Source: Eubacteriales bacterium
GTDB lineage: Bacteria; Bacillota; Clostridia; Oscillospirales; CAG-272
Assembly (NCBI GenBank): GCA_045646945.1
Contig: JAZRLS010000022.1
Coordinates: forward strand, 1,181-65,180
Length of the DNA stretch: 64,000 nucleotides
Direction: 5' to 3'
In this document: positions 1 through 64,000 of the stretch, one piece after another
Position numbering within the stretch: position 1 is the first letter of the stretch
How the letters are laid out: every line of letters starts with the position of its first letter
The notes under the pieces: generated by a model
Databases searched by the model: none
The model's input: only the letters and a program-made list of their open reading frames with translations
What the model was told of the DNA's origin: nothing
Position numbers and translations under genes: made by a program

Positions 1-610
1 TGCGGGAGAAATTATTGCGGCAATGACGAGAGCGGTAAAGCTTCCCGTGACGGTGAAAATTCGTTCGGGATGGGATGCATCCTCTGTCAATGCTCCCGAA
101 ATGGCAAAAATTCTCGAGCAAAGCGGTGCGTCGCTCATTTGTATTCACGCAAGAACCAAGGAACAGCTTTATACGCCGGGCATTGATCTTTCGGTGATTG
201 AACGCGTCAAACGTGCTGTATCTGTCCCCGTCATTGGAAACGGAGATATTTCTTCTGCGAATGATGCGGTTGCTATGATGGAAAAAACAGGCTGCGACGG
301 CGTGATGGTCGGACGAGGTGCCATGGGAAATCCGTGGATCTTTGAGGAAATTGCGGCTCGTTTGGAGGGGCGTGAGTTCATTTGTCCGACGGTCGAAGAA
401 CGTATTTCAACGGCACTTGCCCATTTGGCGGAAATGATCGCGCATAAGGGTGACCGCGTAGGTCTTGCTGAGGGAAAGAAACACGTTTCGTGGTATCTGA
501 ATGGGCTTCGTGGTGCGGCTTCGGCACGTGCCGCCATTATGACGGCAGATTCGTCCGAAGCGATTCGTTCGGTTTTAGAATCTGTTTTGAAAGAAAACGA
601 GAGAGTATGA
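1..610 (+). CDS. dusB: tRNA-dihydrouridine synthase B (5' part lies upstream of window)
   Basis: PVTVKIRSGWD, IHART, VIGNGDI, DGVMVGRGAMGNPWIF motifs of the Dus family; reading frame open from the window edge. Confidence 0.92.
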   Translation, partial: AGEIIAAMTRAVKLPVTVKIRSGWDASSVNAPEMAKILEQSGASLICIHARTKEQLYTPGIDLSVIERVKRAVSVPVIGNGDISSANDAVAMMEKTGCDGVMVGRGAMGNPWIFEEIAARLEGREFICPTVEERISTALAHLAEMIAHKGDRVGLAEGKKHVSWYLNGLRGAASARAAIMTADSSEAIRSVLESVLKENERV

Positions 611-1248
611 AACATAAAAATTCTTGCAAAAAACGAATTGCCGTGATTTCCGCAAACCGTGAGATTTCGCTGTTTTTTGAATTGGAAGCGACCGCTTGCG
701 GATGTCCCGTGCAGACCTTTTTCGCCCCACCCGAAGACGTTTCGGCGTTTGATCTTGTTGTGCTCGACCTTACGGCAGGAATTTGCTTTTCTCAAAGTGA
801 TGCGTGCCAAATCGCCGCACTTTGTGTGGGAGAACGCAAGATTGAAGTCCAGCGATTTGATTACGTGTGGGAGTGGCCGATCTCGGTAGAAACCGTCAAA
901 GAGGCGTACGAGGGCACTACTTCGGTCAAGGAAGAAACTGTCGTGTCGTCCGAATCAAATCCAACCATCTATTTTTTGTCAGAACAAGAAAACACGGTGG
1001 TATATCGAAATCAAACGATTGCTTTGACGAGTAGCGAGTGTCTCGTGCTGAATTTGCTTGCCGACCGCCGTCCAGAAGCAGTCAGCCGTGCAGAGCTTTC
1101 TGCGCTCTTTGAAGGAACACAAGGGAATCTTGCCGACGTTCATATCTGCCATTTGCGAAAAAAGCTGGAAGCTCCGTTTGGCGTTCGTCTGATCGAAACC
1201 GTGCGCGGAAAAGGATATCTTTTAAAAGCAAAAATTGTATATTTATAA
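607..1248 (+). CDS. OmpR/PhoB-type winged-helix regulator with degenerate receiver domain
   Basis: C-terminal LTSSE...VSRAEL...DVHICHLRKKL...IETVRGKGY is the OmpR DNA-binding signature; ATG at 607 overlaps dusB TGA (ATGA). Confidence 0.8.
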   Translation: MKHKNSCKKRIAVISANREISLFFELEATACGCPVQTFFAPPEDVSAFDLVVLDLTAGICFSQSDACQIAALCVGERKIEVQRFDYVWEWPISVETVKEAYEGTTSVKEETVVSSESNPTIYFLSEQENTVVYRNQTIALTSSECLVLNLLADRRPEAVSRAELSALFEGTQGNLADVHICHLRKKLEAPFGVRLIETVRGKGYLLKAKIVYL

Positions 1249-1284
1249 AAAACATTGCCGAGTAATGCTCGGCAATGTTTTTTT
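1247..1284 (+). terminator. Intrinsic terminator
   Basis: AAAAAACATTGCCGAG-taatg-CTCGGCAATGTTTTTT hairpin with T tract. Confidence 0.85.
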
Positions 1285-1304
1285 GTAAATTTTTAAAAAA
1301 ACTA

Positions 1305-1348
1305 TTGACAAAACTGTATTGACTGTGTATAATATGATATATACAGTT
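1305..1348 (+). promoter_or_regulatory. sigma-A promoter overlapped by a GntR/YtrA-type operator
   Basis: TTGACA(1305)-17 bp-TATAAT(1328); imperfect palindrome CTGTGTATA-atatga-TATATACAG over the -10, typical of YtrA autoregulation. Confidence 0.75.
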
Positions 1349-1363
1349 GGTGGAGGTGATGAT

Positions 1364-1741
1364 GTGACAATTTTTATTGACAATAAGAGTGGAGATCCGA
1401 TTTATAATCAGATCTATTCACAAATCAAACATCAAATTTTAAACGGCACGTTAAAGTCCGATGAAATGCTTCCGTCGATCCGAGGGCTTGCTAAGGATCT
1501 TCGTATCAGTTTTATCACGACCAAGCGCGCGTATGAGGAGTTGGAAAGGGAAGGCTTTATTTATACGATTCCTGCCAAAGGGTGTTACGTTTCACCTCAA
1601 AATTTAGAACTGGTACGCGAAGAAAAATTGAAAAAGATCGAAGAGCATTTGGCGGAAATCAAAAATCTTGCTTTGGTATGTGAGCTGAGCGAAGAGGATT
1701 TGATCGAAATGATTCGATTTGAATGGGAGGAAGAAAAATGA
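1364..1741 (+). CDS. GntR family (YtrA subfamily) transcriptional regulator
   Basis: PIYNQIYSQIK...LPSIRGLAKDLRISFITTKRAYEELEREG; GGAGG RBS before GTG 1364; precedes ABC exporter. Confidence 0.9.
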   Translation: MTIFIDNKSGDPIYNQIYSQIKHQILNGTLKSDEMLPSIRGLAKDLRISFITTKRAYEELEREGFIYTIPAKGCYVSPQNLELVREEKLKKIEEHLAEIKNLALVCELSEEDLIEMIRFEWEEEK

Positions 1742-2574
1742 ATGCGTTGGAAATCAAAGATTTATATTTTAAAAACGGAAATTTCGTTTTGGGAGAGCTT
1801 TCGTTGACACTCCCCGGCGGCTGTATTATGGGACTTGTGGGAAAAAACGGCGCAGGAAAGACCTCGCTGATTTATTTGATTCTGGATATGTTTCACAAAG
1901 ACCGCGGAAGTGTTTCGATTTTTGGACGAAAAAAGAATTTGAATTTAACAAAACAAGAGATCGGTGTGGTATTAGACGAAGTGGGGATTCCCCAATGTAT
2001 GACGGCAATTCAGGTGGGGAAAATGATGAAGGGGATTTATTCCGCTTGGGATGATGCCGAATATTCGCGCTTGCTTGAGAAGCTTTCGATCCCGAAAGAT
2101 ATTGCCTTTTTGAATTATTCCCGTGGAATGCAGATGAAGCTCGGTATTGCAATTGCATTGTCCCATGGAGCGAAGCTTTTGATTTTGGATGAGCCAATGA
2201 ACGGTCTTGATCCGATTGCCCGTGACGATTTTCTCTCACTACTTTATGATTTTACCAGAGATGAAAATCATTCCGTTTTAATTTCTTCGCATCTTGTTAG
2301 TGATCTCGAAAAGCTCTGTGATTATATTGCGTTTTTGCACAAGGGAAATTTATTGCTTTGCGAAGAGAAGGACGCGCTTTTGGAGCAATATGGAATGATT
2401 CATTGCTCCGAAGAGGAGTTTTCTTCTATGGATCCCAATACGGTAAAATATCAAAGGAAAACGCCCTACGGAATGGATGTGGTGATGCTGCGAAAGGATA
2501 TTTCCGAGGAGTATAACGTATCTCCGATCACGATTGAAGAACTGTTTGTATTTATGGTAAAGGAGAGCTTTTAA
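1738..2574 (+). CDS. ABC transporter ATP-binding protein (ABC-2 exporter type)
   Basis: Walker A GKNGAGKT, signature YSRGM, Walker B LILDEP, SSH switch. Confidence 0.92.
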   Translation: MNALEIKDLYFKNGNFVLGELSLTLPGGCIMGLVGKNGAGKTSLIYLILDMFHKDRGSVSIFGRKKNLNLTKQEIGVVLDEVGIPQCMTAIQVGKMMKGIYSAWDDAEYSRLLEKLSIPKDIAFLNYSRGMQMKLGIAIALSHGAKLLILDEPMNGLDPIARDDFLSLLYDFTRDENHSVLISSHLVSDLEKLCDYIAFLHKGNLLLCEEKDALLEQYGMIHCSEEEFSSMDPNTVKYQRKTPYGMDVVMLRKDISEEYNVSPITIEELFVFMVKESF

Positions 2575-3251
2575 TGAAAGGACTTTTGTATAAAGATTTT
2601 TTGATGGCTTGGAAATATTGTAAGATGTATTTAGTAATTACGGTTGTATTTTTGGCATTATTCTTTTTCATTACGGATTCTTGGCTTTTTATTCTTTATC
2701 CGGGGATTCTCTTTGGTATGATTCCAATCAATCTTTTAGCGTATGACGAGCATAGTCGATGGAAAATTTTTTCTCAGACCTTGCCGTATTCCAAAGATAA
2801 GGTTGTTTCGGCAAAGTATTTGGTCGGATTGCTTCCAACGACGATTTTTTCGGTATTAGTTTCTCTTGTATATGGAATTTCAAGACAGATTGAAAATCAA
2901 TTTTCTTTCTCGGAACTGGGTGCTGTCTTATTCGTAGGATTCTTTTTACCGCTTCTTTTTTCTGCATTTTCTTTGCCGCTTGTTTTTCGGTTTGGCACAG
3001 AAAGGGGAAGAATGGTTTCTCTCATTGGTGTTGCCGCAGTTTGTGGTTTCACCTTTGCATACGGTGCTTTTCGAAAAGCTTCTTATACAATCTCGATGCC
3101 GACGATTACTCCCGCAATTCTTTGGATCATTGGCGCCATTATTCTTGCATTGTACGTACTCTCTTGGAAAATCTCTATCGCATTGTATCAAAAAAATACT
3201 TTCTATCCTGATAGAAGAAAATCGTGGAAAGAGATTTTAAAAAGGAAATAA
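2574..3251 (+). CDS. ABC-2 type transporter permease
   Basis: MKGLLYKD start, about 6 hydrophobic segments, LPYSK...VSAKY motif; coupled to ATPase gene. Confidence 0.85.
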   Translation: MKGLLYKDFLMAWKYCKMYLVITVVFLALFFFITDSWLFILYPGILFGMIPINLLAYDEHSRWKIFSQTLPYSKDKVVSAKYLVGLLPTTIFSVLVSLVYGISRQIENQFSFSELGAVLFVGFFLPLLFSAFSLPLVFRFGTERGRMVSLIGVAAVCGFTFAYGAFRKASYTISMPTITPAILWIIGAIILALYVLSWKISIALYQKNTFYPDRRKSWKEILKRK

Positions 3252-3256
3252 AGAAC

Positions 3257-3283
3257 AAGCCACGGAGTTTTGCTCCGTGGCTT
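3257..3283. terminator. Hairpin between convergent genes
   Basis: AAGCCACGGAG-ttttg-CTCCGTGGCTT. Confidence 0.75.
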
Positions 3284-3293
3284 TGGTGTTTGA

Positions 3294-4082
3294 TTAAAAG
3301 CTTTCCAGCGATTTATTGAGGAAAGCGCGGGTCAGAGGAGATTTTGGATTCTCGAAGAGCTCTTCGGGAGTACCGCGTTCTTCAATGACTCCGTTTGCCA
3401 TAAAGATAACCTCATCGGAAACGTTCTTCGCAAATTCCATCTCGTGTGTTACGACGATCATGGTACTGTCCGAAGATTTCAAGCTCTTGATGACTCGGAG
3501 AACCTCTCCCGTCAGCTCGGGGTCGAGTGCCGAAGTCGGTTCGTCAAAGCAGAGAATATCAGGGGAGAGGGCAAGCGCACGCGCGATTGCGACACGCTGC
3601 TGCTGACCGCCCGAAAGCTGACAGGGATAAAAATCCGCCTTATCGGTAAGTCCGACTTTTTCAAGAAGCTCCCAAGCTTTTTTCTTGATCTCTTCTTCTT
3701 TTGCTTTATGTTCTTCCTTCGTCAGTTTTTGCTCGGTCAGTCGCATTAGCGGAGCCAGCGTAATATTATCAAACGCCGTATACTGCGGGAAGAGATTGAA
3801 GGATTGAAACACAAGACCGAAATGTAAACGGTTTTGGCGGATTTCCGCTTCCTTCATTGCCTTATCCTTGGATGCGTCAAAAATCACCTTGCCGTCGATC
3901 GACATCGTTCCTACATCGGGTGTTTCCAAAAAATTCAGGCAACGGAGCAGGGTGGTTTTACCGCTTCCCGACGAACCGATGATCGAAAGGACGTTACCTT
4001 TTTCGAGAGAAAAATCAATTCCTTTCAAGACTTCGGTTTTTCCGAAGCTTTTTTTGATATTTAAAACTTCAAAAAACGCCAT
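3294..4082 (-). CDS. Polar amino acid ABC transporter ATP-binding protein
   Basis: [48 protein letters not shown]. Confidence 0.95.
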
Positions 4083-4084
4083 AG

Positions 4085-4774
4085 TTACACCTTAAAATAT
4101 CCCAATTTTTTCTCAAGCTTTCCAAGAAGGATGGTTAAGAGACCGTTGATCAGCAGGTAGAAGAGACCCGCATAGAAGATCGGCCACAAGATTGCCTTGG
4201 TATTGACGATACCCTTTGCCACCGTAAAGAGATCCAGTCGAATCACAACGCTGGCAAGAGCAGTATCCTTGACGAGCGTAATGATCTCATTGGACATCGG
4301 AGCGACGATGCGCTTGACTACCTGCAAGAAAATGACCTTAGAGAAGGTTTGCGATTTCGTCATACCAAGCACCTGCGCCGCCTCGTACTGACCTTGTGGA
4401 ACGCTTTGAATGCCTCCACGGTAGATCTCCGAAAAATAGCACGCATAGTTAATGCTGAAAGCCACGCAGACCATCGTCAGAAGCGCGACCTCACCACGCA
4501 GGGCAAGATCGATCGGAATTCCGATTGCCTGCATAATATTAGAAAAGCTTGTAGGGAGAAAGAGAAAGAAAATGATTTGAAGCATCAGAGGCGTTCCTCG
4601 GATGACCCAAACGAATGCACGGGTAATTGCGCTGATAATCTTGATTTTTGATTTAGAACCAAAGGCAATCAAAAGTCCAAGAGGGAGCGCGACAAGAAGT
4701 GTTACTCCAAAGATTAGAAGGGTATAAAGCAACCCTTCTAATAATTGGAGCGTAACATTGAAAAATAATGTCAT
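4085..4774 (-). CDS. Polar amino acid ABC transporter permease
   Basis: [28 protein letters not shown] (EAA loop), LVKDTAL. Confidence 0.93.
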
Positions 4775-4790
4775 GAGTAGATGCTAAGGA

Positions 4791-5645
4791 TTATTCTTCT
4801 TCTGCGATTTTTACGCAAGCCTCACCGGCAGAACCTGCTTCTGCACCGATGATAGCCTTGGACATCGAATCGAGATTGGTGTACTTATCCTTATCCTCAA
4901 CGCGAACAATTGCAACCTGCTTGTTGTTCAGATAGGGCATCGAAATTTCCATGTTTGCAAGTCTTTCCTCGGTAATGGTCATACCGTTCCAGATGCAGTC
5001 GATGGTCTTGTTGTTCAGGAGTGCTTCCTTTGCATCCCAGTCGATTTCCTTGAATTCTACTTCGACACCGAGGTAGTCAGCGACAGCCTCAGCGAGCTCA
5101 ATATCAAAGCCGATCAGTTTACCGGAATCATCCTTGTACGCGATAGGAGCAAAGATGGTGTAACCAACGATGAACTTGCCCTGCTCGAGGATGTAGTTCC
5201 AGTCCTCAAGTTCAGCTTCGGTGGGCTCTTCGATTTCCATATTTTCATCAATGCAAACTTCAGAAGCAATGCCGTACTTTTCCGCGATATCCTCAACAAT
5301 ACCTGCTTTGGTGAGCGAGATCAGAGCTGCGTTGATTGCCTTGGCCAGGGCACTGCCTTTTCTGGCAGCGATACCGTACTGTTCAGCCTCGAACTTGACG
5401 TCTTCAACGATCATCAGCTTATCCTTGTAATCAGAGTCGTCCTGATTCAGGTAATAGCCAGCCATAATGCTGTCCATTACGCCAACGTCAATCGACTTGG
5501 AGTTCAACTGAGCAAGAACGTCCATCTGGGCGGAGAGAGGGGTGTACTTCTTACCAAACTGGAGCTTTTCACCGCAAGAGGTGAAGGAAATGGATGCGCC
5601 AACCAGCATCAGCAGAGCGAGCGCAAGAGCGAGAATCTTTTTCAT
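4791..5645 (-). CDS. Amino acid ABC substrate-binding lipoprotein (family 3), circularly permuted
   Basis: Signal peptide with lipobox Cys24; GFDIELAEAVA, IDWD, IDCIWNGMTITEER and EQYGIAARKG motifs present but in swapped order. Confidence 0.88.
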   Translation of the reverse strand: MKKILALALALLMLVGASISFTSCGEKLQFGKKYTPLSAQMDVLAQLNSKSIDVGVMDSIMAGYYLNQDDSDYKDKLMIVEDVKFEAEQYGIAARKGSALAKAINAALISLTKAGIVEDIAEKYGIASEVCIDENMEIEEPTEAELEDWNYILEQGKFIVGYTIFAPIAYKDDSGKLIGFDIELAEAVADYLGVEVEFKEIDWDAKEALLNNKTIDCIWNGMTITEERLANMEISMPYLNNKQVAIVRVEDKDKYTNLDSMSKAIIGAEAGSAGEACVKIAEEE

Positions 5646-5708
5646 AAAAATACCTCCCGACCGTGATGATTACGGTCATAAAATAAAAATGTTTTTCAAA
5701 GAGAAAGC

Positions 5709-5770
5709 CACTTTAGTGCTTTACTTTGATAAAGTATTATAATCATACCACAAAACCTTTCGTTTGTCAA
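5709..5770 (-). promoter_or_regulatory. sigma-A promoter with HisR-like operator at the transcription start
   Basis: Minus strand TTGACA(5770-5765)-17 bp-TATGAT(5747-5742); CACTTTAG-tg-CTTTA-ctttga-TAAAGTA at 5709-5736. Confidence 0.65.
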
Positions 5771-5926
5771 GTCTTTTTTTATTTTTTATATAAATTATGT
5801 ATAACATAAAATTATGTCGAAAATTTTTAATCGGTAATGTCGCTTTTTTCTTTTTTGTTCTTGAAAAGAGGAGGGAAGTATGCTATAATAAAAATGTAAA
5901 ACCTATTGAACTTGTGAGGTGAAAAT

Positions 5927-7600
5927 ATGGATTATCAAGCAAAATATCAACATTGGTTTGAAAACGCAGATATGGCAACAAAGGCAGAGCTTGCCGACAT
6001 TGCAGGAAATGACAAAGAGATCAAGGAGCGATTTTTCTGTGATCTTGCCTTTGGAACGGGCGGTTTGCGCGGTGTGATTGGCGCGGGAACCAACCGTATG
6101 AACAAGTACATCATTCGAAAAACGACGCAGGGCTATGCCGAATACGTGAAGAAAGCAGGTGCTGAGGCTTGCCGTCGAGGAGTGGTAATTGCCCATGATA
6201 ACCGTCGTTTTAGTATTGAATTTGCCGCAGAAACGGCAGGCGTACTTGCCGCAAACGGCATTCGGGCATATCTGTTTGATTCGCTTCGTCCTACGCCGGA
6301 GCTTTCGTTCTCGGTCAGAGAACTTGGAGCCTTTGGCGGTGTTATGATTACGGCGTCGCACAATCCACCAGAATATAATGGCTATAAACTTTATGATGAG
6401 CGCGGATGCCAGTTGGTTCCTGATGTCAATGATGAGGTTGTGGCAGAGATTGAGCGTATTGCCGATCCGTTGACAGTGAAATCCCTCTCCAAAGAAGAAG
6501 CTGGGGCTTTGATTCTTACAGTCGATCCTGCGATTGATGAAACCTACTATAATGCTGTCATGAAGATCACGCTCAATAACGATCTTGACAAGAGTGACGT
6601 GAAAATTGTATATTCTCCTCAGCACGGAACGGGTAATGTTCCCGTAAGAACCGTTCTTTCTCGCTTGGGATATCATGTAATTCCCGTAGAAGAGCAGTGT
6701 GTTCCCGATACTGAGTTTTCCAAAACGCTCAATCCGAACCCTGAAGTAGCTGATGCTTACGTTCTTGCATTGGAATATGCCAACAAGGCAAACGCAGATA
6801 TCGTAATTACGACCGACCCTGACTGTGACCGCTTGGGCGTTGCCGTGAAGCACAACGGAGAATATATTCGTATGACGGGAAATCAATCTGCGGCAGTTCT
6901 TCTGGAATACATTCTTTCTCAAAAATCGGAGATGGGAACGCTTCCGGCAAATGGTGTAATGTTTAATACGATCGTTACATCGGATCTAGGTGACCGTATT
7001 TGTGAAAACTACGGTGTGAGCGTAGAGAAGACGTTGACGGGCTTTAAGTTTATCGGCGATAAGGTTTATCGTCACGAATTGAAGGGCGATAAGACTTTTG
7101 TCTTCGGATATGAGGAAAGCTACGGCTGTCTGATTTCCGACTGCGTTCGCGATAAGGATGCGGTGCAGGCTTCCTTGATGCTTTGTGAAGCAACCGTATA
7201 TTATCATAAGCTTGGTATGACGTTGATTGACGCGCTGCAAGCACTTTATAAGAAATATGGCTTCTATCGTGACGCTTTGGATAACTTTACCTTTAAGGGA
7301 CTTGACGGAGCAGAAAAAATTAAGGCGTTGGTGAACGGACTTCGCAAAGCACCGCCTTCCAAGGCAGGCAACATAGCGGTTCTGAAGATGGAGGACTATG
7401 CTTCTAAGGAAATGATGGATGCGGGATTTCCGTCTTCCGACGTTCTTCGCTTTGTTCTTGCCGACGGTAGCTGGGTTGCTGTTCGTCCGAGCGGTACGGA
7501 ACCGAAGTGTAAGTTCTATTTCAGCGTGGTTGCTCCCACGCCCACCGAAGCGGACGCAAAGCTTGCGGTCATGAGAGAAACCTTTGAAAAGGATTGCTAA
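5927..7600 (+). CDS. pgm: Phosphoglucomutase / phospho-sugar mutase
   Basis: FGTGGLRG, ITASHNP (catalytic Ser), DPDCDR metal loop, GYEES, RPSGTEPK. Confidence 0.93.
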   Translation: MDYQAKYQHWFENADMATKAELADIAGNDKEIKERFFCDLAFGTGGLRGVIGAGTNRMNKYIIRKTTQGYAEYVKKAGAEACRRGVVIAHDNRRFSIEFAAETAGVLAANGIRAYLFDSLRPTPELSFSVRELGAFGGVMITASHNPPEYNGYKLYDERGCQLVPDVNDEVVAEIERIADPLTVKSLSKEEAGALILTVDPAIDETYYNAVMKITLNNDLDKSDVKIVYSPQHGTGNVPVRTVLSRLGYHVIPVEEQCVPDTEFSKTLNPNPEVADAYVLALEYANKANADIVITTDPDCDRLGVAVKHNGEYIRMTGNQSAAVLLEYILSQKSEMGTLPANGVMFNTIVTSDLGDRICENYGVSVEKTLTGFKFIGDKVYRHELKGDKTFVFGYEESYGCLISDCVRDKDAVQASLMLCEATVYYHKLGMTLIDALQALYKKYGFYRDALDNFTFKGLDGAEKIKALVNGLRKAPPSKAGNIAVLKMEDYASKEMMDAGFPSSDVLRFVLADGSWVAVRPSGTEPKCKFYFSVVAPTPTEADAKLAVMRETFEKDC

Positions 7601-7609
7601 AAAAAAGTT

Positions 7610-7640
7610 AACTGCCACCGATATCGGTGGCAGTTTTTTT
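7610..7640 (+). terminator. Intrinsic terminator
   Basis: AACTGCCACCGA-ta-TCGGTGGCAGTT followed by T run. Confidence 0.85.
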
Positions 7641-7712
7641 AAAAAAAGACTTTCCTTTTTAGAAAAAATATGTTATAATAAAAAAGAATTTTAGAAAAAG
7701 GAGGATGTTTCC

Positions 7713-9605
7713 GTGGATACGGTAGAGAATAAAACAGTGCAATATTTAACAGGAATTCATTCTCCCGAAGATTTTCAAGCAATTCCTTCCGATAAAATGA
7801 AGGATGTTGCAGAGGAGATTCGTACCGAACTCATTCGAGTAATCTCGAAAAATGGCGGACATCTTGCATCGAATCTTGGTGTGGTAGAATTGACGATGGC
7901 AATTCACCGCGTTTTTCATACACCCAAAGATCATATCATCTTTGACGTAGGACATCAGAGTTATGTGCATAAAATGTTGACGGGACGCTATGATCGAATC
8001 GAAACAATTCGTCAAGCAGGAGGTCTTAGCGGCTTTACTAATCGCTTTGAAAGCGAGCACGACTGTTTTGGCGCGGGGCATAGCTCCACGTCGCTTTCGG
8101 CGGCATTGGGCTTTGCTGTATCCGATTCTTTGAATGATTCGGATGCCTATACGGTGGTAGTGATCGGGGACGGTGCTTATACGGGCGGAATGGTTCACGA
8201 AGCACTTAATAACTGCAAAAAGAAGCTTCGTCTTGTAATCATTATGAATGAAAACGAGATGTCGATTTCCAAAAACATCGGACGCTTTGCAAAGAATCTT
8301 TCCAAGCTTCGTACAAAATCGGGATATTTTAAAACGAAACGATGGACGGGAATGTTTCTCAGACGACTTCCCGTGATCGGAAAGCCAACCTTCCGAATCG
8401 TTCGAGGCGTCAAGAAAATGTTTAAAAACGTTCTTTACGGATCGAATTATTTTGAGAGTATGGGGCTTACGTATTTAGGTCCCATCGATGGTAACGACTA
8501 CGAGGCCGTTCAAAATTTGTTGCAGGAAGCAAAAAAACTGGATGAAAGCGTTGTCGTTCATTTGAAGACGAAAAAGGGAAAAGGATATGCTCCTGCGGAA
8601 GAAGCTCCTGATTTTTATCACGGAATCAGTCCGCAGGCATCCAATGCTTGCCAAACGACGTTTTCCAAGGAAATGGGAAAAATTTTGGCTGAGATGGCAG
8701 AAAAAGATCCAAGAATTTGTGCCATCACGGCGGCAATGGGAGAGTCTACTGGATTAGATACCATCAAAAAAATTGCGCCCGAGCGTTTCTTTGACGTAGG
8801 AATTGCCGAGCCACACGCACTGACTTTTGCTGCGGGACTTTGTGCGAACGGAATGAAACCGTTTGTTGCGCTGTATTCTACGTTTTTACAAAGAGGATAC
8901 GACCAGGTGATCCACGATATTGCTCTTCAAAAACTGCCTTGCGTCCTTTTAGTCGACCGTGCAGGCTTGAATTCGGGTGACGGAGCAACACATCACGGAA
9001 TTTTTGACGTAGCGTTCTTGTCGCAAATTCCGAATCTGAAGATTTTCACGCCGATTACCTTTGAAACACTTCGAGTAGCAATCACAGAAGCGTATGAATC
9101 GAGTCTTCCTTGTGCGATTCGTTATCCGAATTCTGGAGAGGATAGCGCAATTGTAAATGCGTTCTATCCCAACGGATGTTCCCGTCGACTTGGAATTGCT
9201 AAGAATTATTCCGATCAAGACGAGCTGTCTATGGTGATCGTTACTCACGGGAAAATTGTCAAAGAAGCAATGATTGCTGCTGAACGCTTGCGTGAACAGG
9301 GAATTTCGGTTGGAATTTTGTTGTTGGAATTTTTAAAACCGTACGACGTGCTTTCGGATTTGCTTGCAGAGATGATTCCTACAAAAGACTGCAAGATCTT
9401 GTTCTTAGAGGAAGAGGTGCGAAGCGGCGGTATGGGAATGAGTCTTTCCGACCAAATGATTCGTCGCCACGGACTTGCTTCCGATTCGTTTGAAATTCTC
9501 GCTGTGGATGATTCTTTTGTGGAGCATCGCGAGGTTGGACAAGCCATCTATGAGGCAGCAGGCGTTGATTCGGTTGCTATTGAAAAAACTCTTTTGAGTT
9601 TATGA
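7713..9605 (+). CDS. dxs: 1-deoxy-D-xylulose-5-phosphate synthase
   Basis: [56 protein letters not shown]. Confidence 0.96.
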
Positions 9606-9608
9606 AAG

Positions 9609-9645
9609 AAAAAAGAGATTTCGTGAAAACGAAATCTCTTTTTTT
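9609..9645 (+). terminator. Intrinsic terminator
   Basis: AAAAAAGAGATTTCGT-gaaa-ACGAAATCTCTTTTTT. Confidence 0.85.
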
Positions 9646-9724
9646 AGGTTCTCTATTTATTTTTTTAAAAAAATATGTTATAATATCAATATTGAAATCT
9701 TTTTTGAAAAGGGGGAGTATTTCT

Positions 9725-11713
9725 TTGAATGAACAAAAATTTCATCTTCGCTCGGAGTATGCTCCCAGCGGAGACCAACCGCAAGCAATTGAAAAGCTGA
9801 CCGAGGGAGTTCTTCGCGGTGACCGAAAGCAGACGCTTCTCGGTGTTACAGGTTCGGGTAAAACCTTTACGATGGCAAACGTAATCGCAAACGTGAACAA
9901 ACCTACCTTGGTGTTAGCACATAATAAGACCTTGGCGGCACAGCTTTGCTCGGAATTTCGAGAGATCTTTCCTGATAATGCGGTAGAATATTTTGTTTCC
10001 TATTACGACTATTATCAGCCCGAAGCATATATCCCAGGGAAGGACGTATATATCGAAAAGGACGCGATGATCAACGACGAGATTGATATGCTCCGTCACA
10101 GCGCGACCTCGGCGCTGTTTGAGCGCAACGACGTGATTATCGTTGCGAGTGTTTCGTGCATCTATTCTTTGGGTGATCCCGTAGAGTATAAAAATCTCGT
10201 GATCGCGCTTCGTCCCGGAATGGCAATGGGACGCGACGAATTAATTCAGCGCTTGGTAGCCATCAGTTATGACAGAAATGATTTTTCCTTGGAGCGTGAC
10301 AAATTCCGTGTGCAGGGAGATACCGTGGATATCATTCCTGCTAATATGCAGGAGCACGCCTTCCGTGTGGAATTTTTTGGCGATGAAATTGATCGGATTG
10401 CCGAGATCAACATTGTGACGGGAGAGGTGATCAAATCTCTCGCATACGTCGGAATTTATCCCGCAACGCACTATGCGGTTTCTGAGGAAAAGAAAGAAAA
10501 GGCAATTGCCGAAATTTTCAAGGAAATGAATGAGCGAGCGGAGTTCTTCCGTGAGGAAGGAAAGCTGATCGAAGCTCAGCGCATTGAAGAACGCGTCAAA
10601 TACGATATGGAGATGCTTCGTGAAGTTGGATTTTGTTCGGGCGTAGAGAACTATTCTCGCGTATTGGCAGGTCGTCCCGCAGGATCGACACCGTATACCT
10701 TGCTCGATTATTTTCCGGAAGACTTTTTGCTTTTTGTGGACGAGTCGCACGTCACACTCCCGCAGGTGCGCGGAATGAGCGGCGGAGATACGGCAAGAAA
10801 GAAAAATTTGGTGGATTTCGGTTTCCGTCTCCCCTCGGCGTTCGATAACCGACCGCTGTTCTTTGATGAATTTGAGTCGAAGCTGAATCAAACGATTTAT
10901 ATCAGCGCTACCCCGGGAGATTATGAAATCACAGAATCGGAACAGATCGTGGAACAGATTATTCGTCCGACGGGATTGGTAGATCCCGCGGTAGAGGTGC
11001 GACCGATCGAAGGACAGATCGACGACCTGATGGGAGAGATCAAGCTTCGCACTGAAAAAAATGAGCGAGTTCTTGTGACGACGCTGACACGGAAAATGGC
11101 AGAGGATTTGACCGAATATCTGCAAAACAACGGAATTAAAGTAAAATATATTCACTTTAACGTAGATACAATCGAGCGTATGGAAATCATTCGCGATCTT
11201 CGCTTGGGTGAGTTTGACGTATTGGTCGGAATCAATCTTTTGCGTGAGGGCTTGGATATTCCCGAGGTATCGCTTGTGGCAATTCTTGATGCCGATAAGG
11301 AAGGATTCTTGCGCGCGGAGCGCAGTTTGATTCAGACGATCGGACGCGCGGCGAGAAACGCAGAAGGTAAGGTCATTATGTATGCCGACACCGTCACGGG
11401 ATCGATGGCGGCGGCAATTCGTGAAACAGAACGCAGAAGAAAGATTCAAAGTGAATATAACGAAGCACACGGCATTATTCCTAAAACCATCGTCAAGGAC
11501 GTTCGCGACATTATTGAGATCGGACGCTCCGAAAAGAACGAGAAAAAATCCGTTGACGGAAAGCAAAAGAAGATGAGCGCGAAGGAGCGCGACCGCAAGA
11601 TCGAGGAATTGACGGCGCAAATGAAGCGTGCCGCGAAAAACCTTGAGTTCGAGCAGGCCGCATATCTTCGTGATCGAATTGCAGAGCTACGAAAGGAACA
11701 AACAAAAAAATAG
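9725..11713 (+). CDS. uvrB: Excinuclease ABC subunit B
   Basis: [48 protein letters not shown]-terminal UVR domain; TTG start after GGGGAG. Confidence 0.97.
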
Positions 11714-11714
11714 T

Positions 11715-14555
11715 ATGCCGAAATCTATTGTGATACGCGGTGCACGCGTGAATAATTTGAAAAATATCAACGTGGAGATTCCCAGAGATCAGCTTGTGAT
11801 TTTGACGGGACTTTCGGGTTCGGGAAAATCCTCTCTTGCCTTTGATACTATCTACGCAGAAGGACATCGACGCTTTGTCGAGTCGCTTTCTTCCTATGCA
11901 AGACAATTCTTAGGACAGATGGACAAGCCCGATGTGGATCTGATCGAAGGCCTTTCTCCCGCAATTGCGATCGATCAGAAAACAACCTCAAAGAATCCCC
12001 GCTCTACGGTCGGAACTGTTACGGAAATCTACGATTATCTGCGCCTTTTGTATGCAAGAATCGGTATTCCGCACTGTCCGATTTGCGGAAAAGAGATTCG
12101 TCGTCAATCGACAGATACGATCATTGATAAGATTATGGAGCTTCCCGAAGGAACTCGGTTTATGGTTCTTTCTCCCGTGGTGAGAGCACAAAAGGGAATG
12201 CACGAAAAGGTGTTCGCTTCGACCAAAAAAAGCGGATACGTTCGTGTTCGTGTGGACGGTAGCCTGTACGATATTTCCGAGGAGATCAAGCTCGACAAAA
12301 ACAAAAAGCATACCATCGAGGTGGTCGTTGATCGTCTTGTGATGAAGCCCGATCTTCGTTCACGCCTTGGCGATTCGGTCGAAAATGCGCTTCGCTTGTC
12401 GGATGGACATCTTTTGATCGTGACCGTGCCGAGAGAGGGCGACCATGTTGAGCTAGAGTTTTCGCAAAGCTATGCCTGCGAGGAGCACGGCATCTCCTTT
12501 GGTGAGCTTGAGCCGAGAATGTTTTCTTTCAATAATCCCGCGGGCGCATGTCCACATTGTGCAGGACTTGGTGAGATCCGCCGCATTGCCGTAGATCTTC
12601 TGATTCCCGATCCAAGGCTTTCTTTGCGTCAGGGCGCGATTGCCGTCAACGGATTTAAATCGTTGGAAGAGCAAAGTTGGAACGGACCTCTCTTTAAGGC
12701 AGTGGGAGAGCGTTTTGGATTTGATATGGATATGCCGATCAAGGATTTTTCTGAAAAGGCGTATCACGTTCTTCTTTACGGTTCGGGAAACGAGATATAT
12801 GATATTGAGCGTTGGTTTGGCGGGGAAGCGCACCGTCAGAAAATTCATTTTGACGGACTTGTCAAAATGATTGAAAACCGAATGACACAGTCGGGAAGTG
12901 ACGAGTATTATGAGCAATTTATCGAAGAAGCCCCTTGTCCCGAATGTCATGGAAAGCGTCTCTCGCCAAACTATCTTGCCGTCACGGTGGGTGAAAAAAA
13001 TATCGATGATCTTTGTCGTATGTCAGTGGCATCCGCATTGGAATTTATTGAAAATTTTGAACCGACGGGGATGGAAAAGATCATTTCCGCCGAAATTCTC
13101 AAGGAGATTCGTGCAAGACTCGGATTCCTTGTCAGCGTTGGTCTTGATTATCTGACGTTGGCAAGAAAAGCAGGCTCACTTTCAGGCGGAGAAGCACAGA
13201 GAATCCGTTTGGCAACGCAGATCGGTTCGGCACTCGTGGGCGTCCTTTATATTCTAGACGAGCCGAGTATCGGGTTGCATCAGCGGGATAATTCCAAGTT
13301 GATCGAAACACTCAAAAAGCTTCGTGATCTCGGAAATACTGTCATCGTCGTCGAGCATGACGAAGAAACGATGATGGAATCAGATTATCTGATTGACATT
13401 GGCCCCGGGGCAGGAATCCACGGAGGTGAAATCGTTGCCGCAGGTACTCCCCAAGAGGTAATGAAAAACAAGAACTCGATTACGGGAGCCTACCTTTCGG
13501 GACGAAAGAAGATTGATATTCCCGCAATGCGCCGTGCAGGCAACGGAAAGATGCTTCAGGTCAAGGATGCGTATGAGCATAATTTAAAGCATATTGACGT
13601 GGAGATTCCCTTAGGATGCTTTGTTTGCGTTACGGGAGTTTCCGGTTCGGGTAAATCTTCACTGGTCAACGGAATTATCAATCCGACGTTAGAGCGAGAG
13701 CTGAATGGAGCTGTTCGCTCGCACGGAAAGTTTAAAGAAATGATCGGTGTTGAGCATTTGGATAAGGTGATTGATATTGACCAAAGTCCGATCGGACGTA
13801 CTCCGCGTTCCAATCCCGCTACCTATACGGGACTCTTTACCGATATCCGTGATTTGTTTGCAAAAACTACTGATGCTAAGGCAAAGGGATATGCTTCGGG
13901 ACGCTTTTCTTTCAACGTAAAGGGAGGTCGTTGTGAGGCTTGTGAGGGCGACGGACTCAAAAAGATCGAGATGCATTTCTTGCCCGATGTTTACGTAACC
14001 TGCGACGTTTGTCGCGGAAAGCGATACAATCGCGATACCCTGGACGTAAAATACAAAGGGAAGAATATTTCCGACGTGCTCAATATGACGGTAGAAGAAG
14101 CGCTCTTGTTCTTTGACGGAATTCCGAGAATTAAAAACAAACTGCAAACCCTCTTTGACGTGGGTCTTGGATATATCAAGCTTGGTCAGCCCTCGACGAC
14201 AATTTCGGGTGGAGAGGCGCAGAGAGTTAAGCTTGCCACGGAGCTTTCCAAACGTCCGACGGGAAAGACGATGTATATTCTTGACGAGCCGACCACGGGA
14301 CTTCACAGCGATGACGTGGCAAAACTGATTGACGTTCTTCAGCGTCTGTGTAACGCGGGGAATTCACTGATTGTGATTGAGCATAATCTTGACGTAATTA
14401 AAACCGCGGATTATATTATCGATCTCGGACCCGAGGGCGGCGATGGGGGAGGAACGATTGTGGCAAAGGGTACTCCTGAGGAAGTTGCAATGAATAAAAA
14501 TTCGTATACGGGTGTATATTTAAACAAGATTATGAATATTCAAAAAGAAAAATAA
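11715..14555 (+). CDS. uvrA: Excinuclease ABC subunit A
   Basis: Two ABC domains ([18 protein letters not shown]), zinc fingers, LSGGEAQRI. Confidence 0.97.
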
Positions 14556-14578
14556 ACAAAAAATTTTTAATTAAAGTA

Positions 14579-14607
14579 TTGACATTTGAATATTTATGCG
14601 ATATAAT
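14579..14607 (+). promoter_or_regulatory. sigma-A promoter with ARG-box-like spacer
   Basis: TTGACA-17 bp-TATAAT; spacer contains TGAATATTTATGCG, one mismatch to TGMATWWWWATKCA. Confidence 0.65.
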
Positions 14608-14650
14608 GATGCATGTAATCATTAAAATTATTTTCTATGGAGGAAAAACA

Positions 14651-15475
14651 ATGAAAAAGATTCTTGCTTTAGTTTTGGCTTTGCTTCTGATTATGATCGG
14701 ATGCGTTGCATGCGCCGGAACCGAGGATACGGCCGATGATACGTCCGAAACCACCACGGCTCCCGCTGATGACAATAATGACGGTGATGACAACAAGGAA
14801 AAGCCTGTATTGAAGATGGCAACCAATGCATACTTCCAGCCCTATGAATTCTACAAGGATGGAAAGATCGTTGGTATCGATGCTGAAATCGCGGCTGCTA
14901 TTGCCGAGTATATGGGATATGAGCTCCAGATCGTAGATATGGAATTTGATTCCATTATCACTGCGGTCAAGGAAGGTTCCGTTGACTTCGGTATGGCGGG
15001 TATGACCGTTACCGAGAAGAGACTCCTTGAGATCGACTTCTCCAACAGCTATGCAACCGGTGTTCAGTCGATTATCGTGCCTGAAAATTCTCCTATTACC
15101 CATGTTGATGACCTGTATGCTGCTGGCGCAAACTACAAGGTTGGTGTTCAGCGCGGTACGACCGGTGACATTTATGCAACCGATGATTTCGGAGCAGAGA
15201 AGGTAACAACCTACGATAACGGTAACGGTGCGGTTCTTGCGCTGCTTGGCGGTGACGTTGATTGCGTAATTATCGACAATGAGCCTGCAAAGGCACTGGT
15301 AAACGCAAATGATGGTTTGAAGATTCTGGAGACCTCTTACGCAGATGAGGACTACGCAATCTGCATTAAGAAGGGAAATTCCGCACTGCTTGAGAAGATC
15401 AACGAAGCAATCGTTGCTCTGACGGCAGACGGAACGATTGACGAAATCGTTGCAAAGTATATTCCCGCAGAATAA
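14651..15475 (+). CDS. Polar amino acid ABC substrate-binding lipoprotein
   Basis: Lipoprotein signal, acidic linker, MATNAYFQPYEF, GIDAEIA, AGMTVTEKR, VGVQRGTTG, EDYAI in canonical order. Confidence 0.92.
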   Translation: MKKILALVLALLLIMIGCVACAGTEDTADDTSETTTAPADDNNDGDDNKEKPVLKMATNAYFQPYEFYKDGKIVGIDAEIAAAIAEYMGYELQIVDMEFDSIITAVKEGSVDFGMAGMTVTEKRLLEIDFSNSYATGVQSIIVPENSPITHVDDLYAAGANYKVGVQRGTTGDIYATDDFGAEKVTTYDNGNGAVLALLGGDVDCVIIDNEPAKALVNANDGLKILETSYADEDYAICIKKGNSALLEKINEAIVALTADGTIDEIVAKYIPAE

Positions 15476-15499
15476 TTCGAAGTTACGATAAATGAAAAA

Positions 15500-15539
15500 G
15501 CAAAAAAATAGGAACGTTTCGACTTTCCTATTTTTTTGC
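15500..15539 (+). terminator. Intra-operon hairpin after binding-protein gene
   Basis: GCAAAAAAATAGGAA...TTCCTATTTTTTTGC; may tune binding protein excess over permease. Confidence 0.55.
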
Positions 15540-15559
15540 CGTTTAGGAAGGCATTTTTT

Positions 15560-16948
15560 ATGAAACAAAATAAACACCTTCGCAATTTTTTGATTGCTCT
15601 GATTGCTGTTGTGGTTTTGGTAGGTGTGTTTGCAACGATCATCTTGATCGATGGACTCAACAACCGTGCAAAGCAGGAAATAGATATTGCGCAGGCACAA
15701 GAAATGGTCGATGCTACGTTGGATTCTTTACCAAACAATGTGGCACTATCCTCAAAGTATATTCGTTCTCGCAGTGGTGTCACGGTCAATGACATTAAAT
15801 ATGGCACGCAGAAGGATATCATTTTGAGCTGTACTTATGAAACGATTGACGTTCGTACTACCATCGAGGAGAATGTCAACGATGTTTTGGGAAGCATATC
15901 GATCAATGACCCGAAAACGGGAAAGCCCAAAAACGCAACCAAGGTTCAGCTTGAGGTTGCGGATAAAATCCAAGATTTGTTGGAAAATGCTCCCACGTTA
16001 AGTGGTGAGATGGATGTTTATATTTATGAAACCAAAGAAGGACTGCAACTCTATCTTGCGGATGAGTTTGTTAATACGGCTTTCGGTGGAATTCTTGATG
16101 CTCAAAAGGTGGTACAAAATACTACCACGTTAACGGTGAACGGTGAGAGCGTAGATATTACCAACCGAAATTCGCTTCGCAATGGTTGTATCGCTTGCTT
16201 TAAACTCGTGAACTACGACATGACAAAACCCGATACATCCTCTAAGATACAGCGTGCCTTCAATGAGTTTAAAGAGGAATTTCACAGAAACTTTATTGAA
16301 GAAAACCGTTGGACTTATTTGGCACAGGGACTTGGAAACACGCTTGCAATTACAGCACTTGCTTTGATTCTTGGTGTCGCTATCGGTTTCCTTGTTGCTG
16401 CAATTCGTTGTACCAGTGCAAAAACGGGTAAATTGAAGATTTTGGACGGTATCTGTAAGGTGTATCTTGCCATCATGCGCGGAACCCCCGTTATGATACA
16501 GCTTCTGATTATTTATTTCGTTATTTTGCTTCCGTTGAACGTGGATAAATTCGTTGCGGCGGTGCTTTGCTTTGGTATCAACTCGGGTGCTTATGTTTCC
16601 GAAATCGTGCGCGGCGGTATTATGTCAATCGATGACGGTCAGATTGAGGCGGGTAGAAGCTTAGGGCTTGGATACGTTCCTACGATGTGGCATATTGTCA
16701 TTCCTCAGGCATTTAAGGCGATTTTGCCGTCGCTTGCGAATGAGTTTATCGCACTCTTGAAAGAAACGTCTGTTGCATTCTATATCGGTGTAGCAGACTT
16801 GACACTCGGTGGATTGAAGATTCGTGCCATTACGTACAGTAACTTTATGCCTTTGATTGCGATTGCCGTAATTTATTTGATTTTGGTGCTTGGCTTGTCG
16901 TATCTGGTATCGCTTTTGGAAAGGAGGTTGCGTAAGAGTGAGAAGTAA
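15560..16948 (+). CDS. Polar amino acid ABC permease with long N-terminal extracellular domain
   Basis: C-terminal about 210 aa has [37 protein letters not shown]; N-terminal TM plus about 220 aa soluble region. Confidence 0.9.
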
Positions 16949-17723
16949 AAAGGAACAAAAGCTCGTTGCGGATGCTCCTTGCAACCCCGATGCTTTGATT
17001 GAGGTTAGAAATCTCGTAAAAGATTTTAACGATGGAGAAATTAAAGTTCTCAGAGGCTTTGATTATTCCATTAAAAAAGGTGAAAAGATCGTTATTATCG
17101 GTCCCTCCGGCGGTGGAAAAAGTACGTTTCTTCGCTGCTTGAATCTTTTGGAAAAGCCGACTTCAGGAGAAATTTATTTTAACGGAGAGCGGATTACCGC
17201 GACCAAATGCAATATCAATCAGGTGAGAAAAAAGATGGGAATGGTGTTCCAGCATTTCAATCTCTTTCCTCACAAAACTGTACTGGAAAACTTGACTTTG
17301 GCACCTGTAAAGCTGAAGCTGAAAACCAAGGAAGATGCAATCGAGCGGGGAAAAGAACTTCTTCAAATGGTTGGACTTCCCGATAAGGCTGACGCGTATC
17401 CCTCGCAGCTTTCCGGTGGTCAGAAGCAACGTGTAGCAATTGCGCGTGCTCTTGCGATGGACCCTGAGGTCATTCTTTTCGATGAACCGACCTCGGCACT
17501 TGACCCTGAAATGGTTGGAGAGGTGTTAGATTTGATGAAAGAATTGGCACGTGAGGGAATGACCATGGTGGTTGTAACGCACGAAATGGGATTTGCTCGT
17601 GAAGTTGCCGATAAAATCCTCTTCATGTGTGATGGTGTGATCGCAGAAGAAGCACCGCCTGAGGAATTCTTTACAAATCCCAAAAACCCTCGCTTGCAGC
17701 AATTTTTGCAAAAAGTATTATAA
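16938..17723 (+). CDS. Polar amino acid ABC ATP-binding protein (GlnQ-like)
   Basis: [43 protein letters not shown]; AAGGAGG before GTG 16938. Confidence 0.94.
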
Positions 17724-17734
17724 TGGAACAAATA

Positions 17735-17764
17735 AAAAAGGATCGGAATTTTCCGATCCTTTTT
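17735..17764. terminator. Bidirectional terminator
   Basis: AAAAAGGATCGGAA-tt-TTCCGATCCTTTTT between convergent genes. Confidence 0.85.
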
Positions 17765-17780
17765 GTTGTTATTCGCTTAA

Positions 17781-18065
17781 TTAGTCTTGTGCATCTTCTG
17801 CTTTTACATCTACGTTGCGAACAGCAGTTTTGAGAATTCTGATCTTTGTGCGGTCGTGTCCCGTTTCGATCATTACGGTTTCTTCCTTGATGCTAACGAT
17901 TTTACCGATGATTCCGCCGATGGTCGTGATCTCATCGCCAACCTGCAGATTGTTTCTCATTGCATTGACTTCGCGCTCCTGCTTTTTCTGAGGTCTGATC
18001 ATCAGAAAATACATTGCTGCGAAAATGACTACCATGAAAATAATGGTTCCGATAGTGCCTCCCAT
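17781..18065 (-). CDS. yajC: Preprotein translocase subunit YajC
   Basis: MYFLMIRPQKKQ...LQVGDEITTIGGIIGKI. Confidence 0.95.
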   Translation of the reverse strand: MGGTIGTIIFMVVIFAAMYFLMIRPQKKQEREVNAMRNNLQVGDEITTIGGIIGKIVSIKEETVMIETGHDRTKIRILKTAVRNVDVKAEDAQD

Positions 18066-18270
18066 AAATAAAAACCTCCAAATTTCAAATATACCATATC
18101 ATACCATATTTTTTTCAAAAAAGCAAGGGGTATTTGTAAATAAATTATGGATAAAATGCCTGAAAACGGAATTTAATTCGTAAAAGTGTTGAAATCATGA
18201 TAAACTTGTGATATAATATATATAATTATGTATTATGGCATTTTATAATCAAAAGTCTTGGAGATTGTTT

Positions 18271-18780
18271 ATGATATCAAATCCTTATATTGAATGCGGT
18301 AAAATTATTAATACCCACGGTTGCTTTGGCGCTTTAAAATTAGAATCCTGGTGTAATACGCCCAAGGAGCTTTCGGAGCTTCGTCGGCTGTATCTCAAAA
18401 AAGGAGAAAGCTATACCGAATATAAGGTTACAAAAGCATCGGTCTTTAAGCAATTTGTCATCGTTACTTTGGATACGGTGAATGATATGGATGTTGCTCT
18501 TGCCCTAAAGGGGCAGACCGTTTATGCAAATCGAAAGGATTTCCATTTGAAAAAGGGAGAATATTTCGTTGCTGACCTTGTCGGACTTTCGGTGATCGAT
18601 GCTGACACGGGAAAGATTTACGGCACGTTACTTGAGACCATAAATCGAGGTGCTTCGGATATTTACGTAGTAAAAACCGAGGATGGAGAACGAATGATTC
18701 CTGCGGTTCCTGAGTTTATCGACCGTATCGAGATTGAGCGCGGCATTTTTGTCCGTCCGATTTCAGGAATGCTGGACTAA
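18271..18780 (+). CDS. rimM: Ribosome maturation factor RimM
   Basis: GKIINTHG, GEYFVADLVGLSV, GASDIYVV, MIPAV; precedes trmD. Confidence 0.92.
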   Translation: MISNPYIECGKIINTHGCFGALKLESWCNTPKELSELRRLYLKKGESYTEYKVTKASVFKQFVIVTLDTVNDMDVALALKGQTVYANRKDFHLKKGEYFVADLVGLSVIDADTGKIYGTLLETINRGASDIYVVKTEDGERMIPAVPEFIDRIEIERGIFVRPISGMLD

Positions 18781-18792
18781 CAAGAGGGCACT

Positions 18793-19494
18793 ATGATTTT
18801 TGATATTATGACGCTGTTTCCCGATCTCGTGGAATACGTATTGGGAGAGAGCATTCTCGGACGTGCACAAAAACGTGGGGCGATCGAGGTGTCAACTTAC
18901 CAGATTAGAGACTATTCTGAGGACAAACATCGCCGCGTAGACGATACGCCGTATGGCGGTGGAAAGGGAATGCTGATGATGGCGCCCCCTATTTCTCGCT
19001 GTTATGAGGCGATTTGTGAGAAGCGCTCGGATCAAAATTTGAGAAAAAAAGTAATCTTTATGTCTCCGTCGGGTTCTTTGCTGACGCAAAAAAAGGCAGA
19101 AGAGCTTGCAACTTACGATCAGCTTGTGATTTTGTGTGGACATTACGAGGGTGTCGACCGTCGTATTATTGACGAAATTGTAGATGAAGAGATATCGATT
19201 GGGGATTATGTGTTAACCGGAGGAGAAATTCCCGCATGTATTTTGGTGGATAGTGTGGCTCGACTTTGCGATGGCGTATTGTCTGACCCCGAATGCTATG
19301 AGCAGGAAAGTATCTCCAGCGGACTTGTGGAATATCCGCAGTACACGAGACCTTATGAATTTCACGGAGTCAAAGTTCCCGATGTATTGATTTCCGGGCA
19401 CCATGAAAATATAGACCGTTGGCGTAAAGAACAAGCGATGGTGCTGACACTGAAAAATCGGCCTGATATTTTAGAAAAATACGGAAAGGAGTGA
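18793..19494 (+). CDS. trmD: tRNA (guanine-N1)-methyltransferase
   Basis: TLFP, VDDTPYGGG, CGHYEGVD, SIGDYVLTGGE, EYPQYTRP. Confidence 0.97.
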   Translation: MIFDIMTLFPDLVEYVLGESILGRAQKRGAIEVSTYQIRDYSEDKHRRVDDTPYGGGKGMLMMAPPISRCYEAICEKRSDQNLRKKVIFMSPSGSLLTQKKAEELATYDQLVILCGHYEGVDRRIIDEIVDEEISIGDYVLTGGEIPACILVDSVARLCDGVLSDPECYEQESISSGLVEYPQYTRPYEFHGVKVPDVLISGHHENIDRWRKEQAMVLTLKNRPDILEKYGKE

Positions 19495-21491
19495 TTGGAT
19501 TGAAGAAAAATAAAATTCATACAGCGGATGCGGGAATCGATTCTGAGGAACGAAAGTCCGAAAAATCTACGGCATCTCTTGGGTTGATTTTGTTTTTGTT
19601 GGATAAGCTTTCCAATGCAATCTATCACGCTCTCTGTAATGGCTTTTTTGCAAAAATCTTTACGGCATATTCCAAGGAACAGGAGACTTTCGAAAACGGA
19701 TTTCTCAGAAATCACTTTATTAGTGCAAAATTTAAGTCGTTTTTCTGGAAAATTCGTCAGTATATTTCGAAAGCGTTTGAGACCAGTTGGTTTTTAAATA
19801 AAACGAAAAACACGGCTCGTTCTTGGCTCGGTGTTTCACTAAGATCATATGGCAAATCATTGTTTTTCTTCGGTGTGTATACCGTCATTGTTTATTTGAT
19901 TCGTTTGGTCGTTCCAAGTTTGCCTCATAGTGATATCGGATATTTGATCACGGGACTGTCGATATGTATCATAGCACTTCCCACATTCCTTTCTAAAGAT
20001 AGTTTGGCTCAAGCGTTAGATTCGGGCATTCTTACCAATATGCTTTGTTCCGAATTTTTGGGATATCGCAAGGAATGCTTTGAAATTGCGCAAAAGGGAA
20101 GCAGAATCAAAAATAATATTCTTATTTTTCTTGGAATGATCTTGGGAATGTTTACGCTTTTTATTCACCCTCTGCTCATTCTGTTATCCCTTCTGTTGAT
20201 TCTTGCGGTTGTTATTATTTTGAATACGCCTGAAATTGGCGTGTTGTTTGCGTTATTTTTCCTACCGTTTTTATCTTTCTTTGATATTCCCGCTACAATT
20301 TTGGGAATCGAGGTATTGCTAACGGCAATTTCTTATTTTATCAAGCTAATTCGAGGCAAGCGAATTTTACGAATTGAATTAATCGATCTTGCAGTGTTGC
20401 TGTTTTTCCTACTACTCTTCTTTTCGGGAACAATTACGGCGGGGGGAGAAAAGGGACTGGAAGAGGTGTTGCTCTCTTGTTGTTTGATGCTTGGCTATTT
20501 CCTAACGGTAAACCTGATCAGAACAGAGCTGTGGCTCAAACGATGCGTGTTAGCTTTCACTTTTTCTGGGACTGCCGTTGCGATTTGGGGGATTGTTCAA
20601 TATTTCTTTGCCTCCGTATTGGTTGATGCTTGGGTCGATCGTGAATATTTTTCCGATATTTCTCGTCGAGCCGTTTCGCTATTTGAAAATCCCAACGTAC
20701 TTGCGTCGTATTTGGTATTGGTTCTTCCGTTTGTCTTGTTGATGTTTTTGTATGCACAACGCGGAAGAGAAAAAACTCTGTACTTTATTTCGCTTTTCGC
20801 GGTTCTTACGTGTATTGTTTTGACGTGGTCGAGAGGTGCTTGGCTTGCGACAATTGCTTGCCTTTTGGTTTTTGGATTTATTTATTCCAAAAAAACATTA
20901 CGTTCAATCTTCCTTTTCGCATTGACGATTCCTTTTTGGACGATTCTCATACCAAGCTCGATTACAAAACGATTTTTAAGCATCGGAAATCTTGCGGATT
21001 CTTCGACCGCATACCGTTATTATACGTGGAAGGGTTCGTGGAATTTGATTCAGGAATATTTTATGGGAGGAATCGGTTACGGAACTTCCGCATACCAAAC
21101 CGTCTATCCTCAATTTGCGTATGCTGGAATTGAAGCGGCAGAGCATAGTCACAGCTTATTCTTGCAAATTTTTATTGGGCTTGGAATCGGCGGTCTTTTG
21201 AGCTTTTTCTGTATTCTTTTCCTTGCGGCACAAATGAATTTCGAATATCTAAAGCAGAGCCAAAATGTTCGGGCAAAGATTTTTGTAATCGCTTGTATGT
21301 GTTCAATCATTGGAGCGCTTGTGATGGGACTTTTTGATTTTATTTGGTATAACTACAGAATTTTCTTCCTCTTTTGGGCAGTCCTCGGACTTGCCTGCGC
21401 TTGTATCCGCGTAGGTCGAGCAGAGGAAAGCAGACAGACTTGTATCGCTGAATATGAAGAAAACAGCGCAACAATGGATCTTGATTTTTGA
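19491..21491 (+). CDS. O-antigen ligase / Wzy-like polytopic membrane protein
   Basis: RAVSLFENPNVLASYL, LTWSRGAW, S...R...W...GIGYG, HSHSLFLQI motifs; many TM segments. Confidence 0.85.
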   Translation: MIGLKKNKIHTADAGIDSEERKSEKSTASLGLILFLLDKLSNAIYHALCNGFFAKIFTAYSKEQETFENGFLRNHFISAKFKSFFWKIRQYISKAFETSWFLNKTKNTARSWLGVSLRSYGKSLFFFGVYTVIVYLIRLVVPSLPHSDIGYLITGLSICIIALPTFLSKDSLAQALDSGILTNMLCSEFLGYRKECFEIAQKGSRIKNNILIFLGMILGMFTLFIHPLLILLSLLLILAVVIILNTPEIGVLFALFFLPFLSFFDIPATILGIEVLLTAISYFIKLIRGKRILRIELIDLAVLLFFLLLFFSGTITAGGEKGLEEVLLSCCLMLGYFLTVNLIRTELWLKRCVLAFTFSGTAVAIWGIVQYFFASVLVDAWVDREYFSDISRRAVSLFENPNVLASYLVLVLPFVLLMFLYAQRGREKTLYFISLFAVLTCIVLTWSRGAWLATIACLLVFGFIYSKKTLRSIFLFALTIPFWTILIPSSITKRFLSIGNLADSSTAYRYYTWKGSWNLIQEYFMGGIGYGTSAYQTVYPQFAYAGIEAAEHSHSLFLQIFIGLGIGGLLSFFCILFLAAQMNFEYLKQSQNVRAKIFVIACMCSIIGALVMGLFDFIWYNYRIFFLFWAVLGLACACIRVGRAEESRQTCIAEYEENSATMDLDF

Positions 21492-21520
21492 TCTGATATT
21501 ACAGAAAGGATTTTGAATAA

Positions 21521-22066
21521 ATGAATCATTCAATCAATGGAACGTCTACTTTCGGTAAAGTCAAGAAGAAAAACAAAAACGGTCGGTTTAATTTTATCGA
21601 TTTGATTTTAGTCGTATTGATTTTATTAGTTATCGCAATTCTCATTCAGGTATTTTCACCGATTTCTTTGATTAAAAATCTTGCTTCCAATCAAACGAAG
21701 GAGATTCAATACACGGTGGAATTTTTAGGAGTGGATCAGGAATTTATCGATAGAATTAAGGAAGATGACCTTGTGATCAATTCTGTGACCAAAAACAATA
21801 TGGGAACCGTGGTTGCTGTAGACTACAATACAAAATACTCAGAGCTTCAATACGTTGAAAACGGAACAGAAGGCGAAGGTATTCTTTCGGAATATCCCAA
21901 TAGGTATAATTTGCTCGTAACCATTTCTGCGACGGCAGATTATGTGAAAGAGAATGGATACTCTGTCAATGCTACAAGAATTGCCGTAGGAGAAAAACTT
22001 GATCTTCGTTTCCCTGACTATGTTTCTGAAGGATATTGTATCGGTTTAGATACCGACGTAGACTGA
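21521..22066 (+). CDS. DUF4330-like membrane-anchored protein
   Basis: GRFNFIDLILVVLI N-anchor; beta-rich domain ending VNATRIAVG. Confidence 0.65.
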   Translation: MNHSINGTSTFGKVKKKNKNGRFNFIDLILVVLILLVIAILIQVFSPISLIKNLASNQTKEIQYTVEFLGVDQEFIDRIKEDDLVINSVTKNNMGTVVAVDYNTKYSELQYVENGTEGEGILSEYPNRYNLLVTISATADYVKENGYSVNATRIAVGEKLDLRFPDYVSEGYCIGLDTDVD

Positions 22067-22082
22067 AAAGAGGTAAGTGTTT

Positions 22083-22637
22083 ATGAAAGAAAAAAGAATC
22101 AAGCAACAAGAGAACCTCAAACATGGGCCCAGATTTAAAATACTAGACGCTGTAATTATTCTTTTGATAATTACCTCGGTTGTTGGTATTTACTTTCGCT
22201 ATAACGTATTTGAATCTTTGAAAAATCAAAAGGATATTAAGGAGTATGTTGTATCCTTCTCAGTTCAAAATATTCGAAGATCTACTACAAACTATCTTGA
22301 TATTGACGATGTCGTTTATTATGAAGAAGATGGAGAAAAGTTGGGTGAGCTGATCGGATATGCGGCAGAATCTTTTAACGCATTGCGCCCCACTCCTGCT
22401 TCCGAATATTTTGTGGATCAAAATGGAAATACCGTGCAGGTTTTTTATCCAAACAGTGAATCTATGGATGCTCGTGTGGATGTAGAAGGAAAACTTCTGT
22501 GCGAAGGTACGTATTCCGACGAAAGCGGCTTTTTGGTGAACGGAACTCGTTATTTGGCACCCGGACAGACCGTAGAGATATATACGGAAATGGTCAGCTT
22601 GACAATGACTGTCAAAGAAATCATTCTGTCAGAATAA
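22083..22637 (+). CDS. DUF4330-like membrane-anchored protein (paralog)
   Basis: RFKILDAVIILLI N-anchor; VNGTRYLAPG end motif similar to upstream gene. Confidence 0.62.
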   Translation: MKEKRIKQQENLKHGPRFKILDAVIILLIITSVVGIYFRYNVFESLKNQKDIKEYVVSFSVQNIRRSTTNYLDIDDVVYYEEDGEKLGELIGYAAESFNALRPTPASEYFVDQNGNTVQVFYPNSESMDARVDVEGKLLCEGTYSDESGFLVNGTRYLAPGQTVEIYTEMVSLTMTVKEIILSE

Positions 22638-22853
22638 AAAGCTACTTTTTCTCCAAATTCTTCAGAATTCTGATAAATGTGTGTAAAATGAAGAGTAAAA
22701 TTGGTTTTTTTGATGAAAATTTTGTTCATTTTCACCAATATTTCACTCTTGATTTTAAACAGATTTTTTGATATACTATTATATATAGAAATGACCTCAT
22801 GGATTGTTTTGTCGAATCCATGGACTGTCGATCGAAGAACAGGAGCGATATTT

Positions 22854-23117
22854 ATGGTAAAAAGAGACGTTGTAATTACGAACAATATTGGTTTGCACGC
22901 TAGACCTGCCACCTTTTTTATTCAAAAGGCAAATAGCTTTCAAAGTTCTATTTGGATTGAAAAGGATGATCGCAAGGTGAATGCAAAAAGTTTGCTTGGC
23001 GTTCTCTCTATGGGTATTGCAAAGGGAATGACTGTGACATTGATTGCAGACGGAAAAGACGAAGACGGTGCAATTAGCGGATTGATTGATTTGATCCAGA
23101 CCGGATTTATGGAATAA
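22854..23117 (+). CDS. ptsH: Phosphocarrier protein HPr
   Basis: GLHARPA (His15) and NAKSLLGVLS (Ser46). Confidence 0.93.
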   Translation: MVKRDVVITNNIGLHARPATFFIQKANSFQSSIWIEKDDRKVNAKSLLGVLSMGIAKGMTVTLIADGKDEDGAISGLIDLIQTGFME

Positions 23118-23176
23118 AAAATCAACGGGTTGTTTCGTACAGCCCGTTTGTTATTTTGGCGAAAGGAGAAGCACAA

Positions 23177-25039
23177 ATGCCGAACGATAGAAAACATTTT
23201 GATGCATTGTTAGAAAAAGCAAATACGTTGCCTCTTTCTCCTGGAGTTTATTTGATGCGCGATAAAAACGGAAAAGTAATTTACGTTGGAAAGTCGCGCA
23301 AACTAAAAAACCGTGTTTCTCAGTATTTTCAAAATAATCAAAAGAACTCGAAAACCGAAAAAATGGTACGACTTGTTGATGATTTTGAATATATTCTTTG
23401 TCGGACAGAAATGGAAGCACTGACGCTTGAGAATACACTGATCAAGCAATATTTACCAAAGTATAATATTAGGTTGAAGGATGCCAAATCCTACCCTTAT
23501 ATCAAAATTACGGCAGGCGAGTATCCAAAAATTATCTATACCAGATCCAGACTTTCGGATAACGCAAAATATTTCGGCCCATTTTCGGGAACCTCTACCG
23601 TATTTTCTGTATTGGATATTCTCCATAAATCCTTGGGAATCCCTAGCTGTAAACGGAATTTTCCCAAAGAGATTGGAAAAGAGCGTCCCTGTATTTATTA
23701 TCAAATGAAACAGTGCTGCGGTGTATGTACAGGGCGGGTTTCTACAGAAGAATATAGCGCATTGATTCGTTGTGCTACCGATATTTTGCGTGGCCATACC
23801 GCAGGAGCAATCGAACGGTTGGAAGAGCAAATGAACGTCTTTGCCGAAGACGAGCGATTTGAATCTGCGGCAAAATGTAGAGATACGATTATGGCGCTTC
23901 GCAATTTGAACCAAAAGCAACACGTGGTAGCATCTCCCGATACCAATATGGACGTTTTTGCATTATATTCCGACGAAGTATTTGCTTGTGTTTCCGTGAT
24001 GTACGTTCGCGATGGTGCCGTTACCGATAAAGCGGATTTTTTGTTGGAGAACGACGTTCTGACCGATAGTGCGGCGATGAGTGCCTTTTTGACAGAGCAT
24101 TATTTGCGAAAAGATTCGATTCCAAAGCAAGTGATGTTGTCCTTTGATTTAGAGGATGACGATCAAAGCTTGTTGGAAGACTTTTTAACTGAGCGTGCAG
24201 GACGCAAGGTAACTGTCAAACGTCCTGAGCGAGGAACGTATTTCGCACTTTGCAAGACTGTGCTTGATAACGCAGAGGAAAAAGTGCGGCAAACCCGTCT
24301 TGAGGCACAAAAAGATGATGCTGTACTGTTTTCTTTGGCAGAAATTTTATCTTTGGAAACGATTCCAGAACGAATTGAAGCTTATGATATTTCTAATATC
24401 GGAAACGAAAATATTACAGCGGGGATGATCGTTTTTCAAAATGGTAAGCCGAAAAAAAGCGATTATCGCCTCTTTCGCATCCAATCGGTTTCTCATGCCG
24501 ATGACTATGCTTCGATGCGAGAAGCAATCACACGCCGTATTAAGCATCTGAAAGAAGATCAGAATGGTTCTTTCGCGGAGTATCCTGATTTGCTGTTGAT
24601 TGACGGCGGTCGCGGACACGTCGGTGTGGTACGAGAAGTTCTTCAACAAGAAGGGATTGATATTCCCGTATTTGGAATGGTCAAGGACGATTATCATAAA
24701 ACACGAGCCCTTTGTACCGAAGACCAAGAGATCAATATTGCCCGTGAAAAAGCGATCTTTATGCTGATCTATAAAATTCAGGAAGAGGTTCATCGCTTTA
24801 CCGTGGTGCAGACGACGAATGCGAAAAGGAAAACAATGAAGCATTCTTCACTTGAAAAGATTGAAGGAATCGGCGCGGTGAAAGCAAGGAAATTGATGGG
24901 TGCCATGGGGACGCTTGCAGCAATCAAAAAGGCATCGGCTGCGGAACTGGTAGCCATTAGTGGCATTACGCAAACAGATGCACAACGGATTTATAACTAT
25001 TTTCATCCCGAAACGGGAAAAGACATTCGTGAGGAATAA
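23177..25039 (+). CDS. uvrC: Excinuclease ABC subunit C
   Basis: PGVYLM...IYVGKS GIY-YIG, RIEAYDISN, PDLLLIDGG, HhH end. Confidence 0.96.
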   Translation: MPNDRKHFDALLEKANTLPLSPGVYLMRDKNGKVIYVGKSRKLKNRVSQYFQNNQKNSKTEKMVRLVDDFEYILCRTEMEALTLENTLIKQYLPKYNIRLKDAKSYPYIKITAGEYPKIIYTRSRLSDNAKYFGPFSGTSTVFSVLDILHKSLGIPSCKRNFPKEIGKERPCIYYQMKQCCGVCTGRVSTEEYSALIRCATDILRGHTAGAIERLEEQMNVFAEDERFESAAKCRDTIMALRNLNQKQHVVASPDTNMDVFALYSDEVFACVSVMYVRDGAVTDKADFLLENDVLTDSAAMSAFLTEHYLRKDSIPKQVMLSFDLEDDDQSLLEDFLTERAGRKVTVKRPERGTYFALCKTVLDNAEEKVRQTRLEAQKDDAVLFSLAEILSLETIPERIEAYDISNIGNENITAGMIVFQNGKPKKSDYRLFRIQSVSHADDYASMREAITRRIKHLKEDQNGSFAEYPDLLLIDGGRGHVGVVREVLQQEGIDIPVFGMVKDDYHKTRALCTEDQEINIAREKAIFMLIYKIQEEVHRFTVVQTTNAKRKTMKHSSLEKIEGIGAVKARKLMGAMGTLAAIKKASAAELVAISGITQTDAQRIYNYFHPETGKDIREE

Positions 25040-25042
25040 AAT

Positions 25043-25609
25043 ATGATGCGTATTATTACGGGAAAAGCGAAGGGAATTCGCTTAAAGACGCTAGAGGGAG
25101 ACACCACAAGACCTACGGCGGAAAGAGTCAAAGAAGCGGTGTTTTCGATGCTTCAATTTGATTTAGAGGGACGTGAAGTACTGGATCTTTTTGCAGGTTC
25201 CGGACAGCTTGGTTTGGAAGCGCTTAGTCGTGGTGCGGCACATGCTGTGTTGGTGGATAAATCCAAGGCGGCGGTAAAAATTATTGAGGAAAATGCCATT
25301 AAAACAAAGCTAGCACTTGAGTGTACGATCAAGCTTTTGGATGCGATGGACTATCTTCGCCGAAATCGAGGAGAAAAATTTGATATTATCTTTTTAGATC
25401 CCCCGTATGCGGCAGGGCTTTATGCACCGATTCTTCGTCTGATGATGGAGTGCGGAAATTTAAAGCCGACCTCTCTCATTGTTTGTGAAAGCGATACGGA
25501 TGAGATTTTTGCAGGTGATACGATGCTTTCGGAATCTTTTAAAGTTCACAAAAAATCTCGGTACAGTAGAACGGTGATTACCGTTCTTTCACTGAGGGGA
25601 GAAGAATAA
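25043..25609 (+). CDS. rsmD: 16S rRNA m2G966 methyltransferase
   Basis: MRIITG, TRPT, LDLFAGSGQLGLEALSRGA, FLDPPY. Confidence 0.95.
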   Translation: MMRIITGKAKGIRLKTLEGDTTRPTAERVKEAVFSMLQFDLEGREVLDLFAGSGQLGLEALSRGAAHAVLVDKSKAAVKIIEENAIKTKLALECTIKLLDAMDYLRRNRGEKFDIIFLDPPYAAGLYAPILRLMMECGNLKPTSLIVCESDTDEIFAGDTMLSESFKVHKKSRYSRTVITVLSLRGEE

Positions 25610-26100
25610 TGAAAAAGAAAATCGCAATCGTACCGGGAAGCTTTGACCCGATTACATTGGGACATTTGGATGTGATCGAACGAGCCGCAGAACGTTACGA
25701 TCTCGTTTACGTTGCCGTGATGGTTAATTCTGAAAAAAACTATATGTTTTCTATGGAGCAGAGAAAACGTATTGCCGAAGTGGCGGTGGGAAACCGTCCG
25801 AACGTAAAAGTGATTTCTTCCGAAGGAATGCTTTGGTCGCTTGCGAAAGCGCTTGGAGCTGTTGCGATTATCAAAGGCGTTCGTAATGACATCGATCTTT
25901 CCTACGAGAAAACGATGGCGGAATACAATTCTGCACACTATTCTGCGGCAGAAACAGTTCTTTTGCCTGCGAAGGAAAAATACCTGAACATCAGTTCAAC
26001 AATCGTCAGAACGAAGATTTTAGCGCATGAAGACCTTTCTGAACTATTGCCGCGCGAGGCAATCGACGAAATCCAAAAAATTTTTCCGATCACCGTATAA
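25609..26100 (+). CDS. coaD: Phosphopantetheine adenylyltransferase
   Basis: PGSFDPITLGHLDVI, ISST; follows rsmD. Confidence 0.95.
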   Translation: MKKKIAIVPGSFDPITLGHLDVIERAAERYDLVYVAVMVNSEKNYMFSMEQRKRIAEVAVGNRPNVKVISSEGMLWSLAKALGAVAIIKGVRNDIDLSYEKTMAEYNSAHYSAAETVLLPAKEKYLNISSTIVRTKILAHEDLSELLPREAIDEIQKIFPITV

Positions 26101-26147
26101 AACCAAAGACTTGTCCTAAAAAAATAAATACAAGCACGCATTGCCGT

Positions 26148-26177
26148 GTTCTACTTCACGTAATCCTCCCATATATT
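26148..26177 (+). promoter_or_regulatory. Putative sigma-E promoter of spoIVA
   Basis: GTTCT-17 bp-CATATATT; identical arrangement upstream of spoIIID. Confidence 0.7.
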
Positions 26178-26208
26178 TTATTGAAAAATATATCGGGAGG
26201 ATTTTATT

Positions 26209-27687
26209 ATGGCTGAGCATTCGATTTATCAGGATATTGCCGAACGAACGGGGGGCGATATCTACATTGGCGTTGTTGGTCCCGTTCGTACAGGGAAATC
26301 AACCTTTATCAAGCGTTTTATGGAATCTTTGGTGTTGCCGAATATCGACGATAATTATTCCAGAGATCGTGCGCGCGATGAAATGCCGCAATCTGCCGCA
26401 GGAAAAACGGTGATGACTACCGAGCCGAAATTTGTGCCTGATGAGGCGGTAACCATTAAGATTGACGATTGTGCCTCCTTGCGTGTCAAAATGATCGATT
26501 GTGTGGGATATATCGTTTCCGAAGCACTCGGTACGATTGAAAACGGTCAGGCACGTATGGTACATACGCCGTGGCAGGAAGAACCGATGCCTTTTGTGGA
26601 AGCCGCGGAAATGGGAACGGAGAAGGTGATTCAAGAACATTCAACGATCGGTATGCTGATTACGACCGACGGAACCATCGGTGAGATTTCGAGAGACAGC
26701 TACGTTCCTGCCGAGGAGAGAATTGTCAACGAGCTCAAAAGCATCGGAAAACCGTTTGCGATGATCTTAAACTCAGCCAATCCTTCATCGGAGGAGGCAA
26801 TCGCACTTGCTTACGAGTTAGAAGCAAAATATGACGTTCCTGTAGCACTTGTGAGTTGTATTGATTTGGACGCAGAGGATATTCGTCATATTCTTGAGTT
26901 GGTGTTGCACGAATTTCCCGTGTCGGAGATTTCGGTAGAATTGCCTGTTTGGATGGAGGCATTGGAAGCGGATCATAAAATCAAAGCCTCGTTGCAGAGC
27001 TCGCTTTGTGCTTGTGCCGATAAAATTCATAAAACGGGCGACTTGAAGAATGGCTTTGGCGATCTCGAAAACAATGAATATGTCTGCGGAGTCCGTATGG
27101 AGGAGATCGATCTCGGTACGGGAAAGGCAAAGCTTCACCTCAGTTTCGATGATGCCTTGTATTATTCGGTACTCAGCGAGCTGAGTGGATTTGAAATTAC
27201 GGGAGAGCGCGCGCTGATTGATCTTCTGAAAGAGCTTTCCGTGATGAAAGGACAGTACGAACGCGTTTCGGAAGCTCTAGCTATGGCGGAAGAAAAAGGA
27301 TACGGCATTGTGATGCCGAGCATTGAGGAGCTTCATCTGGAAGAGCCGCAGATCGTAAAGCAATCGGGCGGTTACGGCGTTCGTCTGTGTGCCTCAGCGC
27401 AATCGATTCACTTGATTCGTGCTAATATTGAAACCGAGATCAATCCGATTGTGGGAACGGAGCAACAGTCGGAAGAGATCGTTCGCTATATGCTTCGAGA
27501 GTTTGAGGAAGAGCCACAAAAAATTTGGGAATCGAACGTTTTCGGCAAGAGTCTTTATGAGCTTGTCAACGAGGGGCTGCATACGAAGCTCGAGCACATG
27601 CCCGAAGAATCTCGTACCAAGCTTTCCGAAACCTTGGAGCGAATCATCAATGAAGGTAGCGGTGGACTGATTTGTATTATTTTGTAA
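26209..27687 (+). CDS. spoIVA: Stage IV sporulation protein A
   Basis: IYQDIAERTGGDIYIGVVGPVRTGKSTFIKRFM; C-terminal GGLICIIL. Confidence 0.98.
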   Translation: MAEHSIYQDIAERTGGDIYIGVVGPVRTGKSTFIKRFMESLVLPNIDDNYSRDRARDEMPQSAAGKTVMTTEPKFVPDEAVTIKIDDCASLRVKMIDCVGYIVSEALGTIENGQARMVHTPWQEEPMPFVEAAEMGTEKVIQEHSTIGMLITTDGTIGEISRDSYVPAEERIVNELKSIGKPFAMILNSANPSSEEAIALAYELEAKYDVPVALVSCIDLDAEDIRHILELVLHEFPVSEISVELPVWMEALEADHKIKASLQSSLCACADKIHKTGDLKNGFGDLENNEYVCGVRMEEIDLGTGKAKLHLSFDDALYYSVLSELSGFEITGERALIDLLKELSVMKGQYERVSEALAMAEEKGYGIVMPSIEELHLEEPQIVKQSGGYGVRLCASAQSIHLIRANIETEINPIVGTEQQSEEIVRYMLREFEEEPQKIWESNVFGKSLYELVNEGLHTKLEHMPEESRTKLSETLERIINEGSGGLICIIL

Positions 27688-27698
27688 TATCACTCAAG

Positions 27699-27734
27699 AA
27701 AACGGAGTAAGGATTTTCCTTGCTCCGTTTTTTT
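27699..27734 (+). terminator. Intrinsic terminator
   Basis: AAAACGGAGTAAGGA-ttt-TCCTTGCTCCGTTTT plus T run. Confidence 0.8.
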
Positions 27735-27799
27735 GTTGACAAGCGTTTTGAAATATGGTACAATAATTCTATATTCTTAATCGTAGAAAGAAGAATTTT

Positions 27800-28264
27800 A
27801 TGGATCGAAAATTTATGCAGGAGGCACTTCTTCTTGCGAAGCAGGCAAAAGAGATGGGGGAAGTCCCCGTAGGTGCGGTGATCGTAAAGGACGGAAAGAT
27901 TCTTTGCGGTGCGTGCAATCTGCGCGAAAAAAACGGAATGGCGACCGCGCACGCTGAATTGCTTGCAATTGAAGAAGCTTGTCGTATTCTTGGCGATTGG
28001 CATCTTTGCGGTTGTACCCTCTATGTAACGCTTGAGCCTTGTCCAATGTGTGCGGGGGCCATTGTAAACTCGCGGATTGCCCGTGTTGTTTATGGGGCAA
28101 AGGATGCAGTCGCGGGTTGTTGCGGAAGCATTTTAAACCTCAATCACTATCCATTCAATCATTCGTTTGAATTGCAAGGCGGTATCTGTGAGGACGAATG
28201 TCGGACTATCTTACAAGATTTTTTTAAAGAACAAAGAGAGAACGTATGCAAAATCAAAAAGTAA
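27800..28264 (+). CDS. tadA: tRNA adenosine(34) deaminase
   Basis: EVPVGAVIV, HAE, TLEPCPMCAGA. Confidence 0.92.
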   Translation: MDRKFMQEALLLAKQAKEMGEVPVGAVIVKDGKILCGACNLREKNGMATAHAELLAIEEACRILGDWHLCGCTLYVTLEPCPMCAGAIVNSRIARVVYGAKDAVAGCCGSILNLNHYPFNHSFELQGGICEDECRTILQDFFKEQRENVCKIKK

Positions 28265-28977
28265 AAAGTTATCTTTATGGAATGAAAAAAGCCATTCCTG
28301 TGTTGATCGGCTTTTTGCCCGTAGCAATTACTTATGCGATTATGGCGCGCGGGGCAGGTCTTACCGCGGGTGAAACGGTGGGAATGTCTGCCGCTGTCTT
28401 TGCAGGAGCAAGTCAGATTATGGCAGTGGGAATGCTTGCCGGCGGAGCAGGGAGCTTTTCGATTATTTTAGCAACCTTTGTGCTCAATTTGCGGCATATT
28501 ATTATGAGTACGTGTGTTTTTCACCGACTCAAAACCAAAAATTGGCTCGCTCGCATCGTTTCAGGCTTTGGCGTGACCGATGAAACCTTTGCGCTCTATA
28601 CGACCGAGGATGAAAACAACTGTAATGAATTTTTTATGCTCGGACTCATTACCGTTTCCTATCTTTCGTGGGTACTTGGAGCGGTCATTGGAATCGTCGC
28701 AAGCAATATTCTGCCACCAAGCTTGGCATCAAGCTTCGGTGTTGCACTGTATGCGCTTTTCTTGGCACTGATTGTTCCTGATGTAAAAAAAGATCTTCGC
28801 TTGTTGGTTTGTGTCATTCTTACCGTTCTTCTCAATACGATGCTTTCCTTTTTGATGGAGAGTAGTTGGGCAATTATTCTTTGCACTCTTCTTGGAGCGG
28901 CAATTGGCGTTTGGCTGATGGAAGGTAGGATGTTTTGCCAAAAGCCATCGAATGAAACGGAGGTGGATGCAAAATGA
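28246..28977 (+). CDS. azlC: AzlC family branched-chain amino acid exporter
   Basis: FAGASQ, NLRHIIM, TDETFA. Confidence 0.88.
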   Translation: MQNQKVKSYLYGMKKAIPVLIGFLPVAITYAIMARGAGLTAGETVGMSAAVFAGASQIMAVGMLAGGAGSFSIILATFVLNLRHIIMSTCVFHRLKTKNWLARIVSGFGVTDETFALYTTEDENNCNEFFMLGLITVSYLSWVLGAVIGIVASNILPPSLASSFGVALYALFLALIVPDVKKDLRLLVCVILTVLLNTMLSFLMESSWAIILCTLLGAAIGVWLMEGRMFCQKPSNETEVDAK

Positions 28978-29270
28978 TTCCGCTTCTGATTTTTGGAATG
29001 GCGGCGGTGACCTTTTTACCGAGGGTCCTTCCCGCATTTCTCGTTGAAAAGCTCAAATTCAACCGCTACGTGGATCGTTTTTTGCGCTTAATTCCATATA
29101 CCGCGATGGCGGCATTGATCTTTCCCGGCGTCCTTTCGGTCGATCCTACGCGATGGTATGTCGGTGCTGTCGGTGCGATCGTTGCGATTGCATTGTCTTG
29201 TATTCCAAAGATTTCTTCGGGAATCGTTGTGGTCGCATCGGTGCTGTCGTTACTGATATTTTTTATTTAA
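28974..29270 (+). CDS. azlD: AzlD family exporter small subunit
   Basis: MAAVTFLPRVLP...FLRLIPYTAMAALIFP; coupled to azlC. Confidence 0.85.
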   Translation: MIPLLIFGMAAVTFLPRVLPAFLVEKLKFNRYVDRFLRLIPYTAMAALIFPGVLSVDPTRWYVGAVGAIVAIALSCIPKISSGIVVVASVLSLLIFFI

Positions 29271-29284
29271 CGTGAGGTGAGAAA

Positions 29285-29488
29285 ATGAAAATTACACTCA
29301 ATCCCGACGAGGGAATTGTTCGTATGATTCAAACGGGTCTGGAGCAAAGCGGAGGATACTGTCCTTGCCGCAGAGAAAAGACCGAAGAAAATAAATGTAT
29401 GTGCCGCGAATTCAAAGAGCAGATCAAAGATCCGAATTTCGAGGGCTATTGCCATTGTATGCTGTATTATAAGAGCTTGCAGGAATAA
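29285..29488 (+). CDS. Ferredoxin-thioredoxin reductase catalytic-chain-like Fe-S protein
   Basis: CPC...CMC...CHC triad in 67 aa; GAGGTG RBS. Confidence 0.8.
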   Translation: MKITLNPDEGIVRMIQTGLEQSGGYCPCRREKTEENKCMCREFKEQIKDPNFEGYCHCMLYYKSLQE

Positions 29489-29491
29489 ACA

Positions 29492-29540
29492 ACCGATGAC
29501 TGCACAAGTCCGTTCTTAACAGACTTATGCAGTCATCGGT
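29492..29540. terminator. Long hairpin between convergent genes
   Basis: ACCGATGACTGCA.AAGTC.GTT / AAC.GACTT.TGCAGTCATCGGT. Confidence 0.75.
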
Positions 29541-29545
29541 GATTT

Positions 29546-30898
29546 TTATAAATCTTCGTTTGGCGTTTTTTTCATAAAATATATGATAAACGGAACAGAG
29601 ATGAGACCAGTGAGGATATCTCCAACAGGCTGTGCAATCTGAATTCCGAGAATTCCGAAGAAATGCACGCCGATAAAGAGTACGGGGATAAAAGCAAGTC
29701 CCGAGCGTAAGATCGATAAGAAGGAGGCGGTTCCTGCTTTTCGGATACTTTGATAGAGCATATTGATAGGAACCGACAGCGGCATTGCCAGAAGTCCAAG
29801 ACTTGCATAGCGAAGGGCGGGCGCGCCGATCCGAACTGTGGCATCACTCGGCTGGAAGAGGTAAACGATCTCTTCCGCAAAAACGAGCGAGAGTGTAGAA
29901 AGTACCGCTACCACGATAAAACCGAGCACCGAGGTGAAAATGAGTCCTTGCTTGACACGTTTGTATTTCTTTGCCTGATAGTTAAAGGAGGCGACAGGTT
30001 GGAATCCTTGTCCGATACCGAGTCCTACGCAGAGGACGAGGGAATAGAAGCGTCCGACCACACTCATCGCGGCAATGGCGGCGTCGCCAAAGGGCTTTGT
30101 GAGGTTATTGAGAAGTCCGTTGGAGAGCGAGGTCAGACCTTGGCGGATCAGCGACGGAAATCCGACCTTGACGATCGAAATATAAACCGAAGCCTTTCGG
30201 CTCATTGCGCAAAGCGAAATCGAGCCTTGCGCCATCCGTTTATACAGAATCAAAAGAATGGCAAAGCTGACCATCTGTGAAATTGCCGTTGCCATTCCCG
30301 CACCAAAGACACCGAGACCGAAAACGCGAATGAGAAGATAATCTCCGAAGATATTGAGAATACCGCCTGCCGTCAAACCGATCATTGCGTAAAATGCCTT
30401 GCCCTCATAACGGAGATTGTTATTGAGGATCATGGAACAGATCAAAAACGGACACGCGACGAGTACCCAAAATCCGTAATCGCAGGCATAAGGGAGAATC
30501 GTTTCGGTGCTTCCAAGCAAGCGCATCAGCGGACGCAAACAGCAAAGACCGCTCAATAGAAGAACAAGTCCCGCAATTGCACCCGTGAAAAAGGCACTAG
30601 ATACGTATTCTGTGGCTTCTTTTTTGTTTTTATCTGCAAGCGCTTTTGCAACAAAGGTGCCCGAACCGTGTCCAAGCATAAACGCAATCGCCTGGATGAT
30701 GGTTTGCAGAGAGAAGAGAATACCTGTTGCCGCTTGTTGGCTTTCACCAAGCGTACCGACAAAATAGGTATCGACCAGATTATAAATGCTTGTGATCAGC
30801 ATCGAGATGGTCGTCGGAATGCCGAGACGGACGATCAAGCGAGATACGGGCGTTTGGGTCATTTTTTGATAATGACTATCAATAGAAACTACTGACAC
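29546..30898 (-). CDS. MATE family efflux transporter
   Basis: IPTTISMLITSIYNLVDTYFVG, NIFGDYLLI, GAGMATAISQ, GIGQGFQP; about 12 TM; GTG start after AAAGGA. Confidence 0.92.
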   Translation of the reverse strand: MSVVSIDSHYQKMTQTPVSRLIVRLGIPTTISMLITSIYNLVDTYFVGTLGESQQAATGILFSLQTIIQAIAFMLGHGSGTFVAKALADKNKKEATEYVSSAFFTGAIAGLVLLLSGLCCLRPLMRLLGSTETILPYACDYGFWVLVACPFLICSMILNNNLRYEGKAFYAMIGLTAGGILNIFGDYLLIRVFGLGVFGAGMATAISQMVSFAILLILYKRMAQGSISLCAMSRKASVYISIVKVGFPSLIRQGLTSLSNGLLNNLTKPFGDAAIAAMSVVGRFYSLVLCVGLGIGQGFQPVASFNYQAKKYKRVKQGLIFTSVLGFIVVAVLSTLSLVFAEEIVYLFQPSDATVRIGAPALRYASLGLLAMPLSVPINMLYQSIRKAGTASFLSILRSGLAFIPVLFIGVHFFGILGIQIAQPVGDILTGLISVPFIIYFMKKTPNEDL

Positions 30899-30929
30899 TT
30901 TGTTATCCTTTTCTTTTGATATACTTTTC

Positions 30930-31973
30930 TTAATTTTTCGGTTCGATGATGCCACCGCCGAGGACGATGTCACCGTCATAAAATACCACCGATTGGCCTG
31001 GGGCGATCGCGCGTTGCGGTTCGTCAAAGACGAGCTTGATGCGGTCGTTTTCCAAGCGAATCAAGGTGGCGGGCGCAGGGGTATGGCGGTATCGAATTTT
31101 TGCCATGACACGCAAGCTTTCGTCAAAGTTGTTATAGAGAAAATTGAGCTTGGTTGCGGTCAGCTCCTTGGAATAAAGCTCGGCATCGGTGGTTAAGGTG
31201 ACCGTGTTTTCGCTTGGTTTTTTGGTTGCGACAAACGCTGGATGCCCCAAAGCAATCCCAAGACCTTTTCGCTGACCGACCGTATAATGAATTAAGCCTT
31301 GATGCTCTCCGAGAATTGTTCCGTCGGGAGAAACAAAATTACCTTTTGGAAATTTACGTCCTGTTTGTTCTTGAATAAACGACGCATAGTCTCCATCGGG
31401 AATAAAGCAAATGTCCTGACTGTCCGAGCGGTGCGCGTTCTCAAAATGTTCTTTTTCGGCAATGCTTCGAATTTCGGCTTTGGTGTAATTACCAAGCGGA
31501 AGAATCAGATAGGGAAGGATTTCTTTTTTGATCGACCATAGGAAATAGGATTGATCCTTTGAGGCATCTGCCGCTTTTTTGAGCTGCCATTCACCGCGTT
31601 CGTTTTGCTCCACCTTGGCATAATGTCCCGTAGCAAGAAAATCATAGCCGCGCTCCATAGCAATCTCAAAAAGCTTTCCGAATTTCAAGCATCGGTTGCA
31701 TTCTACGCACGGGTTTGGTGTCAATCCCGCAATATAGTCAGAAATAAAGCGGTTTACCACACAAGCTTGGAAATCATCATTGAGAACCACCGTATCGTGG
31801 GACATCGATAAGCGATCGGAAATTCGCTTGGCATCATTGGAGTTTGTTGGATCAGAACCCCAAAGCTGCATCGTAATCCCCATAGCGTCATATCCCATTT
31901 CTTGTATCAAATGAGCGCAGACCGAGCTGTCGATCCCGCCACTCATTGCGATAAGCACCTTTTTTTTCGTCAT
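30930..31973 (-). CDS. mnmA: tRNA-specific 2-thiouridylase
   Basis: AMSGGIDSS, TPNPCVECN, ATGHYA, KDQSYFL, SQDICF, TVGQRKG, PGQSVV. Confidence 0.97.
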   Translation of the reverse strand: MTKKKVLIAMSGGIDSSVCAHLIQEMGYDAMGITMQLWGSDPTNSNDAKRISDRLSMSHDTVVLNDDFQACVVNRFISDYIAGLTPNPCVECNRCLKFGKLFEIAMERGYDFLATGHYAKVEQNERGEWQLKKAADASKDQSYFLWSIKKEILPYLILPLGNYTKAEIRSIAEKEHFENAHRSDSQDICFIPDGDYASFIQEQTGRKFPKGNFVSPDGTILGEHQGLIHYTVGQRKGLGIALGHPAFVATKKPSENTVTLTTDAELYSKELTATKLNFLYNNFDESLRVMAKIRYRHTPAPATLIRLENDRIKLVFDEPQRAIAPGQSVVFYDGDIVLGGGIIEPKN

Positions 31974-31984
31974 AACTACCTCGT

Positions 31985-32497
31985 TTAACGTTCCCATTCG
32001 AGTCTTGCAAGCTCGCCGTCCTCGCGAAGTCCTTCAAAATCCCATTGGCGAAGGATTTCAAAGACGGCAATTGCAACCGAATTAGAAAGGTTGAGTGAGC
32101 GAATGGTGTTTCGCATTGGAATGCGAACACATCGCTCATAGTTTTTGCAAAGAATCTCTTCCGGAATTCCGCGAGACTCTTTGCCAAACATAATGAATAC
32201 GCCGTCGGGGGAGGGAGAAACCTCGGTATAGGCACGCGGTGCTTTCGTTGTAAAATAGTAAATTTTTTCCAGCGCATCGGGATTCTTTGCGAGAAAATCC
32301 TCGTAGCTGTCATAATACGTAATGTCAAGCTTGTCCCAATAATCCAGCCCCGCACGCTTGAGCTTTTTGTCGTCAATTTCAAAGCCCATTGGACGGATAA
32401 TGTGCAAAGCCGCCCCAGTTGCGGCACAAGTTCTTGCAATATTTCCCGTATTTTGTGGAATTTCGGGTTCGTGTAAAACAATGTTGATTTTCTTCAT
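31985..32497 (-). CDS. trmL: tRNA (cytidine34-2'-O)-methyltransferase
   Basis: EPEIPQNTGNIARTC, RAGLDYW, FGKES, RIPM, RSLNLSN. Confidence 0.95.
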   Translation of the reverse strand: MKKINIVLHEPEIPQNTGNIARTCAATGAALHIIRPMGFEIDDKKLKRAGLDYWDKLDITYYDSYEDFLAKNPDALEKIYYFTTKAPRAYTEVSPSPDGVFIMFGKESRGIPEEILCKNYERCVRIPMRNTIRSLNLSNSVAIAVFEILRQWDFEGLREDGELARLEWER

Positions 32498-32688
32498 AAT
32501 ACCACTCTTTTTTCTCAATATACCAATATTATAGTCCCTTTTTTCCATCTTTGCAAGAGATTTGTCAAGAAAAAAAGGAAAAAGAAAAAAGTTTACAATC
32601 ATTTCCCCCCACTACCACCATAAAACCCTTGAAAAAAAGTCAAAAATGTAGTATAATAATATGAATATATTTTTTTGGAGGTCTTAGT

Positions 32689-35442
32689 ATGGGACTTGGC
32701 GATAAACTCTTTGGTACGTACAGTGAAAGACAGTTAAAGAAAATAGATAAATTCGTAGATTACATTGAATCCTTGGCACCGAAGTATTCGGCAATGTCCA
32801 ATGAGGAGCTTGCCGGCACGACGGAGGTTTTAAAGGCACGTCTTGCCGATGGTGAAACGCTTGAGGACATTATGGCGGATGCGTATGCTGCTATTCGTGA
32901 AGCGGACGACCGTATTCTCGGAAAGCGTCCCTTCCGTGTGCAGATTATTGGTGGTATCATTCTTCATCAGGGAAGAATCGCTGAAATGAAAACGGGTGAG
33001 GGTAAGACCCTAGTGGCTACGATGCCCGCATATCTCAATGCCCTGACAGGAAAAGGGGTTCACGTCGTTACAGTTAACGATTATCTTGCACGTCGTGACA
33101 GTGAAGAAATGGGCAGAGTCTATGAATTTATGGGACTTCGTACAGGTCTTGTTGTTCACGGACTAACTCCTGCGCAAAAGAAAGAATCCTATGCTGCTGA
33201 TATTACCTACGGAACTAACAACGAATTCGGATTTGACTATCTGCGTGACAATATGGTGGTTTATCAGGAAAATATGGTACAGCGCGGACACAATTTTGCC
33301 ATCGTCGACGAGGTGGACTCGATTTTGATTGACGAGGCAAGAACACCTTTGATTATTTCGGGTGCTGGTGAAAAGTCAACTGATATGTACGACCGTGCCG
33401 ATACGATTGCCAGAAAAATGCGCAAATTCGTCATTAAGGAAATGGATTCCAAGGAGAGCTATGACGAGATTGATGCAGACTATATCGTGGACGAAAAGGC
33501 AAACAACGCAATTCTGACGCCGAGCGGAGCAAAGAAAGCGGAAGCTTTCTTTGCAATCGACAATCTTTCCGATCCCGAAAACTCCGAAATTGCACATCAT
33601 ATCAATCAAGCCATCCGCGCGCACGGTATTATGAAGCGCGACGTGGATTACGTGGTCAATGACCAGGGCGTTATGATCGTCGATGCCTTTACAGGCCGTC
33701 TTATGCCCGGCAGACGTTATTCCAACGGACTCCATCAAGCGATTGAAGCCAAGGAAGGCGTAAAGATTGAGAAAGAAAATAAGACGCTTGCAACCATCAC
33801 CTTCCAGAACTACTTCAGAATGTATTCGAAGCTTTCGGGTATGACGGGTACGGCGCTAACCGAGGATCTAGAATTCCGTGAAATTTACGGACTAGACGTT
33901 ATTGAGATTCCCACCAATCGTCCGATGATTCGCAAAGATCATTCGGATGCCGTTTACAAAACGGTGGAGGGAAAATACGATGCCGTGATTCAGCAGATTA
34001 TCAAGTGTCACGAAAAAGGACAGCCTGTGCTTGTCGGTACGGTTTCGATCGATAAGTCGGAGGAGCTCTCCCGTAGATTGAAGCGTCAGGGAATCGCGCA
34101 TACCGTTCTGAATGCAAAATATCACGACCGAGAGGCAGAAATCGTTGCTCAGGCAGGTAAGCTTGGCGCGGTTACAATCTCTACCAATATGGCAGGACGT
34201 GGAACCGACATTATGCTTGGCGGAAACGCCGAATATATGGCAAAAAAAGAAATGCGCAAGATGGAAATAGATGACGATCTGATCGCAATGGCAACAGGTA
34301 CGGCGGAGATCGACAACGAGGACGTACAAAATGCCAGAAAGATTTTTCGCGAGCTGTATGAAAAATTCAAGCAGGAGATTGCTCCCGAGGCAGAGCAGGT
34401 TCGTGAAGCGGGTGGTTTGTATATTCTCGGTACCGAGCGTCATGAAAGCCGACGCATCGACAATCAGTTGCGCGGTCGTTCGGGACGTCAGGGTGACCCC
34501 GGTGAGTCGAAATTCTATCTTTCGTTGGAAGACGATCTGATGCGTCTGTTTGGCTCGGAGCATCTGATGGGAATGGTCGATCGCCTTGGGCTTCCCAATG
34601 ATATGCCGATCGATGCAAAGATCCTTTCCAATCGAATCGAGGGGGCTCAGAAGAGAATTGAAGATCAGAACTTCAAGCGCAGAAAGCACGTTCTGACTTA
34701 TGATGACGTGATGAATCAGCAGAGAAACGTTATTTATAAGCAGAGAAACGACGTTCTTCGTGGCGAAGATATCAGCAATACCATCCAAAAGATGATTTTG
34801 GCAACCATTCGTGAAAATGTGGATACCTATTTGCACGGTGAAGAAGTGGAGCTTTGGGATTTCACGGGTCTGCGCGAGGCGTATAAAGGAATTTTGACTA
34901 CTTCCGAGGATTTCCAATACGAAGAAAACGAGCTTAAAAAGCTGAAGAGTGAAGATGTTTGTGAGGAGCTTTCAAAGCGTGCGCTTGCACTGTATCACGA
35001 AAAAGAGCAAATGGTCGGAGAGGAACGTTTCCGCGAATTGGAGCGCTCGGTACTCTTACAGAACGTAGATCGAAATTGGATGGATCATATCGATGCGATG
35101 GAGGATCTCAAAGACAGTATTCGCCTGCAGTCTTACGCACAGCGTGATCCTGTCAACGAATACCGTATTCAAGGCGCGGATATGTTTGACGCGATGGTCA
35201 GCGATATTCGTGACCGTACGGCTCGTATGATTCTCTCGGTTACCATTCATACACCCGATGTGAAACGCGTTCAGTTGGCAAAACCTCTCAAGGAAGGTTT
35301 TGAGGGGAACGAACAAAAAAAGCCGAAAAAGATTAGCGTTGTTCACCGTGCGGAGGAATCTACAGGTAGAAATGATCTATGTCCTTGCGGATCGGGAAAA
35401 AAGTATAAAAAGTGTTGCGGTGCCCCCGCAAACAATCAATAA
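32689..35442 (+). CDS. secA: Protein translocase subunit SecA
   Basis: EMKTGEGKT, VTVNDYLA, DEVDSILIDEARTPLIISG, TNMAGRGTDI, C-terminal GRNDLCPCGSGKKYKKCC. Confidence 0.98.
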   Translation: MGLGDKLFGTYSERQLKKIDKFVDYIESLAPKYSAMSNEELAGTTEVLKARLADGETLEDIMADAYAAIREADDRILGKRPFRVQIIGGIILHQGRIAEMKTGEGKTLVATMPAYLNALTGKGVHVVTVNDYLARRDSEEMGRVYEFMGLRTGLVVHGLTPAQKKESYAADITYGTNNEFGFDYLRDNMVVYQENMVQRGHNFAIVDEVDSILIDEARTPLIISGAGEKSTDMYDRADTIARKMRKFVIKEMDSKESYDEIDADYIVDEKANNAILTPSGAKKAEAFFAIDNLSDPENSEIAHHINQAIRAHGIMKRDVDYVVNDQGVMIVDAFTGRLMPGRRYSNGLHQAIEAKEGVKIEKENKTLATITFQNYFRMYSKLSGMTGTALTEDLEFREIYGLDVIEIPTNRPMIRKDHSDAVYKTVEGKYDAVIQQIIKCHEKGQPVLVGTVSIDKSEELSRRLKRQGIAHTVLNAKYHDREAEIVAQAGKLGAVTISTNMAGRGTDIMLGGNAEYMAKKEMRKMEIDDDLIAMATGTAEIDNEDVQNARKIFRELYEKFKQEIAPEAEQVREAGGLYILGTERHESRRIDNQLRGRSGRQGDPGESKFYLSLEDDLMRLFGSEHLMGMVDRLGLPNDMPIDAKILSNRIEGAQKRIEDQNFKRRKHVLTYDDVMNQQRNVIYKQRNDVLRGEDISNTIQKMILATIRENVDTYLHGEEVELWDFTGLREAYKGILTTSEDFQYEENELKKLKSEDVCEELSKRALALYHEKEQMVGEERFRELERSVLLQNVDRNWMDHIDAMEDLKDSIRLQSYAQRDPVNEYRIQGADMFDAMVSDIRDRTARMILSVTIHTPDVKRVQLAKPLKEGFEGNEQKKPKKISVVHRAEESTGRNDLCPCGSGKKYKKCCGAPANNQ

Positions 35443-35504
35443 CCAACCGAATGGCGACACGGTTTTAAAACTAAGACCGTGTCGCTTCAAAAAGGAGAAA
35501 ATCT

Positions 35505-36173
35505 ATGGGCTTCGGCTTGCTTTTTATCGGATATTTCGTTGCAAATTTGATGACGTTAAATCCGCTTGGATCAATTTTTCGAATTCTTGGATACGGAATC
35601 ATTCTTGTATCGATTTTAAAGCTTCGAAAATACCATCACGCGTTTCTGTTATCCGTCTTTACAACGCTATGGATGCTTTTGGTTGCGGGAGCATTTGTTT
35701 TTGCTGATATTACGGGTGTTTATCGGAATATCATCGGTTACATAGAGCAGGGCAGTTCCTTTCTATTTCTCACGTTGCTTTTATATGCAGTTTGGAAAAT
35801 TTCCAAAGAAACGGGCGTAAAAAAATTGGCAGATTCCTCGATACGGAACTTTATTTTCATTTCTTTTTACTATGCTGTTTGTATTTTAGAATATCTTCCT
35901 TTTGCTGTGATTGATAACATACGAGGAGAACTGAGAATTATTTCCTTGGTTTTGTATTTCTCCTGTATCCTCTTGAATATGCTTCTTTTGGGACAATGTT
36001 ATGCCAATATTTGTGATGAAAAAGATGCTGAAATGTTGAGAAAACCCTCTCGCTTTGCGTGGATCAATCAGTTTCGCGAAGAGTTTGATCGCAGAGAAGA
36101 AAAAGCAAGAGCGGAAACTGAAGCATATCGCAAAGAAAAGTTTGAAAAAAGAAATAAAAGGAAAAAAAGATGA
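35505..36173 (+). CDS. Hypothetical membrane protein
   Basis: AAGGAG RBS; about 6 TM segments and a basic C-terminal tail. Confidence 0.75.
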   Translation: MGFGLLFIGYFVANLMTLNPLGSIFRILGYGIILVSILKLRKYHHAFLLSVFTTLWMLLVAGAFVFADITGVYRNIIGYIEQGSSFLFLTLLLYAVWKISKETGVKKLADSSIRNFIFISFYYAVCILEYLPFAVIDNIRGELRIISLVLYFSCILLNMLLLGQCYANICDEKDAEMLRKPSRFAWINQFREEFDRREEKARAETEAYRKEKFEKRNKRKKR

Positions 36174-37603
36174 AACAAAAAAAAGATTTTTTGGGACTTT
36201 CATGGATCATTTTTGCACTTTGTTTTTTATTCAATCCCACCTTACACTTGATCGATCCGCTTCCTGATTTTATCGGATATATTTTCCTTTGTTTGGCATT
36301 TTCCAAATTGGCGGATCTCAATGACGAGATTGAAAGCACTGTTGCTGTTTTTCGTAAAATGATTTGGGTCGATGCTGCAAAATGGCTCGCTATCTTTATT
36401 ACCTTTACTATGTCGGCTTCGGGAGAAAAAAATTCCTCGGTATTGCTTTGGACGTTTGTTTTTGCTACGATAGAACTGATCTTTTTGCTTCCGACCTATA
36501 CAAAACTCTTTGAAGGAATAGCAAAATTAGGATACTTTCATAGCAACACCGCAATTCTCGGTAGGATGAAAAAAGGAAAAAGTGCCACAGATCGGGCAAA
36601 GAGAGCAACGATTATCTTTGTTTGTGTTAAAGCAATTTTTACGGTCCTTCCCGAATTTGCTGATTTGTCGAATGCGGCATATCAAGAAGACAGCGGCTTT
36701 GTCAGTCTCTACCGATATATTGGATTGATGCGTGGCTTCGCTATTTTGGTCGTTTTGATTGTCGGACTGTTTTGGTTTTTCCGTCTACAGCAGTATTTCT
36801 ATCGTTTGCGACACGATCACGAATTGGTTCTTTCACTTTCCAATTCGTATCAAACAAATGTTCAACCGCAGCTTGGAAAGTTTGTTCAAAGAAGATTTAA
36901 AATTTCTTATGTTTTCTTGGTTCTTGCTTTGATTTTCAGTATGGATTATCGCTTGGACGGTATTACGCTTTTTCCGGATATTCTTTCCGCGATTGCCGTG
37001 ATCTTTGTTTTTTTGACGCTATCGCATAATATTTCGCTAAAAAAAGCACCGTGGATCATCGCATCCGGATTTTACTTATTGACTTCGATTGTCTCTTTTG
37101 TGCTTGAGCAAAGATTTTTCTTTCATTATTCTTTTACAACGATCCTTAAAAACGATACGGCGATGATGATTTACAGTGCTTACGTACTTTGTAACTTTTT
37201 GAAGGTTCTTGCTTTTTTGTTGGCATTGTATTTGATTCTTCGTGCACTCTATCAAATCATTCAAATACATACGGGAACAACACTCGGGATAGAATACATT
37301 GACGAGCGAGTCGTGTCGATGGAAAAAGAATTGCATAAGGAGCTTCGTCGTCCCGTCTTTTTGGCTATGATTTCTGCAATTCTTTACGGTATTTCGGATA
37401 TATGTTATGATATATTTGCACCGATGCTCAGTGGAATTTATATGGACGGTTCCGGTGTCTTTGGTACGTTTAGCAACATCCAAAATCATTACGGTTGGCT
37501 CAAAACAACCAATATCCTGATTCTCGCAATTTGTATTGGATTGTTTATTCGTGCAATGTCTTATATTTTATTGGCTATTCGAGAAAAATATATGTTGGAA
37601 TAA
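36170..37603 (+). CDS. Hypothetical polytopic membrane protein with internal duplication
   Basis: ATGA overlap with upstream gene; about 12 TM; IDPLPDFIGY and ITLFPDILSA repeats. Confidence 0.78.
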   Translation: MKQKKDFLGLSWIIFALCFLFNPTLHLIDPLPDFIGYIFLCLAFSKLADLNDEIESTVAVFRKMIWVDAAKWLAIFITFTMSASGEKNSSVLLWTFVFATIELIFLLPTYTKLFEGIAKLGYFHSNTAILGRMKKGKSATDRAKRATIIFVCVKAIFTVLPEFADLSNAAYQEDSGFVSLYRYIGLMRGFAILVVLIVGLFWFFRLQQYFYRLRHDHELVLSLSNSYQTNVQPQLGKFVQRRFKISYVFLVLALIFSMDYRLDGITLFPDILSAIAVIFVFLTLSHNISLKKAPWIIASGFYLLTSIVSFVLEQRFFFHYSFTTILKNDTAMMIYSAYVLCNFLKVLAFLLALYLILRALYQIIQIHTGTTLGIEYIDERVVSMEKELHKELRRPVFLAMISAILYGISDICYDIFAPMLSGIYMDGSGVFGTFSNIQNHYGWLKTTNILILAICIGLFIRAMSYILLAIREKYMLE

Positions 37604-37620
37604 ACTTTATTTTCTCGACG

Positions 37621-37650
37621 GTATATTGGCGTGGATTGTGGCACATACTA
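37621..37650 (+). promoter_or_regulatory. Putative sigma-G (late forespore) promoter
   Basis: GTATA-18 bp-CATACTA, exact match to B. subtilis sigma-G consensus GHATR-N18-CATXHTA. Confidence 0.7.
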
Positions 37651-37767
37651 ACGTCGTACTTCCCAAAGAAGTTACAACGTCACACACTGACGTGCTTTAA
37701 CAGTCCTGTTCCGTCGACCTACGACTGTTATTCTTATTTTTATGTCGACGGAGAAACGGAGCTGAAG

Positions 37768-37923
37768 ATGCAGTACAACAATCAGAACCAAAACAACTCT
37801 CAGAACAATCAAAACAGCAAAAACAACCAGAACAACCAGAATCAGAATAAGCAGAACAATCAAAATCAGCAAAACAATCAGAACCAGAATAATTCTCAGA
37901 ACAAGCAGAACAATAATCGCTAA
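37768..37923 (+). CDS. Small Asn/Gln-rich peptide (51 aa)
   Basis: GGAG RBS then ATG; MQYNNQNQNNSQNNQNSKNNQNNQNQNKQNNQNQQNNQNQNNSQNKQNNNR; mixed synonymous codons; own promoter and terminator. Confidence 0.75.
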   Translation: MQYNNQNQNNSQNNQNSKNNQNNQNQNKQNNQNQQNNQNQNNSQNKQNNNR

Positions 37924-37939
37924 AGTTGATGATGGCTTG

Positions 37940-37983
37940 GAAGTTATGGAGATCGGGTATGACTCGATCTCCATAATTTCTTT
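37940..37983 (+). terminator. Intrinsic terminator of N/Q peptide gene
   Basis: GAAGTTATGGAGATCGGGT-atg-ACTCGATCTCCATAATTTC then TTT. Confidence 0.8.
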
Positions 37984-38015
37984 GGATTCTTTTTCGATAA
38001 AATTTCAAAATCCTA

Positions 38016-38044
38016 TTGAAAAAATAACAAAAATCTGCTATACT
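38016..38044 (+). promoter_or_regulatory. sigma-A promoter of SRP RNA / dnaX
   Basis: TTGAAA-17 bp-TATACT with TG extension. Confidence 0.7.
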
Positions 38045-38070
38045 ATATAAGTAAGTTTCCTTTGGGAAAT

Positions 38071-38373
38071 GCAGACTGTGAAATAAGGCCATACCAGCCG
38101 GGGAATTAGCGGAGCCCTGTACCTGAAATCCGCTACAGCAGGGGTGCATTCCTTTTTTGAGGGTTGATCCGATACGGTCTGAGTCGTGTCCTGCTGCGTT
38201 GAAGAGCGGGTCTTGCGCAATTGGGCGCTGTGAACCATGTCAGGTGGGGAACCAAGCAGCATTAAGCAGTAAGCCCGATGTGCCGCGAGGTAGCCTGCTT
38301 GGAGCAGGAGGAGCGAAGATCGCGTAAAGGTGAGATTCGATCTTAAGGTGTATGGTCTTCTTTTGCAGTCTGC
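38071..38373 (+). ncRNA. ffs: Large (Bacillus-type) signal recognition particle RNA, precursor boundaries approximate
   Basis: Helix 8 motif TGTCAGGTGG-GGAA-CCAAGCAGCA; terminal pairing GCAGACTG/CAGTCTGC and GGCCATAC/GTATGGTC; about 300 nt; directly upstream of dnaX. Confidence 0.9.
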
Positions 38374-38418
38374 TTTTTATTTTGAATGAAAATGAAATGG
38401 AGGAGAATTTTTTCGGGA

Positions 38419-39987
38419 ATGCATCAGGCACTTTATCGAAAATGGCGTCCGCAAACCTTTGATGAGGTATGCGGTCAAGAACATATTACGTCAATCTTAA
38501 AATATGAAACAGAGCACCGGAAATTCTCCCACGCATACCTTTTTTGCGGTTCTCGCGGAACAGGAAAAACCACGTGTGCTAAGATCTTAGCAAAAGCTGT
38601 AAATTGCGAGGCACCCGTGGGGGGCAGTCCCTGTAATTGCTGCGCTTCTTGTCGTTCAATTGACGAAGGCACGGCAACCGATGTTCTTGAAATGGATGCT
38701 GCTTCCAATAACGGTGTGGATAATATTCGTGATATTCGCGATGAAGTGGTTTATACTCCCTCTGCGCTAAAATATCGTGTTTACATCGTAGACGAGGTTC
38801 ATATGTTGAGCGGAAGCGCGTTTAACGCATTGCTCAAAACCTTGGAAGAACCGCCGGCACACGTTGTTTTTATTTTAGCCACAACAGAGCTGCATAAGTT
38901 ACCATCGACCATTGTTTCCCGATGTCAGCGATTTGATTTTCGAAGAATCAGTACGCAAGTTCTCAGTGATCGACTTGCCCATATTTCGGATGCTGAAAAG
39001 ATCGAGTATGATCCCGAGGCACTTCGCCTTTTAGCAAAGCTTGCCCAGGGCGGTATGCGTGACGCGATCAGTTTGTTGGAGCTTTGTGCAGGTGCAAGGC
39101 AAAAAATTACGCCGGAACTCGTCAACGAAACGATTGGTTCCGGCGGTAGAGATGGTTTGGAACAAACGGTTCGTGCCATTGCGTCTGCCAATTTTGATGC
39201 GATTTTTTCAACAGTAGATACCATTGTGCGTTCCTCTAAAGACATTTCCGTTTTTTGGCAAGAACTGATTTCCTTCTATCGTGATATGTTGGTGATCAAG
39301 GCTACTGCGGCGGCAGAGAAGTATTTGGATTTGACAAAGAACGAAACCGAGCACTTAAAGAAAACGGCAGATTTGTTTTCGAAGGAAACATTACTGTATC
39401 ATTGTCGGGTATTGGAAGAGACCTTATATATGATGCAACATTCCACAGCAAGCAATCGTATGCTCGCGGAAATGGCACTTTTGAAGCTTTGTGACGTTTC
39501 GTTGGATACCTCTCCTGATGCACTTCTTTCGCGCATCTCCAAACTGGAAACTATGGTAGCATCGGGGGCAATATTTCACACAAGGACGAGTAATGAGGCT
39601 TCAGAGCAAACTATGGTAAGCGAGATTGTCGAGGAAAGCGTTGTAAACGAACAACAAAACGCTCTCCGCATTTCCGAAAATCAAGCACCGACCTTTAAGG
39701 TGTTGCGTGGTTGGAACGAGATTGCAGAGAGAGCCGCCTTGGGTGACGGTGCTGCTCTTGGCTTTTTAAAAACTGCCAAAGCGTTGATTTCGGATGACGG
39801 ATCCATTCATTTGAAATTCCCCAATGAATTTGCGAAATCTATGGTCGACCGTCCGTCGATGATTGAAAGCATCCGTGGAGCCATCTGTCTGGAACTTCAA
39901 AAATCCATTGAGCCAAATCAATTGATTTTGGAAATTCTTTCGGTGAATGAAGATTTTTCAGACCTTGACGAATTTGAATTATTATAA
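38419..39987 (+). CDS. dnaX: DNA polymerase III subunit gamma/tau
   Basis: ALYRKWRPQTF, GSRGTGKTT, EMDAASNNGVD, DEVHMLS, SRCQRF. Confidence 0.97.
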   Translation: MHQALYRKWRPQTFDEVCGQEHITSILKYETEHRKFSHAYLFCGSRGTGKTTCAKILAKAVNCEAPVGGSPCNCCASCRSIDEGTATDVLEMDAASNNGVDNIRDIRDEVVYTPSALKYRVYIVDEVHMLSGSAFNALLKTLEEPPAHVVFILATTELHKLPSTIVSRCQRFDFRRISTQVLSDRLAHISDAEKIEYDPEALRLLAKLAQGGMRDAISLLELCAGARQKITPELVNETIGSGGRDGLEQTVRAIASANFDAIFSTVDTIVRSSKDISVFWQELISFYRDMLVIKATAAAEKYLDLTKNETEHLKKTADLFSKETLLYHCRVLEETLYMMQHSTASNRMLAEMALLKLCDVSLDTSPDALLSRISKLETMVASGAIFHTRTSNEASEQTMVSEIVEESVVNEQQNALRISENQAPTFKVLRGWNEIAERAALGDGAALGFLKTAKALISDDGSIHLKFPNEFAKSMVDRPSMIESIRGAICLELQKSIEPNQLILEILSVNEDFSDLDEFELL

Positions 39988-40017
39988 TTATCTTAACGAA
40001 GAAAAAGGAGAATAACA

Positions 40018-40365
40018 ATGAGAGCAAATATTCCGAAGGGAATGGGTGGCGGTCCCCAAAATATGAACGCTATGATCCGTCAGGCACAGAAAATGCAGGA
40101 AGATATGGCTGCTCTGCAGGAAGATTTGGACACAAGAGAATACGATATTTCGGCAGGCGGCGGAGTTGTTGGCGTGAAGATCAACGGTAAGAAGGAAATT
40201 CTTTCGATCAATATCGAGCCTGAAATTGTAGATCCTGATGATATCGAAACACTTTCCGACATTTTGGTTGCCGCTGTTAATGAGGCAATCAAGCGTGTAG
40301 AAGATACCAACAACGAAGAAATGGCAAAGATTACGGGAAGCGTTGGTCTCCCTGGAATGTTTTAA
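40018..40365 (+). CDS. ybaB: YbaB/EbfC nucleoid-associated protein
   Basis: QAQKMQ, AGGGVV, VDPDDIETLSDILVAAVNEA; between dnaX and recR. Confidence 0.93.
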   Translation: MRANIPKGMGGGPQNMNAMIRQAQKMQEDMAALQEDLDTREYDISAGGGVVGVKINGKKEILSINIEPEIVDPDDIETLSDILVAAVNEAIKRVEDTNNEEMAKITGSVGLPGMF

Positions 40366-40371
40366 TCCGCT

Positions 40372-40977
40372 ATGAGCGAACATATCGAATCATTACAACG
40401 TTTGGCGGAGCAGTTTGGCCGTTTGCAGGGGGTTGGCAAAAAATCAGCGATGAGAATGGCATTTGCTGTTTTGGAAATGGATGAAGAAAAGGTTGCGGAG
40501 TTTGCTTCCGCAATGCTTGATGCCAAAGAAAAAATTCATCCTTGCCCGATTTGCGGAAATTTTACTGAAGACGAGATTTGTTACGTTTGTCAGGATGAAA
40601 CCAGAAATCAAAAGCTCATTTGCGTGGTGGAGGATGTTAAATCTCTGATGTCCATTGAGAAGGTCAGGGAATATCGCGGTGTTTATCACGTATTAAATGG
40701 TGTGATTTCTCCTGTCAATGGAATTACCCCTGATAAAATTCGCTTTGCTGAGCTGATGAAACGCGTCAATACCGAAGATATTGACGAGATAATTATTGCA
40801 ACCAACGCGACACCGGACGGAGAAATTACAGCAATGTATCTTTCTCGTGCCTTGCGCCCGTTTGAGCATCTCAAGGTTTCTCGCTTGGCATACGGTATCC
40901 CTGTAGGTTCGGATCTTGAGTACGCGGATGAAGTGACATTGGGACGCGCATTGGAGGGACGCAGATCTCTTTCATAA
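40372..40977 (+). CDS. recR: Recombination mediator RecR
   Basis: GVGKKSA, C4 zinc finger, ICVVE, YHVL, LEYADEVTL. Confidence 0.96.
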   Translation: MSEHIESLQRLAEQFGRLQGVGKKSAMRMAFAVLEMDEEKVAEFASAMLDAKEKIHPCPICGNFTEDEICYVCQDETRNQKLICVVEDVKSLMSIEKVREYRGVYHVLNGVISPVNGITPDKIRFAELMKRVNTEDIDEIIIATNATPDGEITAMYLSRALRPFEHLKVSRLAYGIPVGSDLEYADEVTLGRALEGRRSLS

Positions 40978-41015
40978 CAAAAAACCGTTATGCGATTTGC
41001 ATAACGGTTTTTTGT
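40978..41015. terminator. Bidirectional terminator
   Basis: CAAAAAACCGTTATGC-gattt-GCATAACGGTTTTTTG. Confidence 0.85.
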
Positions 41016-41023
41016 TTGCTTGG

Positions 41024-42682
41024 TTAGAATTTCAAAATGCTTTCGTCCCACATCTCGGGGGCTTCATAGCCCATAAGATTAACTATCGTAGCGGCAACAT
41101 TAGAAAGACCAAATTTTCCTTCGTCAGCTTTTACCGAATAGTTTTCTGCATAGAAATTATCATAAACGATGCAGGGAACAGGGTTGAGCGTGTGGCTAGT
41201 CTTTGCCTTGAACTTGCCGTTCTTGTCTGCTTTCGGGAGGCCCGTCTTCTTGTCGATTTCGTACATTTCATCGGCATTTCCGTGGTCAGCGGTAATCAGA
41301 GCAACACCTTTTGCTTTATCTACTGCGGAAAGAATTCTTGCGAGCTGCAGATCAAGTGCCTCCATCGAGCAACGGGTTGCAAGCAGAGAACCGGTGTGCC
41401 CAACCATATCTCCGTTCGGGAAGTTCACGCGCAGATACTGATATTTGCCGGATTCGATGCACTCAATAAGCTTATCGGTGATTTCAGCGCACTTCATCCA
41501 AGGTCTTTGCTCAAAGGGAACAACGTCAGAGGGAATTTCAATATAGGTTTCGAGCTCCTCGGAGAATTTGCCCGAACGATTTCCGTTCCAGAAATAGGTT
41601 ACGTGTCCGTATTTCTGTGTTTCGGAAATAGCAAGCTGAGAGACCCCCGTGTTGGTCAGATATTCACTCATCGTATTGGTGATCTCGGGAGGAGAAACCA
41701 AATATCTCTGAGGAATATGAAGATCTCCGTCATATTCAAGCATACCTGCGTATACGACCGAAGGTACGCGCTTGCGGTCAAACTTGTCAAAGGAACCTGC
41801 GGGAGCATCAAACGCCTTGGAAATTTCAATTGAACGGTCACCGCGGAAGTTGAAGAAGATGACACTGTCGCCATCCTCAATCGTTCCAACGGGAGCACCG
41901 TTTTCTACAATCACGAAAGGAGGGAGATCCTGGTCAATGACCTTGTACTCCTCACGATAGGTTTTTACAGCTTCTGCAGCACTTGCAAAGCCACGTCCTT
42001 CGCCAAGTACGTGTGTTTGCCAACCGCGCTCTACCATTGACCAATCAGCCTCATAGCGGTCCATTGTAATTTTCATACGTCCGCCACCAGAAGCAATTTT
42101 CGCGTCGAAGCTTGCGTCACAAAGCTCTCCGAGGAATGCTTCGAAAGGATCAATATATTCGAGCGCACTGGTTTCTCCAACGTCACGACCGTCAATCAGA
42201 ATATGAATGCGAACACGGGTAATGCCTTCTTCTTTGGCTCTTACCAGCATTGCTTTGAGGTGATCGATGTGCGAGTGTACATTGCCGTCCGAGAAAAGTC
42301 CCAAGAAGTGCAGGGTGCTTGCGTTGGTTTTTACATTGGCAACGATCGTTTGCCATGTTTCTGAGGCAAACATTTTTCCACTTTCAATAGATTGCGAAAC
42401 AAGCTTTGCGCCCTGAGCAAAAACCTGACCTGCACCGAGTGCATTATGTCCAACCTCAGAGTTTCCCATATCATCGTCCGAGGGAAGACCTACTGCCGTT
42501 CCATGTGCTTTCAAGGAAACTGTGGGATAGTTTGCCATCAGCATATCGAGCGTGGGCGTATATGCAGACGTTACCGCATTTGCTTCAGTTGCGGGGGCAA
42601 TACCGACACCATCCATAACGATCGTCAGAACAGGACCGGAAATGCCTTCAAATTTCGTTAATTTTTTCAAAGATTCAGCCAT
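41024..42682 (-). CDS. gpmI: 2,3-bisphosphoglycerate-independent phosphoglycerate mutase
   Basis: MGNSEVGH, DGRD, MDRY, NFRGDR, ETQKYGHVTYF, DMVGHTG, ADHGNA. Confidence 0.96.
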   Translation of the reverse strand: MAESLKKLTKFEGISGPVLTIVMDGVGIAPATEANAVTSAYTPTLDMLMANYPTVSLKAHGTAVGLPSDDDMGNSEVGHNALGAGQVFAQGAKLVSQSIESGKMFASETWQTIVANVKTNASTLHFLGLFSDGNVHSHIDHLKAMLVRAKEEGITRVRIHILIDGRDVGETSALEYIDPFEAFLGELCDASFDAKIASGGGRMKITMDRYEADWSMVERGWQTHVLGEGRGFASAAEAVKTYREEYKVIDQDLPPFVIVENGAPVGTIEDGDSVIFFNFRGDRSIEISKAFDAPAGSFDKFDRKRVPSVVYAGMLEYDGDLHIPQRYLVSPPEITNTMSEYLTNTGVSQLAISETQKYGHVTYFWNGNRSGKFSEELETYIEIPSDVVPFEQRPWMKCAEITDKLIECIESGKYQYLRVNFPNGDMVGHTGSLLATRCSMEALDLQLARILSAVDKAKGVALITADHGNADEMYEIDKKTGLPKADKNGKFKAKTSHTLNPVPCIVYDNFYAENYSVKADEGKFGLSNVAATIVNLMGYEAPEMWDESILKF

Positions 42683-42833
42683 ATTAACCTCCAAGAATTT
42701 AGATAAAACTTTAATCTTATATAGTATACCCCGAAATCGTTTTTTTTTCAAGTAGGAATTGGAAATTTTTTATTCTTTTCCATATTTTTCTCAAAAAAGG
42801 ACAATAAATGTCTGACATTATCTTCTTTATTTC

Positions 42834-42968
42834 TTGAAATTTTTTGAGAGATATTTTATAATATTAACAAAGAGAGTTGTGCAATTTTTAAAAAATCATC
42901 TAACTTTTTATAAAAAGCACAAAAAAATAAGTAAACCACTTGCATTTCTTATATTCTTATGCTATAAT
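42834..42968 (+). promoter_or_regulatory. Tandem sigma-A promoters upstream of tRNA-Val
   Basis: TTGAAA(42834)-17-TATAAT(42857) and TTGCAT(42940)-17-TATAAT(42963). Confidence 0.65.
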
Positions 42969-42982
42969 AAAAAACAAGATAT

Positions 42983-43059
<77 letters not shown>

Positions 43060-43077
43060 TTTTTTTAGGAGGGTATT

Positions 43078-43809
43078 ATGATTAGAGTATTGGTTTGGAA
43101 CGAGTATCAGCACGAGCAGGAAAGCGAAAAAATCGCTGCTGTATATCCGGAGGGTATTCACGGTGCGATTGCTGAATTTCTTGGTCAGGAAGAAGATATT
43201 ACCGTAAAAACCGCTACGTTATACGACGAAAATTGCGGAATCACCAAGGAGCTTTTGGATGAAACCGATGTTTTGATCTGGTGGAGCCATATTGCTCAGC
43301 ATAAGGTTCCTGATGAGATTGCATTTATGGTTCGTAATGCTGTGCTTGAGGGAATGGGAATTATTTTTCTTCATTCCGCACATCGTTCCAAGCCCTTCCG
43401 TTATCTGATGGGTACCTCCTGCAATCTTACGTGGAGAGAATCCGATGACAAGGAAGTGCTTTGGGTTATCGATCCCGCACATCCGATTACCCGCGGCATT
43501 GACCGTTATTTTACGCTTCCCGCAGAAGAAACCTACGGCGAGCCCTTTGTGATCCCGAATCCCGATAAGGTGCTTCTTATCGGAAACTATTCCGGCGGTG
43601 AGGTCTTCCGTTCGGGCGTGCTTTACGAGCGTGGCAACGGAAAGGTCTTCTATTTCCAGCCCGGACACGAGTCGTATCCGACCTTCCGTGTTCCTGAGGT
43701 GCAAACCATTATCAAGAATGCGGTTCGCTTCATAGCTCCTACCTACAGACAGCTTATCACTTGTCCCAAGGTTCGTAAGATCACCGATGATGGACCTTAC
43801 CTGCACTAA
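43078..43809 (+). CDS. ThuA-like (trehalose utilisation) protein
   Basis: VLVWNE..HE, YPEGIHGAIA, DVLIWWSH, LHSAH, EETYGEPF, GGEVFRSG, FQPGHESYP. Confidence 0.9.
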   Translation: MIRVLVWNEYQHEQESEKIAAVYPEGIHGAIAEFLGQEEDITVKTATLYDENCGITKELLDETDVLIWWSHIAQHKVPDEIAFMVRNAVLEGMGIIFLHSAHRSKPFRYLMGTSCNLTWRESDDKEVLWVIDPAHPITRGIDRYFTLPAEETYGEPFVIPNPDKVLLIGNYSGGEVFRSGVLYERGNGKVFYFQPGHESYPTFRVPEVQTIIKNAVRFIAPTYRQLITCPKVRKITDDGPYLH

Positions 43810-43860
43810 AATTATATATTGAACTATATAATACATTTTTATATTATGGAGGATTAAAAA

Positions 43861-44946
43861 ATGGCCAGACTGATTAAAGTTGGTATCATTGGATGTGGCG
43901 GAATTGCAAACGGCAAGCACATGCCTTCGCTGAAGAGAGTAAAGGATTGCGAAATGGTTGCATTCTGTGACATCATTCCCGAGCGCGCTGAAAAGGCAGC
44001 TCAAGAATTCGGCGTCCCTGGTGCGAAGACCTACACCGATTATAAGGAACTCCTCAAGGATCCCGAGATCGAGGTTGTTCACGTTTGTACTCCGAACCGC
44101 GCACATAGCTTCATTACGGTAGATGCACTTGAAGCTGGTAAGCACGTTATGTGTGAAAAGCCTATGGCAATCAACTCGGCAGAAGCAAAGAAGATGCTGG
44201 ATGCTGCTGCTCGTACGGGCAAGAAGCTTTCGATCGGTTATCAGAGCCGTTTCCGCGCGGATTCTCAGTATCTGAAGCAGGAAGCAGAAGCAGGAACCTT
44301 TGGCGAAATTTATTATGCAAAGGCAACGGCACTTCGCCGTCGCGCAGTTCCTACTTGGGGCGTGTTCCTCAACGAGTATGAGCAGGGTGGCGGTCCTTTG
44401 ATCGATATCGGAACCCATGCACTTGACCTGACCCTTTGGATGATGAACAACTACAAGCCGAAGTACTGTGTTGGTTCGGTTTACCACAAGCTCAACAAGG
44501 ACACCGATCAGGGTAACACCTTTGGTCAGTGGAATCCCGATGAGTACACGGTAGAAGATTCTGCGTTCGGTTTCATCGTTATGGAAAACGGCGCTACGAT
44601 CGTTCTTGAGTCCTCTTGGGCACTGAATACCCTTGACGTTCGCGAGGCTGTAACTACGATTTGCGGAACCAAGGCAGGTGCTGATATGAACGATGGTCTT
44701 CGTATTAACGGTGTTAAGAACAATAGACAGTACGTTACGAAGCCCGACTTCAAGGCAGGCGGCGTTGCATTCAACCCCGGTGAGAAGCCCGAATCGGCTG
44801 CTGATATGGAAGAGCGTCTTTGGATCGAAGCTGTTCGCGACGACAAGACCCCCGTTACGCTTCCTGAGCAGGCCTACTGCGTAACGCAGATCCTCGAGGG
44901 TATCTACGAGTCCTCGAAGAGCGGCAAGCCTTACTACTTTAACTAA
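43861..44946 (+). CDS. Gfo/Idh/MocA family NAD(P)-dependent oxidoreductase
   Basis: GIIGCGGIA, VCTPN, HVMCEKP, GGGPLIDIGTHALD. Confidence 0.93.
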   Translation: MARLIKVGIIGCGGIANGKHMPSLKRVKDCEMVAFCDIIPERAEKAAQEFGVPGAKTYTDYKELLKDPEIEVVHVCTPNRAHSFITVDALEAGKHVMCEKPMAINSAEAKKMLDAAARTGKKLSIGYQSRFRADSQYLKQEAEAGTFGEIYYAKATALRRRAVPTWGVFLNEYEQGGGPLIDIGTHALDLTLWMMNNYKPKYCVGSVYHKLNKDTDQGNTFGQWNPDEYTVEDSAFGFIVMENGATIVLESSWALNTLDVREAVTTICGTKAGADMNDGLRINGVKNNRQYVTKPDFKAGGVAFNPGEKPESAADMEERLWIEAVRDDKTPVTLPEQAYCVTQILEGIYESSKSGKPYYFN

Positions 44947-44955
44947 TTAAAGTCA

Positions 44956-45036
44956 ATCCCCTCAAGGAAAATCCTTGAGGGGATCTTCTTTTTAAAATCA
45001 AAAAGAGACGCATACAAAACATATGCGTCTCTTTTT
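44956..45036. terminator. Two back-to-back terminators between convergent operons
   Basis: ATCCCCTCAAGGA-aaa-TCCTTGAGGGGAT and AAAAAGAGACGCATA-caaaaca-TATGCGTCTCTTTTT. Confidence 0.82.
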
Positions 45037-45037
45037 A

Positions 45038-46357
45038 CTATTTATTGGAAGAAAGTTCCCCGGAGATCGGCGTTGTTTCGTCCAACGAGATAACTTCTTT
45101 GGTGACGTATTGCGGTAAGCAATCTTTATCAATACGAACTTCAGCCAAATCTTCGCGGGAAGGGATGTCATACATCATCGGAAGCATCATCGTTTCCATA
45201 ATGGAACGAAGTCCTCTGGCCCCTGTATTACGTTCAATTGCTTGTGCCGCAATGGCTTCAAGCGCTTCACGGTCAAAATTCAACGTTACACCATCCATCT
45301 CAAAGAGCTTGATATACTGCTTAACAAGTGAGTTTTTCGGTTCGCTGAGAATGCGAACTAATGCATCCTTATCGAGATCGTTCAATGCAACTGTGACGGG
45401 AATTCTACCAACAAGCTCGGGAATTAAACCAAACTTTACGATATCGTGGGGAACGACGTCACGGAAAATTCCCGTGCTTCTACGTTCGGATTTCTTCTTG
45501 ATCTCGCTCGAAAATCCAATCGTTTGGTTTCCTTGACGCTTTTCAATGATTTTATCCAAACCGTCAAATGCGCCACCGCAAATAAAGAGAATATTTTCGG
45601 TGTTGATTTGGATAAATTCTTGGTTCGGATGTTTTCTTCCGCCTTGAGGGGGAACATTGGCTACCGTACCTTCGAGAATTTTCAACAGTGCCTGCTGAAC
45701 GCCTTCTCCCGATACATCACGGGTGATAGAGCGGTTTTCGCTCTTACGTGCGATTTTGTCGATTTCATCGATATAAATAATGCCTTTTTCCGCAAGTTCA
45801 ATATCATAATCTGCTGCCTGAATCAATCGGAGAAGGATATTTTCTACGTCTTCTCCTACGTATCCAGCCTCGGTCAGTGTTGTAGCGTCTGCAATGGCAA
45901 AGGGAACTTTTAAGGTTTTTGCCAAAGTTTGCGCTAAATAGGTCTTTCCAACACCCGTAGGACCGATCAAAAGCACGTTGCTTTTTTGAAGATCGACCTC
46001 AGGCGTTGCATCCTCGGCACGCTCATTTTCCTTTGCGCTCTTGTAGAGAATTCGCTTGTAATGATTGTATACGGCAACCGACAGAGCAACCTTCGCTTCG
46101 TCCTGTCCGATAACGTATTCGTCAAGGGTTTCTTTGATCTGCTTGGGTTTAGGAAGCGTGTCAAAAGAAATATCGTCAACGTTGGTTTCGGTCGCAACCG
46201 TAGTTTCATAAATCAGCTGTTGACAAGCGTCTACGCAAAAATCGCAGATATATGCGCCTGTGGGGGAGGGAATCAAAAAGTTGACCTGATTTTCCTTTCG
46301 TCCACAAAAGGAGCAAAATCTAGAAGGGGGATTATTGTTGTTGGAATTTGAAGACAT
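45038..46357 (-). CDS. clpX: ATP-dependent Clp protease ATP-binding subunit
   Basis: CSFCG zinc domain, [39 protein letters not shown] loop. Confidence 0.97.
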
Positions 46358-46387
46358 AAGTCTTTCCTTTCAAGTTTGATACGTGAA

Positions 46388-46999
46388 TTAGGATCTCTTG
46401 GCAAAGATCTTATCGATCAAGCCGTAATCCAGTGCCTGCTGTGCGGTCATGAAGTTGTCGCGCTCGGTGTCACGTGCAATTTCTTCAATCGGACGTCCTG
46501 TGTTTTCTGCCAGAATTCGATTGAGGTTATCACGCGTTCTCAAAATTAAATCCGCCTGAATTTTGATGTCGGTCGCCTGACCCTTTGCACCGCCCAAGGG
46601 CTGATGAATCATAATCTCGCTGTTGGGAAGAGCAATTCGCTTGCCCTTAGCACCTGCAGAGAGCAAAAATGCGCCCATGCTGGCAGCCATACCAATGCAA
46701 ATCGTAGAAACGTCACACTTGATATAATTCATCGTATCATAAATAGCCATGCCGGCGGTAACAGAACCGCCGGGGCTATTAATGTAAAAACAAATATCCT
46801 TATCAGGATCCTGAGCTTCAAGAAAAAGAAGCTGAGCAACAACCAGAGATGCCGTCGTATCGTTCACTTCATCGGACAAAAAGATAATTCTGTCGTTGAG
46901 CAAACGAGAAAAAATGTCGTAAGAACGCTCACCTTTGCCCGTCTGTTCCACAACCATAGGAACCAACGCGCTATAAATATTTCTTTCGGAATTATTCAT
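46388..46999 (-). CDS. clpP: ATP-dependent Clp protease proteolytic subunit
   Basis: [27 protein letters not shown]. Confidence 0.98.
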
Positions 47000-47037
47000 T
47001 CAAATCACCTCCAAAAATTGTTGCAAAAGGGAACTGC

Positions 47038-48327
47038 TTAGGCTTCCTTTGCCTTAATGACAGCCTTCTCCTTAACGAAATCCATTGCCTTCTGAACCTT
47101 CATATCCTCGGCAATTGCTTCGGAATCAATGCTTGCCTTCACCTGATCTACTTCAATGCCGTAAGCGGAAGCGATCTTTTCATATTCAGCATTAACGTCC
47201 TCTTCGGTAGCTACAAGGTTCTCGAGCGCAGCGATCTTCTCAAGAGCAAGTCTTGCCTTGACCTGACGCTCTGCCTGAGGTCTCATCTGCTCACGAAGAG
47301 CATCGAGATTCATACCAGTGTACTTGAAGTAGGTCTTGAGATCCAAGCCCTGTGCGCGGAGTCTAGTGTCATAGTCGCGAACGTAGTTTTCGGTTTCAGC
47401 CTCGTACATTGCCTCAGGAATATCAGCCTCGAGCTTCTCAATCAAGGTAGCAACGAGCTGATCCTCCACTGCGTTTTCTGCAGCAGCCTCATGTCTCTTC
47501 TCAATTTTTGCCTTGAGATCAGTCTTATATTCATCAAAGGTATCAAATTCGGAAATATCCTTTGCAAAATCATCATCCAGCGTAGGAAGCTCCACGCGGG
47601 TGATGGCATGAATCTTTACTTTGAATACAGCAGGTTTGCCTGCGAGATCTTCTGCGTGATACTCGGTGGGGAAGGTAACGTTTACGTCGAATTCCTCATC
47701 GATATTCTTGCCGACGATCTGCTCTTCAAATCCGGGGATAAACGAACCGGATCCGAGCTTCAGCGCGTAGTCCGTACCCTTACCGCCCTCAAAAGCAACG
47801 CCGTCGCAGAAGCCTTCAAAGTCGATAACTGTGGTGTCGCCCATTTCAGCGGCACGATCGGTAACTTCGATTTCTCTGGAGTTTCTCTCACGTACGGTTT
47901 CGATTTCCTTTTCAACTTCCTCGTCGGTGACGGGAGTAACGTTCTTTTCAACCTCAATGCCTGCATAGTCCTTGATCTCTACTTCGGGTTTTACGTAAAC
48001 CTTTGCGGAGAGAACAAGACCGTTGTCGTCGATCGAAACAACGTCAAACTCAGGCTGACCTACGATGTCAAGTCCCGATTCCTTGGCAGCATCGGTATAA
48101 GCCGCGGGAATCAAATCATTGATTGCGTCCTCGTAGAAAACGCCCGTGCCATACATTTTTTCGATAATGGAGCGGGGAGCTTTGCCCTTTCTAAAGCCGG
48201 GAACAGTGATGGACTTGACCTGCTTACGATAAACAGCGGAAACGGCAGCGTCAAAGGTTGCCTTGTCGATCGAGATCTGCAGCTCGTATCTGTTTTTTTC
48301 GATAAGTTCAGATTTTGTTAAACTCAT
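47038..48327 (-). CDS. tig: Trigger factor
   Basis: PGFRKGKAP, FKBP domain FIPGFEEQ; tig-clpP-clpX order. Confidence 0.97.
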   Translation of the reverse strand: MSLTKSELIEKNRYELQISIDKATFDAAVSAVYRKQVKSITVPGFRKGKAPRSIIEKMYGTGVFYEDAINDLIPAAYTDAAKESGLDIVGQPEFDVVSIDDNGLVLSAKVYVKPEVEIKDYAGIEVEKNVTPVTDEEVEKEIETVRERNSREIEVTDRAAEMGDTTVIDFEGFCDGVAFEGGKGTDYALKLGSGSFIPGFEEQIVGKNIDEEFDVNVTFPTEYHAEDLAGKPAVFKVKIHAITRVELPTLDDDFAKDISEFDTFDEYKTDLKAKIEKRHEAAAENAVEDQLVATLIEKLEADIPEAMYEAETENYVRDYDTRLRAQGLDLKTYFKYTGMNLDALREQMRPQAERQVKARLALEKIAALENLVATEEDVNAEYEKIASAYGIEVDQVKASIDSEAIAEDMKVQKAMDFVKEKAVIKAKEA

Positions 48328-48420
48328 TTGGTTTAAACCTCCGATGTTAAAATAATTTTTTACATACAGTATATATTGTACTAATTTTTGTTAATTTTGT
48401 CAATAGCTTTTTTGAAAATA

Positions 48421-49137
48421 TCAAAGAATTTGAGGAATAAAATCAAGATAATCTGCCGAAATCAGTTGGAAACGGATGTCATCCTCGAAGAAAGAGGAGG
48501 GAAGTTGGTACGAACTGTGAATATGCCCGAAATAACAGCGTTTAATCCCGTGATTTTTCAAGAGATCAAGGATCTCCTCACAGCGAAAATCTCCCCAAAC
48601 AGGCGGAAAATGCAAAAAGGTAAGAATTTCTTTTCCTGTTTGTATTCTGAGCTTATGTGCGGCATCTAATGACATACCTAGGCGAATGATTTCTCGATTG
48701 ATAATTTTGGCATAATCAACATCCTGAGACGCTGTTTGCATAGAACGGTCGGTAAACCATCCGCGAGAGCCTGCTAAAATATAATCTTCTGCTTCGATTG
48801 CGCTGTTGTTCAAAATGTCGATGGTATTTATACAGTTTTCACAAAAGAATTTTTTCATTTTTGATGCGGTACTCCACCAAAAATCGTGATTTCCCTTCAT
48901 CAAAATCTTTTTTCCGGGTAAAGCGTCAATCCATTTTAAATCATACAGTGCTGCTTCCAGAGTTAATGCCCAAGAAATATCACCGGGAACAACCACGGTA
49001 TCACTGTCTTTTACGATTGCTTGCCAATTTTTTTGAAGTTTATTGACGTAATTTTTCCATCGGTTGCCAAAGACCTCCATGGATTTTTCGTTACTTTTGG
49101 TGTCCAAATGAAGATCCGCAATCACAAAAATTGCCAT
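48421..49137 (-). CDS. Metallophosphoesterase (calcineurin-like)
   Basis: ADLH, PGDISW, KGNHD, HFPP, GHIH. Confidence 0.88.
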   Translation of the reverse strand: MAIFVIADLHLDTKSNEKSMEVFGNRWKNYVNKLQKNWQAIVKDSDTVVVPGDISWALTLEAALYDLKWIDALPGKKILMKGNHDFWWSTASKMKKFFCENCINTIDILNNSAIEAEDYILAGSRGWFTDRSMQTASQDVDYAKIINREIIRLGMSLDAAHKLRIQTGKEILTFLHFPPVWGDFRCEEILDLLKNHGIKRCYFGHIHSSYQLPSSFFEDDIRFQLISADYLDFIPQIL

Positions 49138-49226
49138 GAAAGATCCTTTCTTCGTTACGCAAGAAGCGTATGAATGCGATGCTTTTGAGAATAATAATAG
49201 TAATCTTGTAAAGGAGGATAAATAAG

Positions 49227-49418
49227 ATGGATTGTAGTACCAACAAGGAAGGTTGCCCCATTACGAAGGAGCACATCAAGGGTATCTGCTGTGACGTAAA
49301 GAACTGCGTTTATCACGATTGCGATACGCATTGTACGGCAAAACAGATCGAAGTCGGTCCTAGCAGTGCTTGTAGTAGTGCCGACACGGTATGCGTAACC
49401 TTTAAGGAAAGAAAATAA
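49227..49418 (+). CDS. DUF1540-like Cys-rich small protein
   Basis: ICCDVKNCVYH...CTAKQIEV...TVCVTF; GAGG RBS. Confidence 0.8.
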   Translation: MDCSTNKEGCPITKEHIKGICCDVKNCVYHDCDTHCTAKQIEVGPSSACSSADTVCVTFKERK

Positions 49419-49431
49419 GTAGACTGTTAAT

Positions 49432-49462
49432 TTGGGTTGCCGCACAAGGTGTGGCAACCCAA
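49432..49462. terminator. Hairpin between convergent genes
   Basis: TTGGGTTGCCGCAC-aag-GTGTGGCAACCCAA. Confidence 0.75.
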
Positions 49463-49476
49463 TCTCCATGTTTTTA

Positions 49477-50955
49477 TTACATAAAGCGATATACTTCCGT
49501 TAGCATATCTTCTGCGTTGATCACCTTATTAAAACGAATTTCGCGTTCTGCAAGATTACGCAAGGGGAGCGTAATTTCGGTCGAGGTGAGAGCCGAAAGA
49601 TCGTCAAGTGCTCCTGTTTCTGCCGAAGCTTCATTTCCTGTAATCGACTTATATACGTCAGAAGCAAACTTATAGGGGCTCGCGGTAGAAGCAACAATCA
49701 TCTTCTTTGTGTCGCCGGTTTCAGCCATATACTTCTCAGCGCAATTTAATGCGACAGAGGTATGGGTATCGGCAAGATATCCTTCTTGTTCGTAGAATTT
49801 CTTCAGAGTGTTTGCGGTTTCTGCTTCATCTGCAAAATAGCCTACGAAGGTTTCGTCGATCATCTGTTTGATTTCATCAGAAACGGTATATTTCCCATTC
49901 TTTGCAAGCTCAGCCATATAGCCTGCGGTCTGTGCCGCATCCGAAGCAAAATAGAGCAGACGTTCGAGGTTGCTGGAAATCAAAATATCCATAGAGGGCG
50001 ACATAGTAAGATGGAAATCACGGTTTCTGTCATAGGTGCCCGTTCTCAAAAATTCGGTCAGTACGTTATTGGCGTTTGATGCACAGACGAGTTTGTTGAG
50101 AGGCAAGCCCATCTTTTTAGCGATATATGCGGCAAAAATGTTACCGAAGTTACCCGTAGGGACACATACGTTAACAGTTTCTCCGTAAGAGATTTCACCT
50201 GCATTTAAGAGATCACAGTATGCCGAAACGTAGTAAACGATCTGAGGAGCCAAACGTCCCCAGTTGATGGAATTGGCACTCGACAGAACGTAGGAATGCT
50301 CAAGAAGCTTTGCTTTGGCTTCTGCATTCGAAAAGATCTTCTTTACACCGTTTTGCGCATCGTCAAAGTTTCCTTTGATGGCGCATACGTTGACGTTCGA
50401 TCCGGTTTGCGTTGCCATCTGGAGCTTTTGAACCTTACTAACACCGTCTACGGGATAGAATACCATAATTTTGATGCGATCGATATCCTTATATCCCTCA
50501 AGAGCGGCTTTTCCTGTATCGCCCGAGGTTGCTACCAGAATGAGTGCCGTGTTATCCTCGCCTGTCTTTACGAGTGCACGGGAGAGGAGACGGGGCATAA
50601 TTTGCAACGCCATATCCTTGAATGCTGCTGTAGGACCATGCCAAAGCTCCAAAGAAAAGAGGTTGTCGGTTACTTTTTTCAGAGGAGCTGCGCCTCCCTG
50701 AAAAGAGGTTTCACTATATGCCGCAGTACAATCGGAAAGCAACTCTTCTGCCGTATAATCGGTTAAAAACTTACCAAGAATGTAAGCTGCTCGCTCATGA
50801 TAGGATTTTTGGCAAAGGTCAAGCACTTCTTCCTTGGTCAAGGAAGGGATTGCTTCGGGGACAAACAATCCGCCGTCGTTTGCCAAGCCCTGCTTGATGA
50901 CCTGTGCCGATTCGAATTTCGTTTCTTTTGTGTCTCTGGTACTGTAAAACTTCAT
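49477..50955 (-). CDS. thrC: Threonine synthase
   Basis: YSTR, GLANDGGLFVP, LELWHGPTAAFKD, ATSGDTG, NSINWGRL, PTGNFGN, SSNLERL. Confidence 0.96.
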   Translation of the reverse strand: MKFYSTRDTKETKFESAQVIKQGLANDGGLFVPEAIPSLTKEEVLDLCQKSYHERAAYILGKFLTDYTAEELLSDCTAAYSETSFQGGAAPLKKVTDNLFSLELWHGPTAAFKDMALQIMPRLLSRALVKTGEDNTALILVATSGDTGKAALEGYKDIDRIKIMVFYPVDGVSKVQKLQMATQTGSNVNVCAIKGNFDDAQNGVKKIFSNAEAKAKLLEHSYVLSSANSINWGRLAPQIVYYVSAYCDLLNAGEISYGETVNVCVPTGNFGNIFAAYIAKKMGLPLNKLVCASNANNVLTEFLRTGTYDRNRDFHLTMSPSMDILISSNLERLLYFASDAAQTAGYMAELAKNGKYTVSDEIKQMIDETFVGYFADEAETANTLKKFYEQEGYLADTHTSVALNCAEKYMAETGDTKKMIVASTASPYKFASDVYKSITGNEASAETGALDDLSALTSTEITLPLRNLAEREIRFNKVINAEDMLTEVYRFM

Positions 50956-50998
50956 AATTGTTGCCTTTCTGTATGATATTGCATAATCTTTTATTTTG

Positions 50999-51388
50999 TT
51001 ACGATACACCAAATGCGTTGATAATGTGGTTGATCTTCAATAAACGGTGAGTTTCTTTTTCAAGAAAAACCTCGATTATATCCATCCGCGGTTGCTTTTG
51101 TTTTTCGCGCTCTTTACAAGAAGATAGATACGCCTGCGCCGCTTTGACAGTACGCCGTTGCTTTTGTCGGTCGACGGCAGAGGCGGGAGAGCCGTAGGTA
51201 AGATAAAGATTCTCACTGACCGATCTTGCCTTTACCTCTACAAAGACAAGGTAGTGTTTATCACTCACAATCAAATCGATCTCGTTATGTGATTGATGCT
51301 TATTTTTTTCTAAAACGCGATAGCCCTGCTTTTTTAAAAATTTTGCCGCGTGGGCTTCACCAAGGCGACCGATTTCTACGGTTTTCAT
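50999..51388 (-). CDS. yraN: YraN family endonuclease-like protein
   Basis: GRLGE, EIDLI, LVFVEVKAR; follows rnhB. Confidence 0.9.
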   Translation of the reverse strand: MKTVEIGRLGEAHAAKFLKKQGYRVLEKNKHQSHNEIDLIVSDKHYLVFVEVKARSVSENLYLTYGSPASAVDRQKQRRTVKAAQAYLSSCKEREKQKQPRMDIIEVFLEKETHRLLKINHIINAFGVS

Positions 51389-52008
51389 TTCTTTTCATCC
51401 TCTAAAAAACGAATGAATTTTTTGCGATGGATCGGAGAAGGACCGTAGGTGCGAAGTGCATCCATATGTTCTTTGGTTCCATAGCCCTTATGCTTTAAAA
51501 TTCCGTATTGAGGATAAGCTTGATCCAATTCTATGCATTGACGGTCTCGCGTAACCTTTGCCAGAATAGAGGCTGCCGCAATGGAGGGTGAGATTGCATC
51601 TCCGTGAATCACTGCCTGCACAGGAAGAGGAAAGTCACGTGATATGTTTCCGTCAATCAGCGCGGCATTTGAGGGGAGGGGAAGGGATAGGATCGCGCGA
51701 CGCATCGCAAGAAGGGTTGCTTCTAAAATATTCGTTTCGTTAATCTCTTCGACACTTGCTTCTGCAATGGAATACGCGATTGCTTCACGACAAATGACAT
51801 CAAATAATTTTTCGCGTTTCTTTTCCGTCAGTTTTTTGGAATCATTCAAGCCATCAATCACAAGTCCCGTAGGAAGAATGACGGCAGCGGCGACTACGGG
51901 ACCGCAAAGAGGTCCTCGTCCAGCCTCATCTACACCGCAAACAATTGGAAATCCGCGATCGATCCATTCTTGCTCCAAATGATAATCTAGTTCAGCCATA
52001 TCGATCAC
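51385..52008 (-). CDS. rnhB: Ribonuclease HII
   Basis: GVDEAGRGPLCGPV, DSKKL, IDGN, IAAASILAKVTRD, HKGYGT. Confidence 0.96.
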   Translation of the reverse strand: MIDMAELDYHLEQEWIDRGFPIVCGVDEAGRGPLCGPVVAAAVILPTGLVIDGLNDSKKLTEKKREKLFDVICREAIAYSIAEASVEEINETNILEATLLAMRRAILSLPLPSNAALIDGNISRDFPLPVQAVIHGDAISPSIAAASILAKVTRDRQCIELDQAYPQYGILKHKGYGTKEHMDALRTYGPSPIHRKKFIRFLEDEKK

Positions 52009-52874
52009 CCGTTTGTTTGATCCAATGAAATCCGTCCGATTTTTGCAGCGCGAAATTCATCGATCAGCATATTTGCCGTACGCTCGGTATTGACCTCACC
52101 GCCCGAAACAAGAAAACCGCGCTTTTTGCCAATCAGGCACAAAAGATCGTAATCGTCCATTTCGTCGGAAGAGGGAAGTGATTCTAATTTATAACGCTCA
52201 CAAAGCAGCTTAGGATACTGGTTACGAAGACGGTGACAAAGCATGCACGCAATCGTTTCAATATCAAGAACATCATCCTTAATCGCACCGGTAATTGCCA
52301 AATTCTCGCCAACTACGGGATCTTCAAATTTTGGCCAAAGAATTCCGGGCATATCCAAGAGCAATATTCCAATATTGGTAGATACCCATTGCTTATCTAA
52401 GGTGACACCGGGACGGTTTTCCACCTTTGCTTTTTTGTTTCCGCAAAGCTTGTTGATCAGGGAAGATTTTCCCACATTGGGAATTCCTAAAACCATTACC
52501 TTCAAGGATCGTCCCGTCATTCCTTTTTGTTCATAGCGTGCGAGTTTTTCTTCACATAGCTTACGAAGCGCGGGCATAATTTGCGAAAGACCTTGACCGC
52601 TGACGCAATCGGTTTCAATACAAACAGTATGCTCATTGGTTAGCCGCTGTGCCCATTCTCTTGTGATGAGAGGATCTGCGAGAGATGCTTTGTTTAGCAA
52701 GATGATCGTAGGCTTACTCGCCGTCAATCGCGAAATTTCAGGGTTTTTTGAGCTGTACGGAATGCGAGCATCCAAAAGCTCAATGACAGCATCCACGTTT
52801 TTTAAATTTTCAGTAATCAGCCGTCTCGTCCGAGCCATATGCCCGGGAAACCATTGAATATTTTGAGATGGCAT
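52005..52874 (-). CDS. rbgA: Ribosome biogenesis GTPase RbgA/YlqF
   Basis: IQWFPGHM, DARIP, GIPNVGKSSLIN, PGILWPKF. Confidence 0.95.
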   Translation of the reverse strand: MPSQNIQWFPGHMARTRRLITENLKNVDAVIELLDARIPYSSKNPEISRLTASKPTIILLNKASLADPLITREWAQRLTNEHTVCIETDCVSGQGLSQIMPALRKLCEEKLARYEQKGMTGRSLKVMVLGIPNVGKSSLINKLCGNKKAKVENRPGVTLDKQWVSTNIGILLLDMPGILWPKFEDPVVGENLAITGAIKDDVLDIETIACMLCHRLRNQYPKLLCERYKLESLPSSDEMDDYDLLCLIGKKRGFLVSGGEVNTERTANMLIDEFRAAKIGRISLDQTNG

Positions 52875-52890
52875 AGAATTCCTCCTTGTG

Positions 52891-53538
52891 TTAAGAAACA
52901 ACTCCCATACGAGAAAATGGTGTCAGGCGAAAAACGACCTTCCCAAGAATTCTTCGTTCATCGACAAAATCCACTTGGGGATGTCGGCTATCCTTGGAGT
53001 TGTATCGGTTATCTCCCATAACAAATACGTGATTTTCCGGAACAGTAACGGTCTGTGCCGCGTACGGAGGCATTCCTTCGTATTTTGCGTAATCTTCTTG
53101 TAATTCAAAGACATTGCCATTGATATCGGTCACGGTAACGATCATTTGATCACTCGCGTATTGAATGGATACGGTTTCTCCTTCGGTAGCAATAATGCGC
53201 TTTACAAGCGGTTCGTTCAAATCTCTCGCATCCTTACCCGTTTGATGAAAAACAATGATATCTGCGCGCTTTGGGGTATAAAAGAAATCCGAAATGATCA
53301 ATTTTTCTTCCGCAAAGAAAGTATTTTCCATCGAAGCACCGCTGACGGTACATAGGCGAAAAACCGAGGTTAGAATCAAAATAACCGCGCACATCGCAAA
53401 CACAAACATCTCAAGGATATCCAAGATAGAAGAAAGAAAGGATGTTTTGATAGGAGATGGCGAAACCGAATTGAAAGCTTCGTTTTTCAAGGTGTTTTCG
53501 TTCTCGGGAAGCGTTTCGTTTTGACGATGATCAGACAT
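52891..53538 (-). CDS. lepB: Signal peptidase I
   Basis: VSGASMENT, LVKRII, FVMGDNRYNSKDSR. Confidence 0.93.
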   Translation of the reverse strand: MSDHRQNETLPENENTLKNEAFNSVSPSPIKTSFLSSILDILEMFVFAMCAVILILTSVFRLCTVSGASMENTFFAEEKLIISDFFYTPKRADIIVFHQTGKDARDLNEPLVKRIIATEGETVSIQYASDQMIVTVTDINGNVFELQEDYAKYEGMPPYAAQTVTVPENHVFVMGDNRYNSKDSRHPQVDFVDERRILGKVVFRLTPFSRMGVVS

Positions 53539-53557
53539 AAATTTGAACCTCGTTTTT

Positions 53558-54772
53558 TTATTTTTCAATCAACTGTTCCATCAAAGTATATCCGTTGGGA
53601 ACGTAAAGATTGGTCGTACGCGCTACTGCTTCATCAAATCCAAGAGTTCCGTTGTTCTTTTCCTTGGAAGAATAGATCATAAAGGGAACTGCATCCATGC
53701 TGTGGGTTCTGATACGGATCGGCGTGGGATGATCGGGAAGAATCATAATTTTAAAGTCTTCTCCGCTAGCTTTGAGGTAGTTATATACGGGGGTAAGAAT
53801 CTTTTGATCAATCCGTTCGATCGACTTGACCTTGTTTTCAATTTCTGCACGGTGACCGCATTCATCCGGACCTTCTACGTGTACGTAAACAAGTTCGACA
53901 CCGCGACGGAAGGCATCAATGGTGGCATTTGCTTTTCCGTCGTAGTTGGTATGTACGTTACCCGTAGCACCCTCTACGTCAATCGATTCCATTTCAGCGC
54001 AAAGACCGATACCCTTAATCAGGTCTACGGCAGAAATAACGGCGGCATTCAAACCCCATTTCTGCTTAAATGAAGGAAGCTGAGGCTTTTTACCGGGGCT
54101 CCACAGCCAAGCAGAGTTGGCAGGCTTCAGACCTCTTGCTTTTCGGTCAAGATTTACAGGATGATCCTTGAGAATTTCGTAGCTTGCTTTCATCAGCTTC
54201 AAGAATTCTTCGCCACCGTCTTCCAGCTTAGGAAGATAATCTCCAATGCGCTTGCCGAGAATATCGTGCGGGCGCATAAAATTATATTTATCATTTCCGT
54301 TTTTCCAAATCAAGCAGTGACGATAGCTGACACCCGTATAGAATTTACGATATTCATTTCCAAGCTTTTCTTCCAAAGACTTGATCAGAAGATCCGCTTC
54401 GGGCGTCGTGATTTCATCCGCACTATGATCGAGAATGATGCGATCTTCATAAGCATCCTGATCTTCGGTTAATGTTACAACATTGCAACGGTATGCCGTC
54501 TCATCGGGCTGCATTTCAATGCCCATACTAACAGCTTCCAGGGGCGAACGTCCTTTGGAGTAAATCTTAGGATCAAAAGAAAGAATCGCCATATTTGCCG
54601 TGTCACTTTCGGGAACCATTCCTTCAGGAACGTTAGAAACCGTTCCCACAATTGCTTCTGCCGCAAGAGCATCCATCATCGGTTTATTTGCTTTTTGCAT
54701 CGGCGTTGCATTGCCAAGTACCTCGATGGGTTCATCAGCCATACCATCTGGAATCAAAACTAAATATTTCAT
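53558..54772 (-). CDS. apgM: ApgM-type cofactor-independent phosphoglycerate mutase family protein
   Basis: DGMAD, PESDTAN, GRSPLEA, YTGVSYRH, SAVDLIKGIG, HVEGPDECGH, PDHPTP. Confidence 0.88.
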   Translation of the reverse strand: MKYLVLIPDGMADEPIEVLGNATPMQKANKPMMDALAAEAIVGTVSNVPEGMVPESDTANMAILSFDPKIYSKGRSPLEAVSMGIEMQPDETAYRCNVVTLTEDQDAYEDRIILDHSADEITTPEADLLIKSLEEKLGNEYRKFYTGVSYRHCLIWKNGNDKYNFMRPHDILGKRIGDYLPKLEDGGEEFLKLMKASYEILKDHPVNLDRKARGLKPANSAWLWSPGKKPQLPSFKQKWGLNAAVISAVDLIKGIGLCAEMESIDVEGATGNVHTNYDGKANATIDAFRRGVELVYVHVEGPDECGHRAEIENKVKSIERIDQKILTPVYNYLKASGEDFKIMILPDHPTPIRIRTHSMDAVPFMIYSSKEKNNGTLGFDEAVARTTNLYVPNGYTLMEQLIEK

Positions 54773-54859
54773 AAAGAACACCTCATCTTTTTAGTATCAA
54801 TTAATATTCTATTTATTATAACATATTTTTTCAATATTTACAATGGATTTTTAAAAAAA

Positions 54860-54888
54860 GTACGGTCGTTTTTTAAAAACGACCGTAC
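54860..54888 (-). terminator. Intrinsic terminator
   Basis: GTACGGTCGTTTTT-t-AAAAACGACCGTAC with T run on minus strand. Confidence 0.8.
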
Positions 54889-54896
54889 TACACAAG

Positions 54897-55331
54897 TTAT
54901 TTCAGATTTTCGATGATATCCTTTACCCAAGCAACCAACTCTGCCTTTTCTTCCTCGGTAACCTTGCCGCCGAAGAAGGGGAGTCCGCCAAACTTTACGT
55001 ATTTTACGTTTTCGATTACGTTTGTACCGGTTTCCTTCAAAACCTCAAGCAGTTTTGTTGCCATCTTTTCATCGCCGTCAATGAAGAGCGCTACGTTTTG
55101 TGCCTTTTTCTTATCAAGCTCAAAGCAGAAACGACGAAGAACGTCATCAGGCTCGCCCTTGCCGGAAACAGCCAAAATGACCAAACGTTCGTTTTCACAA
55201 GAATAGGCAGGGGGAATAATATCAATCGCGTTGTGATTTTGAGAAAGATCAAATTCGGTCTTTACGACCTCAGCCATTGCTTTCATCTTAGCTTTGCCGG
55301 AGTAATACAAAAATCTCATTTTCAATGCCAT
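54897..55331 (-). CDS. Flavodoxin-like fold hypothetical protein
   Basis: FLYYS start, LVILAVS, NVALF, terminal EEE...AWV helix follow flavodoxin topology; GGAGG RBS. Confidence 0.6.
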   Translation of the reverse strand: MALKMRFLYYSGKAKMKAMAEVVKTEFDLSQNHNAIDIIPPAYSCENERLVILAVSGKGEPDDVLRRFCFELDKKKAQNVALFIDGDEKMATKLLEVLKETGTNVIENVKYVKFGGLPFFGGKVTEEEKAELVAWVKDIIENLK

Positions 55332-55442
55332 AATGTGTCTCTTAAGCCTCCAAAAAATAATATGATATACACATTATATCAAGAAAAAGAAAAATAATCA
55401 ATAGCTTTTTAAAAAAATAACAAATATTTTCTAAAAGCTTGC

Positions 55443-55471
55443 TTGACGGAAAGTAAGAGATATGTTACAAT
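55443..55471 (+). promoter_or_regulatory. sigma-A promoter
   Basis: TTGACG-17 bp-TACAAT with TG extension. Confidence 0.6.
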
Positions 55472-55645
55472 AGTATATATTTATAAATCACTGATGAAGA
55501 GAGTTTGCTTTGATCAATGCTTCTTGTCCGAGAATCCACCTAAAAGCCTGTTTGAAATTATACAAAATTTGCATTTTGTATAATTTTGTTTCTGCCATAA
55601 AATACGCTCCCCCGTATCGATTTATCTCCTTGGAGGTGTTTTTTC

Positions 55646-56338
55646 GTGCCCTTTCTTCCTTTTGATTATTTGGTAATTTCTTATCAATCCTTTGATTCTC
55701 TTTCTTTGAAGGACACTATTTCTTTTTTCTCTGAATGCGGAGTTCGGAAATTTATCTTTCTTTTGAACTTTGACCGCACACGCCACACCGTTTCTTGGAT
55801 CAAGGATCGTCAAAAGTTACTTGATCAATCCCTGCGTGATGTGCATCCTAAGGGGCTTATTGTTTGCTCTTTTCTAAATCTCGAGCTCTCTGAAGGAATC
55901 GTTTATGATCCAGCTGTAGAACGTTTGATTCTCAATCATTCGCCGTTTCTTTTTGTTAAAATACCACTTTTTTGCGATGACTCTTGGATTGATTCTGATT
56001 TAAATTATCTTTTGTTTAAAAAGAAAATTTCTCCGATTCTTACTTCCTTTGAAGGAAATATTCATACCAATTCTCAAGCTAGAATTGCTCAAATGCTTCG
56101 CTCTCAAGCATATCGTTTTTCTTTGGATCTGAATTACCTTACCGCACTGAATTCGGATTTTCTTTTCAAGCAAATTATTTCCCGGGAAATTTCGTTATTA
56201 CCATCAATATCACACGACGTGTCGAATTATGTTGCAATTACGCAAGCCTTTTCCGATCTCAAAGAACGTGTGGGAAATGCCGCATATACTCGGTTGGCCC
56301 GTAATTTTTTAGAAACGGAAAAAATCTTTATTGATTAA
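55646..56338 (+). CDS. Hypothetical protein, distant CpsB/YwqE (PHP) phosphatase-like
   Basis: GGAGGTG RBS, GTG start; FLFVKIP...PILTSFEG...SISHD resembles YLLIEFP...PIIAHPERY...SDAH. Confidence 0.55.
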   Translation: MPFLPFDYLVISYQSFDSLSLKDTISFFSECGVRKFIFLLNFDRTRHTVSWIKDRQKLLDQSLRDVHPKGLIVCSFLNLELSEGIVYDPAVERLILNHSPFLFVKIPLFCDDSWIDSDLNYLLFKKKISPILTSFEGNIHTNSQARIAQMLRSQAYRFSLDLNYLTALNSDFLFKQIISREISLLPSISHDVSNYVAITQAFSDLKERVGNAAYTRLARNFLETEKIFID

Positions 56339-56376
56339 AATCATTATTCCACAAAATAGCCATAATTATACAAAAA

Positions 56377-56637
56377 TCAAACTTTATTTTTTTGATACTT
56401 GAGTTTGGTAGCTTCGCCTCCGCGAAGATGTCTTTCCTTTTTATTTTGATCGAGCACTTCTTTGGCTTGTTCATATAAGGATTTATTGACTCGTTTTAAC
56501 GTTTGTGTAATATCCTTATGTACTGTACTCTTACTAATCCCAAAACGCGCGGCAACTGCACGCACGGTGGCTTTGTTTTCCACCAAATATGCGGCAAGAA
56601 GGACGCACCTTTCTTTTCCCGACGAAATATACATCAT
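56377..56637 (-). CDS. spoIIID: Sporulation transcriptional regulator SpoIIID
   Basis: ATVRAVAARFGISKSTVHKDI...NKKERHLRGGEATKLKY. Confidence 0.96.
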   Translation of the reverse strand: MMYISSGKERCVLLAAYLVENKATVRAVAARFGISKSTVHKDITQTLKRVNKSLYEQAKEVLDQNKKERHLRGGEATKLKYQKNKV

Positions 56638-56684
56638 ACCATTACCCCTTCTTCTCATGGATTGATTTTCGCTTATTCCTTATC

Positions 56685-56714
56685 AATATATGAAGAAGCT
56701 CGGCTGGCAAGAAC
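56685..56714 (-). promoter_or_regulatory. Putative sigma-E promoter of spoIIID
   Basis: Minus strand GTTCT-17 bp-CATATATT, same as upstream of spoIVA. Confidence 0.7.
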
Positions 56715-56740
56715 CAATTCTTATATCCAAAGGATTTTTT

Positions 56741-57541
56741 ATGAAACAAATCAAACAAATCAAATCAGAGGAAGAAAAATTTATCGTCTCTGATCGTTTA
56801 GAAGGCATGACATCGATATCGGCGTTAATCAAAGCAATTGAGGCCGGTACCAACGAAAGAAAAATTTTGAAGATTTTTTTTGATCGTGAAAAATGCAAAT
56901 CAAAACGAGCGGAACTCGGCTTTTTACGTGCAAAATCTGTGCAGTTAGGGTTTGAAATCGAGTTGGTTTCTGCAGAAGAAATCCAACAAATCAGTATCGG
57001 AACAACGCATGGCGGTGTTCTTGCGGAATGTACACCACGGAATTTGCCCGAGTTAGAATCGTCTTTCATAAAAGAAAACGGTGTGTATTTTCTGTTGGAT
57101 GGCGTAGAAGATCCTTATAATTTTGGATATGCGGTCCGTTCGCTTTTTGCTGCCGGTGTAGATGGACTTTTGCTTCCGCCAAGAAACTGGATGGGGGCGG
57201 CAGGTGTCGTTGCACGTGCGTCGGCGGGTGCTTCCGAGCGGATGAATATCTTTGTAGGTGACCCCACAAATGCAGTAAAATTGATGAAAGAAAAAGGATA
57301 TCGGGTGATTTGTGCAGGAATTCGCGATTCCGTATCTTTGTATGATGCCGAGCTTTCAGGACCTCTTCTTGTTATTTTGGGGGGCGAAAAACGCGGGATT
57401 TCAAGAGCACTTTTGGATGAAGCCGATCAAATTGTTCGGATTGATTACGGATCGGATTTTGGCGGCTCGCTATCTACCTCTGCGGCAGCTGCCGTATTTG
57501 CCTTTGAAATCTTGAGGGTTCATCGTGAATTCAAAAAATAA
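56741..57541 (+). CDS. TrmH/SpoU family RNA methyltransferase (RlmB-like)
   Basis: DGVEDPYNFG, ARASAGA, GGEKRGIS, RIDY...SLST. Confidence 0.88.
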   Translation: MKQIKQIKSEEEKFIVSDRLEGMTSISALIKAIEAGTNERKILKIFFDREKCKSKRAELGFLRAKSVQLGFEIELVSAEEIQQISIGTTHGGVLAECTPRNLPELESSFIKENGVYFLLDGVEDPYNFGYAVRSLFAAGVDGLLLPPRNWMGAAGVVARASAGASERMNIFVGDPTNAVKLMKEKGYRVICAGIRDSVSLYDAELSGPLLVILGGEKRGISRALLDEADQIVRIDYGSDFGGSLSTSAAAAVFAFEILRVHREFKK

Positions 57542-57624
57542 ACCATAACTATTTATCCTTTGTTAAAATTATTATGCTATAATTAAAAAAAGTTTACGTT
57601 TGCTTTTGAGGTATGCATTCAACC

Positions 57625-58452
57625 ATGAATAATAAAACTGTTTCAAAAAAATTCGCCGTTATTGGCGTAGGAAATATGGCAAAGGCAATTCTCGGTGGAG
57701 TTTTGTCCTCCGAGCTTCCTATTTCTCAAATTTTCCTTTTCGATCGTAATTCAGCGCAATATGGAAGTTTTGCAAGCTCTGTGCTCTTTGTACAAGCACA
57801 AAGCATTGCGGACGCCGTATGTTCTGCAGATATCGTTTTACTTTCGGTCAAGCCGCAAAATTACGACGAGGTATTGAGCGAGATTCAAACCGCGACCGAT
57901 TTTGATCAAAAGTTGTATATTTCCATTGGCGCAGGAATTTCCTCTCAGAGCGTTTCCGAGCGGTTGAACGGTGCGAATGTTGTTCGGGTGTTGCCAAACG
58001 TTCCGATGTTGATCGGTCAGGGCGTTTCGGTCATCTGTCAAAATCCTTCCGTGCAACAGGACGATTTTGATTTTGTCTGTTCCCTTTTCCGCTCTGCAGG
58101 AAGTATTCTCCTGATCGATGAAAAAGATATGAACCCTATTATTGGTGTCACATCATCTTCTCCTGCCTACGTATTTCAATTGATTTCGGCGATGTACCAA
58201 GGTGCTTTGGCGCAGGGACTTTCAAACGATGGTTTGTTAGAAGCCATTTGCGACGTTGTGATCGGTTCGGCACTCACTTTGAAGGGGTCTCAAGATTCTC
58301 CCGAAGAATGGATCTCGCGCGTAGCATCTAAGGGCGGAACAACCGAACGCGCGTTAGCCACACTCAACAATTATCATTTTTCTGAAGCAATTTGCGAAGC
58401 AATGAAAGCATGTACAGCACGTGCAGACGAGCTTGGCAAGCTTTCTCGGTAA
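57625..58452 (+). CDS. proC: Pyrroline-5-carboxylate reductase
   Basis: IGVGNMA, SVKPQ, SIGAGI, RVLPN, SSPAYVF, VASKGGTT. Confidence 0.94.
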   Translation: MNNKTVSKKFAVIGVGNMAKAILGGVLSSELPISQIFLFDRNSAQYGSFASSVLFVQAQSIADAVCSADIVLLSVKPQNYDEVLSEIQTATDFDQKLYISIGAGISSQSVSERLNGANVVRVLPNVPMLIGQGVSVICQNPSVQQDDFDFVCSLFRSAGSILLIDEKDMNPIIGVTSSSPAYVFQLISAMYQGALAQGLSNDGLLEAICDVVIGSALTLKGSQDSPEEWISRVASKGGTTERALATLNNYHFSEAICEAMKACTARADELGKLSR

Positions 58453-58513
58453 TTTTCATCGAAAAATCCGCATACATTGGTAGTACAATTGATCAATAAA
58501 GCGGAAGGAAAAG

Positions 58514-59125
58514 ATGATGGTATTCAAAGCAAGAGGATTTTCGCAGTTTCATTGGACGTCAAAGCATCGAAAAAGTAACGTTGATCCATATGAAATTGAA
58601 CGAGTAAAAATATTGTTTCAATATTTTGTAGTGATTGCTTTTTCTATCCTTTTTGGGATGCTTCTTTCACGTTATGTTTCTCCTTTATTATTACATGAAC
58701 GAGCTATCAAGCATTTTTCTTCCCCATTTCTTTATTGCACGACTGCCGCGGAGCTGTTTTGGAAATTTTTTTACTACTCAATTTCGGATTTGATTTGTAT
58801 AGCAATCTCCTTTTTGTCTGCCTTTACTGTTTTCCATTATTTTGTCTCGGATGTTATTCTTTTATATCAAGGATTGACACTGGGATTTTTAATTACAACG
58901 CTTCCCAAATTATCCCCCTTCTGCCACAATGGAGAGCTTTTTCTCTTGGCTTTCTTTCGCATTTGGATGGTCATTTGTTTTTTTATCCATTTGTATCGAA
59001 TTGCTCTTTGCTCTTATCCATCAAGGCGTGTCCAATGGGGGACACTGATACTTTTTACAATCACCGCTTCCGGAATTATTGTACTCTCAACAGCCATATA
59101 CTGTGGACTGATTTATCTCATATAA
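58514..59125 (+). CDS. Membrane protein, possibly divergent SpoIIM
   Basis: About 5 TM, QGLTLGF motif akin to SpoIIM KGF..GF; upstream GTAAT-17 bp-CATACATT sigma-E-like promoter (58449-58478). Confidence 0.5.
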   Translation: MMVFKARGFSQFHWTSKHRKSNVDPYEIERVKILFQYFVVIAFSILFGMLLSRYVSPLLLHERAIKHFSSPFLYCTTAAELFWKFFYYSISDLICIAISFLSAFTVFHYFVSDVILLYQGLTLGFLITTLPKLSPFCHNGELFLLAFFRIWMVICFFIHLYRIALCSYPSRRVQWGTLILFTITASGIIVLSTAIYCGLIYLI

Positions 59126-59149
59126 TAAAAAAGATAAGGAATAAAAACA

Positions 59150-60133
59150 TTGGATACTGAAAAGAAAACGAAGAAAAAATTTAAGCTCTTTGACATGAAT
59201 CGAGATGGTAAGGGCGTCTATGAAGTAGAAAACAGAAAACCCACGTTAAAATTCTTTTTTGTGCTTCTTTGGAGAAAATTATCTCAACTGTTACAATTGA
59301 ATTTGATGATGCTTTTCAAGATTGTTCCGATTTTGATCATTCTTGGTCTCTATTTGCTTGGAACTAAAACACCGACAGTTACCGAAGCGATTTATGTTCC
59401 GATCTCGGGAATTACAAAAATCATCCCTGCCCCCACATTAACGACAGCATTGGATCTTTCCTCTATTCAGATGGAACTTCCCGTTCTTAGTCCTTGGATG
59501 AACGTGCTGATCATTGTTTTAGCACTTTTTCTTGCTTTGACCTGGGGATGGCAGTCGGTCGGCTCTACGTATGTTTTACGTGGTCTTTTCCGTGGAGATG
59601 CCGTCTTTGTATTTTCTGATTATTTCCATGCAATCAAGAAAAATTTCAAGCAAGCGTTCTTTTTGGGACTGATTGATTTTATTTTTACCGCAGTTCTTAT
59701 TGTGGACTTTATATTCTTCTATTATCGGACCGGTGTGACCTTTGGTATGGATTTGATGTATTTTACAATCTTCGCCATGGGAATTATTTACATTGTGATG
59801 CGATTCTATCTGTACCACCTTTTGATTACCTTTGAGCTTTCTAATTTCAAGATTATTAAGAACGCGTTAATCTTTTCCGTTCTTGGAATTAAGCGAAATA
59901 TTATGGCATTACTTGGATTTGTTGTATGTCTCGCACTCAATATTTTCTTGATTATTCTTCTTTTGCCCATTGGAATATCTATTCCGCTAGTATTACCTTT
60001 TGTTTACATTCTTGCGCTTTTTGGATTTATTTCCACATATGCAGCCTATCCAATCATCGACCGCTATATGATTCAGCCATATGAAACCTCGACAGAGGAA
60101 ATTACTGACGGTGTGCAGGATGAGCTTGAATAA
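59150..60133 (+). CDS. DUF624/YesL-like membrane protein
   Basis: LLQLNL, SDYFHAIKKNFKQA, IIKNALIF motifs; multiple TM. Confidence 0.7.
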   Translation: MDTEKKTKKKFKLFDMNRDGKGVYEVENRKPTLKFFFVLLWRKLSQLLQLNLMMLFKIVPILIILGLYLLGTKTPTVTEAIYVPISGITKIIPAPTLTTALDLSSIQMELPVLSPWMNVLIIVLALFLALTWGWQSVGSTYVLRGLFRGDAVFVFSDYFHAIKKNFKQAFFLGLIDFIFTAVLIVDFIFFYYRTGVTFGMDLMYFTIFAMGIIYIVMRFYLYHLLITFELSNFKIIKNALIFSVLGIKRNIMALLGFVVCLALNIFLIILLLPIGISIPLVLPFVYILALFGFISTYAAYPIIDRYMIQPYETSTEEITDGVQDELE

Positions 60134-60145
60134 TTTGATTTTCTG

Positions 60146-60173
60146 GGGGATCACGAAGCTATTCGTGATCCCC
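60146..60173. terminator. Hairpin between convergent genes
   Basis: GGGGATCACGAA-gcta-TTCGTGATCCCC. Confidence 0.75.
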
Positions 60174-60857
60174 TTGAATTAATTCAGACACAGTTACGAA
60201 TTCATAGCCGCTTTGAAGAAGCTCGGGTATGATTAATCGCAACGCGTTACACGTGGTGTTCCCACCCGAAACGTAATCGTGCATCAGAATAATATCGCCT
60301 CCGCGAATTTGAGATTTTACCGTTTTTAGAATTTCTGTTGGAGGATTTAATGCCCAATCATTCGTATCTATACTCCAAAGAACCACGTTGTATCCCATTT
60401 CTTTTGCAACGTCTTTCAGATAGCAATTCATCATTCCTTCGGGAGGACGAAATACGTGAGGGCGTACTCCGCAGATTTGATATATGGTATCCTCGCAATG
60501 CTTGATTTCCAGTTGCAATTTTTCCTGAGCAAGATTTTTGATGCGGCAATGGGTATCCGTGTGATTTCCGATTTCACACCCGTAGTCAACGATTTTTTGA
60601 AGATCTTTTGGATAATTTATTGCATTTACTCCAACGATAAAAAAGGTTGCGGTGATGTGATATTCTTCCAAAATATCTAAAATTTCTTTGGTGTATTTTG
60701 GATGAGGTCCGTCATCAAACGTCAGCGCAATTTTTCCTGCTTGTTTTGTATTGCGACAATAAACATTCCCGTATAATTCTTCCGCAGTACTTGAAAAGCG
60801 AAACGGAACGATCAATGCTGAGAAAATCAAGATGAAAGAAAATATCCGTTTGATCAT
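60159..60857 (-). CDS. Polysaccharide deacetylase (CE4/NodB domain)
   Basis: ALTFDDGP, GNHTDTH, FRPPEG, WSIDTNDW, IILMHD; signal peptide. Confidence 0.92.
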   Translation of the reverse strand: MIKRIFSFILIFSALIVPFRFSSTAEELYGNVYCRNTKQAGKIALTFDDGPHPKYTKEILDILEEYHITATFFIVGVNAINYPKDLQKIVDYGCEIGNHTDTHCRIKNLAQEKLQLEIKHCEDTIYQICGVRPHVFRPPEGMMNCYLKDVAKEMGYNVVLWSIDTNDWALNPPTEILKTVKSQIRGGDIILMHDYVSGGNTTCNALRLIIPELLQSGYEFVTVSELIQGDHE

Positions 60858-61654
60858 TTTTTCTCAACCTGACACAGCTCGTCTAAGCTTCCAAAACGAA
60901 ATCCTTGCGACTTTAACTCCGTGATGAAATCTTTGAGGATCAAAGCATTGGTTTTGGAGGTCGGGTGTAGAAGAATCACGGCACCGTTGTGCATATATTT
61001 CAACAAAAGCTCCTTGGACTTTTCGGGATCGGGTTGGCGATTGTTGTCCCAATCTGCATAAGCCAGACTCCAAAAAACCGTTCGATATCCGAGCGCAGAA
61101 GCAAATTGAAGCGAACGCTGATCAAAGGTTCCTTCGGGGGGACGGTAATATTTTGCCATCTCCTTCCCTGTAATATTTTGATACATTGTTTCAAGTTCCC
61201 TCAGCTCTTTCGTAAATGCTTCCTTGTCATCGACCGAGGTCATATCCTTGTGTCGTACCGTATGATTGCAAACGAGATGCCCTTCCCTTTCCATACGACA
61301 AATCAACTCGGGATTCTTCGAGATCAAATGTCCCAAAACAAAAAAGGCTCCCGTTACGTTTTCCTCTTTCATAATGTCTAAAATGCGTTCGACATTACCG
61401 TTTTCATATCCGGCATCAAACGTGAGATATACAACCTTTTCGTCACAGTTGTTTCCGTGGTTGTGATCAATATAATATCCGCCAAAATTTTCTATCCATC
61501 GTATATTAGTGTCTGCGATCGGTTGTTGGTGCTCGGAATTTCTGACACAATACCAGTGATATACGGTATCTTCCGAGGCAGACGCGATAAATTCAAAACA
61601 CCATAAACAGCAAAAGAGACAAAGAAAAACAGAAATAATTTTTTGTTTCATCAT
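60854..61654 (-). CDS. pdaA: Spore cortex muramic delta-lactam deacetylase PdaA
   Basis: YLTFDAGYENG, NHTVRH, YRPPEG, FWSLAYADW, GAVILLH are PdaA-type motifs. Confidence 0.85.
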   Translation of the reverse strand: MMKQKIISVFLCLFCCLWCFEFIASASEDTVYHWYCVRNSEHQQPIADTNIRWIENFGGYYIDHNHGNNCDEKVVYLTFDAGYENGNVERILDIMKEENVTGAFFVLGHLISKNPELICRMEREGHLVCNHTVRHKDMTSVDDKEAFTKELRELETMYQNITGKEMAKYYRPPEGTFDQRSLQFASALGYRTVFWSLAYADWDNNRQPDPEKSKELLLKYMHNGAVILLHPTSKTNALILKDFITELKSQGFRFGSLDELCQVEKK

Positions 61655-61691
61655 ATCACCCCTTTGATAGTTTGAGCGAAAAACAAAAACA

Positions 61692-61729
61692 AAAAACACT
61701 CAACCGTAAAAAAACGATTGGGTGTTTTT
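61692..61729 (-). terminator. Terminator of his operon
   Basis: AAAAACACTCAACCGT...ACGATTGGGTGTTTTT. Confidence 0.7.
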
Positions 61730-61745
61730 GTGTTCAAATGATAAT

Positions 61746-62570
61746 TTATACAATCAATTCTGCTCTGAATTGACCGTTTCTATAATACCAAATTTCATGA
61801 ATTCCGCATGCGGCGGCATATTCGAGCGCATCGTCAAAGCCAAACAAAATTTTTTGTGCCATATGCGCATCTGCATTAAAAATCATTCTTCCTTTTTTTT
61901 CTGCAATTCGTTTGCAAAGAAACGGAGGAGGATACGGAATCGTTCTACGACCGCGTGCCATGGCACCCGTATTTATCTCGATGATGGGATCATCTTCAAG
62001 AACTGCATCTAATGCTTCCAGTGCCAAGGATTGATAGGCAGGAGAATTCTCATCGACAAATCCGCGCTCTTGGTTAAACTTTGTCAAAAGATCGAAATGC
62101 CCTACAATATCACAGTTCGTTTCCTTGACAACGTTAGCCATCAATGCAAAATAATCCTTTGCCAATCGCAAGCCGTCGCCACCGTAATACTCATCAAGAT
62201 CTTTACAAAAATCGTCAGGGTTGATGTCCACCGCAATTTCTTTGCCATCACACATAACGTAATGTACCGATCCTATGATATAATCGTAAGGGGCGGTAAT
62301 TTTGGTGGAAAAATAATCCTGCTCAATGCCTAGCGCGATTTCTATCGAAGACGCATACTTTTCTTTCAAAGCAAGAATTTCCGAACGGTAGCCTTTGAGT
62401 CGTTCTCCGACCATACACCATGTGTCGCATCCCTCAAACGGAAGCTCTGCGTGCCCGGAAAATCCAAGACTTACCATATTGAGCTCGATTGCCGCCTGCA
62501 CCATTTCCTCGGGTGTGTTTTTTCCGTCGCAAAAGGTCGTATGCGTATGAAGATTAGAACGTGGAATCAT
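61746..62570 (-). CDS. hisK: Histidinol-phosphatase, PHP family (HisJ/HisK)
   Basis: [32 protein letters not shown]; in his operon. Confidence 0.88.
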
Positions 62571-63217
62571 GACGTCATTTTCTCCTGCTTCACCTTGTGG
62601 TCAATGACGTGGCGCGAAGCAAGCTCGTTTTTAATATCATCGATCGAAATTCCCATTTCGATCATCAGTACCATTACGTGGTATACAAGATCGGAAATTT
62701 CATAAATCGTTTCTGCCTTATCATTTGCCTTTCCGGCAATAATGACCTCGGTACACTCTTCTCCGACCTTCTTGAGAATTTTGTCAATTCCCTTCTCAAA
62801 AAGATAGGTGGTGTACGAGCCTTCTTTCTTTTCGATTTTTCTTCCCTCAATCACCCTCATCAAAGCATCCAAGGAAAATGCTTCGCGTTCATCGCTTTCA
62901 TAAACGAGCTCGTTGAAGCAAGAGTCGGTACCAAGATGACAAGCAGGACCGTCCTTATATACGGTTACGGTCAGTGCATCGCGATCGCAATCAGTTACGA
63001 TGCTTACGATATGCTGGCGATTGCCCGACGTTTCTCCCTTCCTCCAAAGACACTTGCGAGAACGTGACCAAAAGCAGGTCGTACCTTCATTCATACTGAT
63101 TTCAAGGCTTTCACGGTTCATATATGCTACCGTCAATACCTTTTTTGATACCGCATCTACCACAACGGCAGGAATCAGTCCATTTTCATCAAATTTCAAT
63201 TCATTGATATTCAACAT
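62567..63217 (-). CDS. hisIE: Bifunctional phosphoribosyl-AMP cyclohydrolase / phosphoribosyl-ATP diphosphatase
   Basis: WSRSR, KGETSG, DCDRD, ACH, SCF, SYT, KKVGEE. Confidence 0.96.
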
Positions 63218-63238
63218 AATTTTCTCCTATCTGGGATA

Positions 63239-63997
63239 TTACAATCTGACGTTAATATTTTCTTGTGCGAGCTTCTGCTTGAGGTTTTTGATATCAACCT
63301 CACCAAAATGGAAGATCGATGCGGCAAGACCTGCATCTACCTTGGGTAACGTGTGGAAGAGCTTCACAAAATCTTCGATACAACCGGCACCACCCGAGGC
63401 AATGACGGGCACGTTGACTGCCTGACATACCGCATCCAGCATTTCAAGATCAAATCCCTGCTTGACACCATCTGTGTCAATACTGTTTACCACGATCTCT
63501 CCTGCACCGTTGGCAACACCGCGTTTGATCCATTCAATCGCTTCAATTCCGGTATCCTCGCGTCCGCCCTTGGCAAAGACGTGAAAAGTACCGTCAACAC
63601 GCTTCATATCTACGGAAAGCACTACACATTGATCTCCGTATTTTTTTGCGGCGTGATAAATCAAATCGGGATTGGCAATTGCTCCCGAATTGACACTAAC
63701 CTTGTCCGCACCGCATTTGAGTACGCGGTCAAAATCATCTAAGGAGCGTATTCCACCGCCCACAGTAAGCGGAATAAATACGCGCTCTGCCGTTTGACGA
63801 AGAATATCGGTAAAGAGTGCTCGGTCCTCGCAAGATGCCGTAATATCGTAAAATACGAGCTCATCCGCACCGCATTCACTATAAAACTCCGCTAAAGAAA
63901 CAGGGGAAGATACGTCCCTGAGCCCTTCAAAATTGACACCCTTGACCACTCGTCCGTCTCGAACGTCAAGACAAGGAATAATTCTTTTGGTAATCAT
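63239..63997 (-). CDS. hisF: Imidazole glycerol phosphate synthase cyclase subunit
   Basis: KRIIPCLDV, VVKGVNF, GADELVF, PLTVGGGI, IASGGAG, AASIFH. Confidence 0.97.
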   Translation of the reverse strand: MITKRIIPCLDVRDGRVVKGVNFEGLRDVSSPVSLAEFYSECGADELVFYDITASCEDRALFTDILRQTAERVFIPLTVGGGIRSLDDFDRVLKCGADKVSVNSGAIANPDLIYHAAKKYGDQCVVLSVDMKRVDGTFHVFAKGGREDTGIEAIEWIKRGVANGAGEIVVNSIDTDGVKQGFDLEMLDAVCQAVNVPVIASGGAGCIEDFVKLFHTLPKVDAGLAASIFHFGEVDIKNLKQKLAQENINVRL

Positions 63998-64000
63998 TCT

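Follow-up and report, generated by a model that had tools for sequence, protein, structure and literature searches.

The best-described relatives of the protein considered here are the canonical cluster F substrate-binding proteins represented by 3HV1 (Streptococcus thermophilus), 4OHN (S. pneumoniae, with histidine), AncQR (4ZV1) and TmArgBP. These proteins share with ours the Pfam family, the sequence motifs and the type of operon, they are also found as lipoproteins in Gram-positive bacteria, and they are 36-49% identical to it over the lobe 1 piece. They differ from it in the order in which the parts of the chain are encoded. Compared with the canonical cluster F binders, ours has the C-terminal 100 residues first, the old termini joined by a linker, and the predicted lipid anchor on lobe 2.

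A natural precedent for a permuted ABC-type binding lipoprotein is TpMglB-2 (Tp0684) of Treponema pallidum, for which the designation "Type Ic / Cluster Bc" has been proposed to denote a type I fold in which the first three strands of the N-lobe are relocated to the C-terminus (PMC4990184). TpMglB-2 still binds its ligand and closes on it, and its authors raise tethering as a possible reason for the rearrangement (PMC4990184). Our protein resembles TpMglB-2 as a permuted tethered binder, yet lies outside "Type Ic / Cluster Bc": TpMglB-2 is a type I, cluster B sugar binder from another Pfam family (PMC4990184), whereas ours is predicted to be of type II, with matches only to SBP_bac_3 and related type II families and none to the Peripla_BP family. 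A single cut site is represented by TpMglB-2, the permuted part of which is 13% identical to the canonical sequence, and the accessible part of that report describes neither a series of cut sites nor intermediates (PMC4990184).

Other precedents bear on the fold and on the route by which it might be permuted. Permutation relations among type II folds were detected with CPSARST for the OpuAC/ProX betaine binders, the molybdate binders and CysB, and these cases indicate, as ours would, that nature tolerates a permuted type II binding fold; in the accessible portion of that work the relations are below 24% identity and apparent from structure only (PMC2395249), whereas in our case permuted and canonical proteins are 50-65% identical and the steps are extant. 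GlnPQ carries tandem family 3 substrate-binding domains, head to tail and with short linkers, and so represents the type of precursor needed by a duplication model; the protein P0143 discussed below is such a two-domain permease fusion. As far as the accessible text on GlnPQ describes them, its domains are complete, in canonical order and untrimmed, unlike ours (PMC8025302). Permutation by duplication with natural intermediates is described for the DNA methyltransferases and for saposin/swaposin, where duplicated, half-trimmed and several permuted forms coexist, as they do here (PMC3320104). Those are other families, and the lipoproteins have the added constraint that none of the steps may cost them the signal peptide.

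Few natural examples of circular permutation by duplication, a textbook model, have preserved their intermediate steps. Within the literature covered, from which subscription journals and supplements are excluded, we found no paper on natural circular permutation in SBP_bac_3 amino-acid binders. What is new, judging from the predicted proteins, is the occurrence in family 3 binders of four permutation classes beside tandem and partly redundant forms. The transport job of such a protein is ordinary and its evolutionary history is unusual. Because canonical, tandem, half-trimmed and four permuted forms are available in one well-studied fold, the duplication model becomes testable stepwise on real sequences.

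Order and predicted fold of the exchanged halves

The window analysed here is a stretch of 64,000 nucleotides of contig JAZRLS010000022.1, from the draft genome of a Eubacteriales bacterium in 68 contigs (GCA_045646945.1). The ORF at 4791-5645 on the reverse strand starts with ATG and encodes a protein of 284 amino acids that matches Pfam SBP_bac_3 (PF00497) with 102.8 bits against a gathering cut-off of 26.4 (E 1.5e-29), the match being divided into two stretches. The original prediction held that the two halves of the protein are swapped, and the alignments that follow have this pattern. Against 3hv1, residues 145-275 of the query correspond to residues 10-139 and residues 35-131 to residues 159-252, and the alignments with 4zv1 and 4ohn are swapped in the same way. 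Against the paralog encoded at 14651-15475, residues 165-275 align with 62-173 (2e-10) and residues 74-124 with 220-270 (2e-6). On an HMM in canonical order, constructed from 49 relatives, residues 32-130 fall on positions 169-265 and residues 144-279 on positions 26-161. Two HMM matches in swapped order had been predicted and were found; a single colinear match, the outcome named beforehand as refuting, was absent for the permuted protein and present for the paralog (54-271), which agrees with the canonical order that had been ascribed to the latter.

The two segments are thus exchanged, the old termini are joined and nothing is lost, with sameness of the fold resting on prediction. The ORF at 4791-5645 is confirmed as a real, conserved circular permutant of a family 3 amino-acid-binding lipoprotein and is, to judge from its family matches, a topological variant within SBP_bac_3 and not a separate family. 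The linker had been described as an acidic stretch at residues 127-147; it does join the old C-terminus to the old N-terminus, but we place its end at about residue 142 (extent ~127-142), since an AlphaFold2 (AF2) helix occupies residues 143-155, a stretch that in the alignment also precedes the first strand of canonical relatives. The parts of the protein are listed in Table 1 together with the other features of the operon.

Table 1. Features of the permuted gene and its operon (window coordinates)
Feature	Position	Strand	Remarks
Promoter-like site	5742..5770	-	TTGACA, 17 nt, TATGAT, with TG ahead of the second hexamer; 11/12 matches; consensus match only
Ribosome-binding site GGGAGG	5653..5658	-	7 nt ahead of ATG; read off the sequence
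Signal peptide and lipobox, residues 1-24 (FTSC, Cys24)	5574..5645	-	homologue alignment; AF2 helix 2-22
Lobe 2, second part, residues 25-81, holds Asp58	5403..5573	-	normally behind canonical ~168; HMM 169 onward
Hinge 2 and C-terminal piece of lobe 1, residues 82-126	5268..5402	-	normally the protein end; AF2 E87-95, H100-113, H116-123
Linker from old C-terminus to old N-terminus, residues 127-142, invariant Cys131	5220..5267	-	alignment; pLDDT 93-96
N-terminal helix, N-terminal piece of lobe 1 and hinge-crossing strand, residues 143-248	4902..5219	-	GMTITEER with Arg228; AF2 H143-155 to E239-248
Lobe 2, first part, and stop, residues 249-284	4791..4901	-	GAEAGSAG; short C-terminal helix with Cys277; ends at HMM 161
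ABC permease gene, 229 aa	4085..4774	-	sole permease gene of the operon
ABC ATPase gene, 262 aa	3294..4082	-	third gene of the operon
Terminator-like hairpin behind the ATPase gene	3257..3283	-	11 pairs, 7 G-C; consensus match only

The AF2 model, computed with the alignment A1 described below, has a pLDDT of 91.5 and a pTM of 0.82, to be read with the reservation that AF2 may lean toward the common fold of the family; the linker is modelled with similar confidence (Table 1). In this model an 8-residue tether precedes the last strand-helix-strand-helix-strand unit of lobe 2 at residues 33-79 (E33-37, H40-48, E54-58, H59-67, E77-79), lobe 1 comprises residues 157-234, the hinge-crossing strand residues 239-248, and the start of lobe 2 closes with a short helix at 273-278. 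The new termini had been predicted to lie in the second lobe, and the model puts them there, in the loop between the helix behind the GSAG motif and the next strand. The chain would start in this surface loop of lobe 2, reach the old C-terminal piece of lobe 1 by way of hinge 2, follow a linker of ~16 residues to the old N-terminal helix, and then run through lobe 1 and hinge 1 to end in lobe 2 beside its start. The only physical change from the canonical arrangement would be a lipid anchor on lobe 2 instead of lobe 1.

Sequential structure aligners superimposed model residues 143-242 on canonical binders with an rmsd of 1.1-1.5 A over 93-98 residues (Z ~11), and VIA-align gave Z values of 9-12 against canonical proteins over 143-242 or 145-282, the sequential alignment spanning at most ~140 residues. 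The whole model in its permuted order was matched by no chain among those compared with the sequential aligners. Long colinear Foldseek matches to OpuAC, PstS and HisG-like proteins, with TM scores of 0.34-0.44 and rmsd values of 7-12 A, were set aside as uninformative on order. The top VIA-align row was the Venus-flytrap protein PfVFT1 of Plasmodium falciparum (5jkq_B; Z 12.3, 181 residues, rmsd 4.4), the alignment of which is colinear through the linker, from model residue 96 to 283.

The permuted order recurs in close homologues. A word-indexed search listed 120 homologue clusters from Clostridia and Ruminococcaceae MAGs, with 62-100% identity to the permuted protein and 88-100% query coverage, and the swapped order (class A, see below) was found in 120/120 of the clusters listed. 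The NCBI name of these clusters is only "transporter substrate-binding domain-containing protein", and it is through the use of this generic name in annotation pipelines that the permuted topology goes unnoticed. A profile built from 42 homologues of the permuted protein (A1) gave full-length matches in four genomes besides its own (G037, G183, G083 and G029) among 201 genomes of the same family. A contig of 7171 nt from an independent gut metagenome run (X4) is colinear with the window over 4530-5779, with 134 differing letters and 6 gaps.

Cut-site classes, intermediate forms and distribution

A HMMER search with A1 among 1.84 billion representatives gave 489 hits at 1e-30, and the best 150 of these (50%-identity representatives) were classified with the canonical-order HMM into the forms of Table 2. 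The break points of the four permuted classes lie near canonical positions 54 (D), 131 (C), 162 (A, which includes ours) and 205 (B). The join between the old C-terminus and the old N-terminus is common to all four classes, and only the position of the cut differs. Such natural cut sites show where the fold tolerates new ends, namely behind strand 1, behind the hinge strand, behind the GSAG helix and ahead of the last strand of lobe 2, and are useful for building sensors from binding proteins. The search for homologues with the same permutation and for tandem forms, which had been proposed as a check, has thus yielded both: the 120 class A clusters and 10 tandem arrays in the best 150.

Table 2. 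Forms among the best 150 of 489 hits
Form	Representatives	Lipobox and Met start	C-termini (HMM positions)	Location of the cut
Canonical	51			
Class A (ours)	28	24/28	160-163	behind the helix following GSAG
Class D	21	18/21	51-57	loop behind strand 1
Class C	10	7/10	126-145	behind the hinge-crossing strand
Class B	9	8/9	203-206	ahead of the last strand of lobe 2
Tandem arrays, 2-8 domains	10			
Canonical with an extra piece	3			
Redundant	3			
Partial	11			
Other	4			

Part of lobe 2 is present at both ends of the proteins P0163 (333 aa) and P0189 (344 aa, with a lipobox). These appear to be the half-trimmed forms expected under the duplication model (PMC3320104) and support it indirectly; both are single metagenome predictions, and the tail of P0189 appears frameshifted.

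P0189 and P0220 can also be described as class C-like proteins of ~343 aa with an extra C-terminal stretch, which in P0189 resembles the start of lobe 2 and then continues seemingly out of frame, like a decaying redundant copy. Four multi-domain proteins (P0121, P0122, P0124 and P0125) are arrays of 3 to 8 complete family 3 domains that end in a hydrophobic segment of ~20 residues with the appearance of a C-terminal membrane anchor; P0121, at 2001 aa, is open at its N-end. P0143 and P0236 are multi-domain fusions to a permease. The notion that permuted forms are held nearer to the membrane was dropped, as there is no clear difference: between the lipobox Cys and the residue aligned first (HMM position 27 in canonical forms) the median distance is 6.5 in class A, 2 in D, 4 in B and 9 in C, versus 5 in canonical forms.

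The distribution of the join itself was traced with a profile of 97 positions built from 16 loci (A2), of which canonical genes match only the first 55-65 positions before they hit their own stop codon. A match that spans the join without a stop codon was found in 33 of the 201 genomes of the family, representing 23 of its 97 genera. Class A accounts for 5 of these genomes, classes D and C for 1 each, and the other 26 have a class-B-like match pattern; all 9 of the 26 that were checked by sequence are class B. Beyond the family, at least 27 genomes from 13 other families had the join in a class-wide sample of 401, and a phylum-wide sample of 401 had it in 2 genomes of other classes, with 5 genomes matching in all.

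Trees, locus history and origin of the permutation

For phylogenetic analysis the permuted proteins were reordered by script into canonical order with their linkers omitted, which gave 179 rows; in 172 of these, 205 or more columns were filled. The tree first computed with FastTree from all 179 rows was too poorly resolved to be used alone and was replaced by an IQ-TREE quick search on 80 rows of 50%-identity representatives (A 16, B 12, C 8, D 14, canonical 22, tandem domains 8), in which the named loci were kept and the remainder chosen at random. In the IQ-TREE tree our protein falls, with 99% support, in a clade that also includes P0127, a protein of class D, and a further two rows of class A; a second clade, with 98% support, unites one row of class B with two of class C and two in canonical order. 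The well-supported branches on their own require no fewer than 2 changes each for A and D and 3 each for B and C. The AU tests, which were run after the FastTree tree had been viewed, reject a single clade for A (p 0.003), for D (1.7e-4), for B (1e-67) and for all permuted rows together (3e-57). A single origin of the permuted forms is rejected on this evidence, which supports a history in which permutation would have been recurrent in Clostridia, with switches from class to class.

The class D protein P0127 might exemplify such a switch. It is 64.5% identical to ours over 228 columns, as near as many members of class A, and is an exact cyclic rotation of it: the signal peptide is 62% identical, the linker is the same, and the internal stretch that extends over our cut site consists of our C-terminal tail followed by our N-terminus. 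Its predicted fold has a pLDDT of 89.7. Class switches thus appear to occur among proteins that are still ~64% identical. The canonical protein P0150 is 52% identical to ours (225-228 columns), and the tandem arrays are 38-41% identical, so the arrays that we found are not its direct parents. One class B clade adjoins the two-domain proteins P0142 and P0143 (94% support), and the linkers differ among subgroups.

The course of events that we envisage begins with an in-frame duplication of the mature part behind the signal peptide, after which both ends would be trimmed, one by a deletion behind the signal peptide and the other by a new stop codon. Repetition of these steps in Clostridia would give rise to the four cut-site classes and to the switches between them. 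This combination of duplication, deletion and new stop would fit the retention of the signal peptide while the mature part rotates; since the signal peptide is kept, the 5' loss would be an in-frame deletion behind it and not a plain truncation. The origin from a tandem two-domain gene that had been proposed at the outset finds indirect support in the 10 arrays, in the redundant proteins P0163 and P0189 and in the C-to-N join common to the four classes. The pattern in the family supports repeated permutation by duplication, and we infer the same path for the ORF at 4791-5645 itself.

The immediate surroundings of the gene also bear on its history. At the syntenic locus (L019) of the congener G124 there is a canonical-order gene of 295 aa, flanked by counterparts of our ATPase gene (78% identity), on the other side of our phosphoglucomutase-like gene (73%) and, farther on, of dxs (77%). 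At the nucleotide level the window resembles G124 over 3310-4453 and 5960-7533 and loses this resemblance in the interval separating the two stretches. The middle segment (4453-5950), which contains the binding-protein gene, the promoter and the 5' two thirds of the permease gene, is colinear at 67% with an operon of another congener, G037 (L021), that has neither the phosphoglucomutase-like gene nor dxs within the 9 kb examined. These relationships suggest that 4453-5950 might be a replaced cassette in which the binding protein is combined with the permease's outer part.

Recombination at this site could also be invoked to explain the permutation itself, as the product of fission and fusion, or of an exchange between paralogs or with a multi-domain array, in place of a duplication of the gene's own mature part. 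The canonical-order gene at the G124 locus and the swapped-in look of the binding-protein gene and the 5' two thirds of its permease indicate that recombination has been active here, and ready-made C-to-N joins could be taken from the arrays, which have as many as 8 domains. We nevertheless hold such an origin to be improbable: both halves of the protein share their nearest relatives, in both orders (P0127 at 64.5% and P0150 at 52%), the possession by P0127 of the same signal peptide and linker fits the re-cutting of a duplicated mature part, and the arrays are just 38-41% identical to ours. Duplication and trimming is the reading that we prefer, and there is a strong probability that the protein is a lipid-anchored type II (cluster F, SBP_bac_3) binding subunit of a PAAT importer that was circularly permuted via duplication, in a process recurrent in Clostridia.

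Binding residues, operon and function

In a family 3 protein the alpha-amino and alpha-carboxyl groups of the bound amino acid are held by an Arg and a Thr in the lobe 1 motif, by Gly-Ser in lobe 2 and by an Asp after the last strand of lobe 2. In the 42 aligned homologues, which are 63-91% identical to the permuted protein, the residues D58, G221, R228, A268, E269, G271, S272, A273 and G274 are invariant, as are C24, C131 and C217, and T223 is nearly so. R228, G221, S272, D58 and T223 align with the corresponding residues of AncQR, 3hv1 and 4ohn, and the motif GMTITEER is identical in AncQR 4zv1, a structure with Arg or Gln bound. We take D58, G221, R228 and the positions of GAEAGSAG to be holders of the amino-acid backbone, as in GlnBP/LAO. 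The best-scoring family models, for binders of Lys/Arg/Orn, cystine and glutamine, fall well short of their cut-offs. Residues 1-24 end in a lipobox, by which lipidation is predicted, with Cys24 invariant in 42/42 homologues and S23 nearly so. Because both hinges and the backbone-binding residues are in place, the amino acid is expected to be bound by closure of the two lobes and handed to the permease as in canonical relatives; it is in this sense that we infer a ligand, binding, transport and lipidation for the permuted protein.

The operon consists of genes for a binding protein, one permease and one ATPase, all on the same strand and tightly spaced, with gaps of 16-17 nt between the binding-protein and permease genes and 2-3 nt between the permease and ATPase genes. 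The genome contains only two SBP_bac_3 genes, each adjoining its own transporter genes, which leaves the permuted protein as the sole candidate to serve its transporter. With the GGGAGG site, the lipobox Cys24, the downstream permease and ATPase genes and the promoter-like and terminator-like sites, the intact ribosome-binding site, signal peptide and operon of the original prediction are all accounted for, and its statement that the gene looks functional agrees with these expression signals, the invariant Cys24, the intact operon and the conservation of the family. On these grounds the ORF at 4791-5645 very probably encodes a functional protein, which would serve a PAAT-type ABC importer of polar amino acids as its binding subunit.

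Some observations concern transcription. An RNA library (X7) yielded a 151-nt contig identical to the window over 4750-4900, which is a weak hint of transcription, as an RNA library can contain DNA. None of the sequencing runs contains more than 0.11 of the sampled words, and X1, X2 and X7 cover the stretch only partly. A 6-bp hairpin (GACCGT ... ACGGTC, 5659-5677, reverse strand) abuts the ribosome-binding site of the permuted gene. An Rfam scan of 3000-6200 at E values up to 0.1 gave no matches, the hairpin included, and hence no known leader RNA in that interval.

The protein might have left transporter service to become a sensor or an adhesin, and roles do differ among family 3 proteins: a kinase sensor domain, MltF and an adhesin/binding protein all appear in the NCBIfam list. 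This is very improbable, considering that the gene stands in a tight operon with permease and ATPase genes, that the order binding protein, permease, ATPase is retained in loci of classes A, B, C and D, with a permease orthologue behind the permuted gene in 13 of 16 loci (L001-L014, L017 and L018; the other three are short stretches), and that no other domain was found with Pfam or NCBIfam. Slightly less credible still would be a decaying, non-working remnant of a tandem protein, for which the partly redundant and apparently frameshifted relatives (P0189) might be cited as examples. Against decay, every canonical element is present, the C-terminal tail and the N-terminus together amount to 25 residues versus 20 in canonical P0150 and 22 in P0127 over the corresponding stretch, many positions are invariant across the 42 homologues, the gene is the sole binding-protein gene adjoining the transporter, and the fold is predicted with confidence. 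An assembly or gene-calling artefact, in which a collapsed tandem repeat or a chimeric contig gave a false permuted frame, hardly merits belief even though the genome that contains the window is a draft in 68 contigs and tandem arrays of the SBP_bac_3 domain exist, since the misassembly that the original prediction had named as refuting was not seen: the order is identical in every one of the 120 clusters listed, which stem from several sources, in four additional genomes of the same family and in the colinear X4 contig, and the frame is bounded by a ribosome-binding site and lipobox signal peptide on one side and by a stop followed by the permease gene on the other.

With the protein regarded as a working binding subunit, one pair of conserved residues might be related to its new topology. 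Cys131 in the linker (5253-5255, reverse strand) and Cys277 in the new C-terminal helix (4815-4817, reverse strand) co-occur in 114/120 of the close homologues; among 139 diverse relatives, which include kin that are not independent, both are present in 9, one only in 8 and neither in 122. The AF2 model has isolated bridge residues at 28 and 130. The two cysteines could possibly form a disulfide staple. A wider and tentative proposal, which we think unlikely to hold in full, is that in Clostridia a small number of permitted loops serve over and over as cut sites for family 3 lipoproteins, via fused duplicates, that the cut is not neutral and sets the anchor-bearing lobe and face and thereby presentation to a homodimeric permease, that binding protein and permease would be suited to each other and travel jointly as a cassette, as the swapped segment 4453-5950 suggests, and that in our clade the Cys131-Cys277 staple would fasten the new C-terminal end to the linker.

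The permease of the paralog's operon (15536-16948, forward strand) has 470 aa, with an N-terminal extension of ~250 residues before the usual permease core.

Follow-up and report, generated by a model that had tools for sequence, protein, structure and literature searches.

What does a short reading frame that encodes almost nothing but asparagine and glutamine do in a clostridial genome, and is it a gene at all? The frame lies in the window, the whole 64,000-nucleotide stretch of DNA that was analyzed here. An earlier note, made from the letters of this DNA, had placed three elements in front of it: a GTATA-N18-CATACTA promoter, a leader of some 110 nt and the ribosome-binding site (RBS) GGAG. 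All three were seen at 37621-37761; the leader, counted from the predicted start (~37658) up to the ATG, measures about 110 nt. The translation of 37768-37923 (MQYNNQNQNNSQNNQNSKNNQNNQNQNKQNNQNQQNNQNQNNSQNKQNNNR) agreed with the described 51-aa peptide of 82% Asn+Gln and with its residue counts, namely 26 N, 16 Q, 3 S, 3 K and one each of M, Y and R (82.4% N+Q). The proteome-wide N+Q of the same genome is 6.7%. The peptide has a net charge of +4 and no acidic residues. The synonymous codons are mixed, as had been described (AAC 15/AAT 11, CAG 12/CAA 4, TCT 2/AGC 1). The terminator was also recovered, and only its length changed: the stem, put at 19 bp before, has 20 pairs by folding, including three G-U pairs (z = -5.9), and none of 200 shuffles was equally stable. 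The features are listed in Table 1.

Table 1. Features of the Asn/Gln (N/Q) gene unit in the window.
Feature	Position	Strand	Basis
-35 element GTATA, forespore-type (sigma-F/G class) promoter	37621..37625	+	read directly
-10 element CATACTA, 18-nt spacer after the -35	37644..37650	+	read directly; best site in the genome, 21.3 bits
Two small 5'-proximal leader hairpins (37658-37672 and 37677-37693)	37658..37693	+	minimum-free-energy fold
Leader hairpin P1 (37698-37705 pairs with 37723-37730)	37698..37730	+	covariance model R1 match
Pseudoknot helix, UUCCGUCGAC (P1 loop, 37709-37718) with GUCGACGGAG (37744-37753)	37709..37753	+	
Shine-Dalgarno (SD) GGAG, 6 nt 5' of ATG 37768	37758..37761	+	read directly
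ORF of the 51-aa peptide, stop codon included	37768..37923	+	read directly; frame, start and basic C-terminus kept in 73 ORFs
Intrinsic terminator, 20-bp stem (37939-37981) and U-rich tail	37939..37995	+	fold, -30.1 kcal/mol

On the 5' side, secA is followed by two membrane-protein genes that occupy the interval between secA and the N/Q cassette. These genes (35505-36173 and 36170-37603, + strand; 222 and 477 aa) overlap. Neither had a Pfam or NCBIfam family above threshold, and the second is kept in congeners. On the 3' side, the large SRP RNA (38089-38355, 156 bits) is followed by dnaX, ybaB and recR. The SRP RNA has its own sigma-70-like promoter at 38016-38044 with a near-consensus extended -10 (TTGAAA-17-TATACT). 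This RNA (window 38016-38355, + strand) is of the large Bacillus type and showed very deep coverage in a gut metatranscriptome run, as expected. With its own promoter, RBS and terminator and with unrelated neighbours, the unit stands alone, as had been claimed. The 51-aa ORF is very probably a real monocistronic gene that is absent from the annotation.

The next question was whether the ORF belongs to a family. A DNA search of 41 relatives gave matches to the leader and the ORF, and 11 further loci, one of them in another genus, carried an N/Q-rich ORF in the same frame. A degenerate QNNQNQNN pattern was also scanned over one genome per prokaryotic species and matched at least 120 loci. Among the matches listed, a small ORF of at least 60% N+Q was present at 43 loci (length rule 25-95 aa; 27-72 aa after start refinement), and all 43 of these were in records named as Clostridia. 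The carriers listed include Faecousia, Ruminococcus, Acutalibacteraceae, Oscillospiraceae, Acetatifactor and Zhenpiania, and among isolates Pseudoflavonifractor sp. MSJ-30 (L035), Porcipelethomonas ammoniilytica (L086) and Clostridiales bacterium strain 16 (L149). The remaining listed loci, in Bacteroidales and others, were N/Q tracts that form part of larger proteins, or short stretches in which no such ORF exists. The congeners and the Clostridia records among the pattern matches listed together gave a family set of 73 distinct CDS, whose members are related to one another, and counts over them are not independent. The 73 ORFs are 27-72 aa long, with a median length of 47 aa and a median N+Q of 83%. 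The earlier note had named loss of the frame in relatives as one of the findings that would overturn it; the frame is kept in all 73.

The family is spread patchily through endospore-forming Clostridia. Within the genus, the pattern with up to two mismatches was found in 30 of 72 genomes, and a reversed-pattern control in one of 72. The number of genus carriers stays at about 30 of 72, since two pattern matches had no N/Q ORF and two genomes were added through the leader. In an even sample of the order, a small N/Q ORF was confirmed in 7/151 genomes and 4/30 families; the other 20 pattern-positive genomes had no such ORF, and the control pattern matched seven genomes. At the site syntenic to 37604-38015, three congeners (L010, L012 and L013, in genomes G024, G023 and G012) lack the entire cassette, some 370 nt from the promoter through leader and ORF to the terminator. 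There, the end of the membrane-protein gene (...TKYMLE*) directly abuts the SRP RNA promoter. Presence or absence of the cassette is thus a clean difference inside one genus. SpoVAD was kept in all five high-quality congeners without a detectable copy of the gene. The N/Q gene is accessory, being absent at the same site in sporulation-competent congeners. This status, the basic charge of the peptides and the conserved pseudoknot leader described below were not in the earlier note.

Two other kinds of small N/Q-rich ORF were also seen. Bacteroidales/Prevotellaceae MAGs (L033, L037, L066, L092, L097, L102 and L148) carry a recurring 32-40-aa ORF, e.g., MFIGFKNITAVQLNNNQQQNNQNQNNQVPMVIPFDRSGM, in which hydrophobic ends flank a central N/Q tract; its context is unrelated to the Clostridia family. 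Virgibacillus xinjiangensis (Bacillales; L070) has a 41-aa ORF, MLQNNQNQNNQNSQYNQNAQQMLETYTGTNTSPQQSDSQYS, with 49% N+Q, within a 104-codon open frame. This ORF may be a relative of the gamma-type small acid-soluble spore protein (SASP) or a separate Q/N-rich spore peptide.

The promoter indicates when the gene may be used. The exact GTATA-N18-CATACTA string occurs once in the 2.0-Mb genome, which taken alone is near the chance expectation. GNATA-N17/18-CATACTA was sought within 200 nt 5' of the ORF in 53 family members, two others having been dropped for short flanks. At least 9 of 11 motif positions matched in 44/53 ORFs, compared with 6.1% of shuffles and 4/53 reverse complements, and at least 10 of 11 matched in 27/53, compared with 0.5% of shuffles. 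The window promoter matched this motif at 11/11. The promoter is beyond chance because it is conserved in 44 of the 53 related ORFs. The family sites fall into two ranges of distance upstream of the ATG, 21-60 nt and 100-170 nt, and their -35 motif, G[TAG]ATA, is well kept (G 90%, A 97%, T 94%, A 97%; 43 sites). A matrix made from the 43 sites found 95 matches of at least 13 bits in the own genome; the window site ranked at the top, but it is part of the training set. Of the 60 best-scoring sites, 46 could be assigned an ORF with a crude rule. Pfam was run on 20 of the 46 ORFs, picked by eye, and identified SpoVT, SpoVAD, SpoVAC, GerA and SpoIIR, together with an M23 peptidase that bears a membrane segment at its N-terminus (SpoIIQ-like), DUF378, SpoVG and a Mn catalase. 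The genes of SpoVT, SpoVAD, SpoVAC, GerA and SpoIIR are classical forespore genes of B. subtilis and C. difficile. The available text of Saujet 2013 backs this forespore assignment in part. The same text describes the consensus sequences for sigma-F and for sigma-G as nearly alike, a G upstream of the -10 marking sigma-F and an A downstream marking sigma-G.

In the window, GGCA before CATACTA is sigma-F-like and the final A is sigma-G-like, and the family matrix shows both. Because the window promoter has features of both, sigma-G is inseparable from sigma-F here. By its motif, the promoter is of the forespore class (sigma-F/G) and is conserved across the family. The earlier assignment to sigma-G held for the class and not for the individual factor. 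Its gene content marks the genome as that of a spore-former: it includes a sigG-like gene (389 bits), one alpha/beta-type SASP gene and the gene of the protease GPR. The sole alpha/beta SASP gene (C16:64297-64470, - strand; L029) had no canonical GNATA-N17/18-CATACTA within 100 nt, and a weaker candidate promoter lies about 165 nt upstream. The genome gives no internal sigma-G-only reference because this gene lacks the canonical motif. Two other ORFs of the genome, of 64 aa (C68:1450-1641, L157) and 57 aa (C15:30582-30752, L156), lie behind forespore-type sites of 20.2 and 17.5 bits, respectively. They have no Pfam family and are candidates for further spore proteins absent from the annotation.

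Between promoter and start codon lies a structured leader. In relatives, the P1 loop UUCCGYCGAC is complementary to GUCGRCGGAG, which stands directly 5' of AAACGGAG-N6-AUG; in the window leader, the pseudoknot strand GUCGACGGAG contains the upstream GGAG. Across eight leader sequences, 87% of cells could pair, compared with 24-54% when the partners were slid. The covariance model R1 matched the window at 37696-37770. On the genus it gave 21 matches of at least 24.5 bits in 21/72 genomes, and an N/Q ORF lay immediately 3' in 21/21. In an alignment of 23 rows, 85.9% of cells were paired overall (slid controls 29-54%), and 10 of 18 pairs varied on both sides, compared with a shuffle mean of 5.2 and none of 500 shuffles that high. 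For P1, six of eight pairs varied on both sides in the 23 sequences, in an alignment that was fitted to P1 and so favours it. The pseudoknot helix is outside the model; there 90.7% of cells were paired (slid controls 29-54%) and 4/10 pairs varied on both sides. Inspection by eye of the relatives' leaders also shows a hairpin just past the predicted start. The minimum-free-energy structure contains an alternative fold that hides the true SD; 67% of its cells were paired (slid controls 30-46%), and the two pairs that varied on both sides compare with a shuffle mean of 2.1. As judged from the covariation of P1 and the pseudoknot helix, the leader folds as a pseudoknot that adjoins the RBS, which is new here.

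In the own genome, the R1 motif was found only at the N/Q gene. In the order sample, R1 matches of 22-33 bits occurred in 17 other genomes ahead of other genes. As named by eye from translations, these genes include PPDK (L232, L235 and L236), rpmJ (L233, L244 and L245), enolase (L241) and a YicC-like gene (L250). An 8-nt complement of the SD-flanking sequence lay within the hairpin loop in 11/19 order-sample matches, compared with 15/700 shuffles. Leaders of other families show a loop CCGNNNN facing NNNNCGG just 5' of AGAAAYGGAG and a start codon, also at L249, L238 and L234. Rfam 15 gave no match at E <= 1 over 37600-37770 and none at E <= 0.1 on related leaders. A glutamine-sensing riboswitch (glnA RNA or Downstream-peptide motif) was considered and rejected on these two grounds, the missing Rfam match and the like leaders before unrelated genes. 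Because such leaders precede unrelated genes, the leader is not a sensor specific to the N/Q peptide. It is probably a general SD-adjacent pseudoknot module that tunes mRNA stability or translation, and such leaders may form a general class in the order that was not previously described.

Could the DNA do without the peptide? The ORF has tandem-repeat periods of 6, 9, 15 and 18 nt, so a slippage-prone trinucleotide repeat might be taken for a gene, or the product might be a Leu/Val/Ile-rich antisense protein. An antisense frame spans the repeat in 47/70 loci, and in the window it is 100 aa long (37672-37974). This frame is bound to be open, since on the opposite strand the Asn and Gln codons read as Val/Ile and Leu. 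An SD-like sequence lay 5-16 nt upstream in 69/73 sense ORFs and in only 6/70 antisense ORFs. The promoter, RBS, ATG, basic C-terminus, stop codon and terminator are all oriented on the + strand and conserved; a terminator-like hairpin was found within 100 nt in 54/72 family members, compared with 87/360 shuffles. Slippage is opposed by the codons themselves. Over the 3403 internal codons of the 73 CDS (N 51.6%, Q 30.4%, K 6.2%, S 3.4%, R 3.1%), Gln CAR was used 1036 times and His CAY once, Lys AAR was tolerated (210), no ORF had an in-frame stop and no CAR had turned into TAR. The codon record points to selection on the protein and not slippage, as the earlier note had argued, and a locus with no gene for the N/Q peptide is very improbable. 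A different possibility is that the ORF is made only to be translated, as a leader peptide in which stalling on Asn/Gln codons senses Asn-tRNA/Gln-tRNA while the hairpin attenuates the downstream gene. The run of Asn/Gln codons, the hairpin shortly after the stop and the structured leader would suit such a role, and at one locus (L061) a type III glutamine synthetase gene is nearby. That gene is convergent, and so is the next gene at 22 of 37 loci, with the same strand at the other 15 (none was called at 6 of 43). Pfam on 28 of these 37 neighbours gave an AddA-like helicase, ThrE, ABC transporters, SpoIVB, RF-1 and others, which are mutually unrelated, and the unit in the window is followed by the SRP RNA, which has its own promoter. 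Conserved peptide ends and a sporulation-specific promoter of the N/Q gene also speak against this role. We reject the leader-peptide role because of this gene context, convergent and with unrelated neighbours, and consider attenuation hardly credible.

Having taken the ORF as a gene, we asked why it had been missed. Four family peptides matched no Pfam family at E <= 10, and the window peptide matched no Pfam or NCBIfam model at that cut-off. Twenty sequences were looked up in a collection of 15 billion proteins: 17 came from 17 different loci, as N/Q peptides or their longer start variants, and the other three were the window's 142-aa TTG-start form and its two antisense ORFs. None (0/20) was found as an exact sequence, which bears out the earlier expectation that gene callers miss the ORF. 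A protein similarity search produced 671 word-sharing candidates, none at E <= 0.001 or E <= 10, and a six-frame protein search of 72 genus genomes returned the query itself only. Its shortness and low complexity let the gene slip past callers and profile libraries as well as similarity searches. In a search of sequencing runs, one RNA-library run (X8) had contigs over 37810-37902 at a likeness of at least 85%, with the leader uncovered. These contigs were not counted as transcription, since unrelated sequence may gather on a low-complexity repeat. The literature yielded no account of such peptides or their leader, where a mention in the supplements of small-protein catalogues is possible, and the strings QNNQNQN, NQNNQNNQ and NQNQNNQN occurred in no paper anywhere in the full text.

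In this study, we believe that the gene makes a SASP-like peptide of the forespore. Genes of the ssp type are monocistronic, with a forespore promoter, a strong RBS and their own terminator. The window ORF, with its forespore-type promoter (sigma-F/G class) and its own terminator, has an SspE-like layout. The SASP-like reading is preferred because this anatomy mirrors that of ssp genes, and because SASP genes are sigma-G dependent and easily gained and lost while none of the clostridial genomes examined has SspE, as stated in Galperin 2012 (PMC3533761). RNA polymerase with sigma-G or its near twin sigma-F would transcribe the N/Q gene in the developing forespore, and we regard forespore expression as likely. 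The structured leader, with its 5' hairpins and the pseudoknot adjoining the RBS, would most likely tune mRNA stability or translation. The peptide would then most likely build up in the spore core in the manner of SASPs. It is probably disordered, and its small size and basic charge would make it acid-soluble. General peptidases would degrade it at germination to Asn and Gln, supplying amide nitrogen and amino acids for outgrowth, and the stored peptide may double as a hydrophilic filler. The GPR cleavage motif is E-F/I-A/G-S-E-F/T. This site is absent from the window peptide, which has no E, F or A, so that breakdown would need proteases other than the GPR encoded in the genome. The whole account, i.e., a forespore SASP-like peptide behind a tuned leader, a non-homologous analogue of gamma-type SASP that serves as a reserve, is given a probability of about 0.5. 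The reserve role taken separately is proposed tentatively. The earlier note's own proposals, a spore nitrogen store or an amyloid- or condensate-forming peptide, likewise stay hypotheses. The accessory state of the gene, its low frequency in the order (7/151 genomes) and the missing GPR site speak against the account as a whole.

The charge of the peptides leaves room for another function. All 73 family peptides have a positive net charge (+1 to +5), K+R make up 9.3% of residues and are spaced along the chain, and the chain ends in R in 39 peptides, in F in 12 and in K in 10. The regular K/R and the net positive charge would be as compatible with nucleic-acid binding or solubility as with storage. 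The forespore peptide might therefore be mainly physical and no nutrient reserve at all: a polar hydrogen-bonding matrix (a reversible polar-zipper gel or glass former) that helps to immobilize the dehydrated core, or a basic coat on DNA or RNA. The extreme N/Q content, the near absence of hydrophobic residues and the single alpha/beta SASP gene in the genome are consistent with this. Work on yeast prion domains indicates that short length and charge oppose amyloid-like assembly, and peptides of 27-72 aa with regular charges should assemble poorly. The gene is also dispensable in sporulation-competent congeners. The Asn-rich repeat region of C. difficile GerG gels in vitro according to the available part of Donnelly 2017 (PMC5241399), but the same source describes GerG as a sigma-E mother-cell protein whose repeats are dispensable for function. 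A mainly physical role is judged unlikely. Lower still do we rank a combined picture, in which the spores of many gut Clostridia hold basic, near-pure Asn/Gln peptides that form a reversible gel or glass in the core and afterwards serve as an amide-nitrogen reserve, with synthesis timed by a pseudoknot leader that is one of a general class. If that speculation were true, the peptides would be a new class of spore protein that aids dormancy and resistance and is dissolved and consumed on germination.

The locus has several implications. The inventory of clostridial spore-core proteins rests largely on Bacillus homology, and a conserved, probably highly expressed forespore gene can evade callers, profiles and similarity searches. 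If the peptide is made, it alters the spore parts list of abundant gut anaerobes. It also offers a natural experiment on how near-pure Asn/Gln peptides behave in a dehydrated cell, and it warns that low-complexity filters conceal genuine bacterial genes. The leader adds a pseudoknot module, not previously described, to the RNA repertoire of the order.

Among known systems, the leader is comparable to the H-type pseudoknot riboswitches (preQ1, SAM-II and SAM/SAH), in which a hairpin loop likewise pairs next to the Shine-Dalgarno sequence across an A/U-rich linker. It differs from them in that Rfam 15 gave no match, and in that no ligand pocket is evident because the junctions are not conserved. 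Leaders of the present kind also precede unrelated, highly expressed genes (PPDK, rpmJ and enolase). The Q/N-rich prion domains of yeast share a composition dominated by Asn and Gln. Such domains combine high N+Q and few charges with a length of about 60 aa or more and form self-templating amyloid. The N/Q peptides are shorter, are whole proteins and carry regular positive charges; their composition fits the prion-like criteria, and their K+R content and median length argue against. GerG, which resembles the predicted N/Q product, is a sporulation-induced clostridial protein with Asn-rich repeats of variable number and a prion-like prediction; it is larger, combines about 30% Asn with Met, Pro, Ser and Gly, and occurs only in C. 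difficile (PMC5241399). The N/Q family, in contrast, has a forespore-type promoter and is made of N+Q with K/R.

The minor SASPs of Bacilli (SspG-SspP and Tlp) and the alpha/beta-type SASPs (PF00269), which resemble the predicted N/Q product, are short, forespore-expressed, stand-alone and patchy (Galperin 2012, PMC3533761). The window peptide matched none of the alpha/beta-type or Ssp/Tlp profiles of Pfam or NCBIfam at E <= 10. The alpha/beta SASPs are folded DNA binders of conserved sequence, whereas the N/Q peptide is pure low complexity. The gamma-type SASP of Bacillales (SspE, PF04259) resembles it in being small, Q/N-rich, of low complexity, without a fold of its own and encoded by a monocistronic forespore gene. 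According to Setlow's work, gamma-type SASP reportedly serves only as an amino-acid reserve. There is no sequence relation between the two. SASP_gamma had no match in the own genome at E <= 1, with the B. subtilis control above the cut-off, and this result and the peptide's lack of E, F and A for a GPR site uphold the earlier statement that the peptide is not an SspE homologue. The absence of SspE from clostridia, also stated before, agrees with Galperin 2012 and with the own genome. Compared with SspE, the N/Q peptide is far more extreme (82% N+Q), always basic and found not in Bacillales but in Clostridia, where the niche of the gamma-type SASP is left open because SspE is reported to be absent.
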